Translations under genes and position numbers: made by a program
Notes under the pieces: model-generated
The model's database searches: none
What the model saw: only the letters and a program-made list of their open reading frames with translations
Told to the model about the DNA's origin: nothing
Part shown: positions 1 through 64,000 of the stretch, one piece after another
How the letters are laid out: each line of letters begins with the position of its first letter
Numbering within the stretch: position 1 is the first letter of the stretch
DNA from: an uncultured virus (IMG/VR IMGVR_UViG_3300031555_001734)
Taxonomy: Duplodnaviria > Heunggongvirae > Uroviricota > Caudoviricetes
DNA length: 64,000 bases
Strand: one strand, 5' to 3'
Virus record (IMG/VR): IMGVR_UViG_3300031555_001734

Positions 1-5
1 GTTAT

Positions 6-38
6 AAAAAAATCACGGTAGTCCGAAGACTACCGTGA
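6..38 (-). terminator. Intrinsic terminator of integrase gene
   Basis: 11-bp stem tcacggtagtc/gactaccgtga with minus-strand TTCG loop, then a minus-strand T7 run; overlaps the integrase stop. Confidence 0.85.
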
Positions 39-1661
39 GTCGGTGTGCAGTTGGGAGATCAGTACAAACCCGTCTGCGGTAAGGTAAATTATCGCAGGGG
101 GTTCGTACAGCTCCCCTATGGTGGAGCTTAGGGGAGTGAATACGAACCCATCCACGGGGCCGGAATCGGCTGATGACTCCTCTGAAAGTGGGTCTAACTG
201 GACTGTTTTACCCTTTTCTGTGAAGTGATAGTCGATTCGGATCTTGTCATCCCAAAGGTAGACAGTCTTCACAAATGTATTGATAAGCGTTTTGCGGTAG
301 GCAATATCATCGATGTCGCCGTCACGCAATTTTTCCATCGAGTAGATTATCCGCTCCTTCTCGATGGGCTTCGCCATTGCTCTGGCAACGGTCAGGGATT
401 TCTCCAAAGCTTCGATCTCGCCTTCGAGCTCCAGCAAGCGATCCTTGGTGGTGGCCGTAATAATTCCCTGTTCGATAGCTGCAAGGATATTCTTTGCGGC
501 TTTTTTCTTTTCCGCCAGTTGGTCTTGCATGGACGTGATCTCGACGGATCTGCGAGCCTGAAGCTGGAACTCCATGGCGTTGTCGGCAATCCACTCGATG
601 ACATCATCCTGCAGAACAATGGTTTTTGTCAGCTCAGCAACCTTTCGTTCGATCCAGTCACGCCGGACATTCTGTTTCTTGCAGGATCCTCCGGTTCGCC
701 GATCGTTGCATACATAGTAATAATGCAGCTCGCCGTGCTTGCCGGTACCGGAAATACCGACCATGAAGGAGTTGCAATGACCGCACTTCAATTTGCCGGT
801 GAGCAAATAATCGGCATTGGCCCGCGGTCTGCCCTGGGGATTCTTCTTTGTAGTGAGTTTCTGCTGCACGGCGTAGAACACCTCCTTGGATACAATGGCC
901 GGGACTCCGCCTTCTTTTACGACCCCGCCGTACTTATAGGTGCCGATGTAGTTTTCATTTTTTAACAGCCGGTGGAAGCTGCCCTTGTTCCAGGCGTTTC
1001 CTTTTGATGTTTTGAATCCCCGGCGGTTCAGATCCAGAGCGATACTGGCAAAGGTTTCGTCGTTAAGAAAACGCTCGAAGATCTCTGCGACAACGGGTGC
1101 GGTGACTTCGTCCAGACCATAGTAGCCTTCCACATTCTTGTAGCCGAAAGGCAACCTGCCATTGACCTTACAGGCTTCGGCATTGTCCATCAGGCCACGC
1201 CGGATATCCTCGGCCATGTTCTCCGAATAGAACTGGTTTACGTTCATCATGGTACGCAGGGCGAAGCGGCCGGCAGCAGTGTTGCCGAATTCTTCTTTTG
1301 CGTAGAAGGTGCGGATGCCGTATGTTTCCAGTTTGTTTTCGTAGCTCAGCGCATTGAGCATATTTCTGGCAATTCGGTTCGACTTGTATGCAATGACCAC
1401 GGAGAACTTTCGCTTCTCCGCATCACGCATCATTTTCTGGAAATTGGTCCGCTTATCCGTCTTGCCGCTGATGGCTTTATCTGCGTAGACCTCAATTATC
1501 TGGATATTGTTCGCAAGTGCGAATGCCATGCACTCTTCTACCTGCTGCTCAATACTTTCTTCTTTCTGGTTGTGTGAACTGTATCGGGCGTAAATAACGC
1601 CGTAGGCTGACGGAAGAGTGCCCAGAGTAGCTTTGTTGGAATTGGTTTTGCGTGGTGCCAT
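30..1661 (-). CDS. int: Large serine recombinase (phage integrase)
   Basis: N-terminal IYARYSS catalytic motif, resolvase and recombinase domains, Zn ribbon LTGKLKCGHC...YYVC, coiled coil; SD-like GGGGGTG before ATG at 1661. Confidence 0.93.
   Translation of the reverse strand: MAPRKTNSNKATLGTLPSAYGVIYARYSSHNQKEESIEQQVEECMAFALANNIQIIEVYADKAISGKTDKRTNFQKMMRDAEKRKFSVVIAYKSNRIARNMLNALSYENKLETYGIRTFYAKEEFGNTAAGRFALRTMMNVNQFYSENMAEDIRRGLMDNAEACKVNGRLPFGYKNVEGYYGLDEVTAPVVAEIFERFLNDETFASIALDLNRRGFKTSKGNAWNKGSFHRLLKNENYIGTYKYGGVVKEGGVPAIVSKEVFYAVQQKLTTKKNPQGRPRANADYLLTGKLKCGHCNSFMVGISGTGKHGELHYYYVCNDRRTGGSCKKQNVRRDWIERKVAELTKTIVLQDDVIEWIADNAMEFQLQARRSVEITSMQDQLAEKKKAAKNILAAIEQGIITATTKDRLLELEGEIEALEKSLTVARAMAKPIEKERIIYSMEKLRDGDIDDIAYRKTLINTFVKTVYLWDDKIRIDYHFTEKGKTVQLDPLSEESSADSGPVDGFVFTPLSSTIGELYEPPAIIYLTADGFVLISQLHTDSR
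99..149. other. Putative attP site inside integrase 3' end
   Basis: Imperfect 51-bp palindrome: gggttcgta/tacgaaccc outer arms and ctccccta/taggggag inner arms around tggtggagct; minus strand reads ...GCTCCACCA, like a tmRNA/tRNA 3' end. Confidence 0.6.
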
Positions 1662-1680
1662 TCTGAGCACCCCCTTTCAA

Positions 1681-2244
1681 TCAGTTATCTTCGAGAGAGG
1701 GATGGATCCAAAGATCGATGTCATACTCTCCCAGGGTATTCTCGGCGAAACCGGAGTCAGAAGTGATAAGCGCCATGAGATCGGCATCGACGGTAAAGCT
1801 AATAACCTTTTGCTCGCTTCCGTCGGTCATGTCTGCTACAGCCCAATACTGAACTTCCTTGTACTGATCGAAGCCGTGATTCTGGATCAGATCGCAGACA
1901 CTGTAATAGTTCTGGTGGATGGTTGCGCTATTGCTGTAGCTGGGCTGGATCTTAGCCTTGATAACGGCGATGTTGTCGATGCTGTTGATGGTAACATCCA
2001 GGAGCTCGCCGAATTTGAGTTCGAGGGGCTCCTCTTCATTCTCGACAGGATCCGTCTCAGTAGTCATCGATTCGGTGGTTGCCGGCTGCGTTGTCTCTAC
2101 GGCCTTCGTAGGCTCGGTCGGCGCTTCGGTATCTTCGGTGTTGCCAAAGGCGCCCATGAGGATCACGACAACAAGAGCAATGAACCACCACTTCTTGTAA
2201 AACGGCTTCTTTATCTCCTGCTTTGCGTACTTTCCTTTTGCCAT
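1681..2244 (-). CDS. Membrane-anchored extracellular protein, possible superinfection exclusion
   Basis: KKPFYKKWWF plus a hydrophobic helix, T/E/P-rich linker, globular C-terminus; sits between integrase and repressor; AAGGAG SD. Confidence 0.6.
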   Translation of the reverse strand: MAKGKYAKQEIKKPFYKKWWFIALVVVILMGAFGNTEDTEAPTEPTKAVETTQPATTESMTTETDPVENEEEPLELKFGELLDVTINSIDNIAVIKAKIQPSYSNSATIHQNYYSVCDLIQNHGFDQYKEVQYWAVADMTDGSEQKVISFTVDADLMALITSDSGFAENTLGEYDIDLWIHPSLEDN

Positions 2245-2277
2245 ATAGATTCTCCTTTTGATGTCTCGCAAAAATAC

Positions 2278-2347
2278 AGTCGAATGTTAGATTATATCGT
2301 TCGACACAATTTGTAACTTTTTGTGATATAATTGACTTGCTGTCGAC
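2278..2347 (+). promoter_or_regulatory. Extended -10 promoter with Spo0A-box-like motifs upstream of the small antisense ORF
   Basis: TG-A-TATAAT at 2324-2332; TTCGACA (reverse complement of TGTCGAA) at 2300-2306; one-mismatch copies at 2278-2284 and 2341-2347. Confidence 0.55.
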
Positions 2348-2376
2348 GGCCAACATAAGCAAGGAGCCGTGATAAA

Positions 2377-2502
2377 ATGAAACAAGTCGAATTAAATGAA
2401 GAACTGCGCAACATGCTCATTGCAGAACTGATTGCGCAGCTTAGTCCAGCAGAAAAGGATCGAATCATCGCCGAGATAGAAGAAATTCTATCTGAGAGAT
2501 AA
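2377..2502 (+). CDS. 41-aa SinI-like putative antirepressor mimicking the repressor C-terminal domain
   Basis: AAGGAG SD at 2361-2366; MKQVELNEELRNMLIAELIAQLSPAEKDRIIAEIEEILSER; 16 of the last 27 residues are identical to the repressor C-terminus. Confidence 0.75.
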   Translation: MKQVELNEELRNMLIAELIAQLSPAEKDRIIAEIEEILSER

Positions 2503-2842
2503 TGTGGTCTTGTTCATCTGGGCTTAGCTGTTGTGCGAGCTCATTGATTCTGCTTAACCGTCCGTCTTCGGGTATCTCGGAGACGGGCGTTGTTTTTCTG
2601 TCCATAGGGACTTCGTAACCCATCAGCCAGGCTTCAGAAATGTTAAGAGCAAGGCTGAGTATTGTAAGCTTCGCTTGGTCTGGTACGTGTTTTCCTGAGA
2701 AGTATTGGCTCAAAGCACTCTTTCCCAGCTTGATTCCGTATTTCTCGCAAAATGGCTTAGCCGCTCTGAGAATATCAGCCTGAGACATATTCTTCATCTG
2801 GCTATACTGCTGCAGCCGCTGGCTAGTGGTGTAAGGCTTCAT
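2465..2842 (-). CDS. XRE-family HTH prophage repressor (CI-like, no S24 peptidase domain)
   Basis: HTH (MSQADI...LGKSALSQYFSGKHVP...LNISEAWLMG); divergent from a Cro-like gene; AAAGGAG SD before ATG 2842. Confidence 0.88.
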   Translation of the reverse strand: MKPYTTSQRLQQYSQMKNMSQADILRAAKPFCEKYGIKLGKSALSQYFSGKHVPDQAKLTILSLALNISEAWLMGYEVPMDRKTTPVSEIPEDGRLSRINELAQQLSPDEQDHIISQIEFLLSRR

Positions 2843-2867
2843 AAGCTCACTCCTTTCGCATGCCATT

Positions 2868-2896
2868 ATTATACACCTGTTTGAACTAAAGTTCAA
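2868..2896 (-). promoter_or_regulatory. Repressor promoter (sigmaA-type)
   Basis: Minus-strand TTGAAC (2891-2896), 17-nt spacer, TATAAT (2868-2873). Confidence 0.65.
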
Positions 2897-2910
2897 GAGA
2901 AAAAGCACTT

Positions 2911-2929
2911 AGGTTCAAAATTTTTGAAC
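2911..2929. promoter_or_regulatory. Operator O1 (AGGTTCA-N7-TGAAC)
   Basis: aggttca aaatttt tgaac; same dyad recurs at 2973-2991 and 3244-3262. Confidence 0.7.
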
Positions 2930-2937
2930 AGAAGGTA

Positions 2938-2966
2938 TTGCATTTTGGTTTTCAAGGTGTTATAGT
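2938..2966 (+). promoter_or_regulatory. Early lytic promoter
   Basis: TTGCAT, 17-nt spacer, TATAGT; flanked by operators O1 and O2. Confidence 0.75.
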
Positions 2967-2972
2967 ACATAC

Positions 2973-2991
2973 AGGTTCAACGACGCTGAAC
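2973..2991. promoter_or_regulatory. Operator O2 (AGGTTCA-N7-TGAAC)
   Basis: aggttca acgacgc tgaac just downstream of the -10 element. Confidence 0.7.
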
Positions 2992-3014
2992 CACCAAAGA
3001 AAGGAGGAACGACC

Positions 3015-3260
3015 GTGGAGTGCGAGTCCAATAAGATCCAATACGATTACAGCAAGCTCAACGGAAAGATCCGTGAGGTTTTTGGCAAGTGTTCTGCCTT
3101 TGCAGCTGCTATGAATATGTCCGAGAGAACTCTTTCTCTGAAGCTGAACAACAAACGGTACTGGAAACAGCCTGAGATGGAGCTTGCATGCAGCTTGCTG
3201 GGCATCTCTCACATTGAATTGTGGGATTATTTTTTTGTCCAAAAGGTTCAGACACCTTGA
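3015..3260 (+). CDS. Cro-like HTH protein (DUF739-like)
   Basis: YDYSKLNGKIREVFG...FA.AM.MSE.TLS.KLNN...W...YFF pattern; AAGGAGG SD; first gene of the early operon. Confidence 0.85.
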   Translation: MECESNKIQYDYSKLNGKIREVFGKCSAFAAAMNMSERTLSLKLNNKRYWKQPEMELACSLLGISHIELWDYFFVQKVQTP

Positions 3261-3262
3261 AC
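3244..3262. promoter_or_regulatory. Operator O3 (AGGTTCA-N7-TGAAC)
   Basis: aggttca gacacct tgaac overlapping the cro stop codon. Confidence 0.65.
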
Positions 3263-3281
3263 CTCTACGAAGGGAGAAAGC

Positions 3282-3455
3282 ATGAACGAGCATAAGTACC
3301 CCAGGATTCAGGTGAGCCAGATCCCTGAGTATGAGCGCAACGAGCTGGCAAAGATGGCCTTGGCTGTGACTGAGGCTGTATTCTCCAATCCCGGAGAGGA
3401 AGAACGTTATCAGGCATGGCTTTCAGAAAGAAAGCTGCGGGCCATGAACCGATAA
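3282..3455 (+). CDS. Small hypothetical protein (57 aa)
   Basis: AGGGAG SD, ORF MNEHKYPRIQ...RYQAWLSERK; fills the gap in the operon; not in the ORF track. Confidence 0.65.
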   Translation: MNEHKYPRIQVSQIPEYERNELAKMALAVTEAVFSNPGEEERYQAWLSERKLRAMNR

Positions 3456-3480
3456 AAATTAAATCGAAGGAGGTGCAAAT

Positions 3481-3873
3481 ATGAAAGGCGTGGTTTTTAC
3501 AACTGACGAGAAAATGTACGTCAAGGAATTCGGAGAACCGTTGTATCAGACCCTTGGTGAGGTCGTTGGAGGCTGGATTGAGGTAGTTCATGCAAGAGGC
3601 CTGAAATCCCCGTACTGCTTTATCGTCAATGAAGAAGGGCTCCTTAAGAAACTTCCCTTTAACACCATCGGTAGCGTCTGGTATCAGACAAGCAAGCACG
3701 GATGGCCGATCGTAGGCAACATTGTTGTCATGAAGGATGGTTTCGTCGACGGTGAGCCGGACGTTGTCGGACTTACCGACGAAGAAATCGCAGAGATCAA
3801 GGCAATCGCCACTCGGATCTCTGATGGAGCCATCGAGGAGGTTGAATCTCATGAAACACAGAGAATGCCCTGA
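3481..3873 (+). CDS. DUF3846-like phage protein
   Basis: L...VGGWIEVV...IVNEEG...LPFN...IVGN motif; AAGGAGG SD. Confidence 0.7.
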   Translation: MKGVVFTTDEKMYVKEFGEPLYQTLGEVVGGWIEVVHARGLKSPYCFIVNEEGLLKKLPFNTIGSVWYQTSKHGWPIVGNIVVMKDGFVDGEPDVVGLTDEEIAEIKAIATRISDGAIEEVESHETQRMP

Positions 3874-4414
3874 TTGCGGTTCTGCGTTGGATCCCGCCGA
3901 GATCTGTGATTGCAAGAAAAAAGAGGATGCTCCCGCTGCAACAGGAACATCCTCGAATGGAAACGATTGGCGTCGTGATTCCATTTCTAGTTTACCAGAT
4001 CAGTTCCGGGATGTCAACAATCTGCTCCGACTCAAGGAGATTAGAGAGAGCACCGGGCATATGGCAAAAGATGTGGCGCCGGTTATCCAGAACAGATTTC
4101 CTAAGTTCAATCGGCAGCTGCTCGCCCAGGCTGAAAATCCTGAGAAGTACGGCATAATCATCCACCCTGACGGACTTAAGGTTCTCTGTGATGCTTACGG
4201 CATCCGGCTCGGGGATCCTGAGATCCCGATCACTGTTGAGAAACAGGAGACTGTCAAGAAACCTGAGCGCCGGAAGCTCGGCCGAAAGCTTACCTTCCGT
4301 ATGACTGACGGGGATTTTGAGATCCTGCAGAAACGGATTCAGGATGATGGCTTCGACTCTGTACAGGCTTGGCTTTATGCCAAGATCACGGAATTGCTTG
4401 GAGGTGGCGCATGA
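3851..4414 (+). CDS. Hypothetical protein with N-terminal CPxCG..LDPxExCDC zinc finger
   Basis: Cys motif at start, coupled to neighbours. Confidence 0.65.
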   Translation: MKHRECPDCGSALDPAEICDCKKKEDAPAATGTSSNGNDWRRDSISSLPDQFRDVNNLLRLKEIRESTGHMAKDVAPVIQNRFPKFNRQLLAQAENPEKYGIIIHPDGLKVLCDAYGIRLGDPEIPITVEKQETVKKPERRKLGRKLTFRMTDGDFEILQKRIQDDGFDSVQAWLYAKITELLGGGA

Positions 4415-4677
4415 ACATCCCGGAACATCCTGAGATAGCCAGGACACTGGCGACTGGATACCCCCAGCCCGTCAAGGATTCTGACCCGGTCAACTGTACC
4501 GACTGCGGCCTGGAACTTGATGGTGAGGACACAGTATTCATTTATGACGGCGAGCCCTGCTGTGAGAACTGCTGCCGGGATCGCATCGAAGAAGAATTTG
4601 ACATGAGCTATATTGCCGAGAGGCTCGGGATCCACCATGAGTCCGCAACAGACTATGCAAATCATCGTGACGAGTGA
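4411..4677 (+). CDS. Small zinc-finger phage protein
   Basis: GGAGG SD; IPEHPEI...TGYP, CxxCG...CxxC. Confidence 0.65.
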   Translation: MNIPEHPEIARTLATGYPQPVKDSDPVNCTDCGLELDGEDTVFIYDGEPCCENCCRDRIEEEFDMSYIAERLGIHHESATDYANHRDE

Positions 4678-4696
4678 GTCACAGAAAGGATACCAC

Positions 4697-4948
4697 ATGA
4701 ACCGCTATTTCTTTACCTACGGAACCAAGGGCCAGCCTTTTGCTGGGGGCTGGACTGAGGTTCAGGCAGAAAACAAGGCTCTCGCTTGCGAAGCCTTCCG
4801 GGCTTATCACCCGGACAAGTACCCGAACATGCTGGCCTGCAGCGATGTCTACACTGAGGCCGAGTTCAAGAAAACCATTATGTACACCACCGATAACCAC
4901 GGCGCTCGCTGCCACGAAATTATCGTTCTGCAGCGGCAGACCGCATGA
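4697..4948 (+). CDS. Hypothetical protein (paralog of the C-terminal domain of 62492..62995)
   Basis: AAAGGA SD; MNRYFFTYG...W.EV.A...A...FR..HP....L.CS.VY.EA. Confidence 0.7.
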   Translation: MNRYFFTYGTKGQPFAGGWTEVQAENKALACEAFRAYHPDKYPNMLACSDVYTEAEFKKTIMYTTDNHGARCHEIIVLQRQTA

Positions 4949-4963
4949 TGAAAGGAGAAAGCA

Positions 4964-5917
4964 ATGATTCAGAAGGCCGATGCTATCATCACCGAAGCGA
5001 AGAAGATCCGCATGCTGGTTGCCGGATATCCCGGCATCGGTAAGTCCACCTTGGCTTTGTCTGCACCCCGCCCCCTGCACGTCGACATCGATCACGGTAT
5101 AGACCGTATCGAGCCCCGGTACCGCAAGGACTTTATTCAGCCTAAGTCCTACGAGGAGATCTTGGCCGATCTGGTTCCGGAGAACCTCACTGACTACGAC
5201 TCCCTGGTATTTGATACCGGCGGCAAGCTGATCTCCCTGATGTCCCTGTGGGCAGCGAAGCAGGATCCCAAGTACCGCCAGCGTGACGGTTCCCTGAGCC
5301 TGAAGGGCTACGGCGTTGTTGGCAAGGAGTTCAACCGCCTGATGGACTACTGCTTCTACGAGCTGGACAAGAACATCATTATCGTGTTCCATGCCATCGA
5401 GGATAAGGATGGCGACAATACCCGCCTCCGCATCAAGGTCGAAGGTCAGACGAAGAACAACGTCTGGGAGAACCAGGATCTGGGCGGTTTCGTTGAGATG
5501 TACGGCAATGACCGCACGATCGGCTTCTCCAACTGCGAGCGGTACTTCGCCAAGGGTACCCGCGGCATTAACGGTGTTATCAAGATCCCCACTCTCGGCC
5601 CCACTTCCCCCAACGATTTCCTGACCAAGCTGTTTGAACAGTACAATGCTAAGGCGGCAGCTGAAGTCGCTGAGAATCAGGCTAAGCAGGATGCCTACAA
5701 CGCCGCCATGCAGGCCGGTCACGAGATCATTGCCACCATCAAGGATGCGGATACTGCCAATGCGGCAATTCCCAAGATTAAGGCCATTCAGCATGCGCTT
5801 ACCTCTGAGCGTGAGATCGGTGTAGCGTTCAATGCACAGATCAAAAACCTGGATCTGTTCTACGATAAGGTGTTGAAGCAGTACACCCCTGCGCCTCCCA
5901 AAAAGGAGGGAGAATAA
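4964..5917 (+). CDS. AAA-family (Sak4-like) P-loop recombination protein
   Basis: Walker A GYPGIGKST, Walker B LVFDT; recombination module context. Confidence 0.8.
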   Translation: MIQKADAIITEAKKIRMLVAGYPGIGKSTLALSAPRPLHVDIDHGIDRIEPRYRKDFIQPKSYEEILADLVPENLTDYDSLVFDTGGKLISLMSLWAAKQDPKYRQRDGSLSLKGYGVVGKEFNRLMDYCFYELDKNIIIVFHAIEDKDGDNTRLRIKVEGQTKNNVWENQDLGGFVEMYGNDRTIGFSNCERYFAKGTRGINGVIKIPTLGPTSPNDFLTKLFEQYNAKAAAEVAENQAKQDAYNAAMQAGHEIIATIKDADTANAAIPKIKAIQHALTSEREIGVAFNAQIKNLDLFYDKVLKQYTPAPPKKEGE

Positions 5918-6219
5918 TGCCTAACATCAGACCTCGCAGCCCCTATACCAGAGTTACCGTAAGAACAAAACCCAACGTCGGCAAAGACCCTTTCGGCGGC
6001 AGAGAATTGGGTGACCAGGAATTTCAGGTAGAGGACTGGTGGGAGAACGTCACCGGCAAGTCCTGGATGGTATCTGATGGCAATATCGCAGCAATGGCCT
6101 ATGCCATCCGCACCGGGAGAAACGGCAATGTACCTGCTGACAATGAGGTGCTGTATGGCAAAATCGATGGGTTGGGCTACATTTTCCATGTATCTGAGCT
6201 GTGCTTGACGGAGGTGTAA
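5917..6219 (+). CDS. Hypothetical protein
   Basis: AGGAGG SD; coupled ORF. Confidence 0.65.
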   Translation: MPNIRPRSPYTRVTVRTKPNVGKDPFGGRELGDQEFQVEDWWENVTGKSWMVSDGNIAAMAYAIRTGRNGNVPADNEVLYGKIDGLGYIFHVSELCLTEV

Positions 6220-6220
6220 G

Positions 6221-6844
6221 ATGGCTAAACGCTACCTTATGACCCACTCGCTGTTATCTTCGTGGCTTTATGCCATGAAGAGCAACCCTTACGAGGATGC
6301 TACAACCGAGAGAGATCCCTATGAAGAGTTCCTTCAGACCCTTCGCAGAGAGCCGACACCAACGACAGAGGCTATGCAGAATGGCATCGAGTTCGAGGAT
6401 CTGGTAACAGCGATCATCAACAACGATGTCGAAAAGATGAAAGCTCACCCTAGCTGGTTTGATGCTGCTTTCGATGTAGCAACCGTTGTCGGTGGAGGTA
6501 CGCTGCAGTATCGGGCAAAGCGGGAGATCTGCGTTGACGATATGTGCTTTGTTCTCTATGGACGGCTGGATGTGCTGAAAGGCGGTGTCATCTACGATAT
6601 TAAGTTCACCAAGAATTACGATGTCGGCAAGTACTTCGACTCTACCCAGCACCCGACCTACCTCCGGATCGTGCCCGAAGCGGAGAAATTCGTTTACCTG
6701 GCATCGAATGGATCTCAGGTATGGCCTGAAACCTACCGCAGAGACGAAACACCGCCGATTGAGCCCATCATTTCTGACTTCCTTTCTTTCCTGAAGGCCA
6801 ATGATCTTTTCGAGATCTACAAGGAACACTGGGAGGCCAAATGA
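6221..6844 (+). CDS. PD-(D/E)xK exonuclease-like protein
   Basis: G.EFE, GRLD...IYDIK, Q..Y motifs; next to the Sak4-like gene. Confidence 0.7.
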   Translation: MAKRYLMTHSLLSSWLYAMKSNPYEDATTERDPYEEFLQTLRREPTPTTEAMQNGIEFEDLVTAIINNDVEKMKAHPSWFDAAFDVATVVGGGTLQYRAKREICVDDMCFVLYGRLDVLKGGVIYDIKFTKNYDVGKYFDSTQHPTYLRIVPEAEKFVYLASNGSQVWPETYRRDETPPIEPIISDFLSFLKANDLFEIYKEHWEAK

Positions 6845-7368
6845 AGGGGCGGTTGAAGGATCTCACCTTCGGCCGTAACGGTGAGCAGCATATCACAGTT
6901 ACCGTCAAACAGGACTTCCGGGATGACTTCGATAAGCTCAAGGATAAGGATATCCGGGTGGAATTGAAGATATGGAGAGAGCCCAGAAGCAAAGATGCCA
7001 ATGCTTATTTCCATGTTCTGGTCAACAAAATTGCCGAGGCCCAAGGCCTCGGCAATGATGAAGTAAAGCGCAGTCTGGTAGTTGAATACGGAACCCTCGC
7101 CCGGGACGATGACGGTCAGCTGATCGGAGCTATGCTTCCGGCCGGAGCGGACATTGACCAATTCTATCCCTATACCCGACTGTATAAGACCATGGAAATG
7201 GAAGGCCGGGAATATGAGTGCTACCTGTTCTATAAACGCACCCACACCCTGGACAGCAAGGAGATGGCACGACTTATCGACGGAACAATCTACGTCGCCC
7301 GTGAATTAGGGATTGATACTGATACCCCGGAGCAGATTGCCCGGTATAAGGAGGAATGGAAAAATTGA
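6841..7368 (+). CDS. NinB/Orf-like recombination protein
   Basis: RS.DANAYFHVL..KIA and THTLDSKEMARLIDG...A.ELGI motifs. Confidence 0.7.
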   Translation: MKGRLKDLTFGRNGEQHITVTVKQDFRDDFDKLKDKDIRVELKIWREPRSKDANAYFHVLVNKIAEAQGLGNDEVKRSLVVEYGTLARDDDGQLIGAMLPAGADIDQFYPYTRLYKTMEMEGREYECYLFYKRTHTLDSKEMARLIDGTIYVARELGIDTDTPEQIARYKEEWKN

Positions 7369-7763
7369 GCAAAAAGAAGCTGATCCCCGAAGATGTCTAT
7401 TGCCCCTATTGTGGGAAAAAGGCTGAGTTTGTGGACAGTAGCATCGTCTACGGCAAGAGCTATGGCATGATCTACCTTTGCAAGAACTGCCTGGCTTATG
7501 TAGGAGTTCACAAAGGAACATCGAAACCCCTTGGCAGACTGGCAAACGCCCAGCTTCGCTACTGGAAAAATAAAGCGCATGAAGCGTTTGATCCGCTGTG
7601 GAAGTACGGTCGGTTCAAAGGTAGCCGTAATACAGCCTATGCGTGGCTTGCGAAGCAGATGCGCCTTCCGATTGAGGAAACTCACATCGGCATGTTTGAC
7701 ATTGATGATTGCAAGAAAGCGATCCGCATTTGCCGAATTGAGAGGGGTTATAACCGTTTCTGA
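7356..7763 (+). CDS. DUF3268-like zinc-finger protein
   Basis: CPYCG, YLCxxC.AYVGVH.GT..PLG.LA...LR...AH..FDPLW...AY.WLA...HIGMFD. Confidence 0.8.
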   Translation: MEKLSKKKLIPEDVYCPYCGKKAEFVDSSIVYGKSYGMIYLCKNCLAYVGVHKGTSKPLGRLANAQLRYWKNKAHEAFDPLWKYGRFKGSRNTAYAWLAKQMRLPIEETHIGMFDIDDCKKAIRICRIERGYNRF

Positions 7764-7834
7764 GCTTATTTGCTCATGAAAACGATATTGCGACAACCCC
7801 TTATTAAACCCTCTTAAATCGAAAGGAAAAGCCT

Positions 7835-8047
7835 ATGGGAAAGACTACGTCGTATTGCCCTAACAAGCACACGGACTGCTTTGCTTGCGTTGAAGGCCGA
7901 TGCTCTGTGCTGAGCAATACAAATTTCGAGGGACGAGATTGTCCCTTCTTCAAAACCAGAGAGCAGTGCCAGGAAGAAAACGCATTGCGCAAGGAAAGAT
8001 TGCGTGACCTCGGCCTGACGCACTACTTTGACAAATATGGGAGGTAA
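7835..8047 (+). CDS. Small Cys-rich protein
   Basis: DCFA...C..L......CPFFK; AAAGGA SD. Confidence 0.6.
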   Translation: MGKTTSYCPNKHTDCFACVEGRCSVLSNTNFEGRDCPFFKTREQCQEENALRKERLRDLGLTHYFDKYGR

Positions 8048-8053
8048 GTCCAG

Positions 8054-8530
8054 ATGCTTAACCACATCACTATCATGGGCCGGTTAACACGTGATCCTGA
8101 GCTGCGCCGCACCGGCAGCGGTGTCGCAGTTGCCAGTTTCACCGTGGCGGTCGACAGGGATTACAGCGGCGGAGACGGTGGCGAACGGGAAACCGACTTC
8201 ATCGACTGTGTCGCCTGGCGCCAGACCGGAGAATTCGTTTCCAAGTATTTCACCAAGGGTCGCATGATCGTCGTTTCCGGCCGGCTGCAGATCAGATCCT
8301 GGAATGACAAGGACGGCAACAAGCGGCGTACCGCTGAGGTTGTGGCGGACAGTTGCTACTTCGGTGACAGCAAGAAGGAATCCACCGGCGGATCCACTGG
8401 AAGCTATAATGCACCGTCCAATTATGGCCCATATTCCGAAACCATGGCTGCTATCAACAGATACACAAGCCCTCCTCCTCAGAGCGACTTCGCCATGTTG
8501 GAGGATGACGACGCTCAGCTGCCCTTCTGA
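8054..8530 (+). CDS. ssb: Single-stranded DNA-binding protein
   Basis: LNHITIMGRLTRDPELR...DFIDCVAWR, acidic C-terminal tail ending LPF. Confidence 0.96.
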   Translation: MLNHITIMGRLTRDPELRRTGSGVAVASFTVAVDRDYSGGDGGERETDFIDCVAWRQTGEFVSKYFTKGRMIVVSGRLQIRSWNDKDGNKRRTAEVVADSCYFGDSKKESTGGSTGSYNAPSNYGPYSETMAAINRYTSPPPQSDFAMLEDDDAQLPF

Positions 8531-8541
8531 GGTAACTGGCT

Positions 8542-9453
8542 ATGGCACAAAGGAGAATGTTTTCTCTTCAGGTGGTCGATACAGATGCGTTTCTGGAAAT
8601 GCCGTTGTCTGCCCAGGCTCTCTACTTTCACCTCGGCATGCGAGCTGATGACGATGGATTTGTAGCAAATGCAAAGAGAATCCTGCGACTCATAAGCGCC
8701 TCGGAGGATGACCTCAGGATCCTTCTTGGGAAACGCTTCTTGATGCCTTTTGATAGCGGAATCGTTGTGATCAAGCACTGGAAGATCTCGAACTACATCC
8801 AGAAGGATCGTTATCGTCCCACTCTGTATAAGGAAGAGAAGTCCCAACTCTTCCTCAAGCCGGACGGCGCTTACACAGATCATTACGGAGAAGGATATAA
8901 ACCCTGCGGACAGCAGATCGTACCTGCTGAAATCCCGGCAGAAACCTCTGATAACACTATGTATCCAGAATGTATACATAGGATAGGAGAGGATAGGTCA
9001 GGAGAGGATAGGTTAGGTCAGGTAAGGTCAGGTAAGGTTAAATCTTTATTTGGTGATGGTGATACGCGCGCAGCCGTGAAATTCATCAGCGAATATTTTG
9101 GGAAAAGGTGTCTGGAACCGAAAGCGTACTTCGGAACCACCGATTCCCTCCTGGAAGAGATAGACAGAATTACGCTGTCGATCTTCGACGGATTGGCAAA
9201 CCGGAAGCCTACAAAAGCGGATGCATCCTCTGTGTTCATAATCATTACAAAGCACGAAGAGGATCCCACAACAAAGGAAATAACCAGGCGGATCGACAAG
9301 GATGCCCTGGATCTGCTTCTGTATGCCTTTGAACAGGCTGTGCTTGCTGGAACCCCAGGTAATTGGAACTACATCAATGGAGTTCTGGCTCGATTGGCTC
9401 AGCGAAATATCACTAACTTAACTGATGCTGAAATGTATGACATAGATAGATAG
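8542..9453 (+). CDS. Phage replication initiator (replisome organizer)
   Basis: MAQRRMFS...DAFLEMPLSAQALYFHLGMRADDDGFV N-terminal domain; internal iteron-like repeats; DnaD-like NWNYI.GVL C-terminus. Confidence 0.88.
   Translation: MAQRRMFSLQVVDTDAFLEMPLSAQALYFHLGMRADDDGFVANAKRILRLISASEDDLRILLGKRFLMPFDSGIVVIKHWKISNYIQKDRYRPTLYKEEKSQLFLKPDGAYTDHYGEGYKPCGQQIVPAEIPAETSDNTMYPECIHRIGEDRSGEDRLGQVRSGKVKSLFGDGDTRAAVKFISEYFGKRCLEPKAYFGTTDSLLEEIDRITLSIFDGLANRKPTKADASSVFIIITKHEEDPTTKEITRRIDKDALDLLLYAFEQAVLAGTPGNWNYINGVLARLAQRNITNLTDAEMYDIDR
8960..9040 (+). repeat. Putative replication origin: TGTATMCA pair plus a 5-nt periodic AGGnn array
   Basis: atgtatcca/atgtataca followed by 12 AGG units spaced every 5 nt (8980-9037) inside the initiator gene. 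Confidence 0.6.
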
Positions 9454-9457
9454 GAGA

Positions 9458-9790
9458 ATGAAAATGGAAAAGGTCGGTGCAAAGATTACTCCTGTAGAGA
9501 CAGGTTATGAAATGGACGACGAACTGAAGGCGATCATGAAGGGTCGTTATGAGGACATGAGCGATAAGTTCACACCGGAGGCTCAGCAGGAGCGGAGAAA
9601 CAACCGACTCAGATACACCGTGAGCATCTCCTGTTTTTGTCTGCTGCTCAGCAACTTTATGTTGTGGGCATGCTGCAAGGGGCTGATGGATGTCGTAGTC
9701 GTCCTTCTTGGATACGCTGTCTGCATGATGGTGATTGGTTACAACATCGGCGTGTGCGTTTGCCACAATAAGGGCTGGCGGGGCGCTTAA
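9458..9790 (+). CDS. Small membrane protein (2 TM)
   Basis: Two hydrophobic segments; AGGAG SD. Confidence 0.6.
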   Translation: MKMEKVGAKITPVETGYEMDDELKAIMKGRYEDMSDKFTPEAQQERRNNRLRYTVSISCFCLLLSNFMLWACCKGLMDVVVVLLGYAVCMMVIGYNIGVCVCHNKGWRGA

Positions 9791-10650
9791 TGGGTGTCCG
9801 GGCAAGAAATGAGCACCAGCGCAATGTCCTGAAAAAGCTGGACTCTCTCAGTGGACGATATTCCAGATACCAAGTCTACTCGGATTTTGTGATTCTTTCC
9901 GCACTGCAAATAAGCAATGCGGTAGATCTGCTGAATAAGCCAGAGCGGATGAAACAAGCCCGTCTGATCGAGGAAAAGTACAGCAAAGCCGAGTTAAGAG
10001 TTCTGGCTGAAATGTTCGACGAAATCGTGCAGGGACTCGAAAAGGATTCAGACCAAGACTTCCTCGGGGAACTGTTCATGATGTGCGAGTTCGGCAGCGA
10101 TGCCCACGGCCAGTTCTTTACTCCGTACTCTGTTTGCTCGGCTATGGCAAGACTTAATTCGGCCGAGGATATTGCGGAAAAGATTGAAAAGCAAGGGTAT
10201 GTATCTGTGAACGATTGCGCCTGCGGTGCCGGTGCTACATTGATTGCCTTTGCAAACTACTGCCTTTCCAGAAATATCAACTATCAGCTGCACGTACTGT
10301 TCATAGCTCAGGATATTGATTTTCTGACCGCCTGCCAGTGCTACATCCAAATGTCCCTTCTTGGAATGCCTGGGTATGTGGCTGTTGGTGATACGCTTGT
10401 GGATCCGAGCACGTCGGTAGATGACCGGGGTCTGATCCCGACCAAACCAGGACGGTGCTTCTTCACACCGATGTTCTTCTCTATGGCATGGACCGGCCGG
10501 AAACTGATCGCTCGGATGGCTTGGGAAGAGAAACGATTCAGAACAACGATGGAAGGTATGTGTGCAAACATACCGACCGAAGAAAAACCCGAACCAGAGG
10601 AGGCTCCCGAACTGAAAGAGTCCCAAGGAGGACAGCTTTCTCTGTTCTGA
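9790..10650 (+). CDS. N6-adenine DNA methyltransferase-like protein
   Basis: DFLGELF, GQFFTP, VNDCACGAG (SAM-binding motif I), QDID, GDTL; canonical NPPY/F not seen. Confidence 0.75.
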   Translation: MGVRARNEHQRNVLKKLDSLSGRYSRYQVYSDFVILSALQISNAVDLLNKPERMKQARLIEEKYSKAELRVLAEMFDEIVQGLEKDSDQDFLGELFMMCEFGSDAHGQFFTPYSVCSAMARLNSAEDIAEKIEKQGYVSVNDCACGAGATLIAFANYCLSRNINYQLHVLFIAQDIDFLTACQCYIQMSLLGMPGYVAVGDTLVDPSTSVDDRGLIPTKPGRCFFTPMFFSMAWTGRKLIARMAWEEKRFRTTMEGMCANIPTEEKPEPEEAPELKESQGGQLSLF

Positions 10651-10668
10651 TACGAAAGGAGATGCCTC

Positions 10669-12093
10669 ATGGCAGATATTGTAATGATCCCGGTGGCACA
10701 ACTTCATCCCCACCCGGATAACCCCAGAAAAGAGCTTGGAGACCTCACCGAGCTTGCGGATAGCATCCGTGAAAACGGAGTGTTTCAGAACCTCACCGTA
10801 ATTCCTGGACATTGGATGACTCAGGAAGAATGGAAGGATATCAGCGCACAGTACAAAGAAAACCCCACCGAAGAACTCCGCATGAAGATGAACCAGAAGT
10901 GGCTCGATACCGAGTACACCGTGGTCATCGGTCACCGCCGGAGTGCAGCTGCTAAGTTGGCCGGCTGCATGGAACTGCCCTGCATGATCGCTGACATGGA
11001 TCGCAAAAAGCAGATTACTACCATGGCTCTGGAAAATATGCAGAGAACCGACCTGACCGTTTTTGAGCAGGCGCAGTGCTTCCAGATGATGATTGATATG
11101 GGCCAGACCGAGGAGGAGATCTCCACGGCAACCGGCTTTTCCAAGGCTACCATCAAGCGCCGCCTGAAGATGGCAGAGCTGGACCAGCGTGTACTGAAGG
11201 AAGTCTCCAATCGGCAGATCTCCCTGGGTGATTTTGACAGCCTCGCCAAGATCGACAGCATGGAGGAACGAAATAAGGTTCTTCAGCATATTGGTACTCC
11301 TAACTTCAAGATGGAGTACGAGAGATCTTTCAAGCGGCAGCAGATCGCAAAGAAGCTCCCCTCGGTAAAGGCTGCTCTGAAACAGGCTAAGGCGAAGAAG
11401 CTTGAACAGCGTGACACGTGGTATGGCAAATATACGGAAATCTGCAGTGCGGAAGTAAATATCCACGAACTTGCTGATGATGCGAACATCATTCCTACGA
11501 GTGATGAGAAGTTGTTCTACTATCTGGATGAAAGCAGCGGCAGGCTGCGGTTCTACAATGAGGTAAAGAGGGCCGCTCCGGTCAAGCGTCCGCAGGAAGA
11601 AATCGACCGGGAAAAGGCCATCAAGTTAGCACATGAGGAACTGGAAGAGCTGGACAGCATCACCAGAAAACTGAGAGAATCTTTTGTCAAAGAGCTGCGC
11701 TACACTTCCAAAAACGGGGTTCAGATGATCAAGGGTGCCGTGGATGCCTGCATTTGCAGTGCGTTCATCTACAACTCCATGAGCTCACAGAAACTGTTTG
11801 ATGCTGTAGGACTGGAAAGAAAGTACAACGATGCCGAAAAGTGGGAGCTGTTCCAGTTGCTTGAACAGCACACGGACAGAGAGGTGCCGTTGGTAATCTA
11901 TTTGGCATTCTGTGACACGAATGAGATTTACCACACGAACTATAAGTCCGATTGGCCCCGGTACCAGAAGAATCTCCGACTGGAAAAGCTGTATGACTGG
12001 CTTATTTCCCTGGGCTATGTAATGAGTGATGACGAGCGGGCTCTGAAAGACGGTACCCATGAACTGCTCCACCGTGGCGAGGTGAAGGCGTGA
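10669..12093 (+). CDS. ParB/RepB/Spo0J-family protein
   Basis: HPDNPRK, LADSI.ENGV.QNLTV, IGHRR, ENMQR.DL, HTH. Confidence 0.88.
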   Translation: MADIVMIPVAQLHPHPDNPRKELGDLTELADSIRENGVFQNLTVIPGHWMTQEEWKDISAQYKENPTEELRMKMNQKWLDTEYTVVIGHRRSAAAKLAGCMELPCMIADMDRKKQITTMALENMQRTDLTVFEQAQCFQMMIDMGQTEEEISTATGFSKATIKRRLKMAELDQRVLKEVSNRQISLGDFDSLAKIDSMEERNKVLQHIGTPNFKMEYERSFKRQQIAKKLPSVKAALKQAKAKKLEQRDTWYGKYTEICSAEVNIHELADDANIIPTSDEKLFYYLDESSGRLRFYNEVKRAAPVKRPQEEIDREKAIKLAHEELEELDSITRKLRESFVKELRYTSKNGVQMIKGAVDACICSAFIYNSMSSQKLFDAVGLERKYNDAEKWELFQLLEQHTDREVPLVIYLAFCDTNEIYHTNYKSDWPRYQKNLRLEKLYDWLISLGYVMSDDERALKDGTHELLHRGEVKA

Positions 12094-12530
12094 TGTACAT
12101 CCATTATGGCGGGAACCGGTTCGATCCCGATAAGTTTGAGCCTATCGCAAATGCTCCGTACTTCAATAAGCCGAATGGTGGTCTGTGGGCAAGCCCTGTA
12201 GAAAGCAAATTCGGATGGAAGCAGTGGTGTGAGGCAGAGAATTACAAGTCCTATCTTGATGAGGATTCGTTTTGCTTCTCTCTCAAGGATGGAGCAAAGA
12301 TCCTGCGGATCGATACCATGGAAAAGGCGAATAACCTTCCTCTGCAAACCACGGATATGGATTCCCCAATCATCCATTTCTATGACTTTGAACAACTGAT
12401 GGCAGACGGCGTGGATGCGGTGGAGTACATCGTTTCTGCCTGTCCTCAGCTGTACTGGGAAATGTATGGATGGGACTGTGACTGCGTTATTGTCCTGAAT
12501 CCGGATGCGATCGTGCCGGAGGTGAGTTGA
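12090..12530 (+). CDS. Hypothetical protein (possible ART-like fold)
   Basis: YIHYG...NKPNGGLWASP...YGWDCD; coupled ORF. Confidence 0.55.
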   Translation: MMYIHYGGNRFDPDKFEPIANAPYFNKPNGGLWASPVESKFGWKQWCEAENYKSYLDEDSFCFSLKDGAKILRIDTMEKANNLPLQTTDMDSPIIHFYDFEQLMADGVDAVEYIVSACPQLYWEMYGWDCDCVIVLNPDAIVPEVS

Positions 12531-12973
12531 TGCCTCATTATCAGAGTATTTACGATGTCCCAAATCCAGAGGACTGTTATTCCAATAAGTGTATAAATGG
12601 CAAGTGTACCCATTGCGGTGAGTGCTGCGCAGATCTCCTTCCTTTGACAAAGGGTGAAGTGGAGATTCTGAAACGGTATGCCAAGAAGCACAACCTGAAG
12701 GAGCACCGGCAGGCACCTTTCTGGGATCCCAAGGCAACGGATCTGACCTGCCCATTCCGAAATCAGCAGACACAGCGCTGCGATGTATATTCCGCCAGGC
12801 CGCTGATCTGCAGATCGTTCATCTGCTCCAAAGAGCTTATGCAAGCGCATGCTGACCGAGACAAGATCGCAAAGGACAGAAAGATTTACTCCCTACGATG
12901 GGAGATCTTCGGGAACCCTGAGTGTCTGGATCTTCTTGCACAGGTTTGCATGAAGGCGGCGGGGTTGGCATGA
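12527..12973 (+). CDS. YkgJ/CxxCxxCC Fe-S cluster protein
   Basis: CTHCGECC, CPF, C.VY..RP.ICR.F. Confidence 0.85.
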   Translation: MMPHYQSIYDVPNPEDCYSNKCINGKCTHCGECCADLLPLTKGEVEILKRYAKKHNLKEHRQAPFWDPKATDLTCPFRNQQTQRCDVYSARPLICRSFICSKELMQAHADRDKIAKDRKIYSLRWEIFGNPECLDLLAQVCMKAAGLA

Positions 12974-14205
12974 AACGAGGGAGAAAACCGAATCCACCGA
13001 AGAAGCCAACGAGATCCAAAAAACATTGGACTGCTGAGGATGAACGCTATTTGGAGGACAGCTGGGGGACGGTATCTATACCCGGCATAGCCAGACACCT
13101 TGGTAGATCTGTGGATGCAGTTAAGATCCGTGCGCAAAGGCTAGGCCTCGGACCTGCTCTGATGGGCGGCGACTATGTTTCTTTGAACCAGCTGTTAAAG
13201 GTATTCTACGGTACCCGTGGAAGCTCCGGATACGTTCGGAAAAGCTGGGTGGAAGAGCGTGGTCTTCCTGTACATACCAAGCAAGTGGTGCATAACAAAT
13301 TCCTGGTGGTCTATCTGGATGAGTTCTGGAAATGGGCCGAGAAAAACCGCTCGTTTCTGGATTTCTCCAAAATGGAACCCTACGCCCTGGGCCAAGAACC
13401 TGCGTGGGTAGCAGATCAAAGAAAACGGGATCACAGAGGCTTTGCAATTCAGCGGAAAGATCCGTGGACAAGCGCTGATGATAGCCGGCTGATCATGCTG
13501 GTACAGCAGCACAAATACGGATATGCAGAACTATCCCAAATGCTTCGGAGATCTGCCGGAGCGATCCAGAGAAGATTGCAGGATCTGGGAGTAAAGGAAC
13601 GGCCTGTTAAGGCGGATGCTCATGGAGCAGACAGCAAATGGACGGAGTCTGACTTTTAGATCCTGGCTGACGGTATCCGTCACGGTGAAGGTTACATGGC
13701 GATCGGGGAACTGATCGGCAAGTCGGAAAAGGCTATCCGAGGAAAGGTGTACTTCGTTTATCTGACCGAGAATGCGGACAAGGTTCGCAAGATGATGGGC
13801 GATGGCCCTTGGGGATCCGGAGCACCGGAACCACTCGTGAGGCAGGCGGTTCATTTGTCCCGGACGAGAACCGAAACAAAGGATCTGCTCGAACGGCTTT
13901 GTGGTGTTCTACGTTATAGAACACAGAACATGAAAAACGACTTCTATGACTGCTATTTCCAGAGAGCTATGTGCCAGAACTGGAGCGTAAAGCACAATCG
14001 CTGCATGGCAAATTGTGATGACTGCGACTCCTGTACAGAATTTATCCGGATCAAACCACAGTATTGCGTTCGGTGCGGAGCAACGTTCTTTGAAAGAGAA
14101 GAAAATCGCCGGTGTCAGGCATGCCGGGTTGCCAGAAAGAGAATGGCAGCAAGAAAATACCGGCACCTCTATGGCGGTGCCGCACCGAAGGAGGTTAAAA
14201 AGTGA
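12970..14205 (+). pseudogene. Multi-HTH (Myb-like repeat) regulator interrupted by one in-frame TAG at 13657-13659
   Basis: ORFs 12970..13659 and 13696..14205 share a frame; the third WT..D..L repeat reads straight through the stop (WTESDF*ILADGIR). Confidence 0.7.
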
Positions 14206-14753
14206 ACGAGGTAATTCTTACCCAGGAGCAGTTTGATTACGTGGTACAGCTTGCGGCCAATACCGCTCTGGATCGTTATGACGAGGAACGGCAGCGGGAG
14301 GCAAAAGAACTCTTCGATAGCCGACTGCGCAATACGAAACTGCTCCTCAGAAACTACAGGCTTTTCAAGGCCCATGTTTCCAACGCTGTGTACGAAGCAA
14401 AAATCGCCGAGAACCCGCTGGACATCCTTCGGGACTTGATGATGCCGGGCAGAGATGGCCGGATGATTGTGGAGAGTATCAAACGCTCCACAGCCAGAAC
14501 AGCCATCATCGTTGAGCACATTGAAACCATGATGAAGATCTACCAGGCATATTGCCTGGCCAGCGGTGGAAGCGAAGACCTCCGGCGGTGGCGGGTGGTA
14601 GATAGTCTTTATATCAGCGACCAGAAAATGTCGGCTGCTGACCTTGCAGTGGCTGAGGGAGTGGTAGAGCGGACGATCTACAAGGATATTGACGCTGCCT
14701 GCGATACAATCGCCCCTCTGATGTTCGGCATTGACGGCATCAGGAAACGGTGA
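14202..14753 (+). CDS. Putative late transcriptional activator (ArpU/RinA-like, C-terminal HTH)
   Basis: RL.NTKLLL.NY and C-terminal ...LAVAEGVVERTIYKDI..A...LMFGIDG. Confidence 0.65.
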   Translation: MNEVILTQEQFDYVVQLAANTALDRYDEERQREAKELFDSRLRNTKLLLRNYRLFKAHVSNAVYEAKIAENPLDILRDLMMPGRDGRMIVESIKRSTARTAIIVEHIETMMKIYQAYCLASGGSEDLRRWRVVDSLYISDQKMSAADLAVAEGVVERTIYKDIDAACDTIAPLMFGIDGIRKR

Positions 14754-14757
14754 CGGT

Positions 14758-15177
14758 ATGGCATTCAGAATTGAAAGCCTTGCAGATCTGCCGGAGAAAT
14801 ACCGGGAACAGGTGGCGAAAGCTGTCGTCTCGCAGCAGAAGAAAAGCAAGTACGGCAATGTAAAAACTGAGGTCAATGGCATCAAGTTCGATTCTCAGAA
14901 AGAGGCTCGTAGGTACCAGACGCTGATGCTCGCACAGAAAAGCGGACTCATTCGGGATCTCCGGCTTCAGCATGAATTTACATTGCAGGAAGCGTACACC
15001 ACCTGTACGGGCAAGAGGATCAGGGCGATTAAATACCGAGCTGACTTCACCTACTACATGGCTGACGGAGACTCTATGGTGATCGAGGATGTTAAGTCCA
15101 AGGGTACCAAGACCAAGGAATACGAGCTCAAGAAGAAACTCATGGCCGATAAAGGCTACACCATTTTGGAGGTATGA
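14758..15177 (+). CDS. DUF1064-family PD-(D/E)xK endonuclease
   Basis: SKYGN.K...GIKFDS.KEA.RY, Y.ADF.Y, IEDVK. Confidence 0.85.
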   Translation: MAFRIESLADLPEKYREQVAKAVVSQQKKSKYGNVKTEVNGIKFDSQKEARRYQTLMLAQKSGLIRDLRLQHEFTLQEAYTTCTGKRIRAIKYRADFTYYMADGDSMVIEDVKSKGTKTKEYELKKKLMADKGYTILEV

Positions 15178-15380
15178 CAATGCGCAACCGAATTTGGTTG
15201 CTATTGGCATTCGCAACCGTTTTAGGTTGCGTTTCCGGTCTGATAGCAACAGAAAAACGGAAGATGAAATACGCTGTGGAGCCGGGCGGTTTCTGCCCTG
15301 CCTGCGGTAACCCCGTGTTCGATAAGCGCCGTCGTTGCGGATCCTGCGGCGAACGGCTGATCTGGAGAAAGGAGCAGTAA
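15174..15380 (+). CDS. Small membrane-anchored zinc-ribbon protein
   Basis: Hydrophobic N-terminus; CPACG...CGSCG..L.W. Confidence 0.55.
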   Translation: MTMRNRIWLLLAFATVLGCVSGLIATEKRKMKYAVEPGGFCPACGNPVFDKRRRCGSCGERLIWRKEQ

Positions 15381-15740
15381 ATGATTCAGCAAAATGGATT
15401 CAAGGCATTCCGGGGTGTGATGCGGATTACACCTGTAAACCCGGATTTCAAGCCTTTTGACCTGGAATCTGACTGGGTGTATGTGCCTGAGTATGACTGC
15501 TGGTACGGCGGTGGCCGTTCCTTCGTCAGCCGGTGCTGCACGGTTATTTCGGAACACGACATCGTGAAACCCGAGGACAAATCCCTGGTCCTCTGCATGA
15601 ACAAGGATGGTGTGTGGGAGGAAAAGAAAGAACCCTACATGACCGTCGAGTGCATGCGCAAGGAAGATTTTGAGTGGCTGGTGGATGCCATCGCACGCAA
15701 GCGGCAGGAGGAAGGCAATGGAACTGATAAGGATTCTTGA
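15381..15740 (+). CDS. Hypothetical protein
   Basis: AAGGAG SD; coupled ORF. Confidence 0.6.
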   Translation: MIQQNGFKAFRGVMRITPVNPDFKPFDLESDWVYVPEYDCWYGGGRSFVSRCCTVISEHDIVKPEDKSLVLCMNKDGVWEEKKEPYMTVECMRKEDFEWLVDAIARKRQEEGNGTDKDS

Positions 15741-16266
15741 GGCGCTTGAGCGTTATACCGAGGATACTGTGGCCTATAAGCTGGATGCTACCTTTGCTCA
15801 TGCTGTTTCCGAGGCCGCGGCCATTCTGGTTGCTCAGGGTGAGACAATTGCTGATCTGGAAGCAGAAGCGAAAAAGCGTGAAGAAACCGTGATCAGCCTT
15901 CGGAAGAAGTGGCAGGAGGCGGAAACGCTTATCTGCTCCATGTGTGGTCACTGGAACCACAAACAGGACGGCAACGTTCTTTACGGCAATATGGACTGCG
16001 GAGAAATCGTCGGCTATCCCTGCTGTCAGAAGTTCTCGCCCTGGATTCCTGTGTCTGAGCGGGTACCGGAAACGGTTCCTTGCAATGCCGGAACGGAATA
16101 TTCCGAAGCTGTGATTGTGTGGACATCTGGAAGTAAAGCGATGGTAGCAGTCTGGAATGGACATAAGTTCCTGTGCGCTGCTAGCTATTGGGAGGCTTGG
16201 GATGAGGAGATCACCCACTGGGCACCGCTGCCAAGACCGCTTCCTGCATTGACTAAGGAGGAATAA
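15718..16266 (+). CDS. DUF551-domain protein
   Basis: WIPVSERVP...ITHWAPLP.P. Confidence 0.7.
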   Translation: MELIRILEALERYTEDTVAYKLDATFAHAVSEAAAILVAQGETIADLEAEAKKREETVISLRKKWQEAETLICSMCGHWNHKQDGNVLYGNMDCGEIVGYPCCQKFSPWIPVSERVPETVPCNAGTEYSEAVIVWTSGSKAMVAVWNGHKFLCAASYWEAWDEEITHWAPLPRPLPALTKEE

Positions 16267-16269
16267 GAC

Positions 16270-16887
16270 ATGGCAATGGATAAAGTAATTCTCGATTCTG
16301 GGGATCGCACAGTCTTTGAAACAGGCGCGGTACGAGATATGCAGAAGGGCAAAGGCCGCTGCGATCTGCTGCCCCTGGATGTGGTGACTGCCTATTTCGA
16401 CAATATCGGAATTGGAGATAAGTGCCTTGCGGCGATCGAGAGGTTCCAGGCACACGGAGATACAAACTATCTGCTTGATGCGCTGGAAAGCTTCTGCACA
16501 CTCCGTTGGCAGCACAATCATGTGACCATGTTCCTTGAGGTGTCGAAGCACTTCGAGGCTGGTGCAGAAAAGTATGGCGAACGCAATTGGCAAAAAGGAC
16601 TGCCGGCGAACTGCTACATCAACTCTGCGGTCAGACATTATTTTAAGTTCAGCCGAGGAGACGAGGATGAGGCGCATGATCTTGCCTTTGTCTGGAACCT
16701 CATGGCCTGCGTATGGACCTGCACAAATAAGCCTGAGCTGAACAGCTATGCAGGTAAGAAGTGCCTGGTCTGCGGATGCACCATTCCTACTGGAAAGAAG
16801 GAGTGTCCCAACTGCCGGGTTTTCGCAGGTATTCCCGGGGATGACTCTGAGTTCATGGGAGAGTACGAGGAGGAAAACTATGGCTGA
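16270..16887 (+). CDS. dATP/dGTP diphosphohydrolase (DUF5664-like)
   Basis: FETGAVRD...GKGRCDLLP, GAEKYGERNWQKG, SAVRH, H.....WN. Confidence 0.8.
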   Translation: MAMDKVILDSGDRTVFETGAVRDMQKGKGRCDLLPLDVVTAYFDNIGIGDKCLAAIERFQAHGDTNYLLDALESFCTLRWQHNHVTMFLEVSKHFEAGAEKYGERNWQKGLPANCYINSAVRHYFKFSRGDEDEAHDLAFVWNLMACVWTCTNKPELNSYAGKKCLVCGCTIPTGKKECPNCRVFAGIPGDDSEFMGEYEEENYG

Positions 16888-17173
16888 TGAAGTTAAGGAC
16901 ATCCGGAAAACTCCTTATGCCGAATGGCTTGAGGAAATGTGCAAATCTGTGATGGAGTATAAGCCTGAGAAAATGGGTATCTGCATGGTCATGGAGGACG
17001 GTACTGTCCTTACCGGCTATTACGGGGAGCTCTACCCTCAGGACAAGGCGATGATGGCGTATCACATGAACACCGATGCCATTTTCGACACCATCAAAGT
17101 TAACGCCAAGATGATTCTGGATGCTGCAGAGGAACAGGAGGAAAACCCGGATGCAGAACCCGATGACGATTGA
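16880..17173 (+). CDS. Hypothetical protein
   Basis: GGAGG SD; coupled ORF. Confidence 0.6.
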   Translation: MADEVKDIRKTPYAEWLEEMCKSVMEYKPEKMGICMVMEDGTVLTGYYGELYPQDKAMMAYHMNTDAIFDTIKVNAKMILDAAEEQEENPDAEPDDD

Positions 17174-17333
17174 GGAAGCAATTCGGATCCTGGATCCTGC
17201 GACGACCGGTGAGGCTCTGGCGGAGATCGAGTACTACAACGGATTCTCCGGACACACGGCCTGCGTACAGGCTGTATCCGATGCCTGTGAGATCGCCGTG
17301 GCGATTATGAAGGAGAAGCTGGAGGGCGCATGA
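17151..17333 (+). CDS. Small hypothetical protein
   Basis: MTIEEAIRILDP.T...EA...A motif; AGGAGG SD. Confidence 0.55.
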   Translation: MQNPMTIEEAIRILDPATTGEALAEIEYYNGFSGHTACVQAVSDACEIAVAIMKEKLEGA

Positions 17334-17457
17334 AAAAAGTAATGTCAAAAGTAATGACTTTCCTGGATGATGTGTTCTCTCTGATTGCTCTTGTTGTATG
17401 CCTGTTTCTGCTTGCTTGCCTGGATCCGAAAGGTGAAACGATGTGGGAGGATGAACC

Positions 17458-18027
17458 GTGAAGGTAACGATTGAAAAACCCAAGATTATCACCCTGCTTT
17501 ACCGGCAGGAGAAGGACGATAAGGATTATGGATCCTGCCTGTGGGCCAGATTCTATCTGGACACAGAGAACTACACCATGGCAATCGAATCCGACTGCGG
17601 TAATTATTCCTACGGTTGGGTTCCTACCCCGAACAGTGAGTCGTTTTTACAGCTGCTGGCTCGCATGGGCGTGGATTATCTGCTCAATAAGATTTCTTCC
17701 CAAACGGTGGTGGACGGTGAAGCCACTTGGAAGGCTGTCGAAGAATATATGCAGGAAGCCGCTGCCTATGAAGGTGTGTCATTGGATGCGGACGAGTGGG
17801 AGAGCATCAAGGATGCCTGTCACGCCAGCAACAACAATCAGGAGATCCTGGACGAGTTGGAGGATGCCACACCCTTTGCACTCTGGCGGGAACTGGACCA
17901 TGAGTGGTTGTGGGGCCTGATCGAGAAAGATTATTCTGCTCAGGCGAAGAAAATCGGATCGATCTTTGATACATGCATCAGACCCAAAATCAAGGAACTG
18001 TTGGCAGAGGAAACTGCCGAAAACTGA
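17458..18027 (+). CDS. Hypothetical protein
   Basis: GGAGG SD before GTG; I.SDCGNYSY.W motif. Confidence 0.6.
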   Translation: MKVTIEKPKIITLLYRQEKDDKDYGSCLWARFYLDTENYTMAIESDCGNYSYGWVPTPNSESFLQLLARMGVDYLLNKISSQTVVDGEATWKAVEEYMQEAAAYEGVSLDADEWESIKDACHASNNNQEILDELEDATPFALWRELDHEWLWGLIEKDYSAQAKKIGSIFDTCIRPKIKELLAEETAEN

Positions 18028-18042
18028 AAGGAGAACAACTAC

Positions 18043-18684
18043 ATGAAAACTCAATTCAACTGGTTTGGCACCGACTGGCGCCGCGTAAAGAATCACTGCC
18101 GCACCACCGACAACAAGGCATTCACCGAAAAGGATGCCTCTGAGACCTTCAAGAAGAAGCTGCTCATTTCCGAGCATACCCCCATCCGACTGCTGGAGTT
18201 CGACTGGACATGGAAGGGCATCTTCTACTGGTTGTCCACCGAATGGAGCCGGCATAAGTTTGAGAAGTTCATCTCTACCCAGCGTGACGATCGTCTGATC
18301 GACGACACGCCCAGAGGCAAGAAGCCTCAGGATGCTCTGGTCAATTATGACGGCTATGCCAATATGCAGAACCTGATCGATGCCTGGCGTAAGCGCCTCT
18401 GCTATCAGGCTACCCCGGAAGCCCGGGAGCTTGCAGAAGATTTCAAGATCGCCCTGCACGAAACCCATCCGGCAGAGTCCGATGTTCTGGTACCCAACTG
18501 CATCTACCGCATGGGTTGTCCTGAGTTCCAGACCTGCGGCTACATCCATAAGTTCGTGAAGTGGGCCGAAGTTGCCTATCCTGACGGCAAGTGGATGACC
18601 GACATCCAGAGCCGGTACGATGCGTACAACGAGTGGTTCTACTTCACCCGCGGTCGCTGCCACAAGGCTCAGGAGGAAGCATAA
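18043..18684 (+). CDS. thyX: FAD-dependent thymidylate synthase ThyX-like
   Basis: L..EH.P.R, E..RH.....STQR, N...L.....KRLC..A..E.R, P.C.YR..CPE..CG. Confidence 0.75.
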   Translation: MKTQFNWFGTDWRRVKNHCRTTDNKAFTEKDASETFKKKLLISEHTPIRLLEFDWTWKGIFYWLSTEWSRHKFEKFISTQRDDRLIDDTPRGKKPQDALVNYDGYANMQNLIDAWRKRLCYQATPEARELAEDFKIALHETHPAESDVLVPNCIYRMGCPEFQTCGYIHKFVKWAEVAYPDGKWMTDIQSRYDAYNEWFYFTRGRCHKAQEEA

Positions 18685-18914
18685 TGCCTGAGATCACAAA
18701 ACAGGACTGCGAGAGCCTGTATGAGAAATTCAAGAAGTACACCGAGACAGCTGAACAGCATGAGTTCGCTTTGCTTGCCATGGTCAATATCAGACTGGAT
18801 GTAGAAAGAGCTCATGACTGGGAGATGTCTCAGAAGGAGGCCCGGGCAATGTTCCGGGTCGTCCTCAAACTGATCGGTGAAGACTTCTCTGCCTATAAGG
18901 AGGCTGAGGAATGA
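18684..18914 (+). CDS. Hypothetical protein
   Basis: AGGAGG SD; coupled ORF. Confidence 0.55.
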   Translation: MPEITKQDCESLYEKFKKYTETAEQHEFALLAMVNIRLDVERAHDWEMSQKEARAMFRVVLKLIGEDFSAYKEAEE

Positions 18915-19210
18915 GCCTGTTTAAGAAAAAGGTGAAGGTAGTCGAGTCCTACGACTACCGACCCTGTTGGGTCAACGGCCGAAAGGCGATGTTCCACCGC
19001 TGGGTGAACAGCGCAAGACCGCAGCTTCCCAAAGGCCAGGAACCGAACGAGAACTCCCGGTACTACCAGTACAGAGCCACCCACGGACTGGTCGAGTATG
19101 AGAACGGCAGTATGGCAACGGTCTGGCCGACTGATATTGTCTTTGCTGATTCTGGTGCATTCAACGAGTGCTGGGGGCTGTCGGATCCGACGAAGGAGGC
19201 AACCGGATGA
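18911..19210 (+). CDS. Hypothetical phage protein
   Basis: RPC.V....A.FHRW...GLVEYE.G....V.P..I.F.D motif. Confidence 0.65.
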   Translation: MSLFKKKVKVVESYDYRPCWVNGRKAMFHRWVNSARPQLPKGQEPNENSRYYQYRATHGLVEYENGSMATVWPTDIVFADSGAFNECWGLSDPTKEATG

Positions 19211-19500
19211 AGTGCAAATACCAAGGCTGCTGTGGTCATGAGCATTGCAACCTCGAAGCGTGCCCGGAATTTGTCCCAGGAATAATGACCAACTCTGACC
19301 GCATCCGGGCTATGACTGATAAAGAGTTGGCGGAATTTTTGGCTGCGAAGTTTACAGATCAGAAAACTCTGGAGGCGGTTGAAAAAGGTTTACCGTTGAC
19401 TGCAACGTATATCAGCCTGTTACATCACACATGGTACGTCACGTGGATGCAGTGGCTTCGTAGTCCGGCTGAGGAGAAACAAGTTTATGAACCTGGTTGA
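19207..19500 (+). CDS. Hypothetical phage protein
   Basis: TN.DRIRAMTD.ELAEFL...WL.SPAE motif. Confidence 0.6.
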   Translation: MKCKYQGCCGHEHCNLEACPEFVPGIMTNSDRIRAMTDKELAEFLAAKFTDQKTLEAVEKGLPLTATYISLLHHTWYVTWMQWLRSPAEEKQVYEPG

Positions 19501-19656
19501 TGCCGTAGAACTGTTGAAGAAGTACGCAGTTTGCCCCAAATGTGGAAGCGACATGGTAGGCGGCGATAGCGGAACCTGGGAATGCGACACAAGTATCGGA
19601 TATTTCAAACGGACCTGTCGTTGCGGATGGGGCGTCGAAATAAAGGAGGGATCGTG

Positions 19657-19869
19657 ATGGGCACGACAAGGGACATCAACGAACCGTTGGTTTGCCCAAT
19701 CTGCGGTAAGGAGCCAACTCACACAATGTGGGAAGGAAAGTACAAACCAGAAATCCACCAAGTTTCTTGCGTACAATGCGGGAAAGCTGTTCGGGGCTAC
19801 TCCAGACAGAAGGCTGTTGATCGGTGGAATGATTTCGCATTAGGGAAGCTGCAGGAATTATTTCGCTAG
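19657..19869 (+). CDS. Lar-like zinc-ribbon protein
   Basis: CPICG...V.CxxCG......A...WN. Confidence 0.55.
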   Translation: MGTTRDINEPLVCPICGKEPTHTMWEGKYKPEIHQVSCVQCGKAVRGYSRQKAVDRWNDFALGKLQELFR

Positions 19870-19897
19870 GATCCCGGGGCGAAAGAAAGGAGATAAC

Positions 19898-20293
19898 ATG
19901 AAAGTATTTTTGGGTGGAACATGCGCGGGTTGGAGGTGGAGAGATGAACTCCAGCCTCTCCTTAAGTGTGAGTATTACAACCCAATCGTACAGAATTGGA
20001 GCGAAGAAGATCGGCTTCGAGAGGTTCGTGAAAGAGAAAATTGCGATTTCGTTCTTTATGGAATCACAAATGGCATTAAGGGAGTTTATTCTATTGCCGA
20101 AGTTGTGGATGATTCCAATAAAAGACCTGAGAAAACGCTGTTTCTAAATCTCTACAACAGTGCTGGAGGCAAAGCAACAAAGCAAATGGCACACAGCCTT
20201 AATGCTGTTCAAAAGCTTATCGCAGCCAACGGAGCTAGGTGTTTTGACAGCATCGAAGAAGTTGCAAAGTTTCTGAACGAAAGGACGTGCTAA
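19898..20293 (+). CDS. Nucleoside 2-deoxyribosyltransferase-like protein
   Basis: KVFLGGT...WR..L......YNP.V..W...E...D.VLY.IT....GVYSIAE. Confidence 0.75.
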   Translation: MKVFLGGTCAGWRWRDELQPLLKCEYYNPIVQNWSEEDRLREVRERENCDFVLYGITNGIKGVYSIAEVVDDSNKRPEKTLFLNLYNSAGGKATKQMAHSLNAVQKLIAANGARCFDSIEEVAKFLNERTC

Positions 20294-20949
20294 TCGTGAG
20301 ATCTGTGATGCTCAGCATCCAACCGAAATGGTGCGAGCAGATTGTCGCTGGCACCAAGAAATTGGAAATTAGGAAAACGCATCCTGCGCTTGAACTGCCG
20401 TTTAAGTGCTATATGTATCAGACTAAGAAAAAGTGGGCGTTCGATTTTCTTAGATCAATCGGTTTCGATGAATTTGCTGACGTTCTGGAACGAGGATTCA
20501 CTAAAGTCATAGGCGAATTTACTTGCGATTACATTTTCCCGATTACTGTAGACTGTAATGTCCATGATGAATTACCCGGAAACCCGGTTGAAACATGGCT
20601 TACTTGGGAGGATGCTCCCAGTGAGTATGAAACAGTACAATCTCTGACGGAAGCTGCCTGTCTTTCTTACGATGAAATTAACCGTTACATAGGTGCAGGC
20701 GATGGCTGCTTTGCATGGCATATTTCCGGACGCAAGATTTACGACAAACCGAAACGACTGAGTGAGTTCGTTGTGAAGGGCGATTGCGATTGCCTGAATT
20801 GTAAGAACTGCGCATGGTTTGATAAAGGCAATGGCTTCAATGTTGAGGATGATTGTAACCTTGCCTATGAGAATGTGCACAGAAAAGAACCGCTTAAACC
20901 GGTTTTTCGTGCTCCACAGAGCTGGTGCTATGTTGAGGAGATGGAATAA
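20287..20949 (+). CDS. ASCH-domain protein
   Basis: VMLSIQPKW...I..G.K..EIRK, KVIGEF.C, RAPQSWCYV. Confidence 0.8.
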   Translation: MLIVRSVMLSIQPKWCEQIVAGTKKLEIRKTHPALELPFKCYMYQTKKKWAFDFLRSIGFDEFADVLERGFTKVIGEFTCDYIFPITVDCNVHDELPGNPVETWLTWEDAPSEYETVQSLTEAACLSYDEINRYIGAGDGCFAWHISGRKIYDKPKRLSEFVVKGDCDCLNCKNCAWFDKGNGFNVEDDCNLAYENVHRKEPLKPVFRAPQSWCYVEEME

Positions 20950-21173
20950 TGACAGAATTTGTATTTGCACTTGGCTGGTGCATCCTCTGCATCGGCGGCG
21001 TGCTGCTCACTGCGTGTATTCTCCTCTTCCTCGTGTGGCTTCTCCAATTCGCTTGGGTTGCGTTTAGCGTAACATTTCGGAAAATCTGCAAAACTGAATC
21101 CTTGATCTGTGAGTATCGGAAGAACCGAGAAGAATTTCTGAAGTGGAGGAATACTGGTGGACGGCATGAATGA
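20949..21173 (+). CDS. Small membrane protein
   Basis: Long hydrophobic segment; GGAG SD. Confidence 0.55.
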   Translation: MTEFVFALGWCILCIGGVLLTACILLFLVWLLQFAWVAFSVTFRKICKTESLICEYRKNREEFLKWRNTGGRHE

Positions 21174-21382
21174 ATTGGATCTTGCTATCAGGCAAGCTGT
21201 ACGTCAGATGATTAGTGAATCGGCGGATGCAGAGGTTGAAGCGGCGACTGAGCGGTTTCGAGGTAATATGATGGCTACAAAGAATGAAATGATCGGGAAA
21301 ATCGTGAACGCAATCGAAATCAGGTGCAAGCATGAATTTCCGGGTGAATACGTCATTCAAGTGTTTGTGAGAGGTATAGGCA

Positions 21383-21808
21383 ATGGATGATCTGATCAGC
21401 CGAAAGTCTTTACTGGGAAAAGTCCAGTATCGCATTGATACGCCTGGCATTATCGGTTCCACAATCCGCGACATGGTGGCAACCACCAGGCGCATTATCG
21501 AAGAAGAACCGGCAGTTGCTTACAATCTGTCACCAACTGAAACGCAGTGGATCCCAGCGGCAGAGAAATTGCCGGAAGAACACGAGAGTATTTTTGTGAG
21601 ATACTACGGAACGAAAAATTGGATGCCCGGTATGTTCTGTACGGTATCGGATACTGTGATTGCTGCAGTGTTGTACGAAGATGGGAAAAGAACCGTAAAG
21701 GCCATGCATACCCAGGACGGAAAATGGCACCACCCTGGAATGGTAGGCATAAAAGAAGTAACTCACTGGATGCCGATGCCTTTGCCGCCGGCCGATCTTC
21801 GGAGGTAG
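21383..21808 (+). CDS. DUF551-domain protein
   Basis: DLISR..L; WIP..EKLP...VTHWMPMP.PP. Confidence 0.75.
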   Translation: MDDLISRKSLLGKVQYRIDTPGIIGSTIRDMVATTRRIIEEEPAVAYNLSPTETQWIPAAEKLPEEHESIFVRYYGTKNWMPGMFCTVSDTVIAAVLYEDGKRTVKAMHTQDGKWHHPGMVGIKEVTHWMPMPLPPADLRR

Positions 21809-21947
21809 GAAATATGACCCTTGAACGAGCTATCAGCATGCTTGAAGCAGAATATGAGAAAGCTCAGAAATTGAGTTTTGTACATAATCCTATCGCATGG
21901 GCATTGTTCCGGGTTTGGAAAGTTGCAGACAGAGAGGGGCGTGGAAA

Positions 21948-22325
21948 ATGAGTATCAGAAAGAGGCTTGCAGAGTGTTTGCGGATTGCAAACAACGCTGT
22001 TGTAGATGCCGAAATTGAAGCTATCGGCGATGATAGGATGATGACCCTTGCTGAGAGTCAGTCGATTTTGGTGGATAGTCTCATGTCTAATGGCGTCACG
22101 GTGAGAAACTGGATCCCTGCGGAAGAAAGACAGCCTAAAACGGATGGCAGGTTCATGGTAACAGTTAAAAGCCGAAGAGGTAAGCCGCACGTGGAAATGC
22201 GAAACTATAACGCAGGATCCCAAATGTGGGAAAAACAATGTGCGGTAGAATCTGTTCTGGCATGGCAAGAGAGACCTGAGCCGTACGGATGGAATCCGAG
22301 AGGAAATCTCAATGGGCAGAGCTGA
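21948..22325 (+). CDS. DUF551-like protein
   Basis: WIP.EE.P...G..MVT...V.AW...PEPY. Confidence 0.6.
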   Translation: MSIRKRLAECLRIANNAVVDAEIEAIGDDRMMTLAESQSILVDSLMSNGVTVRNWIPAEERQPKTDGRFMVTVKSRRGKPHVEMRNYNAGSQMWEKQCAVESVLAWQERPEPYGWNPRGNLNGQS

Positions 22326-22683
22326 ACGCCGGAAGGCCGGCAAGACCGAGAAGGTCAAAACCTATGTACTTACCGTAGATCAGATCGAACAGATCAAGCG
22401 TGAAGCGGCGGAAGAGGCAGTAAAGAAGCTCCGGGACGAAATTGTAAAAACCACAATGCTCAAGGTATTCAAGATGTTCCTGGCTATCCCTCTGATGGTG
22501 CTTCATGACAAGTTCGGGTTCGGCAAACTCCGCCTGGATCGGTTCACGAATTATGTGATGATCTGGTACGAGAGTGTGCAGAACGGCGAAACAGACATCA
22601 ATGAGTTGATAGAAATCGTAAACGGCTTCACCAACTCGAAGATCGTAAAGGAGGATCCTAATGCTCACCAAAAGAAAGCTTAG
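22312..22683 (+). CDS. Hypothetical phage protein
   Basis: M.RAERR...VLHDKFGFG..RL.RF motif. Confidence 0.7.
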   Translation: MGRAERRKAGKTEKVKTYVLTVDQIEQIKREAAEEAVKKLRDEIVKTTMLKVFKMFLAIPLMVLHDKFGFGKLRLDRFTNYVMIWYESVQNGETDINELIEIVNGFTNSKIVKEDPNAHQKKA

Positions 22684-22900
22684 GCAAATGGTGACTGAGC
22701 TTACCTACCGGGTTGCAGATCTGGAGGAGCGGCTTTGCCCTTGTGAAAGCCACCAGTGGAAGATGGTCGACTATGAGTTTGTCGGCGGTACTGGCAGAGG
22801 AGACGAAACCACGGTGTTTAAGTACAAGTGCAAACGCTGTGGAAAGGTCATCAATACCATCGACCGTTTCCTGGCAAGGAGCGAGAATGACGGGGAGTAG
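22661..22900 (+). CDS. Small zinc-binding protein
   Basis: LCPC..H.W...C..CGK. Confidence 0.55.
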   Translation: MLTKRKLRQMVTELTYRVADLEERLCPCESHQWKMVDYEFVGGTGRGDETTVFKYKCKRCGKVINTIDRFLARSENDGE

Positions 22901-23053
22901 AAATTGCATCGACTGCTGGTACCGAACCAGATTCGGAGTGGATTTCGCCTGCGGCTACCTGCTGAAGACGGGACAGCGCAGGCCGTGCCCGGCTGGTGAT
23001 GGCTGCACCGTCAAGGTTGGCCGAAAAGTATACCACAGAAAGGGGCGCAAGAA

Positions 23054-23278
23054 GTGAAGTACGCGTGTAACAAATGTCTGAAGGTCACAGATTCGATTGA
23101 GGCCAAGCGCTGGCTCAAGGTAAAAACTGTTCGTTCGGATGAAGAATTTTTGCTCTGTCCGGAGTGCGAGAAACTGTTTTGGCTTGCTGTCGACTGTGAC
23201 TTCATTGAACTGATGGGAAACCAGACCAGGGAGGTATCCGGAAATGGATGCAAAGGAAAAGAAGTTCAGAGCGGATAA
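23054..23278 (+). CDS. Small zinc-ribbon protein
   Basis: CxxC...LCPEC. Confidence 0.5.
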   Translation: MKYACNKCLKVTDSIEAKRWLKVKTVRSDEEFLLCPECEKLFWLAVDCDFIELMGNQTREVSGNGCKGKEVQSG

Positions 23279-23690
23279 TCGCTTTGAGATCCGGGCAAGA
23301 AAGATCGTCCTGAAGAGACTGAAAACCCCACTGAAACTGGCTCGGGCAGCAGCTAATAAAAAAGAGGCTGAGCGCCGGGCTCGGATCGAAGCTGCCTGCG
23401 CCTATGAAAGCTATCAAGATGCCCAGAATGCCTATGGCTGGGGCATGATCACCGAGGAAGAGTTCGACGAGATCGTAGAGATCCTGGAGAAAGGCGCTGA
23501 GGAACTTGAAAAGTGCCGTACCCCGGAGGAAGCGGCAGCGCAGATCCTGGAGGATTTTGCTGCACACCTGGAACGGGAGATTCGGGTCCTTGAATGGGAG
23601 AACCTTCCTGAGAAGGAGAAGGCACGGATTCGACAGCAGAATATGGAGATCCTGGAGCGTAGGCGCCAGAGAAAGGATAAGGAAGAATGA
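23244..23690 (+). CDS. Hypothetical coiled-coil protein
   Basis: GGAGG SD; coupled ORF. Confidence 0.6.
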   Translation: MDAKEKKFRADNRFEIRARKIVLKRLKTPLKLARAAANKKEAERRARIEAACAYESYQDAQNAYGWGMITEEEFDEIVEILEKGAEELEKCRTPEEAAAQILEDFAAHLEREIRVLEWENLPEKEKARIRQQNMEILERRRQRKDKEE

Positions 23691-24163
23691 GAGAAATTCT
23701 TTTTAGAGGCAAATGCACAGATACTGGAAGCTGGTACGAAGGCCAATATATCCATCTGCATAAGACCACGTACTGCTTCAACAGTGACTATGATAAACAT
23801 CCGGACAACGACATTCACCAGATCGTTTTTGAACGCATGACGGACTGGGGGTTACCCAACCAGCATTTCAGAGCAGATGTTGTCCCGGAAACCGTGGGTC
23901 AGTTTACTGGAAAAATTGATAAGAAAGGCAAGAAGGTTTTCGAGCATGACATTTTGCAAATCTTCACCGTTTGGGCTGATGGAACGGTCGAGAAGGCCGG
24001 AATTGGCATTGTCCAATGGTGCGAACACGATCAGTGCTATGTGCTTGCGACAAAAGAGGCCTATCACATTGACGATTTTGGAAACCTTGGAAAACCTGAA
24101 TACTTTGAAGTCATCGGCAATATCCATGACAATCCGGAATTACTGGAGGGTAACGAGAAATGA
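23687..24163 (+). CDS. YopX-family protein
   Basis: MREILFRGK, TVGQFTG..DK.G..VFE.DI, EVIGNIHDNPELL. Confidence 0.9.
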   Translation: MREILFRGKCTDTGSWYEGQYIHLHKTTYCFNSDYDKHPDNDIHQIVFERMTDWGLPNQHFRADVVPETVGQFTGKIDKKGKKVFEHDILQIFTVWADGTVEKAGIGIVQWCEHDQCYVLATKEAYHIDDFGNLGKPEYFEVIGNIHDNPELLEGNEK

Positions 24164-24759
24164 AGGTAACATTCACCACACCTTTTGCCCGGCTGACGGC
24201 AGAGGTGGACGACCGGGAAGCCGGTTATATCATGCAGGAGCTTATCAACGCCGCTGTGGGCTACGAAGCCAATAAGAAACAAACACCTGAACCGCCCCGA
24301 GGGGGGGTGGTTACAACCGATCCTGTGGCTTCTGAGGGGCCTTTTGAGGATGACGAAGGTATCGATATGGATTACCAGGAGGATCCGGAGGAACCCAAGG
24401 CAGAACCTGTGGTAGAACCGAAGAAAACGATGATTCTTCCTCCTCAGAATCATGAGCTCAAGGAGGAGAAAAAGCCATTCAAGGGCTACTACGGTTACCT
24501 GTACGTGAAGTGCGAGAAGTGCGGCAATCAATGGGGGCTTTGCGCCAAGAACCCTATCATGGAAGCTAAATGTAACTGCGGTCATGCAACACCCCTGAAC
24601 GGCATGAAAGTCATGGAAGCGACTTGCCATTGTTGCGAGCGACACATCAAGTACCGCACTAACATCCAGGACAAGTATTTCCAGATCAATTGTCATGGAT
24701 GCAAGGCTCCGATCAATATCGAGTACCACACCTTGAAAGATCAATATGTCACGATGTGA
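24160..24759 (+). CDS. Multi-zinc-ribbon protein
   Basis: Y.GYLY.KCxxCG, C.CG, C.C.., CxxC.AP. Confidence 0.65.
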   Translation: MKVTFTTPFARLTAEVDDREAGYIMQELINAAVGYEANKKQTPEPPRGGVVTTDPVASEGPFEDDEGIDMDYQEDPEEPKAEPVVEPKKTMILPPQNHELKEEKKPFKGYYGYLYVKCEKCGNQWGLCAKNPIMEAKCNCGHATPLNGMKVMEATCHCCERHIKYRTNIQDKYFQINCHGCKAPINIEYHTLKDQYVTM

Positions 24760-24769
24760 GGAATGAGAT

Positions 24770-25120
24770 ATGGTCAGGTTAGAATTAACTGACGAACAGG
24801 CCAGACTTGTAGGACGAGCCTGTGAGTTCTTTGCCCGGGTAAAAATCGGTCAGTTTGGAGAAATCCTGAACAACTGCCTGGATGTCAAGATCCAAGGCGA
24901 AGAATACTGGGACCGCAAAGCAGCTGCTGAAGCATACCTGCTGATGGCTCGGTCGCAGATCTATCCGGATCTACAAGGAATGGGACACAGCTACGGTATC
25001 GGACGATTTGACGATGCCGACAAAGCATTCGATGTGTACCAGGTTATCCGGTACGCTTTGGGTGGCCCGGTACCGTTCAGCTATCACGAGTTACCCATCT
25101 GTACAAAGGAGGTCAAATGA
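24770..25120 (+). CDS. Hypothetical protein
   Basis: LELT.EQA.....ACEF..R...GQF motif. Confidence 0.6.
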   Translation: MVRLELTDEQARLVGRACEFFARVKIGQFGEILNNCLDVKIQGEEYWDRKAAAEAYLLMARSQIYPDLQGMGHSYGIGRFDDADKAFDVYQVIRYALGGPVPFSYHELPICTKEVK

Positions 25121-25485
25121 AAGATCTTACATACCTGAATCAGTATCGGCTCAAGGACGATGAGCGGATGCTTTACGGTGTCAATGGAGATGGCACTTGC
25201 GGAATCTTCAAAGTGTTTGTGCACGGCAAATCCTTCCGGGTGGTAGCCTCGACTGGCGGTGGTTGGGATCATGTCAGCGTATCACCGGGAAATCCCAACC
25301 GTAAGAAGTGTCCGACGTGGGACGAGATGTGCGCCATCAAGGATATGTTCTTCGAGAAAGAAGAAGTTGCGGTGCAGTACCACCCGGCGGAAAGTGAGTA
25401 CGTCAACAACCATCCGTATTGCCTGCATCTCTGGCGACCGAATTACGGAGTGCACATGCCTACACCACCCAAAATCTTTGTATAA
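25117..25485 (+). CDS. Conserved phage protein (HVSVS...PTW.EM...K.MFF...N.H..CLHLW family)
   Basis: Motif as named; AAGGAGG SD. Confidence 0.7.
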   Translation: MKDLTYLNQYRLKDDERMLYGVNGDGTCGIFKVFVHGKSFRVVASTGGGWDHVSVSPGNPNRKKCPTWDEMCAIKDMFFEKEEVAVQYHPAESEYVNNHPYCLHLWRPNYGVHMPTPPKIFV

Positions 25486-25496
25486 GGAGATCTATT

Positions 25497-25910
25497 ATGA
25501 CAGCAAAAGAGTTGGCAACGCTGCTGAATGGCGGCAGCTACGGATCCGAACTTTCTGCAGAGCAGAAGAAGATGGCAGATGACAACAACCTGGTTGTAGT
25601 CTTCGGATATTCCGACGACTGCGTAGAGTTCTATGGCGCTATAAGGGACGAAGTTGGAGCTTTTGATGGTGTTACCGTTCATGTAACCCAAAAAGGTGTA
25701 CTGGAGCGGCCGCAGTATGGCTGCGACGATTGCGAGTTCTTCCGGCTCGCCAAGAAGGCTGCGGTACCCATCAAGGCAGTCTGGCATGATTCGGGCGAGC
25801 CTTGCTGGACTTTCGAAACTGACATCCCCCATGAAACGTTCCGGATCTACGAGGACGGTGAACTGTTCTGCATCGGCATTGTGTTCCGCCTCGAAGATCT
25901 TCCCAACTAA
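25497..25910 (+). CDS. Conserved phage protein
   Basis: LVVVFGYSDD..EF.GAI.DE...W...TDIPHETF.I.EDG...C.GIVF. Confidence 0.7.
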   Translation: MTAKELATLLNGGSYGSELSAEQKKMADDNNLVVVFGYSDDCVEFYGAIRDEVGAFDGVTVHVTQKGVLERPQYGCDDCEFFRLAKKAAVPIKAVWHDSGEPCWTFETDIPHETFRIYEDGELFCIGIVFRLEDLPN

Positions 25911-25915
25911 GGAGG

Positions 25916-26197
25916 GTGTGTATGGATAACAAATATCAGCTTTCTCCCATGCGATTCCCGGAAGCGAACCGAGATCTGCTGAAACCCGAGAGCATGACCG
26001 ATGAGGAGTGCGGATCCCTTTGCGTATATACGGACGGCAAGATCTGCATTTCTTGCTGGAAGCTGAATCTTCGTCAGCGACTGGCGGCGCTTTTCACAGG
26101 CAAGGTATGGTTGGGGATCCTGAGCGGCTACACTCAGCCTCCTGTCTGGCTGGATGTGGGCAAGACTGTTTTTGTTGAGGTGCGCCAGGATGAATGA
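25916..26197 (+). CDS. Hypothetical phage protein
   Basis: P..F.EAN, ISCW......L..L..GKVWL......QPP. Confidence 0.65.
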   Translation: MCMDNKYQLSPMRFPEANRDLLKPESMTDEECGSLCVYTDGKICISCWKLNLRQRLAALFTGKVWLGILSGYTQPPVWLDVGKTVFVEVRQDE

Positions 26198-26450
26198 GGC
26201 ACGCCATATTGGAAAGACAGTCCTGGAAGTCGCTCTGAAATCCGACCTCAATCCGAAGGGGTACGTCATATTCCTGCTGAGCGACAATCAGGATACGGTC
26301 GGAAAACGACTTGGCTGCTACACGCACCTGCGGCAGTTTGTAGCACAGAATCCCACATTGAAGTTTAGCGAAATAAAGGAATCGTACGATTATTTCGGCC
26401 AGACTATCATGCGGATCAGACGAGTCTTTGCGGGATCAAGAGAGAATTAA
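26190..26450 (+). CDS. Hypothetical protein
   Basis: Coupled ORF. Confidence 0.5.
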   Translation: MNEARHIGKTVLEVALKSDLNPKGYVIFLLSDNQDTVGKRLGCYTHLRQFVAQNPTLKFSEIKESYDYFGQTIMRIRRVFAGSREN

Positions 26451-26461
26451 GTGAGGGAAAT

Positions 26462-26671
26462 ATGAATCGGAGAATGTATGGAATGTTTCCAACGATTCCT
26501 GTCGAGCAAGTATACTCCATGGAGATGCCTAAGCTCGGAGGAAGAAAGAAGTCTGCGGTGCAGGCAACCCCGGTCGGTTGTGCTAAATGCGGGCTTGGCC
26601 GCGTAACGCTGAGAAAAACGGAACAGGGACTTTTGTGTCCCAAGTGCTACGAAAGGAGAAATGCAAAATGA
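26462..26671 (+). CDS. Small zinc-finger protein
   Basis: CxxCG...LCPKC. Confidence 0.5.
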   Translation: MNRRMYGMFPTIPVEQVYSMEMPKLGGRKKSAVQATPVGCAKCGLGRVTLRKTEQGLLCPKCYERRNAK

Positions 26672-26961
26672 AAATGAGATTTTGCTATAAAATCACCATC
26701 ACAGGAGAGGATGGAAAGCCTGAACCTCATGGTATGTGTTTCGAGATCGAGGGAGTGAAGCCTGGGCTCGACTATCGTGAACTGGCAAGTCTGATCGACA
26801 AGCAGGTGCTTATCGACAATTGCTGCCTTACCGGGATCGTCAGCCCCGAGCAGATGGAGCTGATGGATCCTGACGAGTTCGATAAGGAGTTCCCGGATCT
26901 GATCGATGCTGACGAACTGCAGGAGGAATACGCAGAGGCTCTGGTGAGCGACGATGCCTGA
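26668..26961 (+). CDS. Hypothetical protein
   Basis: AAGGAG SD; coupled ORF. Confidence 0.55.
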   Translation: MKMRFCYKITITGEDGKPEPHGMCFEIEGVKPGLDYRELASLIDKQVLIDNCCLTGIVSPEQMELMDPDEFDKEFPDLIDADELQEEYAEALVSDDA

Positions 26962-27238
26962 GGGATATTGCTTCCTGTGTCACCGATGGGGACAACTTGA
27001 GGAGCACCATATCTTCGGCGGACCGAACCGCAAGAAGTCTACAAAATATGGCCTGACGGTTTATCTTCACGGTGACGAGTGCCATAGAAATGGGCGGATG
27101 GCTGCACACAGAAACCCTGAAACTCGGCAGATGCTCCATGAGTACGGGCAGAGGAAATGGATGGAAGAAACCGGCGGTACGATCGAGGATTTCATCCGTG
27201 AATTCGGCCGGAACTACCTTGACATTGATGACGAGTAG
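26954..27238 (+). CDS. HNH-like zinc-finger protein
   Basis: CFLC.....EEHHIFGG.NRK.S.KYGL.V.L....CH...F...FGRNYL. Confidence 0.75.
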   Translation: MPEGYCFLCHRWGQLEEHHIFGGPNRKKSTKYGLTVYLHGDECHRNGRMAAHRNPETRQMLHEYGQRKWMEETGGTIEDFIREFGRNYLDIDDE

Positions 27239-27307
27239 GGCAAAAAGTGTTCAGTAGACATTCAAAGAAATCTGTGGCAAAATGTATCCTGTAAAATCTT
27301 GATCTAG

Positions 27308-27343
27308 CGCCCCGTGTTCGTCAACACGGGGCGTAACTTTTTT
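27308..27343 (+). terminator. Terminator-like hairpin within a structured leader
   Basis: 11-bp stem cgccccgtgtt/aacacggggcg, then taactttttt. Confidence 0.65.
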
Positions 27344-27413
27344 GGAAGGAGGATTTTACAAGCCGCTCCTTTGATGACCGATCGCCAACGGATATTTCAA
27401 AGGAGGAAATCTC

Positions 27414-28415
27414 GTGCTGACAAGCATCAAAAGCAAATTCAAGCAAAACCCGACTCTCTATTACGCATTGAGCATTGCAGCTTCGTGGGCTGGCGCAGGC
27501 TCTCTTATGAACTCAACCACAATGGCTCAGACGATCGGCGTTATTCCTGCGCTGATCTGGTGCATCTTCAATACGCTGGCATGTATCGTTTTCGGCCTGA
27601 TCATCTGGAAACTGCCAACGGTTCGTGAAGTCATGCGGACTAAAATCTGCAGCTTTATTCTTGCACTGTTCAGTATCTTCCAGATCTGGCTCTGTATGAC
27701 GGCAGTCAACGAAGCCTGGGCAAGCACTTCGTTGGGATCGGTCGGCGGATTGATTCTCACATATGCAGTTACCGTGCTGTTTATTGCAGTCCTGTACAGG
27801 AAAGGTATCATTGCCAATATCATTACAGATGATGGTGGTATGTACCTGATCTACTTCTTGGTGATCGTACTGGCTGGAATCTCCTGGATTACCGCAGGAT
27901 CCAGCTTCGATGGCCTGAGTCTCGGATTGAAAGCGTCCAATATGCGGGAAGGCCTCTACAAAGGACTGCTCCTGCTGCCCGGCCCGTTTACGTACCCCTA
28001 CTTCTTCAAACTGCTGGATTACAACGACAGCAACGACGACAAGGTGAAGGGATGCAACATCGTCAAAGCCTTCGTCCTTGGTGGCATCGGCTTTGGCGTG
28101 TATCTTGTGTTTGCATTTTCCCTGATTTTCACGACCATTTCTCCGGTACTGAACATCTGCAAAGCTGTTCTGCTCTCCGTATTGGCTGTCTCCTCGCTGT
28201 CTTCGTTCATCTATTCTGAGTTTGCGGTATTCGGCCGGAAGCTTGGTCTGGGCATCAACGTCTTTGCATTGGTGTTCTGGATCGCTGTTGCGCCCCTTGG
28301 TGTTATGGGCGTATGGACACTCATGGCTGAGAGCCGTGTGTACCTGATCCTCGCCATCCTGGTTGCTGCTGTCATAAAGAAAGCGGTCGACAAGCGGAAG
28401 GCGGTGACCATCTGA
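27414..28415 (+). CDS. Polytopic membrane transporter, solute:sodium symporter-like
   Basis: About 10 hydrophobic segments; N-terminal ALSIAASWAGAGSL resembles the SSS TM motif; AAGGAGG SD. Confidence 0.6.
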   Translation: MLTSIKSKFKQNPTLYYALSIAASWAGAGSLMNSTTMAQTIGVIPALIWCIFNTLACIVFGLIIWKLPTVREVMRTKICSFILALFSIFQIWLCMTAVNEAWASTSLGSVGGLILTYAVTVLFIAVLYRKGIIANIITDDGGMYLIYFLVIVLAGISWITAGSSFDGLSLGLKASNMREGLYKGLLLLPGPFTYPYFFKLLDYNDSNDDKVKGCNIVKAFVLGGIGFGVYLVFAFSLIFTTISPVLNICKAVLLSVLAVSSLSSFIYSEFAVFGRKLGLGINVFALVFWIAVAPLGVMGVWTLMAESRVYLILAILVAAVIKKAVDKRKAVTI

Positions 28416-29035
28416 TGGAGATTACGGTAAGGAACCTTTCGGACCTTCGCCTGGCGGAGAAGAATGTCCGAAGACACACAGACAAGCAGATCTCCGAATA
28501 TATCCGTTCCCTGGAAATGTTCGGGCAGATTAAGCCTATCATCGTGGACGAAACCGGCGAAATCATTGCCGGCAACGGTCTGTATCAGGCGTTGGTCCAG
28601 ATGGGCAGAGAGACGTGCGACTGCTATGTTATCTCCGGTCTGACTGCCAACCAAAAACGAAAGCTGATGCTGGCAGATAACCGTGTGTATGAGCTGGGCG
28701 TAACAGACATGGATGTCTTTGAGAGCATCATAAAGGAGCTCAATGGAGATGTCGACGTGCCCGGATGGGACGAAGATCTCTTGGAGATGATGACTGCCGT
28801 TACCGAGGATATTGACGAGATCGTCAGTGATTATGGTAATTACGATGAAGCTGATGTCAGTAAGATCTCGGAGCGTACCGTTTCTTCTGCTCCTCAGCCG
28901 GTTACAACCGCCCCACAGCCCGCGGTAACACCGGCTCAATCTGCAACCTCACCCACACAAGCGGCGGATGCATCCCCCGCACAGGCCCAACGAGTGATCG
29001 TGTGTCCGAAATGCGGTGAGCGGATATGTCTGTAA
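28415..29035 (+). CDS. ParB N-terminal-domain protein with C-terminal zinc ribbon
   Basis: N.R.H...QI....SL..FG...PIIVDE...IIAGNG...LADNR; CPKCG. Confidence 0.8.
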   Translation: MEITVRNLSDLRLAEKNVRRHTDKQISEYIRSLEMFGQIKPIIVDETGEIIAGNGLYQALVQMGRETCDCYVISGLTANQKRKLMLADNRVYELGVTDMDVFESIIKELNGDVDVPGWDEDLLEMMTAVTEDIDEIVSDYGNYDEADVSKISERTVSSAPQPVTTAPQPAVTPAQSATSPTQAADASPAQAQRVIVCPKCGERICL

Positions 29036-30153
29036 AGAAATTTGAGAGCACAATCAATGTGCTCGATGCGGCGAAGATCCGCATCAAGAATCTGTTTGCC
29101 ACAGGATGCAAAGTATACCTCTCTTTCTCCAGCGGAAAAGACAGCGCGGTTCTTTCTAGTCTGACCTATGACCTGATCATGGCCGGAGAGATAGACCGGA
29201 AACAGCTGACAGTCCTGTTCGTTGATGAGGAAGGGCTATACAAGTCCATGGTAGATGCAGCAATGAGATGGCGAAAACGCTTTTTGAGTATCGGTGTCCC
29301 GTTCCTCTGGCTCTGCTTGCCGTTTAAGCAAGTATCTGTTCTGGATCACCTGTCAGCATCGGAAAGCTGGATTACCTGGGAACCCGGTAAAGAGGATCTT
29401 TGGATCCGGGAGGCGCCACCGTTCGCAATCCGACAGCATCCAATTCTCAACTATCCCGGAGAAATGAACTACCAGACCTTCTGCAAGAAATTGTGTGTGG
29501 ACGGCGTTCAGATGATCGGCCTTCGTACGGCTGAATCCCTGACACGGCTGCAATGCATTTCTCGGTCTGATATGTCGAAGATTCAGCCGGGCGGTGCATT
29601 TTACCCCATCTATGACTGGAAAGACAAAGATGTGTGGCTCTACATCAAAGAGCGTGGCCTTGAATTTCCTGAGATTTACATGCGGCTTTTTGAAGCTGGT
29701 GTCCATCGGAACCAGCTTCGCCTTTGCGCTTTCTTCGGAGACTGCGGAACACAGGGACTCCGATGGATAGCCGAGACGGATAATGAGCTTTGGTCCCGAA
29801 TCGAAAAACGGGAACCGAATGCTTACCTTGTCCTCCTGTACTGGGACAGTGAGATGTTCCGGCGTTCTTCGAGCAAACGCCGTGAGCTGGAGCAGGGTGA
29901 AGAAAAGAAGGACTACTGCGCCCTCTGTAAAGACATCCTCTTCCTGAATCCCGATAAGTACACCATAGCTTCTGACACGAAGAAGAACCTCAAAGCCTGG
30001 CGGAATCTGTTCACCAAAACGTACGGAGTCGCCACGGAAAAGCATTACAAGAAAATGTATGAGGGCCTGCTGTACGGCGATCCCAAAATGCGCATCTTGC
30101 GCATCCTCTGGACTACAATCTTCACGGATTATAACGCCAAAGGAAAGGGGTGA
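29026..30153 (+). CDS. PAPS-reductase-family PP-loop protein (IbrA-like)
   Basis: SFSSGKDS PP-loop, F.DEE, GLR.AES..R, PIYDW...DVW.Y. Confidence 0.85.
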   Translation: MSVKKFESTINVLDAAKIRIKNLFATGCKVYLSFSSGKDSAVLSSLTYDLIMAGEIDRKQLTVLFVDEEGLYKSMVDAAMRWRKRFLSIGVPFLWLCLPFKQVSVLDHLSASESWITWEPGKEDLWIREAPPFAIRQHPILNYPGEMNYQTFCKKLCVDGVQMIGLRTAESLTRLQCISRSDMSKIQPGGAFYPIYDWKDKDVWLYIKERGLEFPEIYMRLFEAGVHRNQLRLCAFFGDCGTQGLRWIAETDNELWSRIEKREPNAYLVLLYWDSEMFRRSSSKRRELEQGEEKKDYCALCKDILFLNPDKYTIASDTKKNLKAWRNLFTKTYGVATEKHYKKMYEGLLYGDPKMRILRILWTTIFTDYNAKGKG

Positions 30154-30159
30154 GACGGT

Positions 30160-30684
30160 ATGGCAAATAACGATCTGTTCTCTCCGCTGGCATCTCTCCA
30201 ATGGGTTGACCGTAGCTTGCTGAAAGCGAACGATTACAACCCCAACAAGGTCAGCGAAGAAAATCTGAAGCTCCTGATCCAATCTATCCTCACCAACGGA
30301 TGGACGCTGCCGATTGTTGTACGTCCGGACTACACGATCATTGATGGCTTCCACCGCTGGACTGTATCCGGCCGTGAGCCCTTGTTCACAAAGCTTGGTG
30401 GAAAGGTGCCCGTGGTTATTGTCGATCATGAGGATGAAGCGGACGATGTATACGGCACGATCACCCATAACCGTGCCCGTGGTACACACTTGCTCGAACC
30501 GATGAAGGCTATTGTCAAGAAACTCATAGATGAGGGAAAGACGGTACCGGAGATCGGAAAGCAGCTCGGTATGAAACCGGAAGAGATCTTCCGGTTATCT
30601 GATTTCACCCGGGACGATTTCCTTGCTATGATGACAAAGGATGTCCAGGGCTATAGCAAAGCTGTAGTGTACCGCAATATCTGA
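30160..30684 (+). CDS. ParB-like protein (IbrB-like)
   Basis: ANDYNPN.V, GWT.PIVV, IIDGFHR, TI.HNRARG.H, C-terminal HTH. Confidence 0.85.
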   Translation: MANNDLFSPLASLQWVDRSLLKANDYNPNKVSEENLKLLIQSILTNGWTLPIVVRPDYTIIDGFHRWTVSGREPLFTKLGGKVPVVIVDHEDEADDVYGTITHNRARGTHLLEPMKAIVKKLIDEGKTVPEIGKQLGMKPEEIFRLSDFTRDDFLAMMTKDVQGYSKAVVYRNI

Positions 30685-30687
30685 TTG

Positions 30688-30717
30688 AAAAGCCGGGTGT
30701 ACCAACATCCGGCTTTT
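30688..30717 (+). terminator. Terminator-like hairpin after the ibrB-like gene
   Basis: aaaagccgggtgt/acatccggctttt stem. Confidence 0.55.
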
Positions 30718-30721
30718 ATAT

Positions 30722-30833
30722 GCCCTCTTAGCTCAGTTGGTAGAGCGGTGGAGATGAAGGAACCGGAAACGGTGGCCGATAACGGCGTTATCCACTCCGC
30801 AGGAAGTTGGTTCGAGTCCAACCGAGGGTGCCA
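30722..30833 (+). ncRNA. tRNA-like RNA with anticodon loop replaced by a 38-nt branched insert
   Basis: Acceptor GCCCTCT/CGAGGGT-G-CCA, D arm GCTCAGTTGGTAGAGC, T arm GTTGG-TTCGAGT-CCAAC; stem GTGGA/TCCAC encloses two mini-hairpins. Confidence 0.7.
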
Positions 30834-30942
30834 CCCGACAGTGGTCGGGCATGAGAATCATCTCCTTTCGTTACTGACAGCTCGGAAAGACGAGAAGTGC
30901 CGTGCGGGCATGGGACACTCGCACGGTGCGCCTCTTTCGTAT

Positions 30943-31018
30943 GGCAGATAGGACAAACGGTTAAGTCACGAGGCCCATACCCTCCGAGGCGCAGGTTCGA
31001 CTCCTGCATCTGCTCCCA
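30943..31018 (+). tRNA. tRNA with CAT anticodon (Met/Ile2), atypical C33
   Basis: GGCAGAT/ATCTGCT acceptor, loop CC-CAT-AC, T arm GCAGG-TTCGACT-CCTGC, encoded CCA. Confidence 0.75.
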
Positions 31019-31073
31019 GCTGCGGTCCAGCGCAGCACCTTTTTGGTATGTAGCGTACATCATATCTATCATT

Positions 31074-31149
31074 GGAAGAAATCTGCTGGAACAGCAACGC
31101 AGTCTCCGCTGCAAAGGGTCAGGGTTAAAGTCCCCTCTGGATTTCTCCA
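31074..31149 (+). ncRNA. Degenerate tRNA-like cloverleaf
   Basis: AGAAATCT/GGATTTCT closing stem, three internal hairpins, T-loop-like GGG-TTAAAGT-CCC, ends in CCA. Confidence 0.35.
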
Positions 31150-31186
31150 CAAAGCGGTTCGCCGGTACCGAAAACCGGCATCACAC

Positions 31187-31282
31187 GGAAGATTAGTGTA
31201 ACTGGCTAGCACAGCGGTCTAGAAAACCGACATGGGCGTCAGCGATGGGGCCTTGGGGGTTCGAGTCCTCCATCTTCCGCCA
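31187..31282 (+). tRNA. tRNA-Ser (AGA)
   Basis: GGAAGAT/ATCTTCC acceptor, G73-CCA, long variable region, loop CT-AGA-AA. Confidence 0.8.
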
Positions 31283-31349
31283 AAACCCCTTTTGAGTCAG
31301 GAAACATAGGCAGAGGAGTTTCCGGTTTGCTTTAGAATCTGCCTCACAC

Positions 31350-31441
31350 GGAACAGTAAGCATAACAGGTACTGCGGCTGATTGCTAATCAGTTCGTCGA
31401 TGGATGTCGGCGTGTCGGTTCGAGTCCGGCTTGTTCCGCCA
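31350..31441 (+). tRNA. tRNA-Ser (GCT)
   Basis: GGAACAG/TTGTTCC acceptor, GCTGA-TTGCTAA-TCAGT, long variable arm, G73-CCA. Confidence 0.9.
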
Positions 31442-31513
31442 GCGACCGTGGTGAAGTCGCGCCCACCTTCTTTCTTCTTTATCCCCCACAGCCCCGAGAT
31501 GATCGGGGCACAT

Positions 31514-31589
31514 GGTTCTGTATCTCAGTAGGTAGAGAGCCTGGCTCATAACCGGGAGTACTTCAGTTCGATCCTGAACAGAACCACCA
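31514..31589 (+). tRNA. tRNA-Met/Ile2 (CAT)
   Basis: GGTTCTG/CAGAACC acceptor, CCTGG-CTCATAA-CCGGG, TTCGATC T loop, ACCA. Confidence 0.9.
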
Positions 31590-31620
31590 CACACAACCAA
31601 TGGGAAACGGAGTGAGAATC

Positions 31621-31767
31621 ATGTTTACACCTGATGTAGTTTGGAGCCTTATCCTTTGCGGCATCTGCATAATTCTGCTGATCCATGGTGACAGAAGCAT
31701 GAAGAAGCTGCTCCTGATCGGTGCGCTGCTGCTGATTACATGCGCCAATGTGCAGGGTACGATCTGA
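31621..31767 (+). CDS. 48-aa hydrophobic (2 TM) peptide inside the tRNA cluster
   Basis: GGAG SD; MFTPDVVWSLILCGICIILLIHGDRSMKKLLLIGALLLITCANVQGTI. Confidence 0.5.
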   Translation: MFTPDVVWSLILCGICIILLIHGDRSMKKLLLIGALLLITCANVQGTI

Positions 31768-31846
31768 TACGGACGCACGAAATGTCGCTTCTTTTCAAAA
31801 CAAGCGACGAGGAAAGCAAGCGATAGAAAACAAGCGATACATATAC

Positions 31847-31921
31847 GGAGATGTCGCCAAGAGGTAAGGCAAGGGCCTTTGACTCCCTTACACGGTGGTC
31901 CGAATCCACCCATCTCTGCCA
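31847..31921 (+). tRNA. tRNA-Gln (TTG)
   Basis: GGAGATG/CATCTCT acceptor, Gln-type D arm GCCAAG.GGTAAGGC, loop CT-TTG-AC, variant T loop TCCGAAT, GCCA. Confidence 0.82.
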
Positions 31922-31983
31922 TATCTGCTCTACCATGTTGTAGAGACAGACCAAGGACGAGGTAACGCCTTGTCTTTCTTTAT

Positions 31984-32060
31984 GCCATCATAGCTGCAGC
32001 TGGTAGAGCGGGTGATTTGTAATCATCAGGTCGTCAGTTCGAGTCTGACTGGTGGCTCCA
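31984..32060 (+). tRNA. tRNA-Thr (TGT)
   Basis: GCCATCA/TGGTGGC acceptor, GGTGA-TTTGTAA-TCATC, TTCGAGT, TCCA. Confidence 0.9.
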
Positions 32061-32170
32061 ATATCCCCGTCGTACAAATCCACAAGGGAGTATAACTCAC
32101 CGAAGGACTGGAACCTCTGCAGAGAGCATGTTGCCAATGCCGGCTTTGGAAACCGGCCGGGGATCTATAT

Positions 32171-32246
32171 GCCGTAGTAGCTCAATCGGTAGAGCATCAG
32201 CCTTCCAAGCTGAGGGTCGCGGGTTCGATCCCCGTCTACGGCTCCA
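32171..32246 (+). tRNA. tRNA-Gly (TCC)
   Basis: GCCGTAG/CTACGGC acceptor, TCAGC-CTTCCAA-GCTGA, TTCGATC, TCCA. Confidence 0.92.
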
Positions 32247-32377
32247 ATAAAAATGCACACACTTTCTGATTTGTGTGTACGAATTTTAATCGTTCTGGAC
32301 TGCTATAAAGAGCAAGAGAGTTCACGCCCTTTTCCGTTCAGAGCGAAATAAACACAATCTTTCGATGAGGTGGTGAG

Positions 32378-33166
32378 GTGAGCAACGTCAAGAGTCCTAC
32401 TCCCGATATGGAGAAAGTCAAAAAGCGTGTAATCGCAGAATACCGAAAAGGATCCAAACCGAAGGAGCTTGCGGAGAAGTACGAAGTCAGCGTAAACACC
32501 GTTAAGTCCTGGATAAAGCGGTACAAGGATAAGCACCCGGAAAAAGGTGCATCCGATGCAACTGCACCTCGTAAAGCGGGTGCACCCTTAGGCAACACGA
32601 ATGCGGTGGGTAACTCTGGCGGTGGAGCACCTTACGGAAATACCAATGCCCTGAAACATGGGGGTTACTCGAAGGTATTCTGGGACAGCCTCTCAGAAGA
32701 GGAACAAGAGCTTCGGGTGTCCAAAGAGATGGACGAGGAAGACATGCTCCTTGACGAGATAGATCTGCTCACCATTCGAGAGCGCAGAATCATGAAGCGA
32801 ATCGAGCGTTTCTCCAACGAGTTCAAGAGCGGGCAGACCATCAGCGGAACTGTCCGAAGTGAGAGAATGCGAGCCTTCGCCAATGATGACGAAAAGGCAG
32901 AGTACACCAACCGGATCCAAGAGAAGGTTGAGGCTGGAGAACGGCTTCCTGGCCGTGAGTACAACATGACCACGACAACAGAGGCCACCTACGATATTGT
33001 CCAGCGATTGGAAGAAGCACTCTCCCGCTGCCAGGATCAGAAGCGCAGAGCCATTGAGGCATTGTCCAGGCTGAGAATTGAGCGTGGAGAAACAGGTGGA
33101 TCCAGCGTTGTTGATGACTGGGTAACAGCTGTAATGGAGGCTGACGAAGATGGCCAGGAAGGATAA
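32378..33166 (+). CDS. terS: Terminase small subunit
   Basis: N-terminal HTH (LAEKYEVSVNTVKSW..RY), GAP.GN.NA repeats and NALKHG; directly upstream of TerL. Confidence 0.88.
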   Translation: MSNVKSPTPDMEKVKKRVIAEYRKGSKPKELAEKYEVSVNTVKSWIKRYKDKHPEKGASDATAPRKAGAPLGNTNAVGNSGGGAPYGNTNALKHGGYSKVFWDSLSEEEQELRVSKEMDEEDMLLDEIDLLTIRERRIMKRIERFSNEFKSGQTISGTVRSERMRAFANDDEKAEYTNRIQEKVEAGERLPGREYNMTTTTEATYDIVQRLEEALSRCQDQKRRAIEALSRLRIERGETGGSSVVDDWVTAVMEADEDGQEG

Positions 33167-35123
33167 GAACGATAAGCGTTTAGCCCTCTTTCGCCAGAGG
33201 ATCCCGCTGTACAAGAAGGACATCTCCTTATTTGCACGAGAGCAGCTGCACTTCGACCCGGACGATTGGCAAGAGGCTCTGTTCAAAGACGTTGTAAGCC
33301 ATAACCGAATAACTGTTAAGTCAGGACAGGGCGTTGGCAAGACCGGCTGTGAATCGGTCATTGCTATTTGGTTCCTGTCCTGTTTTCCTTATGCGAAGGT
33401 CATCGCAACTGCACCCACCCGGAGACAGTTACATGACGTGCTCTGGTCGGAGATCGACAAGTGGCGCAGCAAGTCACCAGTTCTCTCCCAAGTCCTGAAA
33501 TGGACAAAAACCTATATCTACATGATCGGCTACGAAAAGCGCTGGTTCGCCACCGCTCGAACTGCCACGAAACCTGAGAATATGCAGGGCTTCCACGAAG
33601 ATAACATGATGTTCATCGTCGATGAGGCATCTGGCGTTCCAGAACCGATCATGGAAGCTATTCTGGGTACCTTGTCCGGCGTGAACAATAAGCTGCTCAT
33701 GTGCGGAAACCCCACGAAGACATCAGGAACTTTCTATGACAGCCATACCGCCGATCGTGCGATATACCGCTGCCATACAGTCAACAGCGAAAACAGCAAG
33801 AGAACCAACAAGGAGAACATAGCGGCTCTGGCCCGGAAGTATGGCCGAGAGTCCAATGTTTTCCGAGTGCGTGTGCTTGGTGAATTTCCGTTGCAGGAAG
33901 ATGATGTGTTCATCCCTCTGTCTCTGATCGAGCAGGCAACAATGCTTGAACCTGATGAAACCGTGTCGAAGATCTCCCTGGGCGTTGACGTTGCCCGGTA
34001 TGGAGATGACGAAACAGTTATTGCATCGAAGGTCGGCGGAAACATTGCGCTGCCAACGATCCGACACGGACAAAACCTGATGAAAACCGTGGGAGACATA
34101 GTGATTCTATACCGGAAACTCATTTCCGAGAATCCGGACTATAAAGGATCCATCGTATGCAACATTGACGATACCGGCCTGGGTGGCGGTGTGACCGACA
34201 GATTGGAAGAGGTCAAGGCAGAGCAGAAGCTCACACGCCTTGAAATCGTCCCGGTCAATGCCAGCGCAGCACCACCAAAGGAAGGATCTGAGCACTATAG
34301 CGACATCACCACCTATATGTGGGCAACTGTCAGAGATCTACTTGAGGCGAGAGCCCTGATCCTGCCGAACGATAACGAGTTGGTTGCTCAGCTGTCTGTA
34401 CGAAAGTACGGCATAGCATCCAGCGGCAAGATCGTGCTGGAAAGCAAAAAGGAGATGAAGAAAAGAGACATCGATTCTCCCGACCGTGCTGATGCCGTTG
34501 CATTGGCCTGCTTCTCCAGGAACAAGATCTATGACAGCTTCGTCGATAACATTCAGACCATCATCATCTCCATTGAGGCGATCAAGGCTATGCGGTTGGA
34601 ACACATCAACATCGGCGTAAGCGTATCCCGTGGATTCAACAAAACAGCTTTCGTGGCAACTGGCGTAGGCCGGAACTACGGAAAGGCAATAGTGCTTGAG
34701 TCAGCGGTTGTCGAGGGAAGCTCGGATACTGATGCTGTGGGCAGAGCCTTCGCAGACTTCGCAAAGAGGATCAATGCGAAATATGGTGCACTCAGCCATG
34801 TGTACTGCGATCCTGAAGAGTATGTGCTTGTGCGAAGCCTGAGAAATGCGGCGAATAACCGTGCCCTCAATGTTACCGTGAGAAATGCCGTTGGTCAGGA
34901 TGTGGGCGAAAGAGTCCTGCTTACCAATAGGCTGATCGCACAGAATCGTCTGTTTATGTCTGGACAGTGCGATTCTCTTACCAAAGCGTTTTCCGGTGCC
35001 ACATGGAGCGATAAGGGCAAGCCTGAAACCAGAGGCGACACGGTAGACGATATAACACGTAATGCCTTTGAGTACACCGTCGAGCGTGACGGTGGCAAAT
35101 ACATCAGGAACGAGGTGCGATAA
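33150..35123 (+). CDS. terL: Terminase large subunit with an extra C-terminal RNase H-like domain
   Basis: Walker A SGQGVGKT, Walker B FIVDEA, GNP, nuclease GVDVAR/IDDTG/SPDRADA, plus about 200 extra aa. Confidence 0.92.
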   Translation: MARKDKNDKRLALFRQRIPLYKKDISLFAREQLHFDPDDWQEALFKDVVSHNRITVKSGQGVGKTGCESVIAIWFLSCFPYAKVIATAPTRRQLHDVLWSEIDKWRSKSPVLSQVLKWTKTYIYMIGYEKRWFATARTATKPENMQGFHEDNMMFIVDEASGVPEPIMEAILGTLSGVNNKLLMCGNPTKTSGTFYDSHTADRAIYRCHTVNSENSKRTNKENIAALARKYGRESNVFRVRVLGEFPLQEDDVFIPLSLIEQATMLEPDETVSKISLGVDVARYGDDETVIASKVGGNIALPTIRHGQNLMKTVGDIVILYRKLISENPDYKGSIVCNIDDTGLGGGVTDRLEEVKAEQKLTRLEIVPVNASAAPPKEGSEHYSDITTYMWATVRDLLEARALILPNDNELVAQLSVRKYGIASSGKIVLESKKEMKKRDIDSPDRADAVALACFSRNKIYDSFVDNIQTIIISIEAIKAMRLEHINIGVSVSRGFNKTAFVATGVGRNYGKAIVLESAVVEGSSDTDAVGRAFADFAKRINAKYGALSHVYCDPEEYVLVRSLRNAANNRALNVTVRNAVGQDVGERVLLTNRLIAQNRLFMSGQCDSLTKAFSGATWSDKGKPETRGDTVDDITRNAFEYTVERDGGKYIRNEVR

Positions 35124-36586
35124 TGGCATTTGAGGCCGTTAAGAACTTTATAAGGAGGATAAGGCGATTGTTCACGAACAATTTCATACAGTCCATTCCG
35201 GAGATCGCAAAGCTGCAGAGCGTGGCTTCGGAAAAGATGATCGAGGACATCGATCTGTGGCTGAATATGTATGGCGGGAGTGCTCCGTGGCTGAAGGAAA
35301 ATGATCAGTCGCTGAAGCTTCCCGCCATTATTGCGTCTGAGGTGGCTCGGCTGGTCACTCTGGAAATGCAGGTGGAAGTCACCGGCTCGCCGATGGCTGA
35401 TTACATTGACGAGATGCTGAAGATGATTCGGAAGAATGCCCGGCTCATCACAGAATACGCCTGTGCCGGCGGTGGCCTGATCATCAAGCCTTGCGTGGGC
35501 AGCGAGAAGATCCACCCTGAGTTCATCCAGGCAAACGCTTTCTTCCCGATCGCCTATAACAGTAGCATGAAGATCACTTCCGCATACTTCATCTACCGTC
35601 ATTGGGAAGGAAAGAGAGTTTTCAGCCGTCTCGAAAAGCATGAGCTGATCGGAACTACCTACACCGTGACCAACGAGGCTTTTGTCTCTACCATGGAGCA
35701 GACCTTGGGTAAACGGTGTGAACTGGCCGAAGTTGCAGAGTGGGCAGACATCGATCCCGAGGTGAAGATCCAGGGCATCGATTCTCCTCTGTTCTCTTAC
35801 TTCAAGATCCCCATCGGCAATACAACGGATATGACATCTCCTCTGGGCGTGTCCGTGTACAGCCGAGCTGTTGAACTGATCCGGGATGCCGACGAGCAGT
35901 ACCAGCGCTTCCTTTGGGAATACGAAGGCGGCGAACTGGCTATCGATGCATCCTCTGATGCCTTTGCTGTCTTTGATGGCATCCCGCAGCTGCCGAAGGG
36001 CAAGGAACGCTTGTACCGCACGAATGACCTCGATGCCGCGGCTCTGACGGGATCCACCAATGAGCTCCTGAAGGCATGGGCACCCAACCTCCGGGACAGC
36101 AACTACATGAGCGGTCTGAATCGTATCCTGATGCAGATTGAAGATGCCTGCTGCCTGTCCCGTGGTACCCTGTCCGATCCCACTGAGGCCGCAAAGACAG
36201 CCACAGAAATCAAGATCATGAAGCAGAGATCCTACACCCTCATATCAGACATCCAGGAGTCGTTTGAGGCGGCGATCGAGGATTATATCTATGCGGTGTA
36301 TGTCCTGGCACAGCTTTACGATATGGCTCCTGATGGTAAATACACCACGAATTACAAGTGGGATGACAGCATCATTGTCGATACCGAAGCAGAGAAACTT
36401 GCTGACCAGCAGGAAGTTTCTCAGGGCCTGATGCAGAAGTGGGAGTACCGTGTGAAATGGTACGGTGAAACTGAGGTGCAGGCCAAGAAGATCCTGGCGG
36501 AATCTCAGAGCATGACTGACGATCAGATCCTTGGCTTTGACGGTAACGATCCGCTTAAGGAGCCTGAAGAGGATCCCAAGAAGTAA
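35123..36586 (+). CDS. Portal protein (SPP1/A118-type)
   Basis: Follows TerL; SPLGVSVY, KTATEI, WDDSII motifs. Confidence 0.9.
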   Translation: MAFEAVKNFIRRIRRLFTNNFIQSIPEIAKLQSVASEKMIEDIDLWLNMYGGSAPWLKENDQSLKLPAIIASEVARLVTLEMQVEVTGSPMADYIDEMLKMIRKNARLITEYACAGGGLIIKPCVGSEKIHPEFIQANAFFPIAYNSSMKITSAYFIYRHWEGKRVFSRLEKHELIGTTYTVTNEAFVSTMEQTLGKRCELAEVAEWADIDPEVKIQGIDSPLFSYFKIPIGNTTDMTSPLGVSVYSRAVELIRDADEQYQRFLWEYEGGELAIDASSDAFAVFDGIPQLPKGKERLYRTNDLDAAALTGSTNELLKAWAPNLRDSNYMSGLNRILMQIEDACCLSRGTLSDPTEAAKTATEIKIMKQRSYTLISDIQESFEAAIEDYIYAVYVLAQLYDMAPDGKYTTNYKWDDSIIVDTEAEKLADQQEVSQGLMQKWEYRVKWYGETEVQAKKILAESQSMTDDQILGFDGNDPLKEPEEDPKK

Positions 36587-36598
36587 GGCGGTGCATAG

Positions 36599-37783
36599 AT
36601 GTTACCACCTGAATATCTGATTGGGTGTGCGGATGAGGTTGTGGAAACCTTTGCGGCTGTCGAGGATGAAATCATAGCAGATGTGGCCAAACGGATAGTC
36701 AAGATGAGGCTTGTATCTGAGACTTCTGAATGGCAGATTATGAAAGCTCGTGAAGTCGGTCTGCTCAATCGGAATGTTCAGAAGATCCTGGCCGAAGCAT
36801 CCGGTTATTCCGAACAGGAGATCCGCAGGTTGATGAACGAAGCTGGAATGAAAGCGTTGGAGTATGACGATGCGATCTACCGCATGGCAGGCCTGCATCC
36901 GCTGGCCTTCTCCGAATCTCCTGCGCTTGCGGCTATTCTCCTGCACGGAACGGATGATACCCTGAAGCTGATAGCCAACTTCACTCAGACCAGGGCGATG
37001 ACGACAGAGGTTGCGTTCCGTAACCTCTGTGACAAAGCCTTTTTACAGGTTATGAGTGGTGCATACGATCCTGAGACAGCCATCCGCAGGGCGATCTGGG
37101 AACTGGCAAGGCAAGAGATCTCCAAGATAGCCTATCCATCCGGACATAAGTCAAGCATGGAAAATGCTGTCCGGAGAGCCGTTATAACTGGCGTAAATCA
37201 GAGCATTGCAAAGCTTCAGCTTGCCCGGGCAGATGAAATGGGTTGTGAGCTGGTCGAAGTTACATCCCACGCAGGCGCAAGACCTTCTCATGCTGTATGG
37301 CAAGGGCAGATCTATTGCATCCGAGGCAAACACAAGGAATACGAAGATTTCTATTCTGCTACCGGTTACGGTACCGGTGCAGGCTTGTGCGGTTGGAACT
37401 GTTACCACAATTTCTATCCGTATTTCGAGGGGTTATCTACCCCTGCATTCAGCCGGGATCCCTCCCGGGATGCAGGGCGCAGCAATAATGCTGACTATGA
37501 GAACCAGCAACAGCAAAGATACTATGAACGCCAGATCCGGGCAGCGAAGAAAGAATGTGTTGCTCTCAATGCCGCATACGAGGCAGCGAACGGATCGGCA
37601 AAGCAGTCGTTCAAAGAGGACTTCAACCAAGCAGCACTCAAGCTGAAACGGCGAGAGGCCAAGATGGACGACTTCTTACTCAGGACTGGACGCACCCGCC
37701 TGCGGGAGCGTGAACAAACTCCTGGCTTCAACCGCAGTGTAAGTTCAAGAGCGGTATGGGCCAAGAGGAAAAGTCAAACTTAA
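36599..37783 (+). CDS. Minor capsid / head morphogenesis protein
   Basis: VTSHAGARPSHAVWQG, GYG...GLCGWNC.H.FYP, QR.YERQIR..K. Confidence 0.88.
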   Translation: MLPPEYLIGCADEVVETFAAVEDEIIADVAKRIVKMRLVSETSEWQIMKAREVGLLNRNVQKILAEASGYSEQEIRRLMNEAGMKALEYDDAIYRMAGLHPLAFSESPALAAILLHGTDDTLKLIANFTQTRAMTTEVAFRNLCDKAFLQVMSGAYDPETAIRRAIWELARQEISKIAYPSGHKSSMENAVRRAVITGVNQSIAKLQLARADEMGCELVEVTSHAGARPSHAVWQGQIYCIRGKHKEYEDFYSATGYGTGAGLCGWNCYHNFYPYFEGLSTPAFSRDPSRDAGRSNNADYENQQQQRYYERQIRAAKKECVALNAAYEAANGSAKQSFKEDFNQAALKLKRREAKMDDFLLRTGRTRLREREQTPGFNRSVSSRAVWAKRKSQT

Positions 37784-37816
37784 TCCAAAACTAAGTAAAA
37801 CTAGGAGGATGAAATC

Positions 37817-38260
37817 ATGAAGGAACTCAAAAGAGATCTTCTGACCAGTAAATACACGAAGGTGGAAGTCGAGGAGGACTACTCCTACAACGCCCCTCAC
37901 CGGTACGTGGTCAAGAGAGCACACCATAATCTGGTCTGCAAGAATCCCGAGTGCGTGTTCAACTACTGCCCCTATCCCAACCAGGAGCAGTGCAGGGAAT
38001 ACGTGAAGAATGAGGATAGCGATGTCCTCTGCGAGATCCACTTCCAGGAAGGCCCCATCAAGGAATGTGGCGTCAATGGTGTCTGCAACGAAGACCTGAT
38101 TAACATGGTCATCGACCGCCTGGAACACTTCCAGAAAAGCGAGTTCAGCTGCCGGGAAAACGCTCTGGCAATTACCGCTCTGGAAGAGGCGCTGCTCTGG
38201 CTCCGTAAGCGGACCATGGGTAGAGAGCAGCGTGGCGTAGAAGGTACCCACACCGTCTGA
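37817..38260 (+). CDS. tad1: Tad1-family anti-defence sponge protein
   Basis: IHFQEGPIKE.GVNGV.NEDL..MV..RL..FQ...F.CRENALAIT.LEEALLWLRKRT..R..RGVEGTH matches my recollection of Tad1; Cys-rich insert present. Confidence 0.82.
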   Translation: MKELKRDLLTSKYTKVEVEEDYSYNAPHRYVVKRAHHNLVCKNPECVFNYCPYPNQEQCREYVKNEDSDVLCEIHFQEGPIKECGVNGVCNEDLINMVIDRLEHFQKSEFSCRENALAITALEEALLWLRKRTMGREQRGVEGTHTV

Positions 38261-38266
38261 TGATTC

Positions 38267-38303
38267 AAGCAACCGTCCGGATCCTCCGGATGGTTGCTTT
38301 TTT
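38267..38303 (+). terminator. Intrinsic terminator after tad1
   Basis: aagcaaccgtccgga/tccggatggttgctt stem plus T run. Confidence 0.85.
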
Positions 38304-38435
38304 CATACCGTATTTGCCCTGGGTCGTGGCATATAAACCGATCACATTACCCTAGCGTGCCGGGATATAAATGCACGCCCATCCATGCCGGAGAGAACCG
38401 GAGCTTAAACGAAATCAGGATGGAGGAGAGTTCAC

Positions 38436-39083
38436 ATGGAATTTTTGAAAGCGCTGTTTGGCACTACTGCCGATGGCAACCCCGAGGCTCTGACCTACGA
38501 TCAGCTTGCTGAAAAGGTCACTGCCGGCAAGCTCAAGGTCGTCAATCTCGCAGACGGTGGCTATGTCTCCAAGGACAAGCACAAGAACGAGATCGAAACC
38601 AGAGATGCCAAGATTTCTGGCTTGGAGACACAGCTCTCCGAGGCCAACACCACGATCCAGTCCTATAAAGACATGGATATCGATGGCATCAAGAAGTCTG
38701 CATCCGATTGGGAGCAGAAGCATGCCACCGATACCAAGGCTCTGCAGGATCAGCTGGACAGCATGGCCCGCAGTCACGCCGCGGATATGTTCATGGCTAA
38801 CTACAAGTTCTCTTCCAAGGCTGCTGCCGCAGGCATCAGAGCTGAGTTCGAGGCCAAGAAATTCGAGCTCAAGGACGGTGCCTTCGTTGGCGCAAAGGAG
38901 TGGATGGAAGGTCTGACCAAGGATCCCGACTATCAGCCTGCATTTGCTTCCGCTGAACCTCCCAAGAAGCCTAAGTTCTCCGACCCTGATCCCAAGAAGG
39001 ATCCTCCCCCTGCACGGAAGACCCTTTCTCAGATGATGACGGCGAAGAACGCAGACCCCAACTACGTAGCCACCTACGAATAA
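38436..39083 (+). CDS. Capsid scaffolding protein
   Basis: G.YVSKDK, coiled coil, Pro-rich tail; upstream of the major capsid gene. Confidence 0.8.
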   Translation: MEFLKALFGTTADGNPEALTYDQLAEKVTAGKLKVVNLADGGYVSKDKHKNEIETRDAKISGLETQLSEANTTIQSYKDMDIDGIKKSASDWEQKHATDTKALQDQLDSMARSHAADMFMANYKFSSKAAAAGIRAEFEAKKFELKDGAFVGAKEWMEGLTKDPDYQPAFASAEPPKKPKFSDPDPKKDPPPARKTLSQMMTAKNADPNYVATYE

Positions 39084-39102
39084 TTCAAGGAGGAATTAAC
39101 CT

Positions 39103-40161
39103 ATGCCTGGTGTTTTCAACTACAAGAATTTCAACGCAGAGGTGTTCCAGGGATACATGGAACGCATTCCCAACACCCAGCGCAACGAGCTCATCAAGAG
39201 CCGTGCAATCCGTCCCCGTCAGGATCTGGCCGCTGCCATGGCTGATCAGGTCGGTGGTAACTTCATCTCCACTCAGCTGCGTGGTCTGATCGGCGGAGAT
39301 CCCGACAACTACGACGGCGCTACCGACATCACCGATGCCACCACTGTCACTTTCAGCCACGATCGTGTGGTCGTTGGCCGTGCCAAGGGCTGGACTGAAC
39401 TGGACTTCGCTTACGACATCACCGGCGGCGAGGACTTCATGGAGAATGTCGCACAGCAGATCCATGACTACTGGGAGGAAGTCGACCAGGATACTCTGGT
39501 TGCCATCCTGACTGGTGTCTTCAATATGACCGACGCCGAGGGCGCTAAGTTCGTCGAGGCTCATACCTACGACGTTACCGCTATCGCCAACTCTGAGGGC
39601 AAGATGGGTCACATGGATGCTACTACCCTGAATACCGGCATTCAGAAGGCCTGCGGCGACAACAAGGGCAAGTTCAGCATGGTTATCATGCACTCCGCTG
39701 TTGCCACCAACCTGGAGAACCTCAAGGTTCTGGCTTACCTGAAGTACACCGATGCCAACGGCGTTGAGCGTGATCTGACTCTGGCTACCCTGAACGGCCG
39801 TCTGGTCATGGTCGACGACTCTATGCCCTCCGAGGCCGGCGAAGGCGGCACCGTCTACACCAGCTATGTTCTGGGTGATGGCGCCATTGAGTTCACCGAC
39901 TGCGGCGTCAAGGTTCCCTACGAGATGGACCGTAACGCAGCCAAGAACGGCGGTCAGGATACCCTGTACTCCCGTCAGCGTAAGTGCTTCGCACCTTACG
40001 GCATCTCCTTCACCAAGAAGTCCATGGCAACTGCATCTCCCACCAACGCTGAGCTGAAGAACGGTGTCAACTGGATGCTGGTTCACAGCGCAGAGGGTGA
40101 CAACATTCAGTACATCTCCCACAAGGCAATCCCCATCGCCCGTGTCCTGTCTCTGGGCTAA
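39103..40161 (+). CDS. Major capsid protein
   Basis: FN.EVF..Y, GRAKGW, MHSAVATNLE, R....GG.D.LY.R; strong codon bias; AAGGAGG SD. Confidence 0.9.
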   Translation: MPGVFNYKNFNAEVFQGYMERIPNTQRNELIKSRAIRPRQDLAAAMADQVGGNFISTQLRGLIGGDPDNYDGATDITDATTVTFSHDRVVVGRAKGWTELDFAYDITGGEDFMENVAQQIHDYWEEVDQDTLVAILTGVFNMTDAEGAKFVEAHTYDVTAIANSEGKMGHMDATTLNTGIQKACGDNKGKFSMVIMHSAVATNLENLKVLAYLKYTDANGVERDLTLATLNGRLVMVDDSMPSEAGEGGTVYTSYVLGDGAIEFTDCGVKVPYEMDRNAAKNGGQDTLYSRQRKCFAPYGISFTKKSMATASPTNAELKNGVNWMLVHSAEGDNIQYISHKAIPIARVLSLG

Positions 40162-40175
40162 GGAGGTAACCTATC

Positions 40176-40424
40176 ATGAAGAAGCTGGTTAAAGACGGCA
40201 AGTTCAAGTTTGTTGCCGATGCCCTGATTTCTGACTACAAGAAGGCCGGCTGGAAGACTGAGGAGGAAGCTGCGGCCCCTCCTCAGGTCGATCCCGAGGA
40301 GGGTAAGACCGCCCCCGAGGGTGAAACCGGCGAGATCAAGTTTACCTGCCCCGTGTGCGGCAAGGAATACAAGAGCGAAACCGCTCTGGCCAAGCACGTA
40401 GCCGAAAAGCACCCTGAGATCTAA
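40176..40424 (+). CDS. Small C2H2-type zinc-finger protein
   Basis: F.CPVCGKEY.....L.KH....H. Confidence 0.65.
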   Translation: MKKLVKDGKFKFVADALISDYKKAGWKTEEEAAAPPQVDPEEGKTAPEGETGEIKFTCPVCGKEYKSETALAKHVAEKHPEI

Positions 40425-40438
40425 AGAGGAGGTAAAGG

Positions 40439-40849
40439 ATGGCATACATCGATGCGTCTTACTATACCGAGAAGTTCGGTTCAGAAGATAATTTCAGCAG
40501 CGAGTTCGAGCGCATTGCTGATATTGCTTCTGATGTGATCGACAGCCTGTGTACGGTAACGCCTACCGAAAAGGATCTGGTCGACGACAGATTCAAAAAG
40601 GCCGTAGCCTATGAGGTTGAATTACTGGAAGCGCAAGGTGGAGTGGATGCCATTCTGGGCTTCTCTGAGGCCTCACAGTGCGGCGCAAACGAAAGCCTCG
40701 GAGATTATTCGGTTTCCGGGAATGGTGGCGCACAGCAGATTATAACCACTAATGGTGGCATTCCTGTGTCACCCATGACGATCTCACTGCTTCGGAAGTT
40801 GGGGCTTATGTCCAGATGGGCATATGCAGATCACTATAGAAGGCGGTGA
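40439..40849 (+). CDS. Head-tail connector (adaptor)
   Basis: MAYI...YY, AS..ID, KKAV, ES.GDYSVS. Confidence 0.75.
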   Translation: MAYIDASYYTEKFGSEDNFSSEFERIADIASDVIDSLCTVTPTEKDLVDDRFKKAVAYEVELLEAQGGVDAILGFSEASQCGANESLGDYSVSGNGGAQQIITTNGGIPVSPMTISLLRKLGLMSRWAYADHYRRR

Positions 40850-40855
40850 GTCGTC

Positions 40856-41257
40856 GTGCCGAGAAAGAGTATGCTTCGTCACGTCGTCTACCTTTTCAAC
40901 TATGTTGGAGAGGTAGACGAGAAAGCTACCTATCAACAGGCTGTGATACGGAATTGCTATTGCCCGATCGAGGATTCGATGCGGACAAGCGATTCCGGTT
41001 TGAAAACTGCTGACAACGTGAAGATGTACGTCTTCAAGAGGACGTCATCTGTGAGGTCGACCAGTGGATCTCGCTTGAAGTACATTCCGTACGACAAGTG
41101 GGAAAAGTTGGCTAGTAAAACGGGATACTGGACAATAAATCCTGGAAAGGATTACTTCGTCAGATCTGACCGGCAGGAACGGATTCGGGTGAAAAGTTTC
41201 AGTGACCGTGAGAGCGGAAGCCAACGAATGTGGCATTTTGAGGTGATTGGAAAATGA
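40856..41257 (+). CDS. Head closure/completion protein
   Basis: Position; WT...G.DY and HFEV motif. Confidence 0.6.
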   Translation: MPRKSMLRHVVYLFNYVGEVDEKATYQQAVIRNCYCPIEDSMRTSDSGLKTADNVKMYVFKRTSSVRSTSGSRLKYIPYDKWEKLASKTGYWTINPGKDYFVRSDRQERIRVKSFSDRESGSQRMWHFEVIGK

Positions 41258-41598
41258 GATGCAGACTTGTTATCCACACAAAACAATGCATGAACAGATT
41301 CGCACCTCGTTATGCGGCGGCTCAGAGATTCCTTGACAGCGAGGTTCTTCGTGGCTGCGCACCTTTTGTCCCTATGAGAACGGGATACCTGATGAAATCC
41401 GGAAATACCGGAACGACGATCGGCAGCGGTAAAGTCGTGTACAATGCACCTTATGCGAAGAAGTGCTTCTATGCTCGTAACGCAAGGTTTTCCAAAGATA
41501 AGCATCCCAAAGCATGCGCGCAATGGATTGAGCCGGCGAAAGCTGAGCACATGAAAGAGTGGCGTGACGGAGTGGATCAGATTTTGACAGGAGGTTAA
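41254..41598 (+). CDS. Minor capsid/neck protein
   Basis: AQ.FLD.EV.....FVP..TG.L..S, V.Y.APYA, W.E.AK. Confidence 0.75.
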   Translation: MRCRLVIHTKQCMNRFAPRYAAAQRFLDSEVLRGCAPFVPMRTGYLMKSGNTGTTIGSGKVVYNAPYAKKCFYARNARFSKDKHPKACAQWIEPAKAEHMKEWRDGVDQILTGG

Positions 41599-41600
41599 AA

Positions 41601-42056
41601 ATGGCACAGTTCTACCAATCTGACAATATCCTGATCCCGAAAGTTATGAGGGATCACATCAACACGTGGGAAAACCTGCCGGTTAGTATCAAACTGGAGG
41701 ATACTGGTAAAACGGTACCGTCCATGATGATACAGCAGCTGGCGGCGACTACAAAGAAGCGTAAGTATGTGAACGGAACCTATGTGGGTTTGTTCAATTT
41801 TGCGGTGTACATTGTCATCGATGGAGAGGACACTGCCTCCAGGATTGATGCACTGGCGGTGCTGAACGACTTGGGAGAATGGCTCTCCAAGAAGGACGAA
41901 GACGGCCAGTACGTAAACCTGCCCGATCTGGGGCAAGGTCGTCGCGCGATGTCAATCACACTTTCTTCCGCACCTTCGATTGCTGCAAAGCATGAGACAG
42001 GAGAGGAAGAATACCAGGCGCTTTTTGTCCTGGAGTACATTGCTTCCGGCAATTAA
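41601..42056 (+). CDS. Tail terminator-like protein
   Basis: Y..G.....F.F, LP.L, YQ....LEY; precedes the tail tube gene. Confidence 0.65.
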   Translation: MAQFYQSDNILIPKVMRDHINTWENLPVSIKLEDTGKTVPSMMIQQLAATTKKRKYVNGTYVGLFNFAVYIVIDGEDTASRIDALAVLNDLGEWLSKKDEDGQYVNLPDLGQGRRAMSITLSSAPSIAAKHETGEEEYQALFVLEYIASGN

Positions 42057-42109
42057 CGCTTGAATAATCAAACCATTACGCCCGATCATTGGGCGAGAAA
42101 GGAATACAC

Positions 42110-42619
42110 ATGGCTATTTCCAGTACCACTCTGAATGTTCCCAATCCTGTAATGCGTCAGAATGTCGCCGACTACCTGAAAGTTGACGATCAGTTCGAAC
42201 TGATGGGTGTCGGCTTTGAGACTCTGGACGAGTCTCCCAACGCTCAGTCTATGCAGAAGATCTACGTCAACCAGGCTACCGCAACCAACATCGTCAAAAG
42301 TTATCAGACTGAGTTCCCCTTCAGCGCTGATATGATCCAGTCTGAGGTTGCGCTGATGGCCCTGTATAAGGTTGGTCGTGACCACCTGACCGGCATTAAC
42401 GCCATGTTCGAGTATGTGCGTGTTGACCTGTTCAACTCCACAGGCGAGGAAGGCAAGAACGAGTACGAGGCCCGTAAGTTTATCGTTTCCTGCGAGGTAA
42501 CCGGCAACACCGGCAGCGGTGGTGAACCCCTGACTCTGGCAGGAACCCTGAAGTGTGTTGGCGACCCTGTTCAGGGTACCTTCAACACCGAAACCAAGGT
42601 CTTCACCGAGAAGACCTAA
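42110..42619 (+). CDS. Major tail (tube) protein
   Basis: LMG.GF..LDE.PNA....YVN, GDPV.GTF...TK.F. Confidence 0.8.
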   Translation: MAISSTTLNVPNPVMRQNVADYLKVDDQFELMGVGFETLDESPNAQSMQKIYVNQATATNIVKSYQTEFPFSADMIQSEVALMALYKVGRDHLTGINAMFEYVRVDLFNSTGEEGKNEYEARKFIVSCEVTGNTGSGGEPLTLAGTLKCVGDPVQGTFNTETKVFTEKT

Positions 42620-42638
42620 GTAATTGGAGGAGTAGTGC

Positions 42639-43040
42639 ATGAAATTCAAAATCAGAGACGAGGAGTTTGAAATTGACTTCCTCGATGCAGACGTGATGGA
42701 ACGGATTGAAGATGCCCTTCAGACCGTCGAACAGAAGAATACCCGTGAAGCATATGAAGGCTTGACTCAGAGCCAGCTTATCCGCAAGCAGTGCGGTACC
42801 ATCTTCGACTTCTTTGACGAAGTCTTTGGTGACGGCGCTCACAAGCGGATCTTCAAAGGCAAGTGCAATCTGAGGGATGCCCTCGGTGCTTTTGAGGCAT
42901 TCGTGCAGGCCAAGAACAACTCTGCCGGAGAACTGAAGGAGATCGCCGACCGGTACAGCCCCAACCGTGCGCAGCGTCGTGCTGCAGAGCACGGTAAAGG
43001 CAAGAACCATAATCGGAACCGGAAGAACGGGAGGCATTAA
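42639..43040 (+). CDS. Tail assembly chaperone
   Basis: DF.DAD..E, FFD.VFG.G....IF, PNRAQRR. Confidence 0.75.
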   Translation: MKFKIRDEEFEIDFLDADVMERIEDALQTVEQKNTREAYEGLTQSQLIRKQCGTIFDFFDEVFGDGAHKRIFKGKCNLRDALGAFEAFVQAKNNSAGELKEIADRYSPNRAQRRAAEHGKGKNHNRNRKNGRH

Positions 43041-43649
43041 ATGAATATGCTTCTCGATGAACTGCCTACCTCGGTGGTCATCGATGGCATTCAGTATGAC
43101 CTCAACTTCGACTTCCGATATTCGGTGATGTTCGAGATGCTTATGTTTGACGATGAAATCGGAGACACGGATAAGCTAAAGAAGGCGCTTAAGCTGTATT
43201 ATGGCGACCACATTCCGAAGGACATCAATCAGGCCACCGATAAAATCATGTGGTTTTATCGGTGTGGTAAGGAAGAAACCCAGAAAACGAGACGAAGAAA
43301 ACGAAGCGGATCCAGTGAGCGTTATTATGACTTCGATCATGATGATGCGTACATATATTCTGCTTTCCTCCAACAATTCGGTGTAGATCTCCAGGACGAA
43401 GATCTGCACTGGTGGAAATTCAAGGCAATGTTTCAGTCGTTGTCTGAGGACACGGAGTTCGTCAAGATCATGGGATACAGAAGCATCAAGATCACCCAGA
43501 ATATGACCAAATCCCAGAAGGATTTCTATTTGGACATGAAGCGAATTCATGCACTGCCGCTTCCTAAAACAGAGGTAGACAAAATCAAAGCGATTGAAGC
43601 TGCCCTGATGAATGGCGGAAACGTATCCGCATTACTTAAAGGGAGGTGA
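43041..43649 (+). CDS. Gp15-family tail assembly protein
   Basis: DFR, YDF..D...IY.AF.QQ.G.DL...LHWW.F.A.F..L, I.GYR. Confidence 0.85.
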   Translation: MNMLLDELPTSVVIDGIQYDLNFDFRYSVMFEMLMFDDEIGDTDKLKKALKLYYGDHIPKDINQATDKIMWFYRCGKEETQKTRRRKRSGSSERYYDFDHDDAYIYSAFLQQFGVDLQDEDLHWWKFKAMFQSLSEDTEFVKIMGYRSIKITQNMTKSQKDFYLDMKRIHALPLPKTEVDKIKAIEAALMNGGNVSALLKGR

Positions 43650-43654
43650 GTTCT

Positions 43655-43816
43655 GTGAGTGAACAGAAACCTTCTCCCGAAAAAGTAAAGTGTCCATACT
43701 GCGGGTATGAGATGCCGATTTTCATTCGCCCCCCGGCTATTTGCCGGGGGGTTTTCGTCAAGTGTAAAGGACGGAATTGTAAAAGAGAATTTGAAATAAC
43801 GTTGAATGTCAAGTAG
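43655..43816 (+). CDS. Com-like zinc-ribbon protein (53 aa)
   Basis: GGGAGG SD; KVKCPYCG...VKCKGRNCKREFEI; not in the ORF track. Confidence 0.65.
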   Translation: MSEQKPSPEKVKCPYCGYEMPIFIRPPAICRGVFVKCKGRNCKREFEITLNVK

Positions 43817-43859
43817 TGCCGTTGTGCCGATGACGGATCGCCATAGGAGGTGATTACCA

Positions 43860-46649
43860 TTGGCAGACGGTGAGGTCATTATTGATACCAGTTTGGACCC
43901 CAGCGGGCTTGAGGAAGGTCTAGGCAAATTAGGCACTCTGGCAAAAACTAGCCTCAAGGCGACGACTGTTGCTATCTCGGCAGTGACAACCGCCCTTTCT
44001 GCCTGTGCAGCATACTGCGTCAAGGTCGGATCTGATTTCGAGTCCGCCATGTCTCAGGTAGAAGCAATCTCCGGTGCCAGCAGCGCAACGGTGGTTACAG
44101 CTGCTGGAGAAATGGTGAATGGCCTTGATGCTTTAAGCGAGAAAGCCAAGGAAATGGGTGCCACCACCAAGTTCAGTGCTACTGAAGCTGCAGAAGCATT
44201 GAACTACATGGCTATGGCAGGCTGGGAACCCCAGCAAATGTATGACGGTCTGGCCGGTATAATGAACCTGGCAGCCGCCTCCGGTGAGAACCTTGCAACG
44301 ACTTCCGACATTGTTACGGATGCACTGACGGCGTTTGGTATGGCCGCTGGTGAGTCTGGGCATTTTGCGAACATCCTTGCAAGCACATCTGCATCGTCAA
44401 ACACAAATGTCGCCCTGATGGGCGAGACCTTTAAGTATGTTGCCCCACTGTGTGGTACACTTGGATACTCCGCAGAAGATGCTGCGATAGCTATCGGTTT
44501 GATGGCAAACTCCGGCATAAAGGGTAGTCAGGCTGGTACAGCACTGAAGACGGCCCTTGCCAATATGGCGGCACCTACAGATAAGATAGCGGGAGCTATG
44601 GAGGATCTCGGAATCTCGATGGTAGATTCCGCGGGCAATTCCAAAACTCTCATGGAGGTCATGCAGGGCCTCCGTACAAGTTTTGCTGACCTCAGCGAAA
44701 CAGAGCAAGCTGCAGCTGCCTCTACCATTTTTGGCAAAGAAGCAATGAGCGGCATGCTTGCCATCATCAATGCCAGCGATGAGGAGTTTGCTAAGCTCAC
44801 TGAATCGATATATGACTGCGAAGGTGCGGCCGAATCTATGGCTGCTACCATGCAGGATAACCTTCAGGGTCAGCTTACGATTCTGATGTCTGGCGTTGAA
44901 GGCCTGGGAATCGCTGTTTTTGAAAAACTCCAAGAACCTCTTAAGGAGCTTGCGATCAAGGGCCAGGAATATATCTCAACACTCTATAATGCGTTCAATG
45001 AGAACGGATTCGACGGGCTGGTCACTTCGTTTGGTGACGTACTGGTTGACATTGTGGAAGAGGTAGCAAATGCGGCACCTCGGCTCATTGATGCTGCGGC
45101 ATCTCTGGTGCATTCCTTCTGCATAGGCATCCAGGAGGCTGAAGGTGTTGGCACTGCCGGCTCTACTCTGATTGTTTCGTTCATTTCGGCAATCGCAAGC
45201 TGCACCGGTGATATGTGGTCCACTGCGATCACGCTCATTGGAACTCTGGCGGAAGGTATCGCTTCTGGCCTCCCGGACATGATCGCTGCGGCAGGAGGCT
45301 GTGTCCAGGCTATCCTTGATTCGATAGTCGCCCAGCTTCCGGTTTTGCTCTCTGCAGGACTTCAGATCATAGAAACCGTCGCATCTGGTATTATCTCAAG
45401 CCTGCCTAGTCTCGCAGAACAAGGACTCACCATACTGAGCACTTTGTTCGATGCTCTGATGGTAGGTCTGCCCCAGATCACAGAGATTGGAATCAGTCTG
45501 ATTGACACACTGACTTCCAGTATCGCCACCGGTCTTCCTCAGCTCATTCCCATGGCGATGGAGGCCATTGTTTCGTTCAGCGGAACGCTCAGAGAAAACG
45601 TAGGTCTTCTGATTGACTCCGGACTCGCCATGATCCAGGCTCTGGCCAGTTCGTTGATCTCGAATATTCCTACTTTCCTCGCTACAGTACCGACTATAAT
45701 CACAAATCTGTGCGGCTGTATAAACGACAATGCCCCCAAATTGCTCGAAGCCGGAATCAGTCTGATAGTCGAATTGGCGGCAGGTCTGATTTATGCCATC
45801 CCAGATTTGATCGATGCGATCCCGGCCATTATCGAGGCCATAATCGCCGCATTCAGCGCATTCAACTGGGTTCAGTTTGGTAGTAAAATCATCACAATGA
45901 TCGGTGATGGTTTCCGGGCTCTGGCAACACATCTGCCGGATGCCATAAGGAAAATCGGTCAAAGCGCAAAAGACTGTTTCGCCAACATGGATTGGAACAG
46001 GCTTGGATCGAATGTAATCACATGGATTGCAAACGGAATTAACGCTCTGTTGACCACAATCCCGAAACTGTTGGTTGACATCGGAAAGAGCGCAATCAGC
46101 GGAATCAAGTCCATGGACTGGCTCGGCCTCGGCAGCAGCCTAATTAAAGGCATGGCTTCCGGTGTTGCCAGTGCTGCTTCCAGTCTGGTAAATGCTGCTG
46201 TCAATGCAGCAAGTAATGCCATCCAGAGAGTGAAGTCCTGGTTGGGAATCAACAGCCCTTCTCGTCGTGCAAGAGATGAAATCGGTAAGCACATCCTTCC
46301 TGGTATCGGACAAGGCATCGATCAGACCAGCCCTGAACTGAATGATACGATGCAGGATGCGGCCAGCGAGATGATTAACTCTTTCGACACAGCGACGGAG
46401 GATATCGATGTATCTGGTCTGGTAAAGAAAATGCGTGATGGCGTGACTGAACAAGTAGGAAACATCAACGCTAATGTCTCTGTGAAGACCCGCACCGGAA
46501 CGGGACAGGTCGATGGAACTATGGACGAGTATCTCGACTATGAACAACTGGGCGATGCCGTTGCCCGCGGTTTCGTTCGTGCTGACGTCAAGGTTGAGTG
46601 CGACGACAGAGAGTTCGGCCGCTTGATCTCTGACATTGAACCTGCATAG
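43860..46649 (+). CDS. Tail tape measure protein (TP901-type)
   Basis: ADG.V.IDT, FSATEAAEAL.YMAMAGW, GIKGSQAGT.L, amphipathic repeats, GINSPSR. Confidence 0.95.
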   Translation: MADGEVIIDTSLDPSGLEEGLGKLGTLAKTSLKATTVAISAVTTALSACAAYCVKVGSDFESAMSQVEAISGASSATVVTAAGEMVNGLDALSEKAKEMGATTKFSATEAAEALNYMAMAGWEPQQMYDGLAGIMNLAAASGENLATTSDIVTDALTAFGMAAGESGHFANILASTSASSNTNVALMGETFKYVAPLCGTLGYSAEDAAIAIGLMANSGIKGSQAGTALKTALANMAAPTDKIAGAMEDLGISMVDSAGNSKTLMEVMQGLRTSFADLSETEQAAAASTIFGKEAMSGMLAIINASDEEFAKLTESIYDCEGAAESMAATMQDNLQGQLTILMSGVEGLGIAVFEKLQEPLKELAIKGQEYISTLYNAFNENGFDGLVTSFGDVLVDIVEEVANAAPRLIDAAASLVHSFCIGIQEAEGVGTAGSTLIVSFISAIASCTGDMWSTAITLIGTLAEGIASGLPDMIAAAGGCVQAILDSIVAQLPVLLSAGLQIIETVASGIISSLPSLAEQGLTILSTLFDALMVGLPQITEIGISLIDTLTSSIATGLPQLIPMAMEAIVSFSGTLRENVGLLIDSGLAMIQALASSLISNIPTFLATVPTIITNLCGCINDNAPKLLEAGISLIVELAAGLIYAIPDLIDAIPAIIEAIIAAFSAFNWVQFGSKIITMIGDGFRALATHLPDAIRKIGQSAKDCFANMDWNRLGSNVITWIANGINALLTTIPKLLVDIGKSAISGIKSMDWLGLGSSLIKGMASGVASAASSLVNAAVNAASNAIQRVKSWLGINSPSRRARDEIGKHILPGIGQGIDQTSPELNDTMQDAASEMINSFDTATEDIDVSGLVKKMRDGVTEQVGNINANVSVKTRTGTGQVDGTMDEYLDYEQLGDAVARGFVRADVKVECDDREFGRLISDIEPA

Positions 46650-46662
46650 GAGGTGGTGTGAT

Positions 46663-47529
46663 TTGAAGTATGACATTTATTACCAGAACAGTGTAGGAAC
46701 AAAGCTGGAATTCTGTAATATCCCGTATCTGCTGGAGACAGGAGATTTCCTGGACTTTGCATGGGAGTTTACTTCTTCCACGAACTACAATGCGTATGGC
46801 GGTAAAATCGATGAGTTCACCAAGTCTATCACCTCCAAGAAACTGAAACTGACCATTATGGCCTGGACTGAAGCAGATTACATTGCCGCCCTGGACAAAA
46901 TGATAGATGTCTTTGAGTACGATATCATCAATAAGACTCCGGGCAAGCTGTACTGTAACGGAAACTACATGAAGTGTTATATTACGGCGGGCAAGATGAC
47001 GGATTGGGAAGACCCGGCAGATTATATGACCGCAGAACTGACGATTACCACCGAGTATCCGATGTGGATCATTGAAAAAGAATGGAACTTCGTTCCGACA
47101 GGCAACCTGGCAGCGGGAAGTAAGCGATATGCGAATCGGTATCCCTACAGATATGCAAACGGAACGACTACCGGAACGATTCTTCAGGGATCGAACTCTC
47201 CGGCGAACTTCAAAATCGTGTTCCACGGGCCAGCCAATGATCCGGCGGTTATTATCGGCGGTAATACGTACGGTGTTACAGGAATCAGCCTGGACGAAAG
47301 CGATTATATCGTTATTGATTCTTCCGAGGGTAAGGTTCTGAAATACTTCGCTGATGGCGAGGTGCGGAACATTTTCAACGCAAGAACCCGAGTGAACTCG
47401 TGCTTCGAGAGGCTCCAGGCAGGCTCCTTGCCGATTCAGTGGTCTGGTGAGTATCTGTTGTCAATCACAGTATTCGAGGAAAGGAGTATGCCGAAATGGA
47501 GCTTATCTCAGTCAAGGAAGACGGTGTAG
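46663..47529 (+). CDS. Distal tail protein (Dit)
   Basis: Follows TMP; PGKLY, YPY.Y, C-terminal EERS.PKW. Confidence 0.75.
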   Translation: MKYDIYYQNSVGTKLEFCNIPYLLETGDFLDFAWEFTSSTNYNAYGGKIDEFTKSITSKKLKLTIMAWTEADYIAALDKMIDVFEYDIINKTPGKLYCNGNYMKCYITAGKMTDWEDPADYMTAELTITTEYPMWIIEKEWNFVPTGNLAAGSKRYANRYPYRYANGTTTGTILQGSNSPANFKIVFHGPANDPAVIIGGNTYGVTGISLDESDYIVIDSSEGKVLKYFADGEVRNIFNARTRVNSCFERLQAGSLPIQWSGEYLLSITVFEERSMPKWSLSQSRKTV

Positions 47530-48503
47530 AACTCGGACTGTTGAAGGATGTTAGAGGCTTGGATGTGAGTATCGGAGGCAGCAATGACTTTGTAATCACA
47601 TTTAACTCTGGCGACTGGCAGAACAATGAGGCACTTCTCGAAGCCGATTACTGGTATGCTGACGGATATGGTGAGGTCGGCGGTAAGATCCGCTGCATCA
47701 AATCGTCCACGAAGGAAAAGAAGGTCAAGGCAAGCGGCTATACATGGCGTGGCCTTATGGAGAAAAAGATAATCGAACCACCGGAAGGTGAAGATTACAG
47801 GGTCGTATCAGGTGAGGCAAATGCTGTGCTTGCCGAGCTGATCGAACCTTGCTTCGGCGGATTCTTTGTCGTGTCCGACGAAAATAGTGGGTTTGAAATA
47901 AGCAGCCACCAGTTCAAACGATACGAAACCCTGTTGGCGGGTACGGTAGATATGCTCTATGAAGTCGGGGCGAAGCTGGAGATCAGCTTCGTTCCCGGCT
48001 ATTCTACTGTCAGCTCATTCGTCCCTGGCTATGTGTTGGTAAAGGCAGTAGCCATTATTGACTACTCGAACGAGATCGAGTATAGCCAGGACGGGAAAGT
48101 GGACTTCACTGCCGAGGCAAACCGAATGGGTGTCAACCATCTGATTTGCCTCGGTCAAGGCGAACTGAAAGATCGTCAGGTTGTTCACCTGTATATGGAC
48201 GAAGAAGGAAACATCAGTACGGAACAGTCGCTGACTGGTGTTGACGAAATCACGGATGTCTACGACTACTCTTCTGCGGAGAGTCTGGAGGACCTGATTG
48301 TCTATGGAAAAAAACGGCTGAAAGAACAGGGAAATTACACCACGCTCCAAATCAGCCTGAATGAAATGGATGCGCAGGTTGGTGACATTGTTGGCGGTCA
48401 GGAACAGGTGACAGGTATTACGCTGAAGAAGCAGATTGCCGAGATCATCTTCAAGATCGACAGCAAGGGCAAATTATACATTACACACAAGGTTGGTGAA
48501 TGA
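47496..48503 (+). CDS. Tail hub/baseplate protein (ReqiPepy6 gp37-like)
   Basis: G.TWRG....KIIEP, NHLICLG.GEL..R.V.HLY, VGDIV. Confidence 0.72.
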   Translation: MELISVKEDGVELGLLKDVRGLDVSIGGSNDFVITFNSGDWQNNEALLEADYWYADGYGEVGGKIRCIKSSTKEKKVKASGYTWRGLMEKKIIEPPEGEDYRVVSGEANAVLAELIEPCFGGFFVVSDENSGFEISSHQFKRYETLLAGTVDMLYEVGAKLEISFVPGYSTVSSFVPGYVLVKAVAIIDYSNEIEYSQDGKVDFTAEANRMGVNHLICLGQGELKDRQVVHLYMDEEGNISTEQSLTGVDEITDVYDYSSAESLEDLIVYGKKRLKEQGNYTTLQISLNEMDAQVGDIVGGQEQVTGITLKKQIAEIIFKIDSKGKLYITHKVGE

Positions 48504-48504
48504 T

Positions 48505-49098
48505 ATGGGATTCAAGGGATTGACAGTGAACAGACCTGAGGACGAAGATCCTCATATCTATGCTGAGAATGATGCGGCCATCTATCAGGCGATTCTTGGC
48601 GACGGCGATATGCTCCTGAATTATGGTGACTGCTTCAGCATGGTTTCCACGAGCTACAATTCCATCCAGGTCAGCAGTGGCCTGCTGGCTGTTCAGGGCC
48701 ATATGGGTGTAATTGAAATCGGAGACACGGCAGAGCTGACACTGAGCAACGGCACTTCCGGCGTGACTCGTAACGACCTCGTGGTTGCCCGGTTTACAAC
48801 GACAGGCAATCACGGAGAGGACACATTCACATTGGCTGTTCTGACAGGCGGCAGTGATGGCTCTGATCCGACGTACACTGCAGAAGATCTGAACGATGGC
48901 GGTAAAACCAGAGAGTTCCCGATTGCGAGAGTGACCATGAACGGACTCAACATCTCTGCGATAGAAATGTTGGTTGAGCCTGCCACCTGCATGAAGGATC
49001 TGCTCCATGCTCTGAATGAGCGCATTTCCTACGGCACTACTCAGCCTACGGCCAGCATGGGCGAGGACGGCGATATCTACATCATGTATGAAGCATGA
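48505..49098 (+). CDS. Upper baseplate / fibre adaptor protein
   Basis: NGT.G..R.DLVVAR; C-terminal YGT..P....G.DGDIY. Confidence 0.65.
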   Translation: MGFKGLTVNRPEDEDPHIYAENDAAIYQAILGDGDMLLNYGDCFSMVSTSYNSIQVSSGLLAVQGHMGVIEIGDTAELTLSNGTSGVTRNDLVVARFTTTGNHGEDTFTLAVLTGGSDGSDPTYTAEDLNDGGKTREFPIARVTMNGLNISAIEMLVEPATCMKDLLHALNERISYGTTQPTASMGEDGDIYIMYEA

Positions 49099-49141
49099 TG
49101 ACCTGTAAGTTAATCAGAATACGGCAGGAAAGGAGTAATTT

Positions 49142-50458
49142 ATGGCAACGCAACAGGTAAATTATAGTGACTCTGCTAATGGATGGGACGTAACCATATA
49201 TTGGGAAGCGGATTATGACGATACTGAGTGTTGGGTATGGTGGGAAGTAAACTCCAACTCGTACAGCAGAACCTTCGCCATAGTCGTAAGTGGCAATAGT
49301 AGCAACAAACTCAATTCTGGTATATCCCTTGCCTCTGGCACAGTTTGCTATTTCCAGGTATTCAAAAACGGCGCATATTCTCAGCAGAAAGGACCGTTCA
49401 CGGTTTCTGCACCTGTACGTCCTAAGTATACGATTTCCTATAACGCCAACGGCGGTTCCGGAGCGCCTTCCAGTCAGACCAAGACATATGGCTATTCACT
49501 CACTCTGAGTACCACGAAGCCCACCAGGACAGGATATACCTTCCTTGGCTGGTCTACCAGTAAATCGGCAACAAGCGCAACGTATGAGCCTGGAGACACA
49601 TACACATCTGAAGGTGATGCGACTCTGTATGCTGTCTGGAAGATCATCACATACACTGTCAAGTTCGATGCGAACGGTGGCACTGGAGCTCCTGGCAACC
49701 AGACGAAAACGTATGGAACGGCCCTGACTCTGACAAGTACGAAGCCTACCCGAACGGGATATACCTTCAAGTCGTGGAACACAAAGGCAGATGGATCTGG
49801 AACGTCGTATGCTTCTGGTGGCTCCTACACATCCAATGCAGCGGTAACGTTGTATGCGATCTGGACTGCAAACCAGTATGCCGTCAAGTATAACGCCAAC
49901 GGCGGCTCTGGCTCAATGAATGACCAGACCATGACCTATGACACGGCTGCGAATCTGACTGCAAATGCTTTCACATATGCAGGCCGCACCTTCACGGGCT
50001 GGGCAACATCGGCAACCGGAGAAAAGGTGTATTCCGATAAGCAGTCGGTCAAAAATCTGGTATCTACGTCTGGTGGCTCCATCACACTTTATGCCGTTTG
50101 GAGCATAAATGCCATCACGATTACCTTCGATGCTGCCAGCAATGGCGGTACTTGCAGTGAAGCAAGCAGAGAAATCGACTACGGTAGTTCTCTCGGCACT
50201 CTGCCTGTAGCGAGCAGACCGTACTACGTTTTTGCCGGCTGGTATACTGCAAAGACCGGAGGCACGAAGGTAACGACGACCAAGACGTTCACTGCATCCA
50301 CAACGCTGTATGCTCAGTTTGTCATTGATGCTTCCACCAGCATCAAAGTATCCGGTGCCTGGAAGAAGGGCATCCCATACGTCAAGGTTGGTGGCGAGTA
50401 TAAGAAAGGCTACGCATGGGTGAAAATCGGCGGAGTCTGGAAGCAGGGAATTGGCTAA
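49142..50458 (+). CDS. Tail-associated adhesin with four Listeria-Bacteroides (InlB B) repeats
   Basis: Repeated Y...Y.ANGG.G....TR.GY.F.GW....TLYA.W; C-terminal KVGG.WK repeats. Confidence 0.85.
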   Translation: MATQQVNYSDSANGWDVTIYWEADYDDTECWVWWEVNSNSYSRTFAIVVSGNSSNKLNSGISLASGTVCYFQVFKNGAYSQQKGPFTVSAPVRPKYTISYNANGGSGAPSSQTKTYGYSLTLSTTKPTRTGYTFLGWSTSKSATSATYEPGDTYTSEGDATLYAVWKIITYTVKFDANGGTGAPGNQTKTYGTALTLTSTKPTRTGYTFKSWNTKADGSGTSYASGGSYTSNAAVTLYAIWTANQYAVKYNANGGSGSMNDQTMTYDTAANLTANAFTYAGRTFTGWATSATGEKVYSDKQSVKNLVSTSGGSITLYAVWSINAITITFDAASNGGTCSEASREIDYGSSLGTLPVASRPYYVFAGWYTAKTGGTKVTTTKTFTASTTLYAQFVIDASTSIKVSGAWKKGIPYVKVGGEYKKGYAWVKIGGVWKQGIG

Positions 50459-50483
50459 GCACAAAGAAATGTTTATACAATGT

Positions 50484-50519
50484 GACCTCCTCGCCGTAAA
50501 AGGTGGGGAGGTCTTTTTT
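50484..50519 (+). terminator. Intrinsic terminator
   Basis: gacctcctcgcc/ggtggggaggtc stem plus T6. Confidence 0.8.
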
Positions 50520-50539
50520 AGAATGGAGTGTGAGTTGCA

Positions 50540-50857
50540 ATGATTCGTGGAACGACACCTACACACATTTTTGAGCTGCCGTTTGATACATGCGAACTTA
50601 CAAAGATCCGCATCCTCTATGCCCAGAATGATGAAATGATTCTGGAAAAAACAGAGAAGGACTGTGAACTCAATGGACCTGTCATCAAAGTCAGACTTAC
50701 CCAAGAGGAAACTATGAAGGTTAAGCATCTCGACATGGTTCAGATCCAGCTCCATGTCCTTACATCGAAAGATGACTCTCTGGTGTCCAACGTTTACAAG
50801 GTTCCGGCGTATCAGCTCTTAAAGGATGAGGTGCTGAGTAATGAGACTGAGAGTTAA
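50540..50857 (+). CDS. BppU-like baseplate protein
   Basis: MIRGTTPT..F.LP, LTQEET, QIQ. Confidence 0.7.
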   Translation: MIRGTTPTHIFELPFDTCELTKIRILYAQNDEMILEKTEKDCELNGPVIKVRLTQEETMKVKHLDMVQIQLHVLTSKDDSLVSNVYKVPAYQLLKDEVLSNETES

Positions 50858-51134
50858 ATTCCATGAAGCTGATCAGTTCATTCCGCTCAAGTTTGATTTT
50901 TCTGAGGTAGAGCAGCAAATCCCGCTTAAGTTCGAAAGCATCCAAGAGGTGCACGTGGCAGGAAGAGGCGCTTATGATGGCCCTTATAGCGTAACCCCTA
51001 CGGTTGACGAACAGAAGTTGGAAACAGCCCAGAAGATAATGCTTGATGACGTGACAGTGAAAGCAATTCCGTATTATACAGTCAGCAATGTATCGGGAGG
51101 CACAACGATCTATATTGCTGACACACTCGAGTAA
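50841..51134 (+). CDS. Tail fibre accessory protein
   Basis: Y.GPY.VTP....L.T..K....DVTV..IPY...SN..GG.T.YI. Confidence 0.65.
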   Translation: MRLRVKFHEADQFIPLKFDFSEVEQQIPLKFESIQEVHVAGRGAYDGPYSVTPTVDEQKLETAQKIMLDDVTVKAIPYYTVSNVSGGTTIYIADTLE

Positions 51135-51148
51135 AGGAGAGCGATAAT

Positions 51149-51724
51149 ATGGGTGTTTCAAAAGTAATATATGGCGGTAAAGTCCTGATCGACTTGACCG
51201 CCGATACCGTAAAGGCTTCAGATCTTCTGTCCGGCGTTACAGCGCATGGCAGTGATGGCGAGCCGATTGTCGGTACTTGCTCGTTTGATGCAGATACTCA
51301 GGATGCGAATGCTACCGCTTCTGAAGTTCTGAAGGACAGGATCGTCTATGTGCGAGGCGTAAAAGTCACCGGCTCAATGCCGAACAACGGCGCAGTCAAG
51401 GGAGTCATCACCAGTAAAGATACTCCTTACATTGTGCCACCTGGTTTTCATGATGGATCCGGAACAGTACGGATGGATGATACCGAGGCAGCAAAACTGG
51501 TTCCTGACAATATCCGCGAAGGTGTAACGGTTTTTGGTGTAACTGGTGCGATGTCTGGACTTGAAAGCGTAAAGGCTCAAGCGAAAACCATCACACCTGC
51601 CGTTTCGGATCAATCCGTTGTTCCGGATGAAGGGTATAATTACATTTCTCAGGTTACCGTTCTGGCTATCCCTTACGAGGAGAGCAGCAACGCAGCTGGC
51701 GGTATTACCGCAACGATCGGGTGA
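51149..51724 (+). CDS. Tail fibre structural protein
   Basis: KV.YGG.VLIDLT.DTV, G.HDGSG.V, NIR.GV...GV.G, VTV.AIPY. Confidence 0.7.
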   Translation: MGVSKVIYGGKVLIDLTADTVKASDLLSGVTAHGSDGEPIVGTCSFDADTQDANATASEVLKDRIVYVRGVKVTGSMPNNGAVKGVITSKDTPYIVPPGFHDGSGTVRMDDTEAAKLVPDNIREGVTVFGVTGAMSGLESVKAQAKTITPAVSDQSVVPDEGYNYISQVTVLAIPYEESSNAAGGITATIG

Positions 51725-51730
51725 TGACTT

Positions 51731-51967
51731 ATGCCTATCAGTAAGGTTATTTATTACGGAAAAACTCTGATGGATCTGACGGACAGCACCGTAAACCCTG
51801 AGAATTTGGCGACCGGAGAGGTCGCTTATAATTCTGCAGGCGAACGAATTGTGGGAACCGCTGACATGAACAAAGGGGCAACCTTTGAGGTTGTAGAAGA
51901 AACCCTGACTATTGTCAGCGAGAAATCTGTGGTATCCGAAGAAACGCTTGAGATGGGAGAGTTGTAA
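51731..51967 (+). CDS. Tail fibre accessory protein
   Basis: KV.Y.G.TLMDLT..TV....L..G..A....G..I.GT (paralog of the previous N-terminus). Confidence 0.65.
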   Translation: MPISKVIYYGKTLMDLTDSTVNPENLATGEVAYNSAGERIVGTADMNKGATFEVVEETLTIVSEKSVVSEETLEMGEL

Positions 51968-54900
51968 TGTCTGATATTAGCAAAATTGTTCTTAATGGCG
52001 TTGAGTATGACCTGAAGGACTCAACAGCCAGAACTGATCTGGCTACAGCTCTGGCTAGATTGAGCGCACTTCTCACCGAGTTGCAGGCAAACCCGGACTA
52101 TGCACCTACGGCAGAGGTCGTTGACATCCGCACGGCCTATGACGGAACTGTTTATGAATTTGCTGGTGATGCAGTCAGAGCATTAGGGCAGCAACTTAGC
52201 GAGTTCAAGGAAAAGTTCGGTGATAACCTGTACTTCGGTTGGAAGTATGAAAACAGTGTTCTCGAACTGACGCTTAACGGAAATGTTTGTTCTGACCCTG
52301 TTACTATCGTAAGTGGTGGTTCTGGCGGCAGTGCCAATAACGCCACCATGTCCCTGAAGAACACCGGCGGATGGGTATATAAAACGATTGCAACAGGTAA
52401 GGAATGTTCTGTCCAGGCAACATGGTCATCCCTTGAGGATGGCATCAGCACAGGCACAGGCACCCTCAAGGTCACGGTGAATGGATCTGTCCAAATAAAC
52501 AGATCCATTGAGCAGGGCGATTTTTCTATCCCTTTGGAATCGTATCTTGTCGACGGCCCCAATACTGTCCGCATCAATGTTACCGATGTCTATGAAAACA
52601 GCAAAACACTGACGTTCACCATCAATGTTGTGGCGCTGTACCTCAATTCCACTTTTGATGCTACCGCCCAGTACACAGGCGCAATTACTTACTACTATAC
52701 CCCCACGGGTGCTGCAGAAAAAACGATGCACTTCATTCTGGATGGTGAAGAGATTGCGACAGAGATTGTGTCTGTTACTGGACAGCAGCAGGAGTTTTCT
52801 ATACCTGCGCAGACACACGGAAGTCATACCTTCGAGACATATTTCACGGCTGTTGTCGGTTCTGACACGGTTCAGAGTAATTCTCTGTACTATGACCTGA
52901 TGTGCATCGAAGATGGCAACACAACCCCTATCATTGCAAGCACCTTTAGGCCGGTTGCAACCGAACAGTTTGTCACATTCACGATTCCTCATATTGTTTA
53001 CGACCCTGCTAATTTGCAGACTACAGTCGAATACAGAGCCTCTGGTGAGCTGGTAAGTAGCCTCACGGTGGACAGAACCGAGCAGAAGTGGAGTCTTCAG
53101 GGGGCAGATGTGGGCGACCTTGAACTGACCATTACCTGCGGTGATACCGTAAAGAGTTTTACAGTACCCATCATCGAAAGTTCTATGGATGTATCAGCGG
53201 TCACTAACAGCTTGACCCTCCACCTGACAGCCTATGGTCGGAGCAATAATGAGGCGAATCCGGAAGTGTGGGAGTTCGGCGATTGTGCTGCATCTCTCAG
53301 TGGCTTCAACTTCAAATCTGACGGCTGGCAGCTGGATGAGGATGGGAATTCCGTTCTTCGTGTTGCTGGTGATGCCAGGGTCTACATTCCTCTGCAGATA
53401 TTTGCGGAGGATTTCCGTTCTACTGGCAAGACTATCGAGTTGGAATTCGCCACCCGGGATGTGCTGAACTATGATGCTATCCTATTCAGCTGCATGTCCG
53501 GAGGACGTGGTCTGGAAGTCGGTGCGCAGAAAGCCACGCTGACCTCCGAGCAGAGCCAGATCGGCACGCAGTACAAGGAAGAGGAACATGTCCGGCTCGC
53601 ATTTGTCGTTGAAAAGCGAGCAAACCGGCGGCTACTTCTGATGTACATAAACGGCATCATGTCTGGCGCTGTTCAGTACCCCGACAACGACGACTTCTCC
53701 CAGACCGAGCCTGTCGGCCTCTCCATCGGATCCAGCGATTGTACCACAGATATTTATTGCATCCGTGTGTATGATAACGATCTGACCCGCTATCAGGTGT
53801 TGAACAACTGGATCGCTGATACTCAGGTCGGCACGCTGAAAAAGGAGCGGTACGAGCGGAACAACATTTATGACGACTACGGCCGCATCACCATCGGCAC
53901 CCTCAACAAGAATCTTCCTTACCTTGTCATTGAGTGCCCTGTCCTCCCTCAGTTCAAAGGCGATAAGAAAACCTGTAGTGGTTACTATGTTGACCCGGTG
54001 CATCCGGAACGCTGTTTCTATTTCGAGAATGCCCAAATTGACGTTCAGGGTACTTCCTCTCAGTACTACAAGGTCAAGAACTACAAGATTAAGTTCAAAG
54101 GCGGCTTCATACTCACGGACGGTACGACCGTAGAAGTGTATGCTATGAATGACAACGCCGTCCCGGTCGATACCTTCACCTATAAGGCAGACGTCGCATC
54201 GAGCGAAGGCGCCAACAATGTCGTCCTGGCTCAGCTCTACAATGAACTATGCCCGACCAAGACACCTCCACAGGAGGAAGACCCCAGGGTGCGGCAGACT
54301 ATTGACGGTCATCCCATTGTCATCTTCTGGGATTCCGGCTCCGGCCCTGTGTTCGTCGGTAAGTATAACTTCAACAACGACAAGGGAACCGAGGATGTAT
54401 TCGGCTTTAAGACGGGTGACGAGTCCTGGGAAATCAAGCAGAACGGTACTGACCGTGTCGGTTTCCATAGCGCTGACTTCTCTGAGGGCAGCGGCTGGGA
54501 GAACGACTTTGAGGCCCGGTACCCGGAGGACAACACCAATACTTCAAATCTGGAAAGATTCTCTGCATGGCTCGTTACCACCGATCTGACTCAGGTTACG
54601 GGCGCAGACCTCGATGCAGCTGTGACCATCAATGGAGTGGAATACACCCAGGATACAGAGGAATACCGACTGGCTAAATTCACTGCAGAGCTTCCTGACT
54701 GGATGGATGTTTCCGCAGCGGTATTCTACTATGTGTTCACTGAAATTTTCCTTTGTATTGACCAGAGAGAAAAGAACGCATTCCCGACCTTGTATGCGCT
54801 GCTGCTTCTGTGGATTATCCTGTTCTACGATGCTGACTCTTCCCTCGGCATCAACAACAAGGGTGCACTCGCATTCGAGTACTTCCTGGAAGACATTGAC

Positions 54901-56277
54901 TACACCGAAAGCGGAGACCCCGTGTACAACGGTCAGAACTCCGTCCTGTGGGTCAACCTGAGAAAGTGCTTCTATGCGAAAATTACCGCAGAATACCAGC
55001 GCCTCCGTACTACCATCCGCGGAGATGGCAGTGGCCTGCCGTTGATCAGCTATGAGGTTGTCGATGCGTTGTTCGAGGCACATCAGGGTAAGTGGTGTGA
55101 AGCTATCTACAACGAGGACATGGAACGAAAGTGTCTGGACGCTCTGGCCGACGGCGATACCTCCTATCTATCCATGCTTCTCGGAAAGAAGGAGCAGCAG
55201 AGAAAGTGGTGGACATACAATAGATTCCGCTATCTGGATTCCAAGTATGTTACCGGCTCCTCTATGGAGAACCGTATCATTATCCGTGCCAAGTCCAAAG
55301 CGAATGTCTCCCTGATCGCCTACGTTAATATGTACGGCCACGTCTACTACAACGACGAAATGGCTGAGCATCGCATGGAGCGTGGCAAGGAGTACGAATT
55401 TGTCTGGGCTGCTTCCGGAGCAGAGGACGCAGTTATCGGTATCAACGACGCTGATATGCTGACCAGTCTCGGCGATCTGGCACCGCTTCAGGTTGAAACC
55501 ATAGACCTGTCGCCGGCGATTCATGTCACATACATCAAAATTGGCGATGCCGCCGACGACTATGAGAACGCCAGCCTGACTTCTGTTACCTTTGGTAATA
55601 ACTATTTGGCCAAGTATATCGATCTTCGTAAGTGCTCGAAGCTGACACAGAGCATCGACATTTCCGGTTGTACCGGAGTAGAGGAGGTTTACCTCGACGG
55701 CACCTCTGTTACAGGTATCATTCTTCCTGACGGCGGCATGGTTCGGGTTCTGCATATCCCGTCCACAATTGCAAGCATCAAGATTCTGAATCAGACCAAA
55801 CTGGAAGAGTTTGCGTGCCCTGACTTCTCGCAGGTATCTTCTCTGCGTATAGAGAATTGCGGTACTCTCGTCGATACCGCTTCCATCGTTGCTGGCATGC
55901 AGAGTACCGGTCGTGTCCGCTTGATCGGAATGGACTGGACTTTGGATAGCACAGATATCATGGACAAGCTGATCGGCATGAAGGGTCTGACAGAAACGGA
56001 TATCAACACTGACAAACCCGTTCTGTCAGGCAAAGTTCACTTCTCTATGGCACTTCCAATCAGCAAACTGCTGGAATATGAAGAATCGTTCCCGTTCCTG
56101 ACTATCACAGCAGATTCTATTGCAGCTGATGTGCTGATGGTACCCGGCGCTGTTCTGAAGGACAGCGAGGGAGACATTCTGAAGATGTCCGACGGCGGCT
56201 ATGAAACTGAGTTTACCGCAGATCAGATCGATGCATTTACGAGCGCTGTCCTGGAAGCACTTGCTTCGCTTGAATAA
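51967..56277 (+). CDS. Large tail-associated protein with LamG-like, CotH-kinase-like and LRR-like regions
   Basis: VQGTSS..Y..KNYKIK, KAD..SS..ANN, GKYNFN.DK, D...KN, FYD.DS.LG.NN.G; LamG-like MYINGI; LRR-like C-terminus. Confidence 0.7.
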   Translation: MSDISKIVLNGVEYDLKDSTARTDLATALARLSALLTELQANPDYAPTAEVVDIRTAYDGTVYEFAGDAVRALGQQLSEFKEKFGDNLYFGWKYENSVLELTLNGNVCSDPVTIVSGGSGGSANNATMSLKNTGGWVYKTIATGKECSVQATWSSLEDGISTGTGTLKVTVNGSVQINRSIEQGDFSIPLESYLVDGPNTVRINVTDVYENSKTLTFTINVVALYLNSTFDATAQYTGAITYYYTPTGAAEKTMHFILDGEEIATEIVSVTGQQQEFSIPAQTHGSHTFETYFTAVVGSDTVQSNSLYYDLMCIEDGNTTPIIASTFRPVATEQFVTFTIPHIVYDPANLQTTVEYRASGELVSSLTVDRTEQKWSLQGADVGDLELTITCGDTVKSFTVPIIESSMDVSAVTNSLTLHLTAYGRSNNEANPEVWEFGDCAASLSGFNFKSDGWQLDEDGNSVLRVAGDARVYIPLQIFAEDFRSTGKTIELEFATRDVLNYDAILFSCMSGGRGLEVGAQKATLTSEQSQIGTQYKEEEHVRLAFVVEKRANRRLLLMYINGIMSGAVQYPDNDDFSQTEPVGLSIGSSDCTTDIYCIRVYDNDLTRYQVLNNWIADTQVGTLKKERYERNNIYDDYGRITIGTLNKNLPYLVIECPVLPQFKGDKKTCSGYYVDPVHPERCFYFENAQIDVQGTSSQYYKVKNYKIKFKGGFILTDGTTVEVYAMNDNAVPVDTFTYKADVASSEGANNVVLAQLYNELCPTKTPPQEEDPRVRQTIDGHPIVIFWDSGSGPVFVGKYNFNNDKGTEDVFGFKTGDESWEIKQNGTDRVGFHSADFSEGSGWENDFEARYPEDNTNTSNLERFSAWLVTTDLTQVTGADLDAAVTINGVEYTQDTEEYRLAKFTAELPDWMDVSAAVFYYVFTEIFLCIDQREKNAFPTLYALLLLWIILFYDADSSLGINNKGALAFEYFLEDIDYTESGDPVYNGQNSVLWVNLRKCFYAKITAEYQRLRTTIRGDGSGLPLISYEVVDALFEAHQGKWCEAIYNEDMERKCLDALADGDTSYLSMLLGKKEQQRKWWTYNRFRYLDSKYVTGSSMENRIIIRAKSKANVSLIAYVNMYGHVYYNDEMAEHRMERGKEYEFVWAASGAEDAVIGINDADMLTSLGDLAPLQVETIDLSPAIHVTYIKIGDAADDYENASLTSVTFGNNYLAKYIDLRKCSKLTQSIDISGCTGVEEVYLDGTSVTGIILPDGGMVRVLHIPSTIASIKILNQTKLEEFACPDFSQVSSLRIENCGTLVDTASIVAGMQSTGRVRLIGMDWTLDSTDIMDKLIGMKGLTETDINTDKPVLSGKVHFSMALPISKLLEYEESFPFLTITADSIAADVLMVPGAVLKDSEGDILKMSDGGYETEFTADQIDAFTSAVLEALASLE

Positions 56278-56289
56278 GGAGGTAGCACA

Positions 56290-57483
56290 ATGGCTCAAAA
56301 TATTGAACAGTTAAGTCATACCGGTCAGGAACTGGACAAGGCTATTGCTGGTTGGCTTAACACCCTCATTCCTGCGTATACCCTCCCTGAACAGGTAACC
56401 TTCAGAGCGGCACTGGATCCCACGGTGCCGCAGGTTCACCTGTACTGGGCGTGGGAAAGTACGGATTATGCCAGCGGTATTATGATCCGCAGAAAGGTTG
56501 GATCCTTGCCGGAACACTCCGAAGACGGCGAGCTGGTGTGTAACATCACCGGCACGGAAACAACCACCTATGACGATGCGGGATTCGATATGGAGGATCC
56601 TGAACAGGTCGGAACGATGGCAGCTCCTGTAACCTGGTATTACAGAGCGTTCCCGTACAACACCAATCTGCAGAACCAGACCCACTATCAGACCACGGTG
56701 AATCTGGGTGTCATCTCTGTCAATGTCTATTATCTGGCTGAGTCTACTACGTTGACATCCATCGCCCTGGGCGGAGATTTCGTCTTCGGAAGATGGAACT
56801 CCACGCCGTTGATTTGGAGAGTAGCAAATATCCAGGAAGATCGTGCGCAAGTCATTCTTGCAACAAACTTCCTGAAGATAACTGCACAGTACGACGAAAG
56901 AGAACCTAACAACCCGATTACAGACCGTAACAACGGTAATAACCGATGGTCGTTGTCCAATATCCGTCAGTGGCTCAATTCTGATGGTGCTGCCGGAGAG
57001 TGGTATGTGGAATCCCACGATTATGATGCAGCCAGTAACACCACCAAGAACCGCTCTGGCTTTCTGTATGAGTTCACAGAGGCGGAGAAAGGTATCATTA
57101 TCCCGGAGGAGCATACGATGCTGCTGCCTAGCATTGATGGCGGCGGTACCGAAACTGTGGTTGATACAGTATGGCTCCCGAGCCGTGATGAAATGGGTCT
57201 TGGATCTGAGAACAATAGTTACCCCGAAGGATCTGTGTTCCAGCTTTTTGATGGAGACCTTAATACCAATGCCAACCGAGCTGACGGATGGAATGTTATC
57301 TACTGGCTCAGAACGGCCTATGCCTCCATCGCGATCAACGCGCGTTACGTCGCTGCGGCGGGCTCGCTCGGCAGCCACATCGCCTACAACTCTTTTGCTG
57401 TCCGGGCGGGCTTGACTATTCCTCTTTCTACTGTCCTTTCTTACAATGAGGAAACAGGTTACCATGAGGCGGTAGTCGTCTAA
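56290..57483 (+). CDS. DGR target protein (FN3-like plus DUF6273-like C-type-lectin fold), probable receptor-binding protein
   Basis: NNRW..SNIRQWLNS, D.VWLPS..E, YWLRT...VR; contains the VR; FN3-like WYYRAFPYN. Confidence 0.88.
   Translation: MAQNIEQLSHTGQELDKAIAGWLNTLIPAYTLPEQVTFRAALDPTVPQVHLYWAWESTDYASGIMIRRKVGSLPEHSEDGELVCNITGTETTTYDDAGFDMEDPEQVGTMAAPVTWYYRAFPYNTNLQNQTHYQTTVNLGVISVNVYYLAESTTLTSIALGGDFVFGRWNSTPLIWRVANIQEDRAQVILATNFLKITAQYDEREPNNPITDRNNGNNRWSLSNIRQWLNSDGAAGEWYVESHDYDAASNTTKNRSGFLYEFTEAEKGIIIPEEHTMLLPSIDGGGTETVVDTVWLPSRDEMGLGSENNSYPEGSVFQLFDGDLNTNANRADGWNVIYWLRTAYASIAINARYVAAAGSLGSHIAYNSFAVRAGLTIPLSTVLSYNEETGYHEAVVV
57314..57412 (+). repeat. DGR variable repeat (VR)
   Basis: 99-nt ungapped copy of TR with 12 mismatches, all opposite TR adenines. 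Confidence 0.96.
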
Positions 57484-57497
57484 TTTACTCCCATAAT

Positions 57498-57512
57498 GCC
57501 GCCGAAGGCGGC
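57498..57512 (+). promoter_or_regulatory. GC-rich hairpin downstream of target (candidate DGR cis-acting hairpin or terminator)
   Basis: gccgcc-gaa-ggcggc followed by a T6 run at 57521. Confidence 0.5.
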
Positions 57513-57610
57513 CCGGCCGATTTTTTAGGGAATAACGAAATACGTTATAATATAACAAAATCCGGAAGGTTCGCCAAACTCCGCTATAATACATCCGAGG
57601 ATGTGATATT

Positions 57611-58015
57611 GTGGCTGAGCAAAAATCTGAAATTCGAGATCTTGAGATTATCATCCGGGCCAGAGATCTTCAGGACTGGGTGTTTCGTATAACATCGAAA
57701 AAGCCGAAGAAGCCCGTGAATGAGTTTGAGGATAACGAGAATAACGGTCTTCCTGCAAAGTATCAGCATAGCATCGGAACCAGGATGCAGAACTACACGC
57801 TGGATATATTGGAGTATTTGCAGAATGCTCGCTTCGATAAAAAAGAGCGTGTCGGTCATCTTGATTCTGTGATTAGTGCGATCGTCAGGCTGAACGAATG
57901 TATTTGGCTCTGTTTCAGATTAAAAATTATCCGCAAAGCCTCTGCAGAAGAAGGCGAGAGGATCCTCCTTGAAGTAAAGCGTATGGCCATTGCGTGGCGA
58001 ACGAAATCGGCGTAA
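57611..58015 (+). CDS. avd: DGR accessory variability determinant (Avd, four-helix bundle)
   Basis: 134 aa, LP.KY...IG.RM, helical, W near the C-terminus; sits between target and TR. Confidence 0.85.
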   Translation: MAEQKSEIRDLEIIIRARDLQDWVFRITSKKPKKPVNEFEDNENNGLPAKYQHSIGTRMQNYTLDILEYLQNARFDKKERVGHLDSVISAIVRLNECIWLCFRLKIIRKASAEEGERILLEVKRMAIAWRTKSA

Positions 58016-58067
58016 TGGTGATACTGGTGCAGCTAGATCGCTCTGATTCTTTGTTTTTCCCGGGCGC

Positions 58068-58166
58068 CGGCCAATGCCTCCAACGCGAACAACGCGCGTA
58101 ACGTCGCTGCGGCGGGCTCGCTCAACAACAACAACGCCAACAACTCTTATGCTGTCCGGGCGGACT
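58068..58166 (+). ncRNA. DGR template repeat (TR)
   Basis: Intergenic and AAC-rich (11 AAY codons in target frame); identical to VR except at adenines. Confidence 0.96.
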
Positions 58167-58364
58167 GGTGGTATAGCGAGGTGAGTAAGCGAAAGCTGAA
58201 AAGAGTGCACCATCATCAAGCGAGCTGTTCCATCCCGAAAGGGTAAACAAGGGGTTAAAATCCCATGGCTGATGTCTATTGCGTGGCAACAGGTATTAGG
58301 CTATTACAGTCAAAAGTTATCGCCCCGGATCTCCGGGGCGATAATGGTTTTAGGAGTGTGCGGT

Positions 58365-59537
58365 ATGGGAGAAATGGAAAAAGCTACAGATCTGGCCTCT
58401 CTTCACAGGGCATATTACAAGGTGAAGAAAGGAAAGCGTGGAAAGCCTGCGGCAATTAAATTCGGTCTGAATGCCATGGAAGGTCTATGCCGACTGAAAT
58501 GGAGCATGGAAAACCGGAGTTATCATCTTAGCAACTATACAACATTCAATGTCACAAGGCCTGTCTTTCGTGAGGTGAAGACGTGCTCGTTTCAAGACAA
58601 AATCGTACTCAGTTCGGTGTGCAAAAACGTCCTTTGGGATAGGATAGAACCACACCTGATAGACACGAACTATGCGAGCCGAAAAGGCTTTGGCCAGCAC
58701 ATGGCCCTGGATATCCTCGAAAAGCATTTGAGATCCTTTTACATCAATCATGGTTGCAACGGTTACGTATTGCGGATCGATGTGAGAAAGTATTTCTATA
58801 ACCTATCCCACGATGCCATTGCTCTGGATATGCGGCGATTCGGTTTTGATGATTGGACAATCTGGATTGTATGCCAGATCCTGGTGAGTTCTCATCACTC
58901 AAAGAAAAGCGGATATTACACTACAGATGCTAAAGGCCGCTGCAGCGTAATATTCTGCGATCAGCAAGGCTTTCCGGAGCTTGAGGTAGGATCCCCGATC
59001 GGCAACGAGTCGAGCCAGGTTTTTGCGGTGCAGTATGCAAATGACATTGACCACGCTATCAAAGATCAGTGGGGCGTTAAGTACTACGGTCGTTATATGG
59101 ACGATAGTTATATCATTCACCATGACAGACAGTATCTGGAAGAGCGCCTCGCCGATCTGCGGGAGCTGTATCGAAAAAGAGGCCTTGAATTGAATAATAA
59201 AACACAGATCTCGCCGTTGAAAAACGGAGTGAGTTTTCTGGGTATGCACTTCATCCTGACCGATACCGGAAAGGTAATACGCAGGCTGAGACCGAAGAAT
59301 GTTCGGTACCAGCGTGTCCACATTCGGGAAAATGCGGAAGCAGTTGCCCGAGGGAAAATGACAGTCGAAAGTTACTGGAAACGATTCGAGGCGATGGATG
59401 CACACAATGCCCATGCGGACGCAAAGTCGCTTCGGAAAAAGCTACGGCGATATGCCGAGGAGGCGTTGCAAAATGCTTATCATCGAGAACAACGGAAACT
59501 GGGAGAAGTCCAAGAGGACATCAAAGAATCTCCCTGA
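58365..59537 (+). CDS. DGR reverse transcriptase
   Basis: F.DKIV, YASR.G.G, L.IDVRKYF, G.PIGN..SQ (DGR-type SQ), YYGRYMDD, FLG; AGGAG SD before ATG 58365. Confidence 0.95.
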   Translation: MGEMEKATDLASLHRAYYKVKKGKRGKPAAIKFGLNAMEGLCRLKWSMENRSYHLSNYTTFNVTRPVFREVKTCSFQDKIVLSSVCKNVLWDRIEPHLIDTNYASRKGFGQHMALDILEKHLRSFYINHGCNGYVLRIDVRKYFYNLSHDAIALDMRRFGFDDWTIWIVCQILVSSHHSKKSGYYTTDAKGRCSVIFCDQQGFPELEVGSPIGNESSQVFAVQYANDIDHAIKDQWGVKYYGRYMDDSYIIHHDRQYLEERLADLRELYRKRGLELNNKTQISPLKNGVSFLGMHFILTDTGKVIRRLRPKNVRYQRVHIRENAEAVARGKMTVESYWKRFEAMDAHNAHADAKSLRKKLRRYAEEALQNAYHREQRKLGEVQEDIKESP

Positions 59538-59772
59538 AGCACATATTGATGGAGGAACGATGTTTCTTCCTATCAATATCGAGGAAACTACGATCCTTGA
59601 ACCCGTCTTTGACGAGGAAGGGAACGAGATTTCCACCACTGAACACACGGGCTATTCCTTCGATGAATACCGTATCAATAAGGCCATAAACCTCCCGGAG
59701 GAGGCATCGGCCGCACTCGCTGGCGCTTTCCAGCTCAGCGTACAAGCACTTAAGATCCTGGGGGTGATGTAA
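59473..59772 (+). CDS. Tail fibre chaperone-like small protein
   Basis: GGAGG SD; overlaps the RT end; P.NIEE...Y..DEY. Confidence 0.55.
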   Translation: MLIIENNGNWEKSKRTSKNLPEAHIDGGTMFLPINIEETTILEPVFDEEGNEISTTEHTGYSFDEYRINKAINLPEEASAALAGAFQLSVQALKILGVM

Positions 59773-60213
59773 ATGGCAACACTCATTGAAAGGGCCAAAG
59801 AGGTAAGATCCTACACCGAGACGGCCGCACAGTTGCTGCCTGACGACATTGCTTTGAAAGCCAAGGCACTGTACCCCCGATGGGAAGACCTTGTGGAAGA
59901 AGGAAAGAAAGTGAAAGCGGGCTTCCGATTCATGTACGGAAACAACCTCATGGAGACCGTTCAGCCGGAGCACACCTTCACCAACGAGCACACCCCCGGA
60001 GCAACCGGAACAGAGAGCCTGTTCAAGAATCGGAATGAATCGAATGCCGGATCCCGGGAGGATCCGATCCCGTACAACGGCAATATGGATCTTCTGGAAG
60101 GCAAGTATTACAGCCAGGACGGCGTTGTGTACCTGTGTACCAGAGATACCGGCATTGCTGTCTACCACGCTCTTGCTGATCTGGTCGGCATCTATGTTGA
60201 GCCCGCCGAATAA
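59773..60213 (+). CDS. Carbohydrate-binding-like small tail protein
   Basis: LPDD.AL...LYP.W, DPIPY...M.L..GKYY..DGV.Y.C.RD. Confidence 0.7.
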   Translation: MATLIERAKEVRSYTETAAQLLPDDIALKAKALYPRWEDLVEEGKKVKAGFRFMYGNNLMETVQPEHTFTNEHTPGATGTESLFKNRNESNAGSREDPIPYNGNMDLLEGKYYSQDGVVYLCTRDTGIAVYHALADLVGIYVEPAE

Positions 60214-60299
60214 CGCATTTCGTGATTTTCTAACTTCATGGAGAATGAATAAAGAAATGATGCTATAAATGAGGATATAACCTTTTAGGAGGGATCCTC

Positions 60300-60509
60300 G
60301 TGTCAAATCTGGAAATGATCGAAACGCTATGCAAGTTGGTAGAAGAACAGTCGAAGGTCATTCGACATCTTGCAACAGAACTCGCTCATACAAGGAACCT
60401 CTCTGATGCTGAAGCCCGGATGGTAACAGCTGTTCGGGATCAGTACGCATACCTCCTTGGAGCGGATGAAATACCCGATGAACTGTATATGGATGAAACC
60501 CACGGCTAA
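60300..60509 (+). CDS. Small moron-like protein
   Basis: AGGAGG SD, AT-rich upstream with TG-C-TATAAA, own terminator. Confidence 0.6.
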   Translation: MSNLEMIETLCKLVEEQSKVIRHLATELAHTRNLSDAEARMVTAVRDQYAYLLGADEIPDELYMDETHG

Positions 60510-60526
60510 GGCCGTGGGTTTTTTGT
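60496..60526 (+). terminator. Intrinsic terminator
   Basis: aaacccacggc/gccgtgggttt stem plus T run. Confidence 0.8.
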
Positions 60527-60539
60527 TGGAGGATCCGCT

Positions 60540-61343
60540 ATGCAAAATAAGCAAAAGCAATGGCAACTTTATTATCTGGGATTCTACGGAGAGTCGACCT
60601 CAGATATTGACGGTATCTGGGGACCGAAGTCCAGAGCTGCGACCGAGCAGCTGCAGAAGGCCGTAGGAATCAAGGATGACGGTATTTTCGGTACCCACAC
60701 TCGCAATAAGACAAAGGAAATGATTTCTGCGATTCAGGAAGTCATCAGCGGCAGCGGTGGAAAGAAGCTTACGATCGATGGCCTTGCTGGGCCTGCTACG
60801 ATGTCGGCTACGATCTGGTACCAAAAGGAGCACGGCCTGACGCCCAACGGACTTGCGGATGCTGAAACCCGGAAGTACATCAGTGAAAACTGTGGCCCTC
60901 AGGTTGGTGAGGACATAAATGTCCCTGGCAACGAATCTGCGACCGACATTCCTGTCGGTGACAAAAAGGAGACAACTGGCACCTTCTGGGACGAAATTCA
61001 GTATTTCACTCGGGATGAACTGAAGTGTAAATGTGGTGGGAGGTTTTGCAATGGCTTCCCGGCCGAGCCTCAGGAAATGACTGTCCGACTGGCAGATCGT
61101 GCCCGGAAACATTTCGGCCGTCCCGCTCATAACGTCAGCTTCCTGCGCTGCCGGCAGCACAATGCCAATTCCGGAGGTGTCGCCAACTCCCAGCACATGT
61201 ATGGAGAAGCAATGGACATTTATATTGAGGGCGTTACTGCGAACGAACTCTACAGCTTCATGAAGAAGCAACCGGAGGTCCGGTACACCTATAAGATCAA
61301 CAATACAAATGTCCACTTCGATATTCCTAAGGGAGCGAGGTGA
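60540..61343 (+). CDS. Endolysin: peptidoglycan-binding domains plus peptidase M15
   Basis: DGIWG/DGIFG/DGLAG PG-binding repeats; R...HN...GG..NSQH.YG.A.D...H.D. Confidence 0.88.
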   Translation: MQNKQKQWQLYYLGFYGESTSDIDGIWGPKSRAATEQLQKAVGIKDDGIFGTHTRNKTKEMISAIQEVISGSGGKKLTIDGLAGPATMSATIWYQKEHGLTPNGLADAETRKYISENCGPQVGEDINVPGNESATDIPVGDKKETTGTFWDEIQYFTRDELKCKCGGRFCNGFPAEPQEMTVRLADRARKHFGRPAHNVSFLRCRQHNANSGGVANSQHMYGEAMDIYIEGVTANELYSFMKKQPEVRYTYKINNTNVHFDIPKGAR

Positions 61344-61828
61344 TACCAATGCAGCAAATATACGAAGTGATCGAAATGATCACGGGGAAGCCTGCTAAAG
61401 AAGTGCTCGGCGTAGGCTTTCTTTTCCTGATGCTGTTATCGATCTTTGTTGAGATAACCCCCATCAAATTCAATCCCATCACATTCCTGATCCAATTGCC
61501 TGGCAAGATCATGGGGTGGCTCAGTAAGGCCATCAACGCGCCTGTTCTGGCCGAGCTTGCGAAACAGGAGAAAACCATAGGGGAGATCCGGGATGTAGTT
61601 GATGACAACGAAATCGATAGGATCCGGTGGGAAATACTCGACTTCGCAAATTCTTGCAGGCAGCATAAAAAGCACACTCTGGATGAGTTCGTACATATCA
61701 TAGAACTTAATGCAAAATACCATTCGATTCTGGAACGCCGAGACCTGAAGAACGGCAGAATCGATCTGGAGTATGCCTACATCGAAAAGATCTACCAAGA
61801 ATGCCTGGAAGAAAACAGCTTTTTGTAA
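61340..61828 (+). CDS. Holin-associated membrane protein
   Basis: TM plus EI.PIK.NP; R..IL.FA...H...F......Y.....NG. Confidence 0.7.
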   Translation: MIPMQQIYEVIEMITGKPAKEVLGVGFLFLMLLSIFVEITPIKFNPITFLIQLPGKIMGWLSKAINAPVLAELAKQEKTIGEIRDVVDDNEIDRIRWEILDFANSCRQHKKHTLDEFVHIIELNAKYHSILERRDLKNGRIDLEYAYIEKIYQECLEENSFL

Positions 61829-61910
61829 AGGGAGGGGATCTCAATGCGTAAGATTATTTAGCGTCACACAGTAAGCCATAAACTCTCAATCACTCAAGGA
61901 GGAAAAACAA

Positions 61911-62249
61911 ATGAACTTCGACATTAACGCAATCGCCCCTGTTCTGCTGAACTACGCATCCATTCTGCTGGGTGTCATGTTCCTTTTGGTCTTCACCGTC
62001 AACGTCATCGTTGAGGTTGTCAAGCGCCTGGTTCCTGTGGTCCCCACCGATCTGGTGGTGTTCATCGTATCCATTGCGGTAACGATGCTGGCCTTGTGGA
62101 TCTGCGCTTCCGTCCTTCAGATTACTATCATGTGGTACTACGCCGTCGGCGCATTGGTATTGGGTATTTTTGTTGCCTATGCTGCCATGTTCGGCTTCGA
62201 CAAATTCAAAGAGCTGTATGACCGGCTCAAGACTGTCGCTGATAAATAA
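61911..62249 (+). CDS. Holin (3 TM)
   Basis: IVEVVK....PT......S, AM.GFDK.KE; AAGGAGG SD. Confidence 0.75.
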   Translation: MNFDINAIAPVLLNYASILLGVMFLLVFTVNVIVEVVKRLVPVVPTDLVVFIVSIAVTMLALWICASVLQITIMWYYAVGALVLGIFVAYAAMFGFDKFKELYDRLKTVADK

Positions 62250-62256
62250 ATAACTT

Positions 62257-62305
62257 ACGCCCCCATCGAGTCGCCTTCTGCGTGGCTCGGTGGGGGCGTT
62301 TTTTT
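62257..62305 (+). terminator. Late operon terminator
   Basis: acgcccccatcgag/ctcggtgggggcgt stem plus long T run. Confidence 0.85.
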
Positions 62306-62318
62306 GTTTTATATCGGT

Positions 62319-62495
62319 TTACTCATTGAAGTCTTGCAATCCCGGTTGTAACCGATCAGGGGAGGCGGCAGAGGCAACGACAGTAAAACCTTTCTTTTCA
62401 AGTTCGTCGCTGAACTCCTCAAAACTCATGTGACCGGCCGCTTTCATCGCCTTGCTGACTTCCTTGAGTTCTTCCTCTGTCCAATCTCTGCTCAT
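62319..62495 (-). CDS. Small hypothetical protein
   Basis: MSRDWTEEELKE.S..MK..G.MSFEEF; coupled to the upstream ORF. Confidence 0.55.
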   Translation of the reverse strand: MSRDWTEEELKEVSKAMKAAGHMSFEEFSDELEKKGFTVVASAASPDRLQPGLQDFNE

Positions 62496-62995
62496 ATGGG
62501 CAAGAACTCCTCTCGGGTAAGAACACCGACACACTCGTATCCGACCCAGTGAAGCGGGGGATCCAACTGCTTCCATTTTGCTTCGTCATAGCAGAAGGAG
62601 CAGTTCAGATCTCCGGATGCCTTATTGGGTACGGTTTCTCTGAATAGTGCTGTGGCTTCGTCCCAACTGGATGCTACCACCTCAAGCCATGCGTTCTGAT
62701 ACGGTAATTCAGGATCGTCGTTGAAAGTGAAGTAGTACCGGTTCATGAGGTCATAACGCTCGGGGTTAATTGCTACATCCCATGCGACGGGAGGAATGTT
62801 GGAGCTGCTCATCGCCCGAAGCGCCTCGTCCATTCCGCACATGTCGCAGATATGGATACCGTAACACCGACTCAGTGCATTTCGAGTTACCGGGACTGTC
62901 ATGTTGTTACGGCCGCAGCGAGGACACGGGTAGATGCCCTCAGCCTGCTTTGCGGCAAGCCTGGTGATAAAGGATTCTGCCTTTTGCTTATCCAT
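62492..62995 (-). CDS. Zinc-finger protein fused to a domain paralogous to 4697..4948
   Basis: CPRCG...ALSR....ICD.CG..EA then MNRYYFTF...; AAGGAGG SD. Confidence 0.7.
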   Translation of the reverse strand: MDKQKAESFITRLAAKQAEGIYPCPRCGRNNMTVPVTRNALSRCYGIHICDMCGMDEALRAMSSSNIPPVAWDVAINPERYDLMNRYYFTFNDDPELPYQNAWLEVVASSWDEATALFRETVPNKASGDLNCSFCYDEAKWKQLDPPLHWVGYECVGVLTREEFLPI

Positions 62996-63005
62996 GATGG
63001 CCTCC

Positions 63006-63338
63006 TTAGATGTTATAGAAGAAGAACTCTGCCACGATCAGGAATCCGCCGATAAGAGAGAACTCATAGCGGTACGTGGGAGCTCCGGGGAGTGCGATGC
63101 CGGTTTCGCCGATTTCAAGATCGTTTATCACCGCATTGCGAAGAGTGCCGGTCTCCCAGACCTCCGGGGGATAGTACCGATCGCCGTGAAATGCACCTTC
63201 CCGCTCGAAGCTGTCGAGCATCAGCAGGAAGCTGTATGTTTCATCGGCCACGTCGTACACATGGATCGTGGTGGATCCGCCCTCGCTTTCGTGGTGAGGA
63301 CGGTGGATGGTCTGCAGCAGTTTGTAATTGGAATTCAT
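63006..63338 (-). CDS. Hypothetical protein
   Basis: AAGGAGG SD; co-oriented with neighbours. Confidence 0.6.
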   Translation of the reverse strand: MNSNYKLLQTIHRPHHESEGGSTTIHVYDVADETYSFLLMLDSFEREGAFHGDRYYPPEVWETGTLRNAVINDLEIGETGIALPGAPTYRYEFSLIGGFLIVAEFFFYNI

Positions 63339-63350
63339 AGTGTTACCTCC

Positions 63351-63800
63351 TTAGTTTGTGTGGGATACGGGGTGAGTAGCTGCATATAAGAGCTTCCTGG
63401 CAGGGAAGCCGAAATCCTGATAGCCTTGCTTGATCGTGTTCAGGTAGTTGGGAGAAGGCTTGCTCCATATCTTGCCGGGGGTCATAACATAGACAATGGC
63501 CGGGACGGTACGCAGATCTGGGAGTTTAATCATCATGACCTTCTTGGTGTACAGGGTGGGATAGCCTTCGTACCGATCCAGACGGCGCTCGTCCTCGGCT
63601 GTGATGGACCAGATGCCGACCGGCACTTCGGATCCCTTTCGGGGTTCGATGTTGGCAACGCCGACTCTCCAGTTGCTCCGGAAAGTGATGCGGTAATCCT
63701 TCAGGACAGTGGAGCCGATCTGATAGGCTCCGGGGCAGCGATCCTTCATCTGCTGGACGTTGAGGTTGCTGCCGTAGGCGATGTAAAATTTTCTGCTCAT
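63351..63800 (-). CDS. Gamma-glutamylcyclotransferase (AIG2-like)
   Basis: YIAYGSNLN..QM..RCP.A, LDRYEGYP..Y, PS..Y...I..GY..FG. Confidence 0.88.
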   Translation of the reverse strand: MSRKFYIAYGSNLNVQQMKDRCPGAYQIGSTVLKDYRITFRSNWRVGVANIEPRKGSEVPVGIWSITAEDERRLDRYEGYPTLYTKKVMMIKLPDLRTVPAIVYVMTPGKIWSKPSPNYLNTIKQGYQDFGFPARKLLYAATHPVSHTN

Positions 63801-63806
63801 TGGAAA

Positions 63807-63998
63807 TCATCCTTTCTTTGGTTCTTCGGTGCCCTCCACAGATACGGTATCCGGGAGGCCTAGGTAGTGGGAGAGGTAAGCACCCTCGAAGTCTCGTTTG
63901 TGAATGGGAAGTCGGTTCTTCCGGCAACTTATGTTGATGTGCTTACCTCGACTCATGTTGAAGTATCTACACTCCAGGCACTTTGCTATGTCGAAGGT
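63807..63998 (-). CDS. Partial hypothetical protein (runs off the window)
   Basis: Open frame TFDIAKCLECRYF...PKKG* ending just before the GGCT start. Confidence 0.4.
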   Translation of the reverse strand, partial: TFDIAKCLECRYFNMSRGKHINISCRKNRLPIHKRDFEGAYLSHYLGLPDTVSVEGTEEPKKG

Positions 63999-64000
63999 TT

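Follow-up and report, generated by a model that had tools for sequence, protein, structure and literature searches.

A 41-codon gene that converges on the repressor gene of an uncultured virus encodes what sequence comparison indicates is a copy of the repressor's own C-terminal tail. By analogy with SinI and AimX, we propose that the peptide is an antirepressor that caps the tail through which the repressor oligomerizes, a reading to which we give a probability of about 0.6. The gene lies on the plus strand at positions 2377 to 2502 of the window, by which we mean the whole 64,000-nucleotide stretch of DNA that was analyzed, and a Shine-Dalgarno sequence, AAGGAG (2361 to 2366), is located 10 nucleotides 5′ of its ATG. 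The repressor gene lies on the minus strand at positions 2465 to 2842, begins with an ATG at 2842 that has AAAGGAG 5′ of it, and encodes a 125-residue helix-turn-helix (HTH) protein like the CI repressor of phage TP901-1. A preliminary description of the sequence had noted the small open reading frame (ORF), its good Shine-Dalgarno sequence, and a 38-nucleotide overlap with the repressor gene, and these coordinates were confirmed, the overlap spanning positions 2465 to 2502. Homology, conservation, and selection support annotation of the small gene as one for a tail-mimic peptide and putative antirepressor.

Loci were assigned to classes with a profile built from repressor tails only, and the tail class contained 57 loci. 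The repressor-tail profile matched the antisense translation 3′ of the repressor gene in 51 of the 57 loci of the tail class and in none of the 97 loci whose repressors have other tails, and the pattern is therefore beyond chance. A Shine-Dalgarno sequence, a start codon, and an open frame were kept in the same relative frame in 55 of the 57 loci (30 distinct peptide-repressor pairs), among them the window and four loci identical to it in this region; a Shine-Dalgarno-like sequence was found 5′ of the chosen start in all 30 distinct peptide genes (ATG in 29 and GTG in 1). Overlap lengths were 29, 32, 35, 38, 41, or 44 nucleotides, always 2 modulo 3. In the 14 motif codons outside the overlap, pN/pS was 0.39 in the peptide frame, the two remaining frames gave 0.92 and 2.0, and variability was 0.69 at third codon positions of the motif versus 0.39 and 0.26 at the others; these figures match those of the repressor tail. 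A conserved antisense ORF under selection outside the overlap, which the preliminary description had suggested looking for, was thus present. A search with the peptide profile returned 209 representative clusters at an E value of ≤0.001, 32 of them at ≤1e-10, and the members were nearly all 32 to 85 residues long with the motif at the C terminus. We conclude on these comparative grounds that the 41-residue ORF is a real, ancient, conserved, and selected protein-coding gene.

The peptide resembles the repressor tail. The preliminary description had aligned 27 residues of the two tails without gaps, and a hand count likewise gave 16 identities; BLASTP extended the alignment to 19 identical residues of 37 (E value of 8e-9 as a single comparison). 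Profile-profile alignment (hhalign) of 30 peptides with 38 repressors gave a probability of 96.3% and an E value of 1.9e-9 over 31 columns and reached both C termini. Single-chain structure prediction placed helices at residues 2 to 20 and 24 to 40 of the peptide (pLDDT 89), and the repressor model consisted of the HTH domain, a disordered linker (residues 86 to 92), and helices at residues 95 to 104 and 109 to 124 (pLDDT 90), such that the repressor tail and the peptide are both predicted two-helix units. We conclude from the alignments that the peptide and the C-terminal two-helix tail of the repressor are paralogous. The preliminary description had called the peptide a SinI-like mimic. Homology to the repressor's own tail held, whereas membership in the SinI family did not, as the Pfam SinI family (PF08671) gave no match at an E value of ≤1 for the window peptide, the window repressor, or any of the 30 peptides. 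For the peptide, this negative speaks against the antirepressor reading.

Other searches with the peptide returned little. A word-based protein search gave the self-match only, Pfam assigned the 30 peptides to no consistent family, and PHROGs and the ESM Atlas gave no match and no usable match, respectively. A PDB profile search gave a single chance match (E value of 0.93), Foldseek gave 0 matches for the peptide model, and VIA-align of the model against 48,161 chains gave a best Z score of 5.5, to ordinary helical hairpins, in a list from which the absence of SinI and AimC carries no weight. The peptide profile found no match in six-frame translations of 399 genomes (the class of G001), a set that contains no positive-control genome and whose negative result therefore carries no weight. 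Rfam gave no match at an E value of ≤1 for positions 2150 to 3100, and megablast of positions 1 to 4500 against phage records gave none. The peptide family, with its 209 clusters, is missing from Pfam and PHROGs, and such genes have thus been overlooked in annotation. The antirepressor reading is weakened by the lack of any Pfam, PHROG, PDB, or Atlas match that would point to a function. One candidate family was rejected: the HAAS domain (PF22564) matched 1 of the 30 peptides below threshold (E value of 0.016 and 16 bits, with a cutoff of 27). HAAS is described as a three-helix domain with a GxP kink that is paired with PadR-like winged HTH proteins (PMC11237479), whereas the peptide is modeled with two helices and its partner is of the XRE type.

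The small ORF could instead be a nonfunctional by-product of a DNA or RNA palindrome with which the repressor gene ends, such as an element for structure or termination. The overlap is indeed self-complementary, at a mean of 0.58 over 26 distinct loci and 68% in the window, with its dyad centered at 2483/2484. An inverted-repeat search returned 45-nucleotide arms at positions 2437 to 2481 and 2486 to 2530 that are 71% complementary and whose core, AGATAGAA / TTCTATCT, pairs perfectly. Outside the overlap, however, complementarity was no greater than protein similarity provides: DNA values for cognate and noncognate peptide-tail pairs were 0.466 and 0.461, and values at third positions were 0.32 and 0.31. 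The palindrome claimed in the preliminary description thus stood as a dyad within the 38 nucleotides, and beyond them what looked like a palindrome is, by these comparisons, protein similarity with no maintained DNA symmetry, which argues that the ORF is not the by-product of a hairpin. Frame-specific selection, the conserved Shine-Dalgarno sequence, start codon, and promoter, a separate strong terminator, and the 209 clusters of such small proteins argue in the same direction, as does the dyad itself, which is AT rich and unlike a terminator (the terminator scan lists none there). We consider the by-product explanation very improbable and already largely refuted.

Within the overlap, the last 12 codons and the stops of both genes come from the same DNA, and the stop codons mirror each other about 2483/2484. 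One dyad thereby encodes two homologous peptides on opposite strands with codon choice forced, and nucleotide diversity is about 0.3 in the overlap (0.296), down from about 0.5 on either side of it (0.505 and 0.469). The preliminary description had proposed that the small gene was born by inverted duplication, and the mirrored stops and the constant frame relation (2 modulo 3) fit such an origin. Cognate peptide-tail pairs were no more alike than noncognate pairs, and there is thus no signal of pair-specific coevolution, which weighs against the antirepressor reading.

The small gene has expression signals of its own. An extended −10 element, TGATATAAT, was found at positions 2324 to 2332 of the plus strand, with a predicted transcription start at approximately 2339 to 2341, and of 32 distinct upstream regions from related loci, 30 carried its pattern, TGnTA[T/G]A[A/C]T, at a distance of 47 to 62 nucleotides 5′ of the start codon. 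The element was absent from the promoter consensus scan because it has no −35 match. A short palindrome, CTGTCGACGG (positions 2340 to 2349; family consensus, CTGYCGRCAG), coincides with the predicted start. The palindrome was found by pattern in 21 of the 32 distinct upstream regions, and the others carried looser GCCGGCAG or GTCGAC cores; it begins 7 to 8 nucleotides after the −10 element, or 13 to 14 nucleotides in three loci, and we regard it as a candidate operator. Elsewhere in the window, the palindrome showed no enrichment (12 matches versus 7.4 expected), and the exact copy at position 61148 sits within a lysin gene. None of 35 distinct upstream regions contained a LexA (Cheo) box, sought as GAAC-N4-GTTC with one position allowed to be degenerate and with the host motif assumed to be of the Firmicutes type. 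In an RNA library (run X1), one 222-nucleotide contig lay on positions 2381 to 2600, a hint of a transcript from contigs that show neither strand nor ends; contig-free parts of positions 1700 to 3300 in that run are not readable as silence.

The small gene also has its own terminator inside the repressor ORF, a feature that the preliminary description did not include. An intrinsic-terminator-like hairpin (positions 2559 to 2589 of the plus strand; 14 pairs, 9 of them G-C; −23.2 kcal/mol) is followed by a T-tract (2590 to 2599), is embedded in the codons of the repressor linker (TP...DGR), and passed in 31 of 34 distinct loci. Covariation covered 12 pairs, 9 with compensatory changes, and 0 of 500 shuffles reached the observed values; compensatory cells numbered 41 versus 12 in shuffles. 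G-U cells numbered 54 on the peptide strand versus 2 on the other strand, and 94.9% of the structure was paired on the peptide strand versus 79.5% on the repressor strand. We conclude from these pairing patterns that the terminator is selected on the small-gene strand, and it probably explains the conserved TP...DGR residues of the repressor linker. RNA structure would here shape protein sequence, with the terminator of one gene lying inside the linker codons of the other.

The arrangement raises the alternative that the main regulator is not the peptide but its transcript, an RNA of approximately 260 nucleotides running head-on to the repressor gene and lowering repressor output. The RNA could act through transcriptional collision or through pairing with the final 135 nucleotides of the repressor mRNA, the terminator protecting the rest of the gene. 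The genes are convergent, no terminator-like site for the repressor strand was found between positions 2465 and 2272, the transcript is antisense to repressor codons throughout its 3′ part, and such an RNA is in keeping both with the RNA-library contig and with a conserved terminator that lies within the repressor ORF and is under selection on the strand of the small gene. A role for RNA only, however, would need neither frame-specific purifying selection nor the Shine-Dalgarno sequence and start codon kept in 55 of 57 loci. Moreover, in the available text of the preprint on AimX, recoding of the overlap had no effect and a start-to-stop change abolished function, such that AimX acts as a protein and not as an antisense RNA (bioRxiv 10.1101/2025.11.23.689978). 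We consider it distinctly unlikely that the RNA is the main regulator, and RNA and peptide roles are not mutually exclusive.

The repressor and its operators are of a known type. Pfam found only HTH_3 in the repressor and no S24 domain, and the N-terminal domain matched TP901-1 CI (6tri_A) with an E value of 1.2e-19 (phmmer). TP901-1 CI gave the best Foldseek matches to the model; for 8qao and 5a7l, TM(target) was 0.92 to 0.95 and identity was 47 to 49% (46 to 49% over the fold matches), and PDB and fold matches stop at about residue 83. SinR (1b0n_A) ranked 33rd against the full model (E value of 0.1), and AimC (9iaq_D) ranked 26th (E value of 0.059, TM of 0.47, and root mean square deviation of 9.6). 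The GTTCA-N7-TGAAC operators named in the preliminary description were found as three exact sites, at positions 2913 to 2929, 2975 to 2991, and 3246 to 3262; with up to one mismatch, there were 7 matches versus 2.2 expected, a number reached by 0 of 100 shuffles. A promoter-like site for the repressor, TTGAAC-17-TATAAT (positions 2868 to 2896, minus strand), matches the consensus at 10 of 12 positions, and its −35 element overlaps the operator TTGAAC-N4-GTTCAA, a layout kept in related loci. Diverging from the repressor gene, a MOR homologue is encoded at positions 3015 to 3260 of the plus strand (DUF739, E value of 4.6e-20; TP901-1 MOR 6to6/6tri, E value of 4.6e-13), and the divergent ORFs of tail-class loci were DUF739 in 25 of 27. 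We conclude by homology that the switch is TP901-1-like, with a CI N-terminal domain and a MOR homologue. The preliminary description had not recognized this kinship, by which a MOR antirepressor is already present.

Downstream of the repressor gene, on the same strand, lie a gene for a membrane-anchored protein (positions 1681 to 2244) and a gene for a large serine integrase (positions 30 to 1670; Resolvase, Recombinase, and Zn_ribbon_recom). The membrane protein has no Pfam family, matched phrog_28892 (E value of 1.2e-26), and weakly resembled superinfection-exclusion-like PHROGs (2.4e-6 and 7e-4). Peptidase_M78 was found in none of the repressor, the small ORF, the membrane protein, the integrase, the MOR homologue, and 11 more ORFs to 8 kb, and the absence of an S24 domain and of a nearby ImmA-like protease claimed in the preliminary description was borne out. 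The gene directly after cI encodes Peptidase_M78 in TP901-1 and in Javan235/249. The domain was present in 18 of 40 distinct downstream proteins of relatives with other tails, whereas the scan of 44 downstream proteins from tail-class loci found it in none. We conclude from gene order that the peptide gene occupies the position that an ImmA-type M78 protease gene has in relatives. Convergent small ORFs were also seen in other repressor subfamilies (L007/L042, L038/L116/L117, L063/L068, L134/L138/L147, L111, and L152). Similarity of the small ORF to its own tail gave P values of 0.009 to 0.03 for L007, L042, and L038 and was not significant for the rest (2,000 shuffles); it is at best marginal, and we do not claim mimicry there.

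The peptide most likely acts as follows. The repressor would have to pair through its tail to bind the palindromic GTTCA/TGAAC operators, and the peptide would heterodimerize with that tail and replace the second subunit, as in SinI-SinR and AimX-AimC. Breaking of the repressor oligomers would free the promoter of the MOR homologue, and MOR would lock in the lytic state. The peptide would be made from its own short transcription unit, comprising the extended −10 element, the Shine-Dalgarno sequence, the ORF, and the terminator ending at position 2599, and because the unit runs head-on to repressor transcription, convergent transcription and antisense pairing may add a layer at the RNA level. 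We infer the binding, the resulting failure of the repressor to hold its operators, a part in induction, and a signal that would activate the promoter.

Further considerations weigh against the antirepressor reading. The module already contains the antirepressor MOR, and a second one therefore needs a reason. Furthermore, the promoter is strong-looking and self-sufficient, and if the contig RNA came from lysogens, the peptide would be made without induction and would not be a simple on-switch. The peptide might instead bind the tail without being the trigger of induction, either as a constitutive modulator that sets the effective repressor concentration or as a weapon or shield that causes cross-induction of, or anti-immunity against, related phages with the same repressor tail. 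Peptides resembled foreign tails no less than their own, making cross-reaction plausible, the strong extended −10 element is accompanied by no recognizable SOS box, the RNA-library contig covers the transcript, and trans-acting antirepressors with cross talk between prophages are known (PMC3121763, in the part available). The peptide gene, however, is strictly linked to its own repressor and occupies the M78 slot, which points to cognate control, and we regard the modulator or weapon as unlikely.

If the peptide is the antirepressor that we favor, the locus might form a self-contained switch of CI, MOR, and tail mimic, in which the mimic arose by inverted duplication of the repressor 3′ end, the dual coding acts as a lock, the mRNA acts as a brake, and the sensor is other than RecA or LexA; we offer the combination tentatively and think it doubtful. 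The motif QIK-x-LLS is read from both strands of the dual-coding palindrome. In such a switch, the mimic mRNA would be a terminator-limited antisense or convergent brake that creates a second bistable loop, and a sensor at the start-site palindrome, rather than RecA or LexA, would decide induction.

Repressors that are unable to self-cleave occur in many temperate phages of Gram-positive gut bacteria. For the TP901-1 type, the available text of one study states that the route by which induction acts on the repressor is unknown (PMC11149083). A 36- to 49-residue copy of the repressor pairing tail, placed in the slot of the ImmA-type protease, would be a compact and testable answer, and were the CI, MOR, and mimic combination true, it would provide a concrete induction route for one branch of TP901-1-type noncleavable CI switches. 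On-demand induction of prophages in uncultivated gut Clostridia-like hosts by means of a small protein would also be of practical use.

AimX and AimC are a close precedent for the peptide-repressor pair. In the available text of the preprint, AimX-AimC-AimL is a module of "extended" arbitrium phages of Bacillus, AimX proteins are 29 to 80 residues long and encoded convergently to aimC, sometimes with overlap (30 bp in phi106), and AimX binds, as shown or modeled, AimC's helical C-terminal oligomerization domain and replaces the second subunit (Kabel et al., bioRxiv 10.1101/2025.11.23.689978). The window shares with that module a small ORF that converges on the gene for a short XRE repressor lacking a cleavage domain and overlaps its 3′ end, as well as a cro-like gene that diverges from the repressor. 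In the AimX module, aimR and aimP precede the small ORF in the same direction, whereas the credible genes upstream of position 2377 in the window, those for the membrane protein and the integrase, lie on the minus strand, with no aimR-aimP recognized among them. The window also differs in that its repressor and partner are TP901-1 CI/MOR homologues. The window family, moreover, comes from gut metagenomes and viral contigs rather than from Bacillus, has no recognizable LexA box (0 of 35 upstream regions), unlike the LexA-controlled aimX of phi106, and has a transcript cut short by a conserved terminator within the repressor ORF. The window peptide is also a detectable sequence homologue of the tail, a statement for which no equivalent about AimX was found in the available text of the preprint.

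SinI-SinR of Bacillus subtilis (1b0n) likewise combines a small helical protein with homology to the C-terminal oligomerization region of an XRE-type repressor, both being two-helix units. The sinI gene lies upstream of sinR in the same direction, whereas the window genes are convergent and overlapping. SinI-SinR is a biofilm switch and the window pair a phage lysis-lysogeny switch, the window has no Pfam SinI match, and its repressor model is only weakly SinR-like. SinI is said, in the discussion of the AimX preprint, to prevent formation of the SinR oligomer needed for DNA binding (bioRxiv 10.1101/2025.11.23.689978). Small antirepressors of Gram-negative prophages bind and thereby inactivate noncleavable repressors in the LexA-controlled Gifsy phages (PMC3121763) and in TF-smORF modules (PMC10432266). 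The window peptide is unrelated to them in sequence and differs in genetic layout, and mimicry of the repressor's own domain is not reported for them in the available parts of these two papers.

The CI/MOR switches found in phage TP901-1 of Lactococcus and phage phi13 of Staphylococcus (PMC11149083, in the part available; 6tri and 8qao) share with the window the CI N-terminal domain, the MOR homologue, three related palindromic operators, a serine integrase at the left end, and a repressor without a cleavage domain. TP901-1 CI, however, has 180 residues with the helical domains CTD1 and CTD2, whereas the window repressor has 125 residues, a tail of approximately 30 residues after the linker, and neither the CTD1 dimerization hook nor the CTD2 hexamerization domain. 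Directly after cI, TP901-1 carries the M78 metalloprotease gene on the same strand, and the window carries the convergent peptide gene. As in ImmR/ImmA pairs of an XRE repressor and an M78 protease, an accessory gene lies immediately 3′ of the repressor gene with the presumed task of inactivating a repressor that does not cleave itself, but the window has no protease, and the proposed action would be stoichiometric capping rather than cleavage.

The left end of the window holds a phage lysogeny module. Its minus strand carries genes for a serine integrase (30-1670), a membrane-anchored protein (1681-2244) that separates repressor from integrase, and an XRE repressor of 125 amino acids (2465-2842), the ATG of which, at 2842, is preceded by AAAGGAG. 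A DUF739 gene (3015-3260) lies on the plus strand, as does a 41-amino-acid ORF (2377-2502) with AAGGAG at 2361-2366. The small ORF and the repressor gene are convergent and have 38 nt in common (2465-2502); their stop codons mirror each other about 2483/2484, and a repeat search returned inverted arms at 2437-2481 and 2486-2530 with 71% complementarity. The membrane-anchored protein has weak matches to superinfection-exclusion PHROGs, and its place in related loci is taken by varied small membrane, SHOCT, bPH, SWIM or LRR proteins. Early genes for DUF3846 (3481-3873), an AAA_24 ATPase (4964-5917) and a DUF3268 zinc-finger protein (7356-7763) were found together with a lysin-like ORF at 60540-61343, and the phage therefore occupies most of the window.

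Relatives of the repressor numbered 115 in a protein collection, many of them full length at 45 to 75% identity and with the tail, the C-terminal two-helix unit, conserved. Related loci were gathered from viral and metagenome contigs by an alignment query (160) and via a single protein (7); the contigs came from gut metagenomes, several labelled human gut, and of the 168 sources (these 167 loci plus the window) 164 had a repressor ORF. With a profile drawn solely from the tails of 28 repressors, 60 repressors were assigned to the tail class, 57 of them with at least 130 nt of downstream DNA. That profile matched downstream antisense translations in 51 of the 57 tail-class loci and in 0 of 97 loci with other repressor tails. 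Moreover, an intact convergent ORF with a Shine-Dalgarno-like sequence and a start codon was present in 55 of the 57, which are not independent (the window and four loci are identical there) and comprise 30 distinct peptide/tail pairs. Of 30 distinct peptide genes, 29 began with ATG and one with GTG, and the overlap was mostly 38 nt, otherwise 29, 32, 35, 41 or 44 nt, and always 2 mod 3. One locus on a contig at 2.5-fold coverage (L089) had an in-frame stop in the convergent ORF, and another (L111) had a different layout with a 4-nt overlap.

Selection was measured on 14 motif codons, all outside the overlap, by pooled Nei-Gojobori counts over 27 distinct sequences. The ORF frame gave a pS of 0.85, a pN of 0.33 and a ratio of 0.39, the pooled pairs not being phylogenetically independent, and the same codons read in the other two frames gave 0.92 and 2.0. 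Third codon positions were the most variable (0.69 versus 0.39 and 0.26), and the repressor tail returned the same selection figures. The overlap and the tail similarity reported in the preliminary description are borne out, the interpretation offered there is partly supported, and the antisense ORF is conserved in relatives, with pN/pS below 1 outside the overlap. Searched against 1.84 billion proteins, a profile of 30 peptides matched 209 representative clusters at E ≤ 0.001 and 32 at E ≤ 1e-10. Among the 150 clusters listed, almost all were 32 to 85 amino acids long with the motif C-terminal, and the few longer members inspected were N-terminally over-extended calls. We conclude that the small ORF represents a genuine, widespread and unannotated small-gene family. 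One family member of 74 amino acids, P0193, has the motif twice, in tandem.

The original alignment of peptide and repressor tails (16/27 identities) was correct, and BLASTP lengthened it to 19/37 (E 8e-9). The peptide and tail profiles aligned along 31 columns, up to both C termini, with a probability of 96.3% (E 1.9e-9). The accompanying proposal that one palindrome codes both tails held inside the 38-nt overlap and failed outside it, where the proteins are similar without DNA symmetry. Across 26 distinct pairs, peptides resembled their own and foreign tails alike in amino acids (identity 0.396 and 0.383), DNA (0.466 and 0.461) and third positions (0.32 and 0.31), and likeness was greater within kinds (peptide-peptide, 0.48; tail-tail, 0.49). 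Because cognate similarity is about equal to noncognate similarity, DNA symmetry is not maintained outside the overlap, and, as the own tail is no closer than foreign tails, we conclude from these comparisons of sequence that peptide and tail are old paralogues, each under separate constraint. Within the overlap, self-complementarity averaged 58% (68% in the window), and nucleotide diversity was 0.296 versus 0.505 and 0.469 in the flanks, as expected from coding on both strands. The dyad core ...GATAAAAG-SC-CTTTTATC... gives (Q)IK-x-LLS from either direction. The mirror-image stops and constant frame relation suggest that the small gene arose by inverted duplication of the 3′ end of the repressor gene. 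In two DNA runs (X2 and X4), position 2501 is G for A, a change silent on both strands because the small-gene stop is kept (TAA to TGA) and the repressor codon change is synonymous (Ile).

Within the repressor linker codons, the plus strand carries a 14-pair hairpin (2559-2589) with a T-tract behind it. Of 34 distinct loci, 31 had a terminator-like site on the small-gene strand by our own criteria (dG ≤ -8 kcal/mol plus a T-rich tail). In 30 of those 31 the site was the same hairpin, of dG -13 to -31 and placed +48 to +98 relative to the stop, and one locus (L101) qualified only through another, weak hairpin. On the opposite strand the same test found 15 weaker sites, and in shuffles it found 9. 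RNAalifold on 28 sequences gave 12 pairs, 9 of them with compensatory changes. Cells of the stem were paired in 94.9% of cases versus 83.9% in shuffles, and 41 versus 12 were doubly changed, values reached by 0 of 500 shuffles in either case; slid registers were 39 to 58% paired. Since G-U cells numbered 54 on the small-gene strand versus 2 as G-U on the repressor strand, and pairing fell from 94.9% to 79.5% when the stem was read on the repressor strand, we conclude that the hairpin is under selection as RNA of the same strand as the small gene. Codons of the conserved linker residues TP and DGR form the stem, and RNA structure may be what drives the conservation of TP...DGR in a disordered linker (pLDDT < 50 at 86-92). 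Stem and T-tract together (2559-2599) coincide with the TP...DGR and ER(K) codons, at repressor residues about 82-98. In a gut metatranscriptome run (X1), the sole contig on 1700-3300 was 222 nt long and lay at 2381-2600, reaching from just within the small ORF as far as the T-tract's end, which hints at a small-gene transcript, contigs being devoid of strand, ends and level and open to DNA contamination.

Upstream of the small ORF, an extended -10 element, TGATATAAT, is found on the plus strand at 2324-2332, and of 32 distinct upstream regions, 30 had the extended -10 pattern, at 47 to 62 nt ahead of the start. The palindrome CTGYCGRCAG (2340-2349) stands at the predicted transcription start, 7 to 8 nt after the extended -10; of 32 distinct loci, 21 had this pattern, of our own definition, at that place, and the others had cores of a looser kind. 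The palindrome resembles neither the GTTCA/TGAAC operators of the repressor nor the Cheo box, and a LexA box, assuming the Firmicutes-type motif, was found in 0 of 35 distinct small-gene upstream regions. A terminator scan found no such site on the repressor strand between 2465 and 2272, and repressor transcription probably crosses the small-gene promoter. Such read-through could keep that promoter down in lysogens. Farther upstream, at 2272-2312, an inverted repeat, GTCGAA...TTCGAC, surrounds an AT-rich block, TGTTAGATTATATC, and similar GTCGAA/TTGTCA and TGTTAT-ATTATAT blocks were seen repeatedly in related loci. This region might act as a further operator, or else drive the membrane-protein gene as its leftward promoter.

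The repressor N-terminal domain is homologous to TP901-1 CI (phmmer E 1.2e-19; 47 to 49% identity of the model to 8qao/5a7l by Foldseek), and the DUF739 neighbor is homologous to MOR (E 4.6e-13 versus 6to6/6tri), which binds the N-terminal domain of CI. Across the family, the repressor-mor intergenic region keeps operators with GTTCA/TGAAC half-sites. A third exact GTTCA-N7-TGAAC, at 3246-3262 in the extreme end of the MOR-homologue gene, resembles a distal operator (O_D) of TP901-1-type switches. In AlphaFold2 models, the repressor (pLDDT 90.3) has an HTH domain followed by a disordered linker and two helices, and the peptide (pLDDT 89.0) consists of two helices that meet at an S-P turn. The peptide model also matched the oligomerization domain at the C terminus of CapH, an HTH repressor partnered with an M78-type protease (7t5w_A; Z 4.5, 35 residues, rmsd 1.6), a match that sits among nonspecific helical-hairpin matches and is too weak to be meaningful by itself. 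TP901-1 CI is reported to have neither a cleavage site nor a peptidase domain, and its RecA-dependent induction is described as not understood (PMC11149083).

The nearest precedent for the peptide family is AimX-AimC-AimL of Bacillus arbitrium phages, in which, according to the preprint, an ORF of 29 to 80 amino acids converges on a short XRE repressor, in some cases overlapping it; AimX binds the repressor's helical C-terminal domain, blocks oligomerization and DNA binding, and acts as a protein, not an antisense RNA; and the authors liken AimX-AimC to SinI-SinR (bioRxiv 10.1101/2025.11.23.689978). The layout is common to both systems, and by analogy we infer that the mechanism may be as well. 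Unlike AimX-AimC, the peptide locus lacks aimR and aimP, no LexA box was found upstream of its small gene, and its repressor belongs to the CI/MOR lineage. Moreover, the peptide is here a sequence-level paralogue of the repressor tail, the overlap is dyad coded, and the small gene's terminator lies inside the repressor ORF. A Pfam scan of the repressor and peptides placed the family outside Pfam SinI, and literature on small antirepressors, oligomerization-domain mimics and convergent overlapping repressor/antirepressor genes yielded no description of it. The small gene product is most likely a SinI/AimX-like antirepressor of a TP901-1-type repressor, a reading to which we assign a probability of roughly 0.6.

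Immediately following cI on its strand, TP901-1 carries a gene for a Peptidase_M78 protein, an ImmA-type protease, as do Streptococcus phages Javan235 and Javan249. Among loci with other repressor tails, 68 of 97 had a same-strand ORF of at least 100 amino acids starting -60 to +200 from the repressor stop, and 18 of 40 distinct products were Peptidase_M78. Candidate ORFs of the tail class were picked by eye, with nested and duplicate frames dropped (44 of 73 downstream and 27 of 66 upstream), and M78 was found in 0 of the 44 and DUF739 in 25 of the 27 scanned. Because M78 occurred in 18/40 versus 0/44, the peptide gene and the protease gene are alternatives at one position, which would fit a common task, inactivation of the repressor. 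In a group of six loci (L047, L143, L146, L157, L161 and L163) this slot has an occupant of a third kind, the gene that follows the repressor encoding a DUF4258 protein. Conserved convergent small ORFs, their similarity to their own tails marginal or absent, were also seen in subfamilies with other tails (L007/L042, L038/L116/L117, L063/L068, L134/L138/L147, L111 and L152), where they lie just after the repressor or overlap it slightly, some having no overlap.
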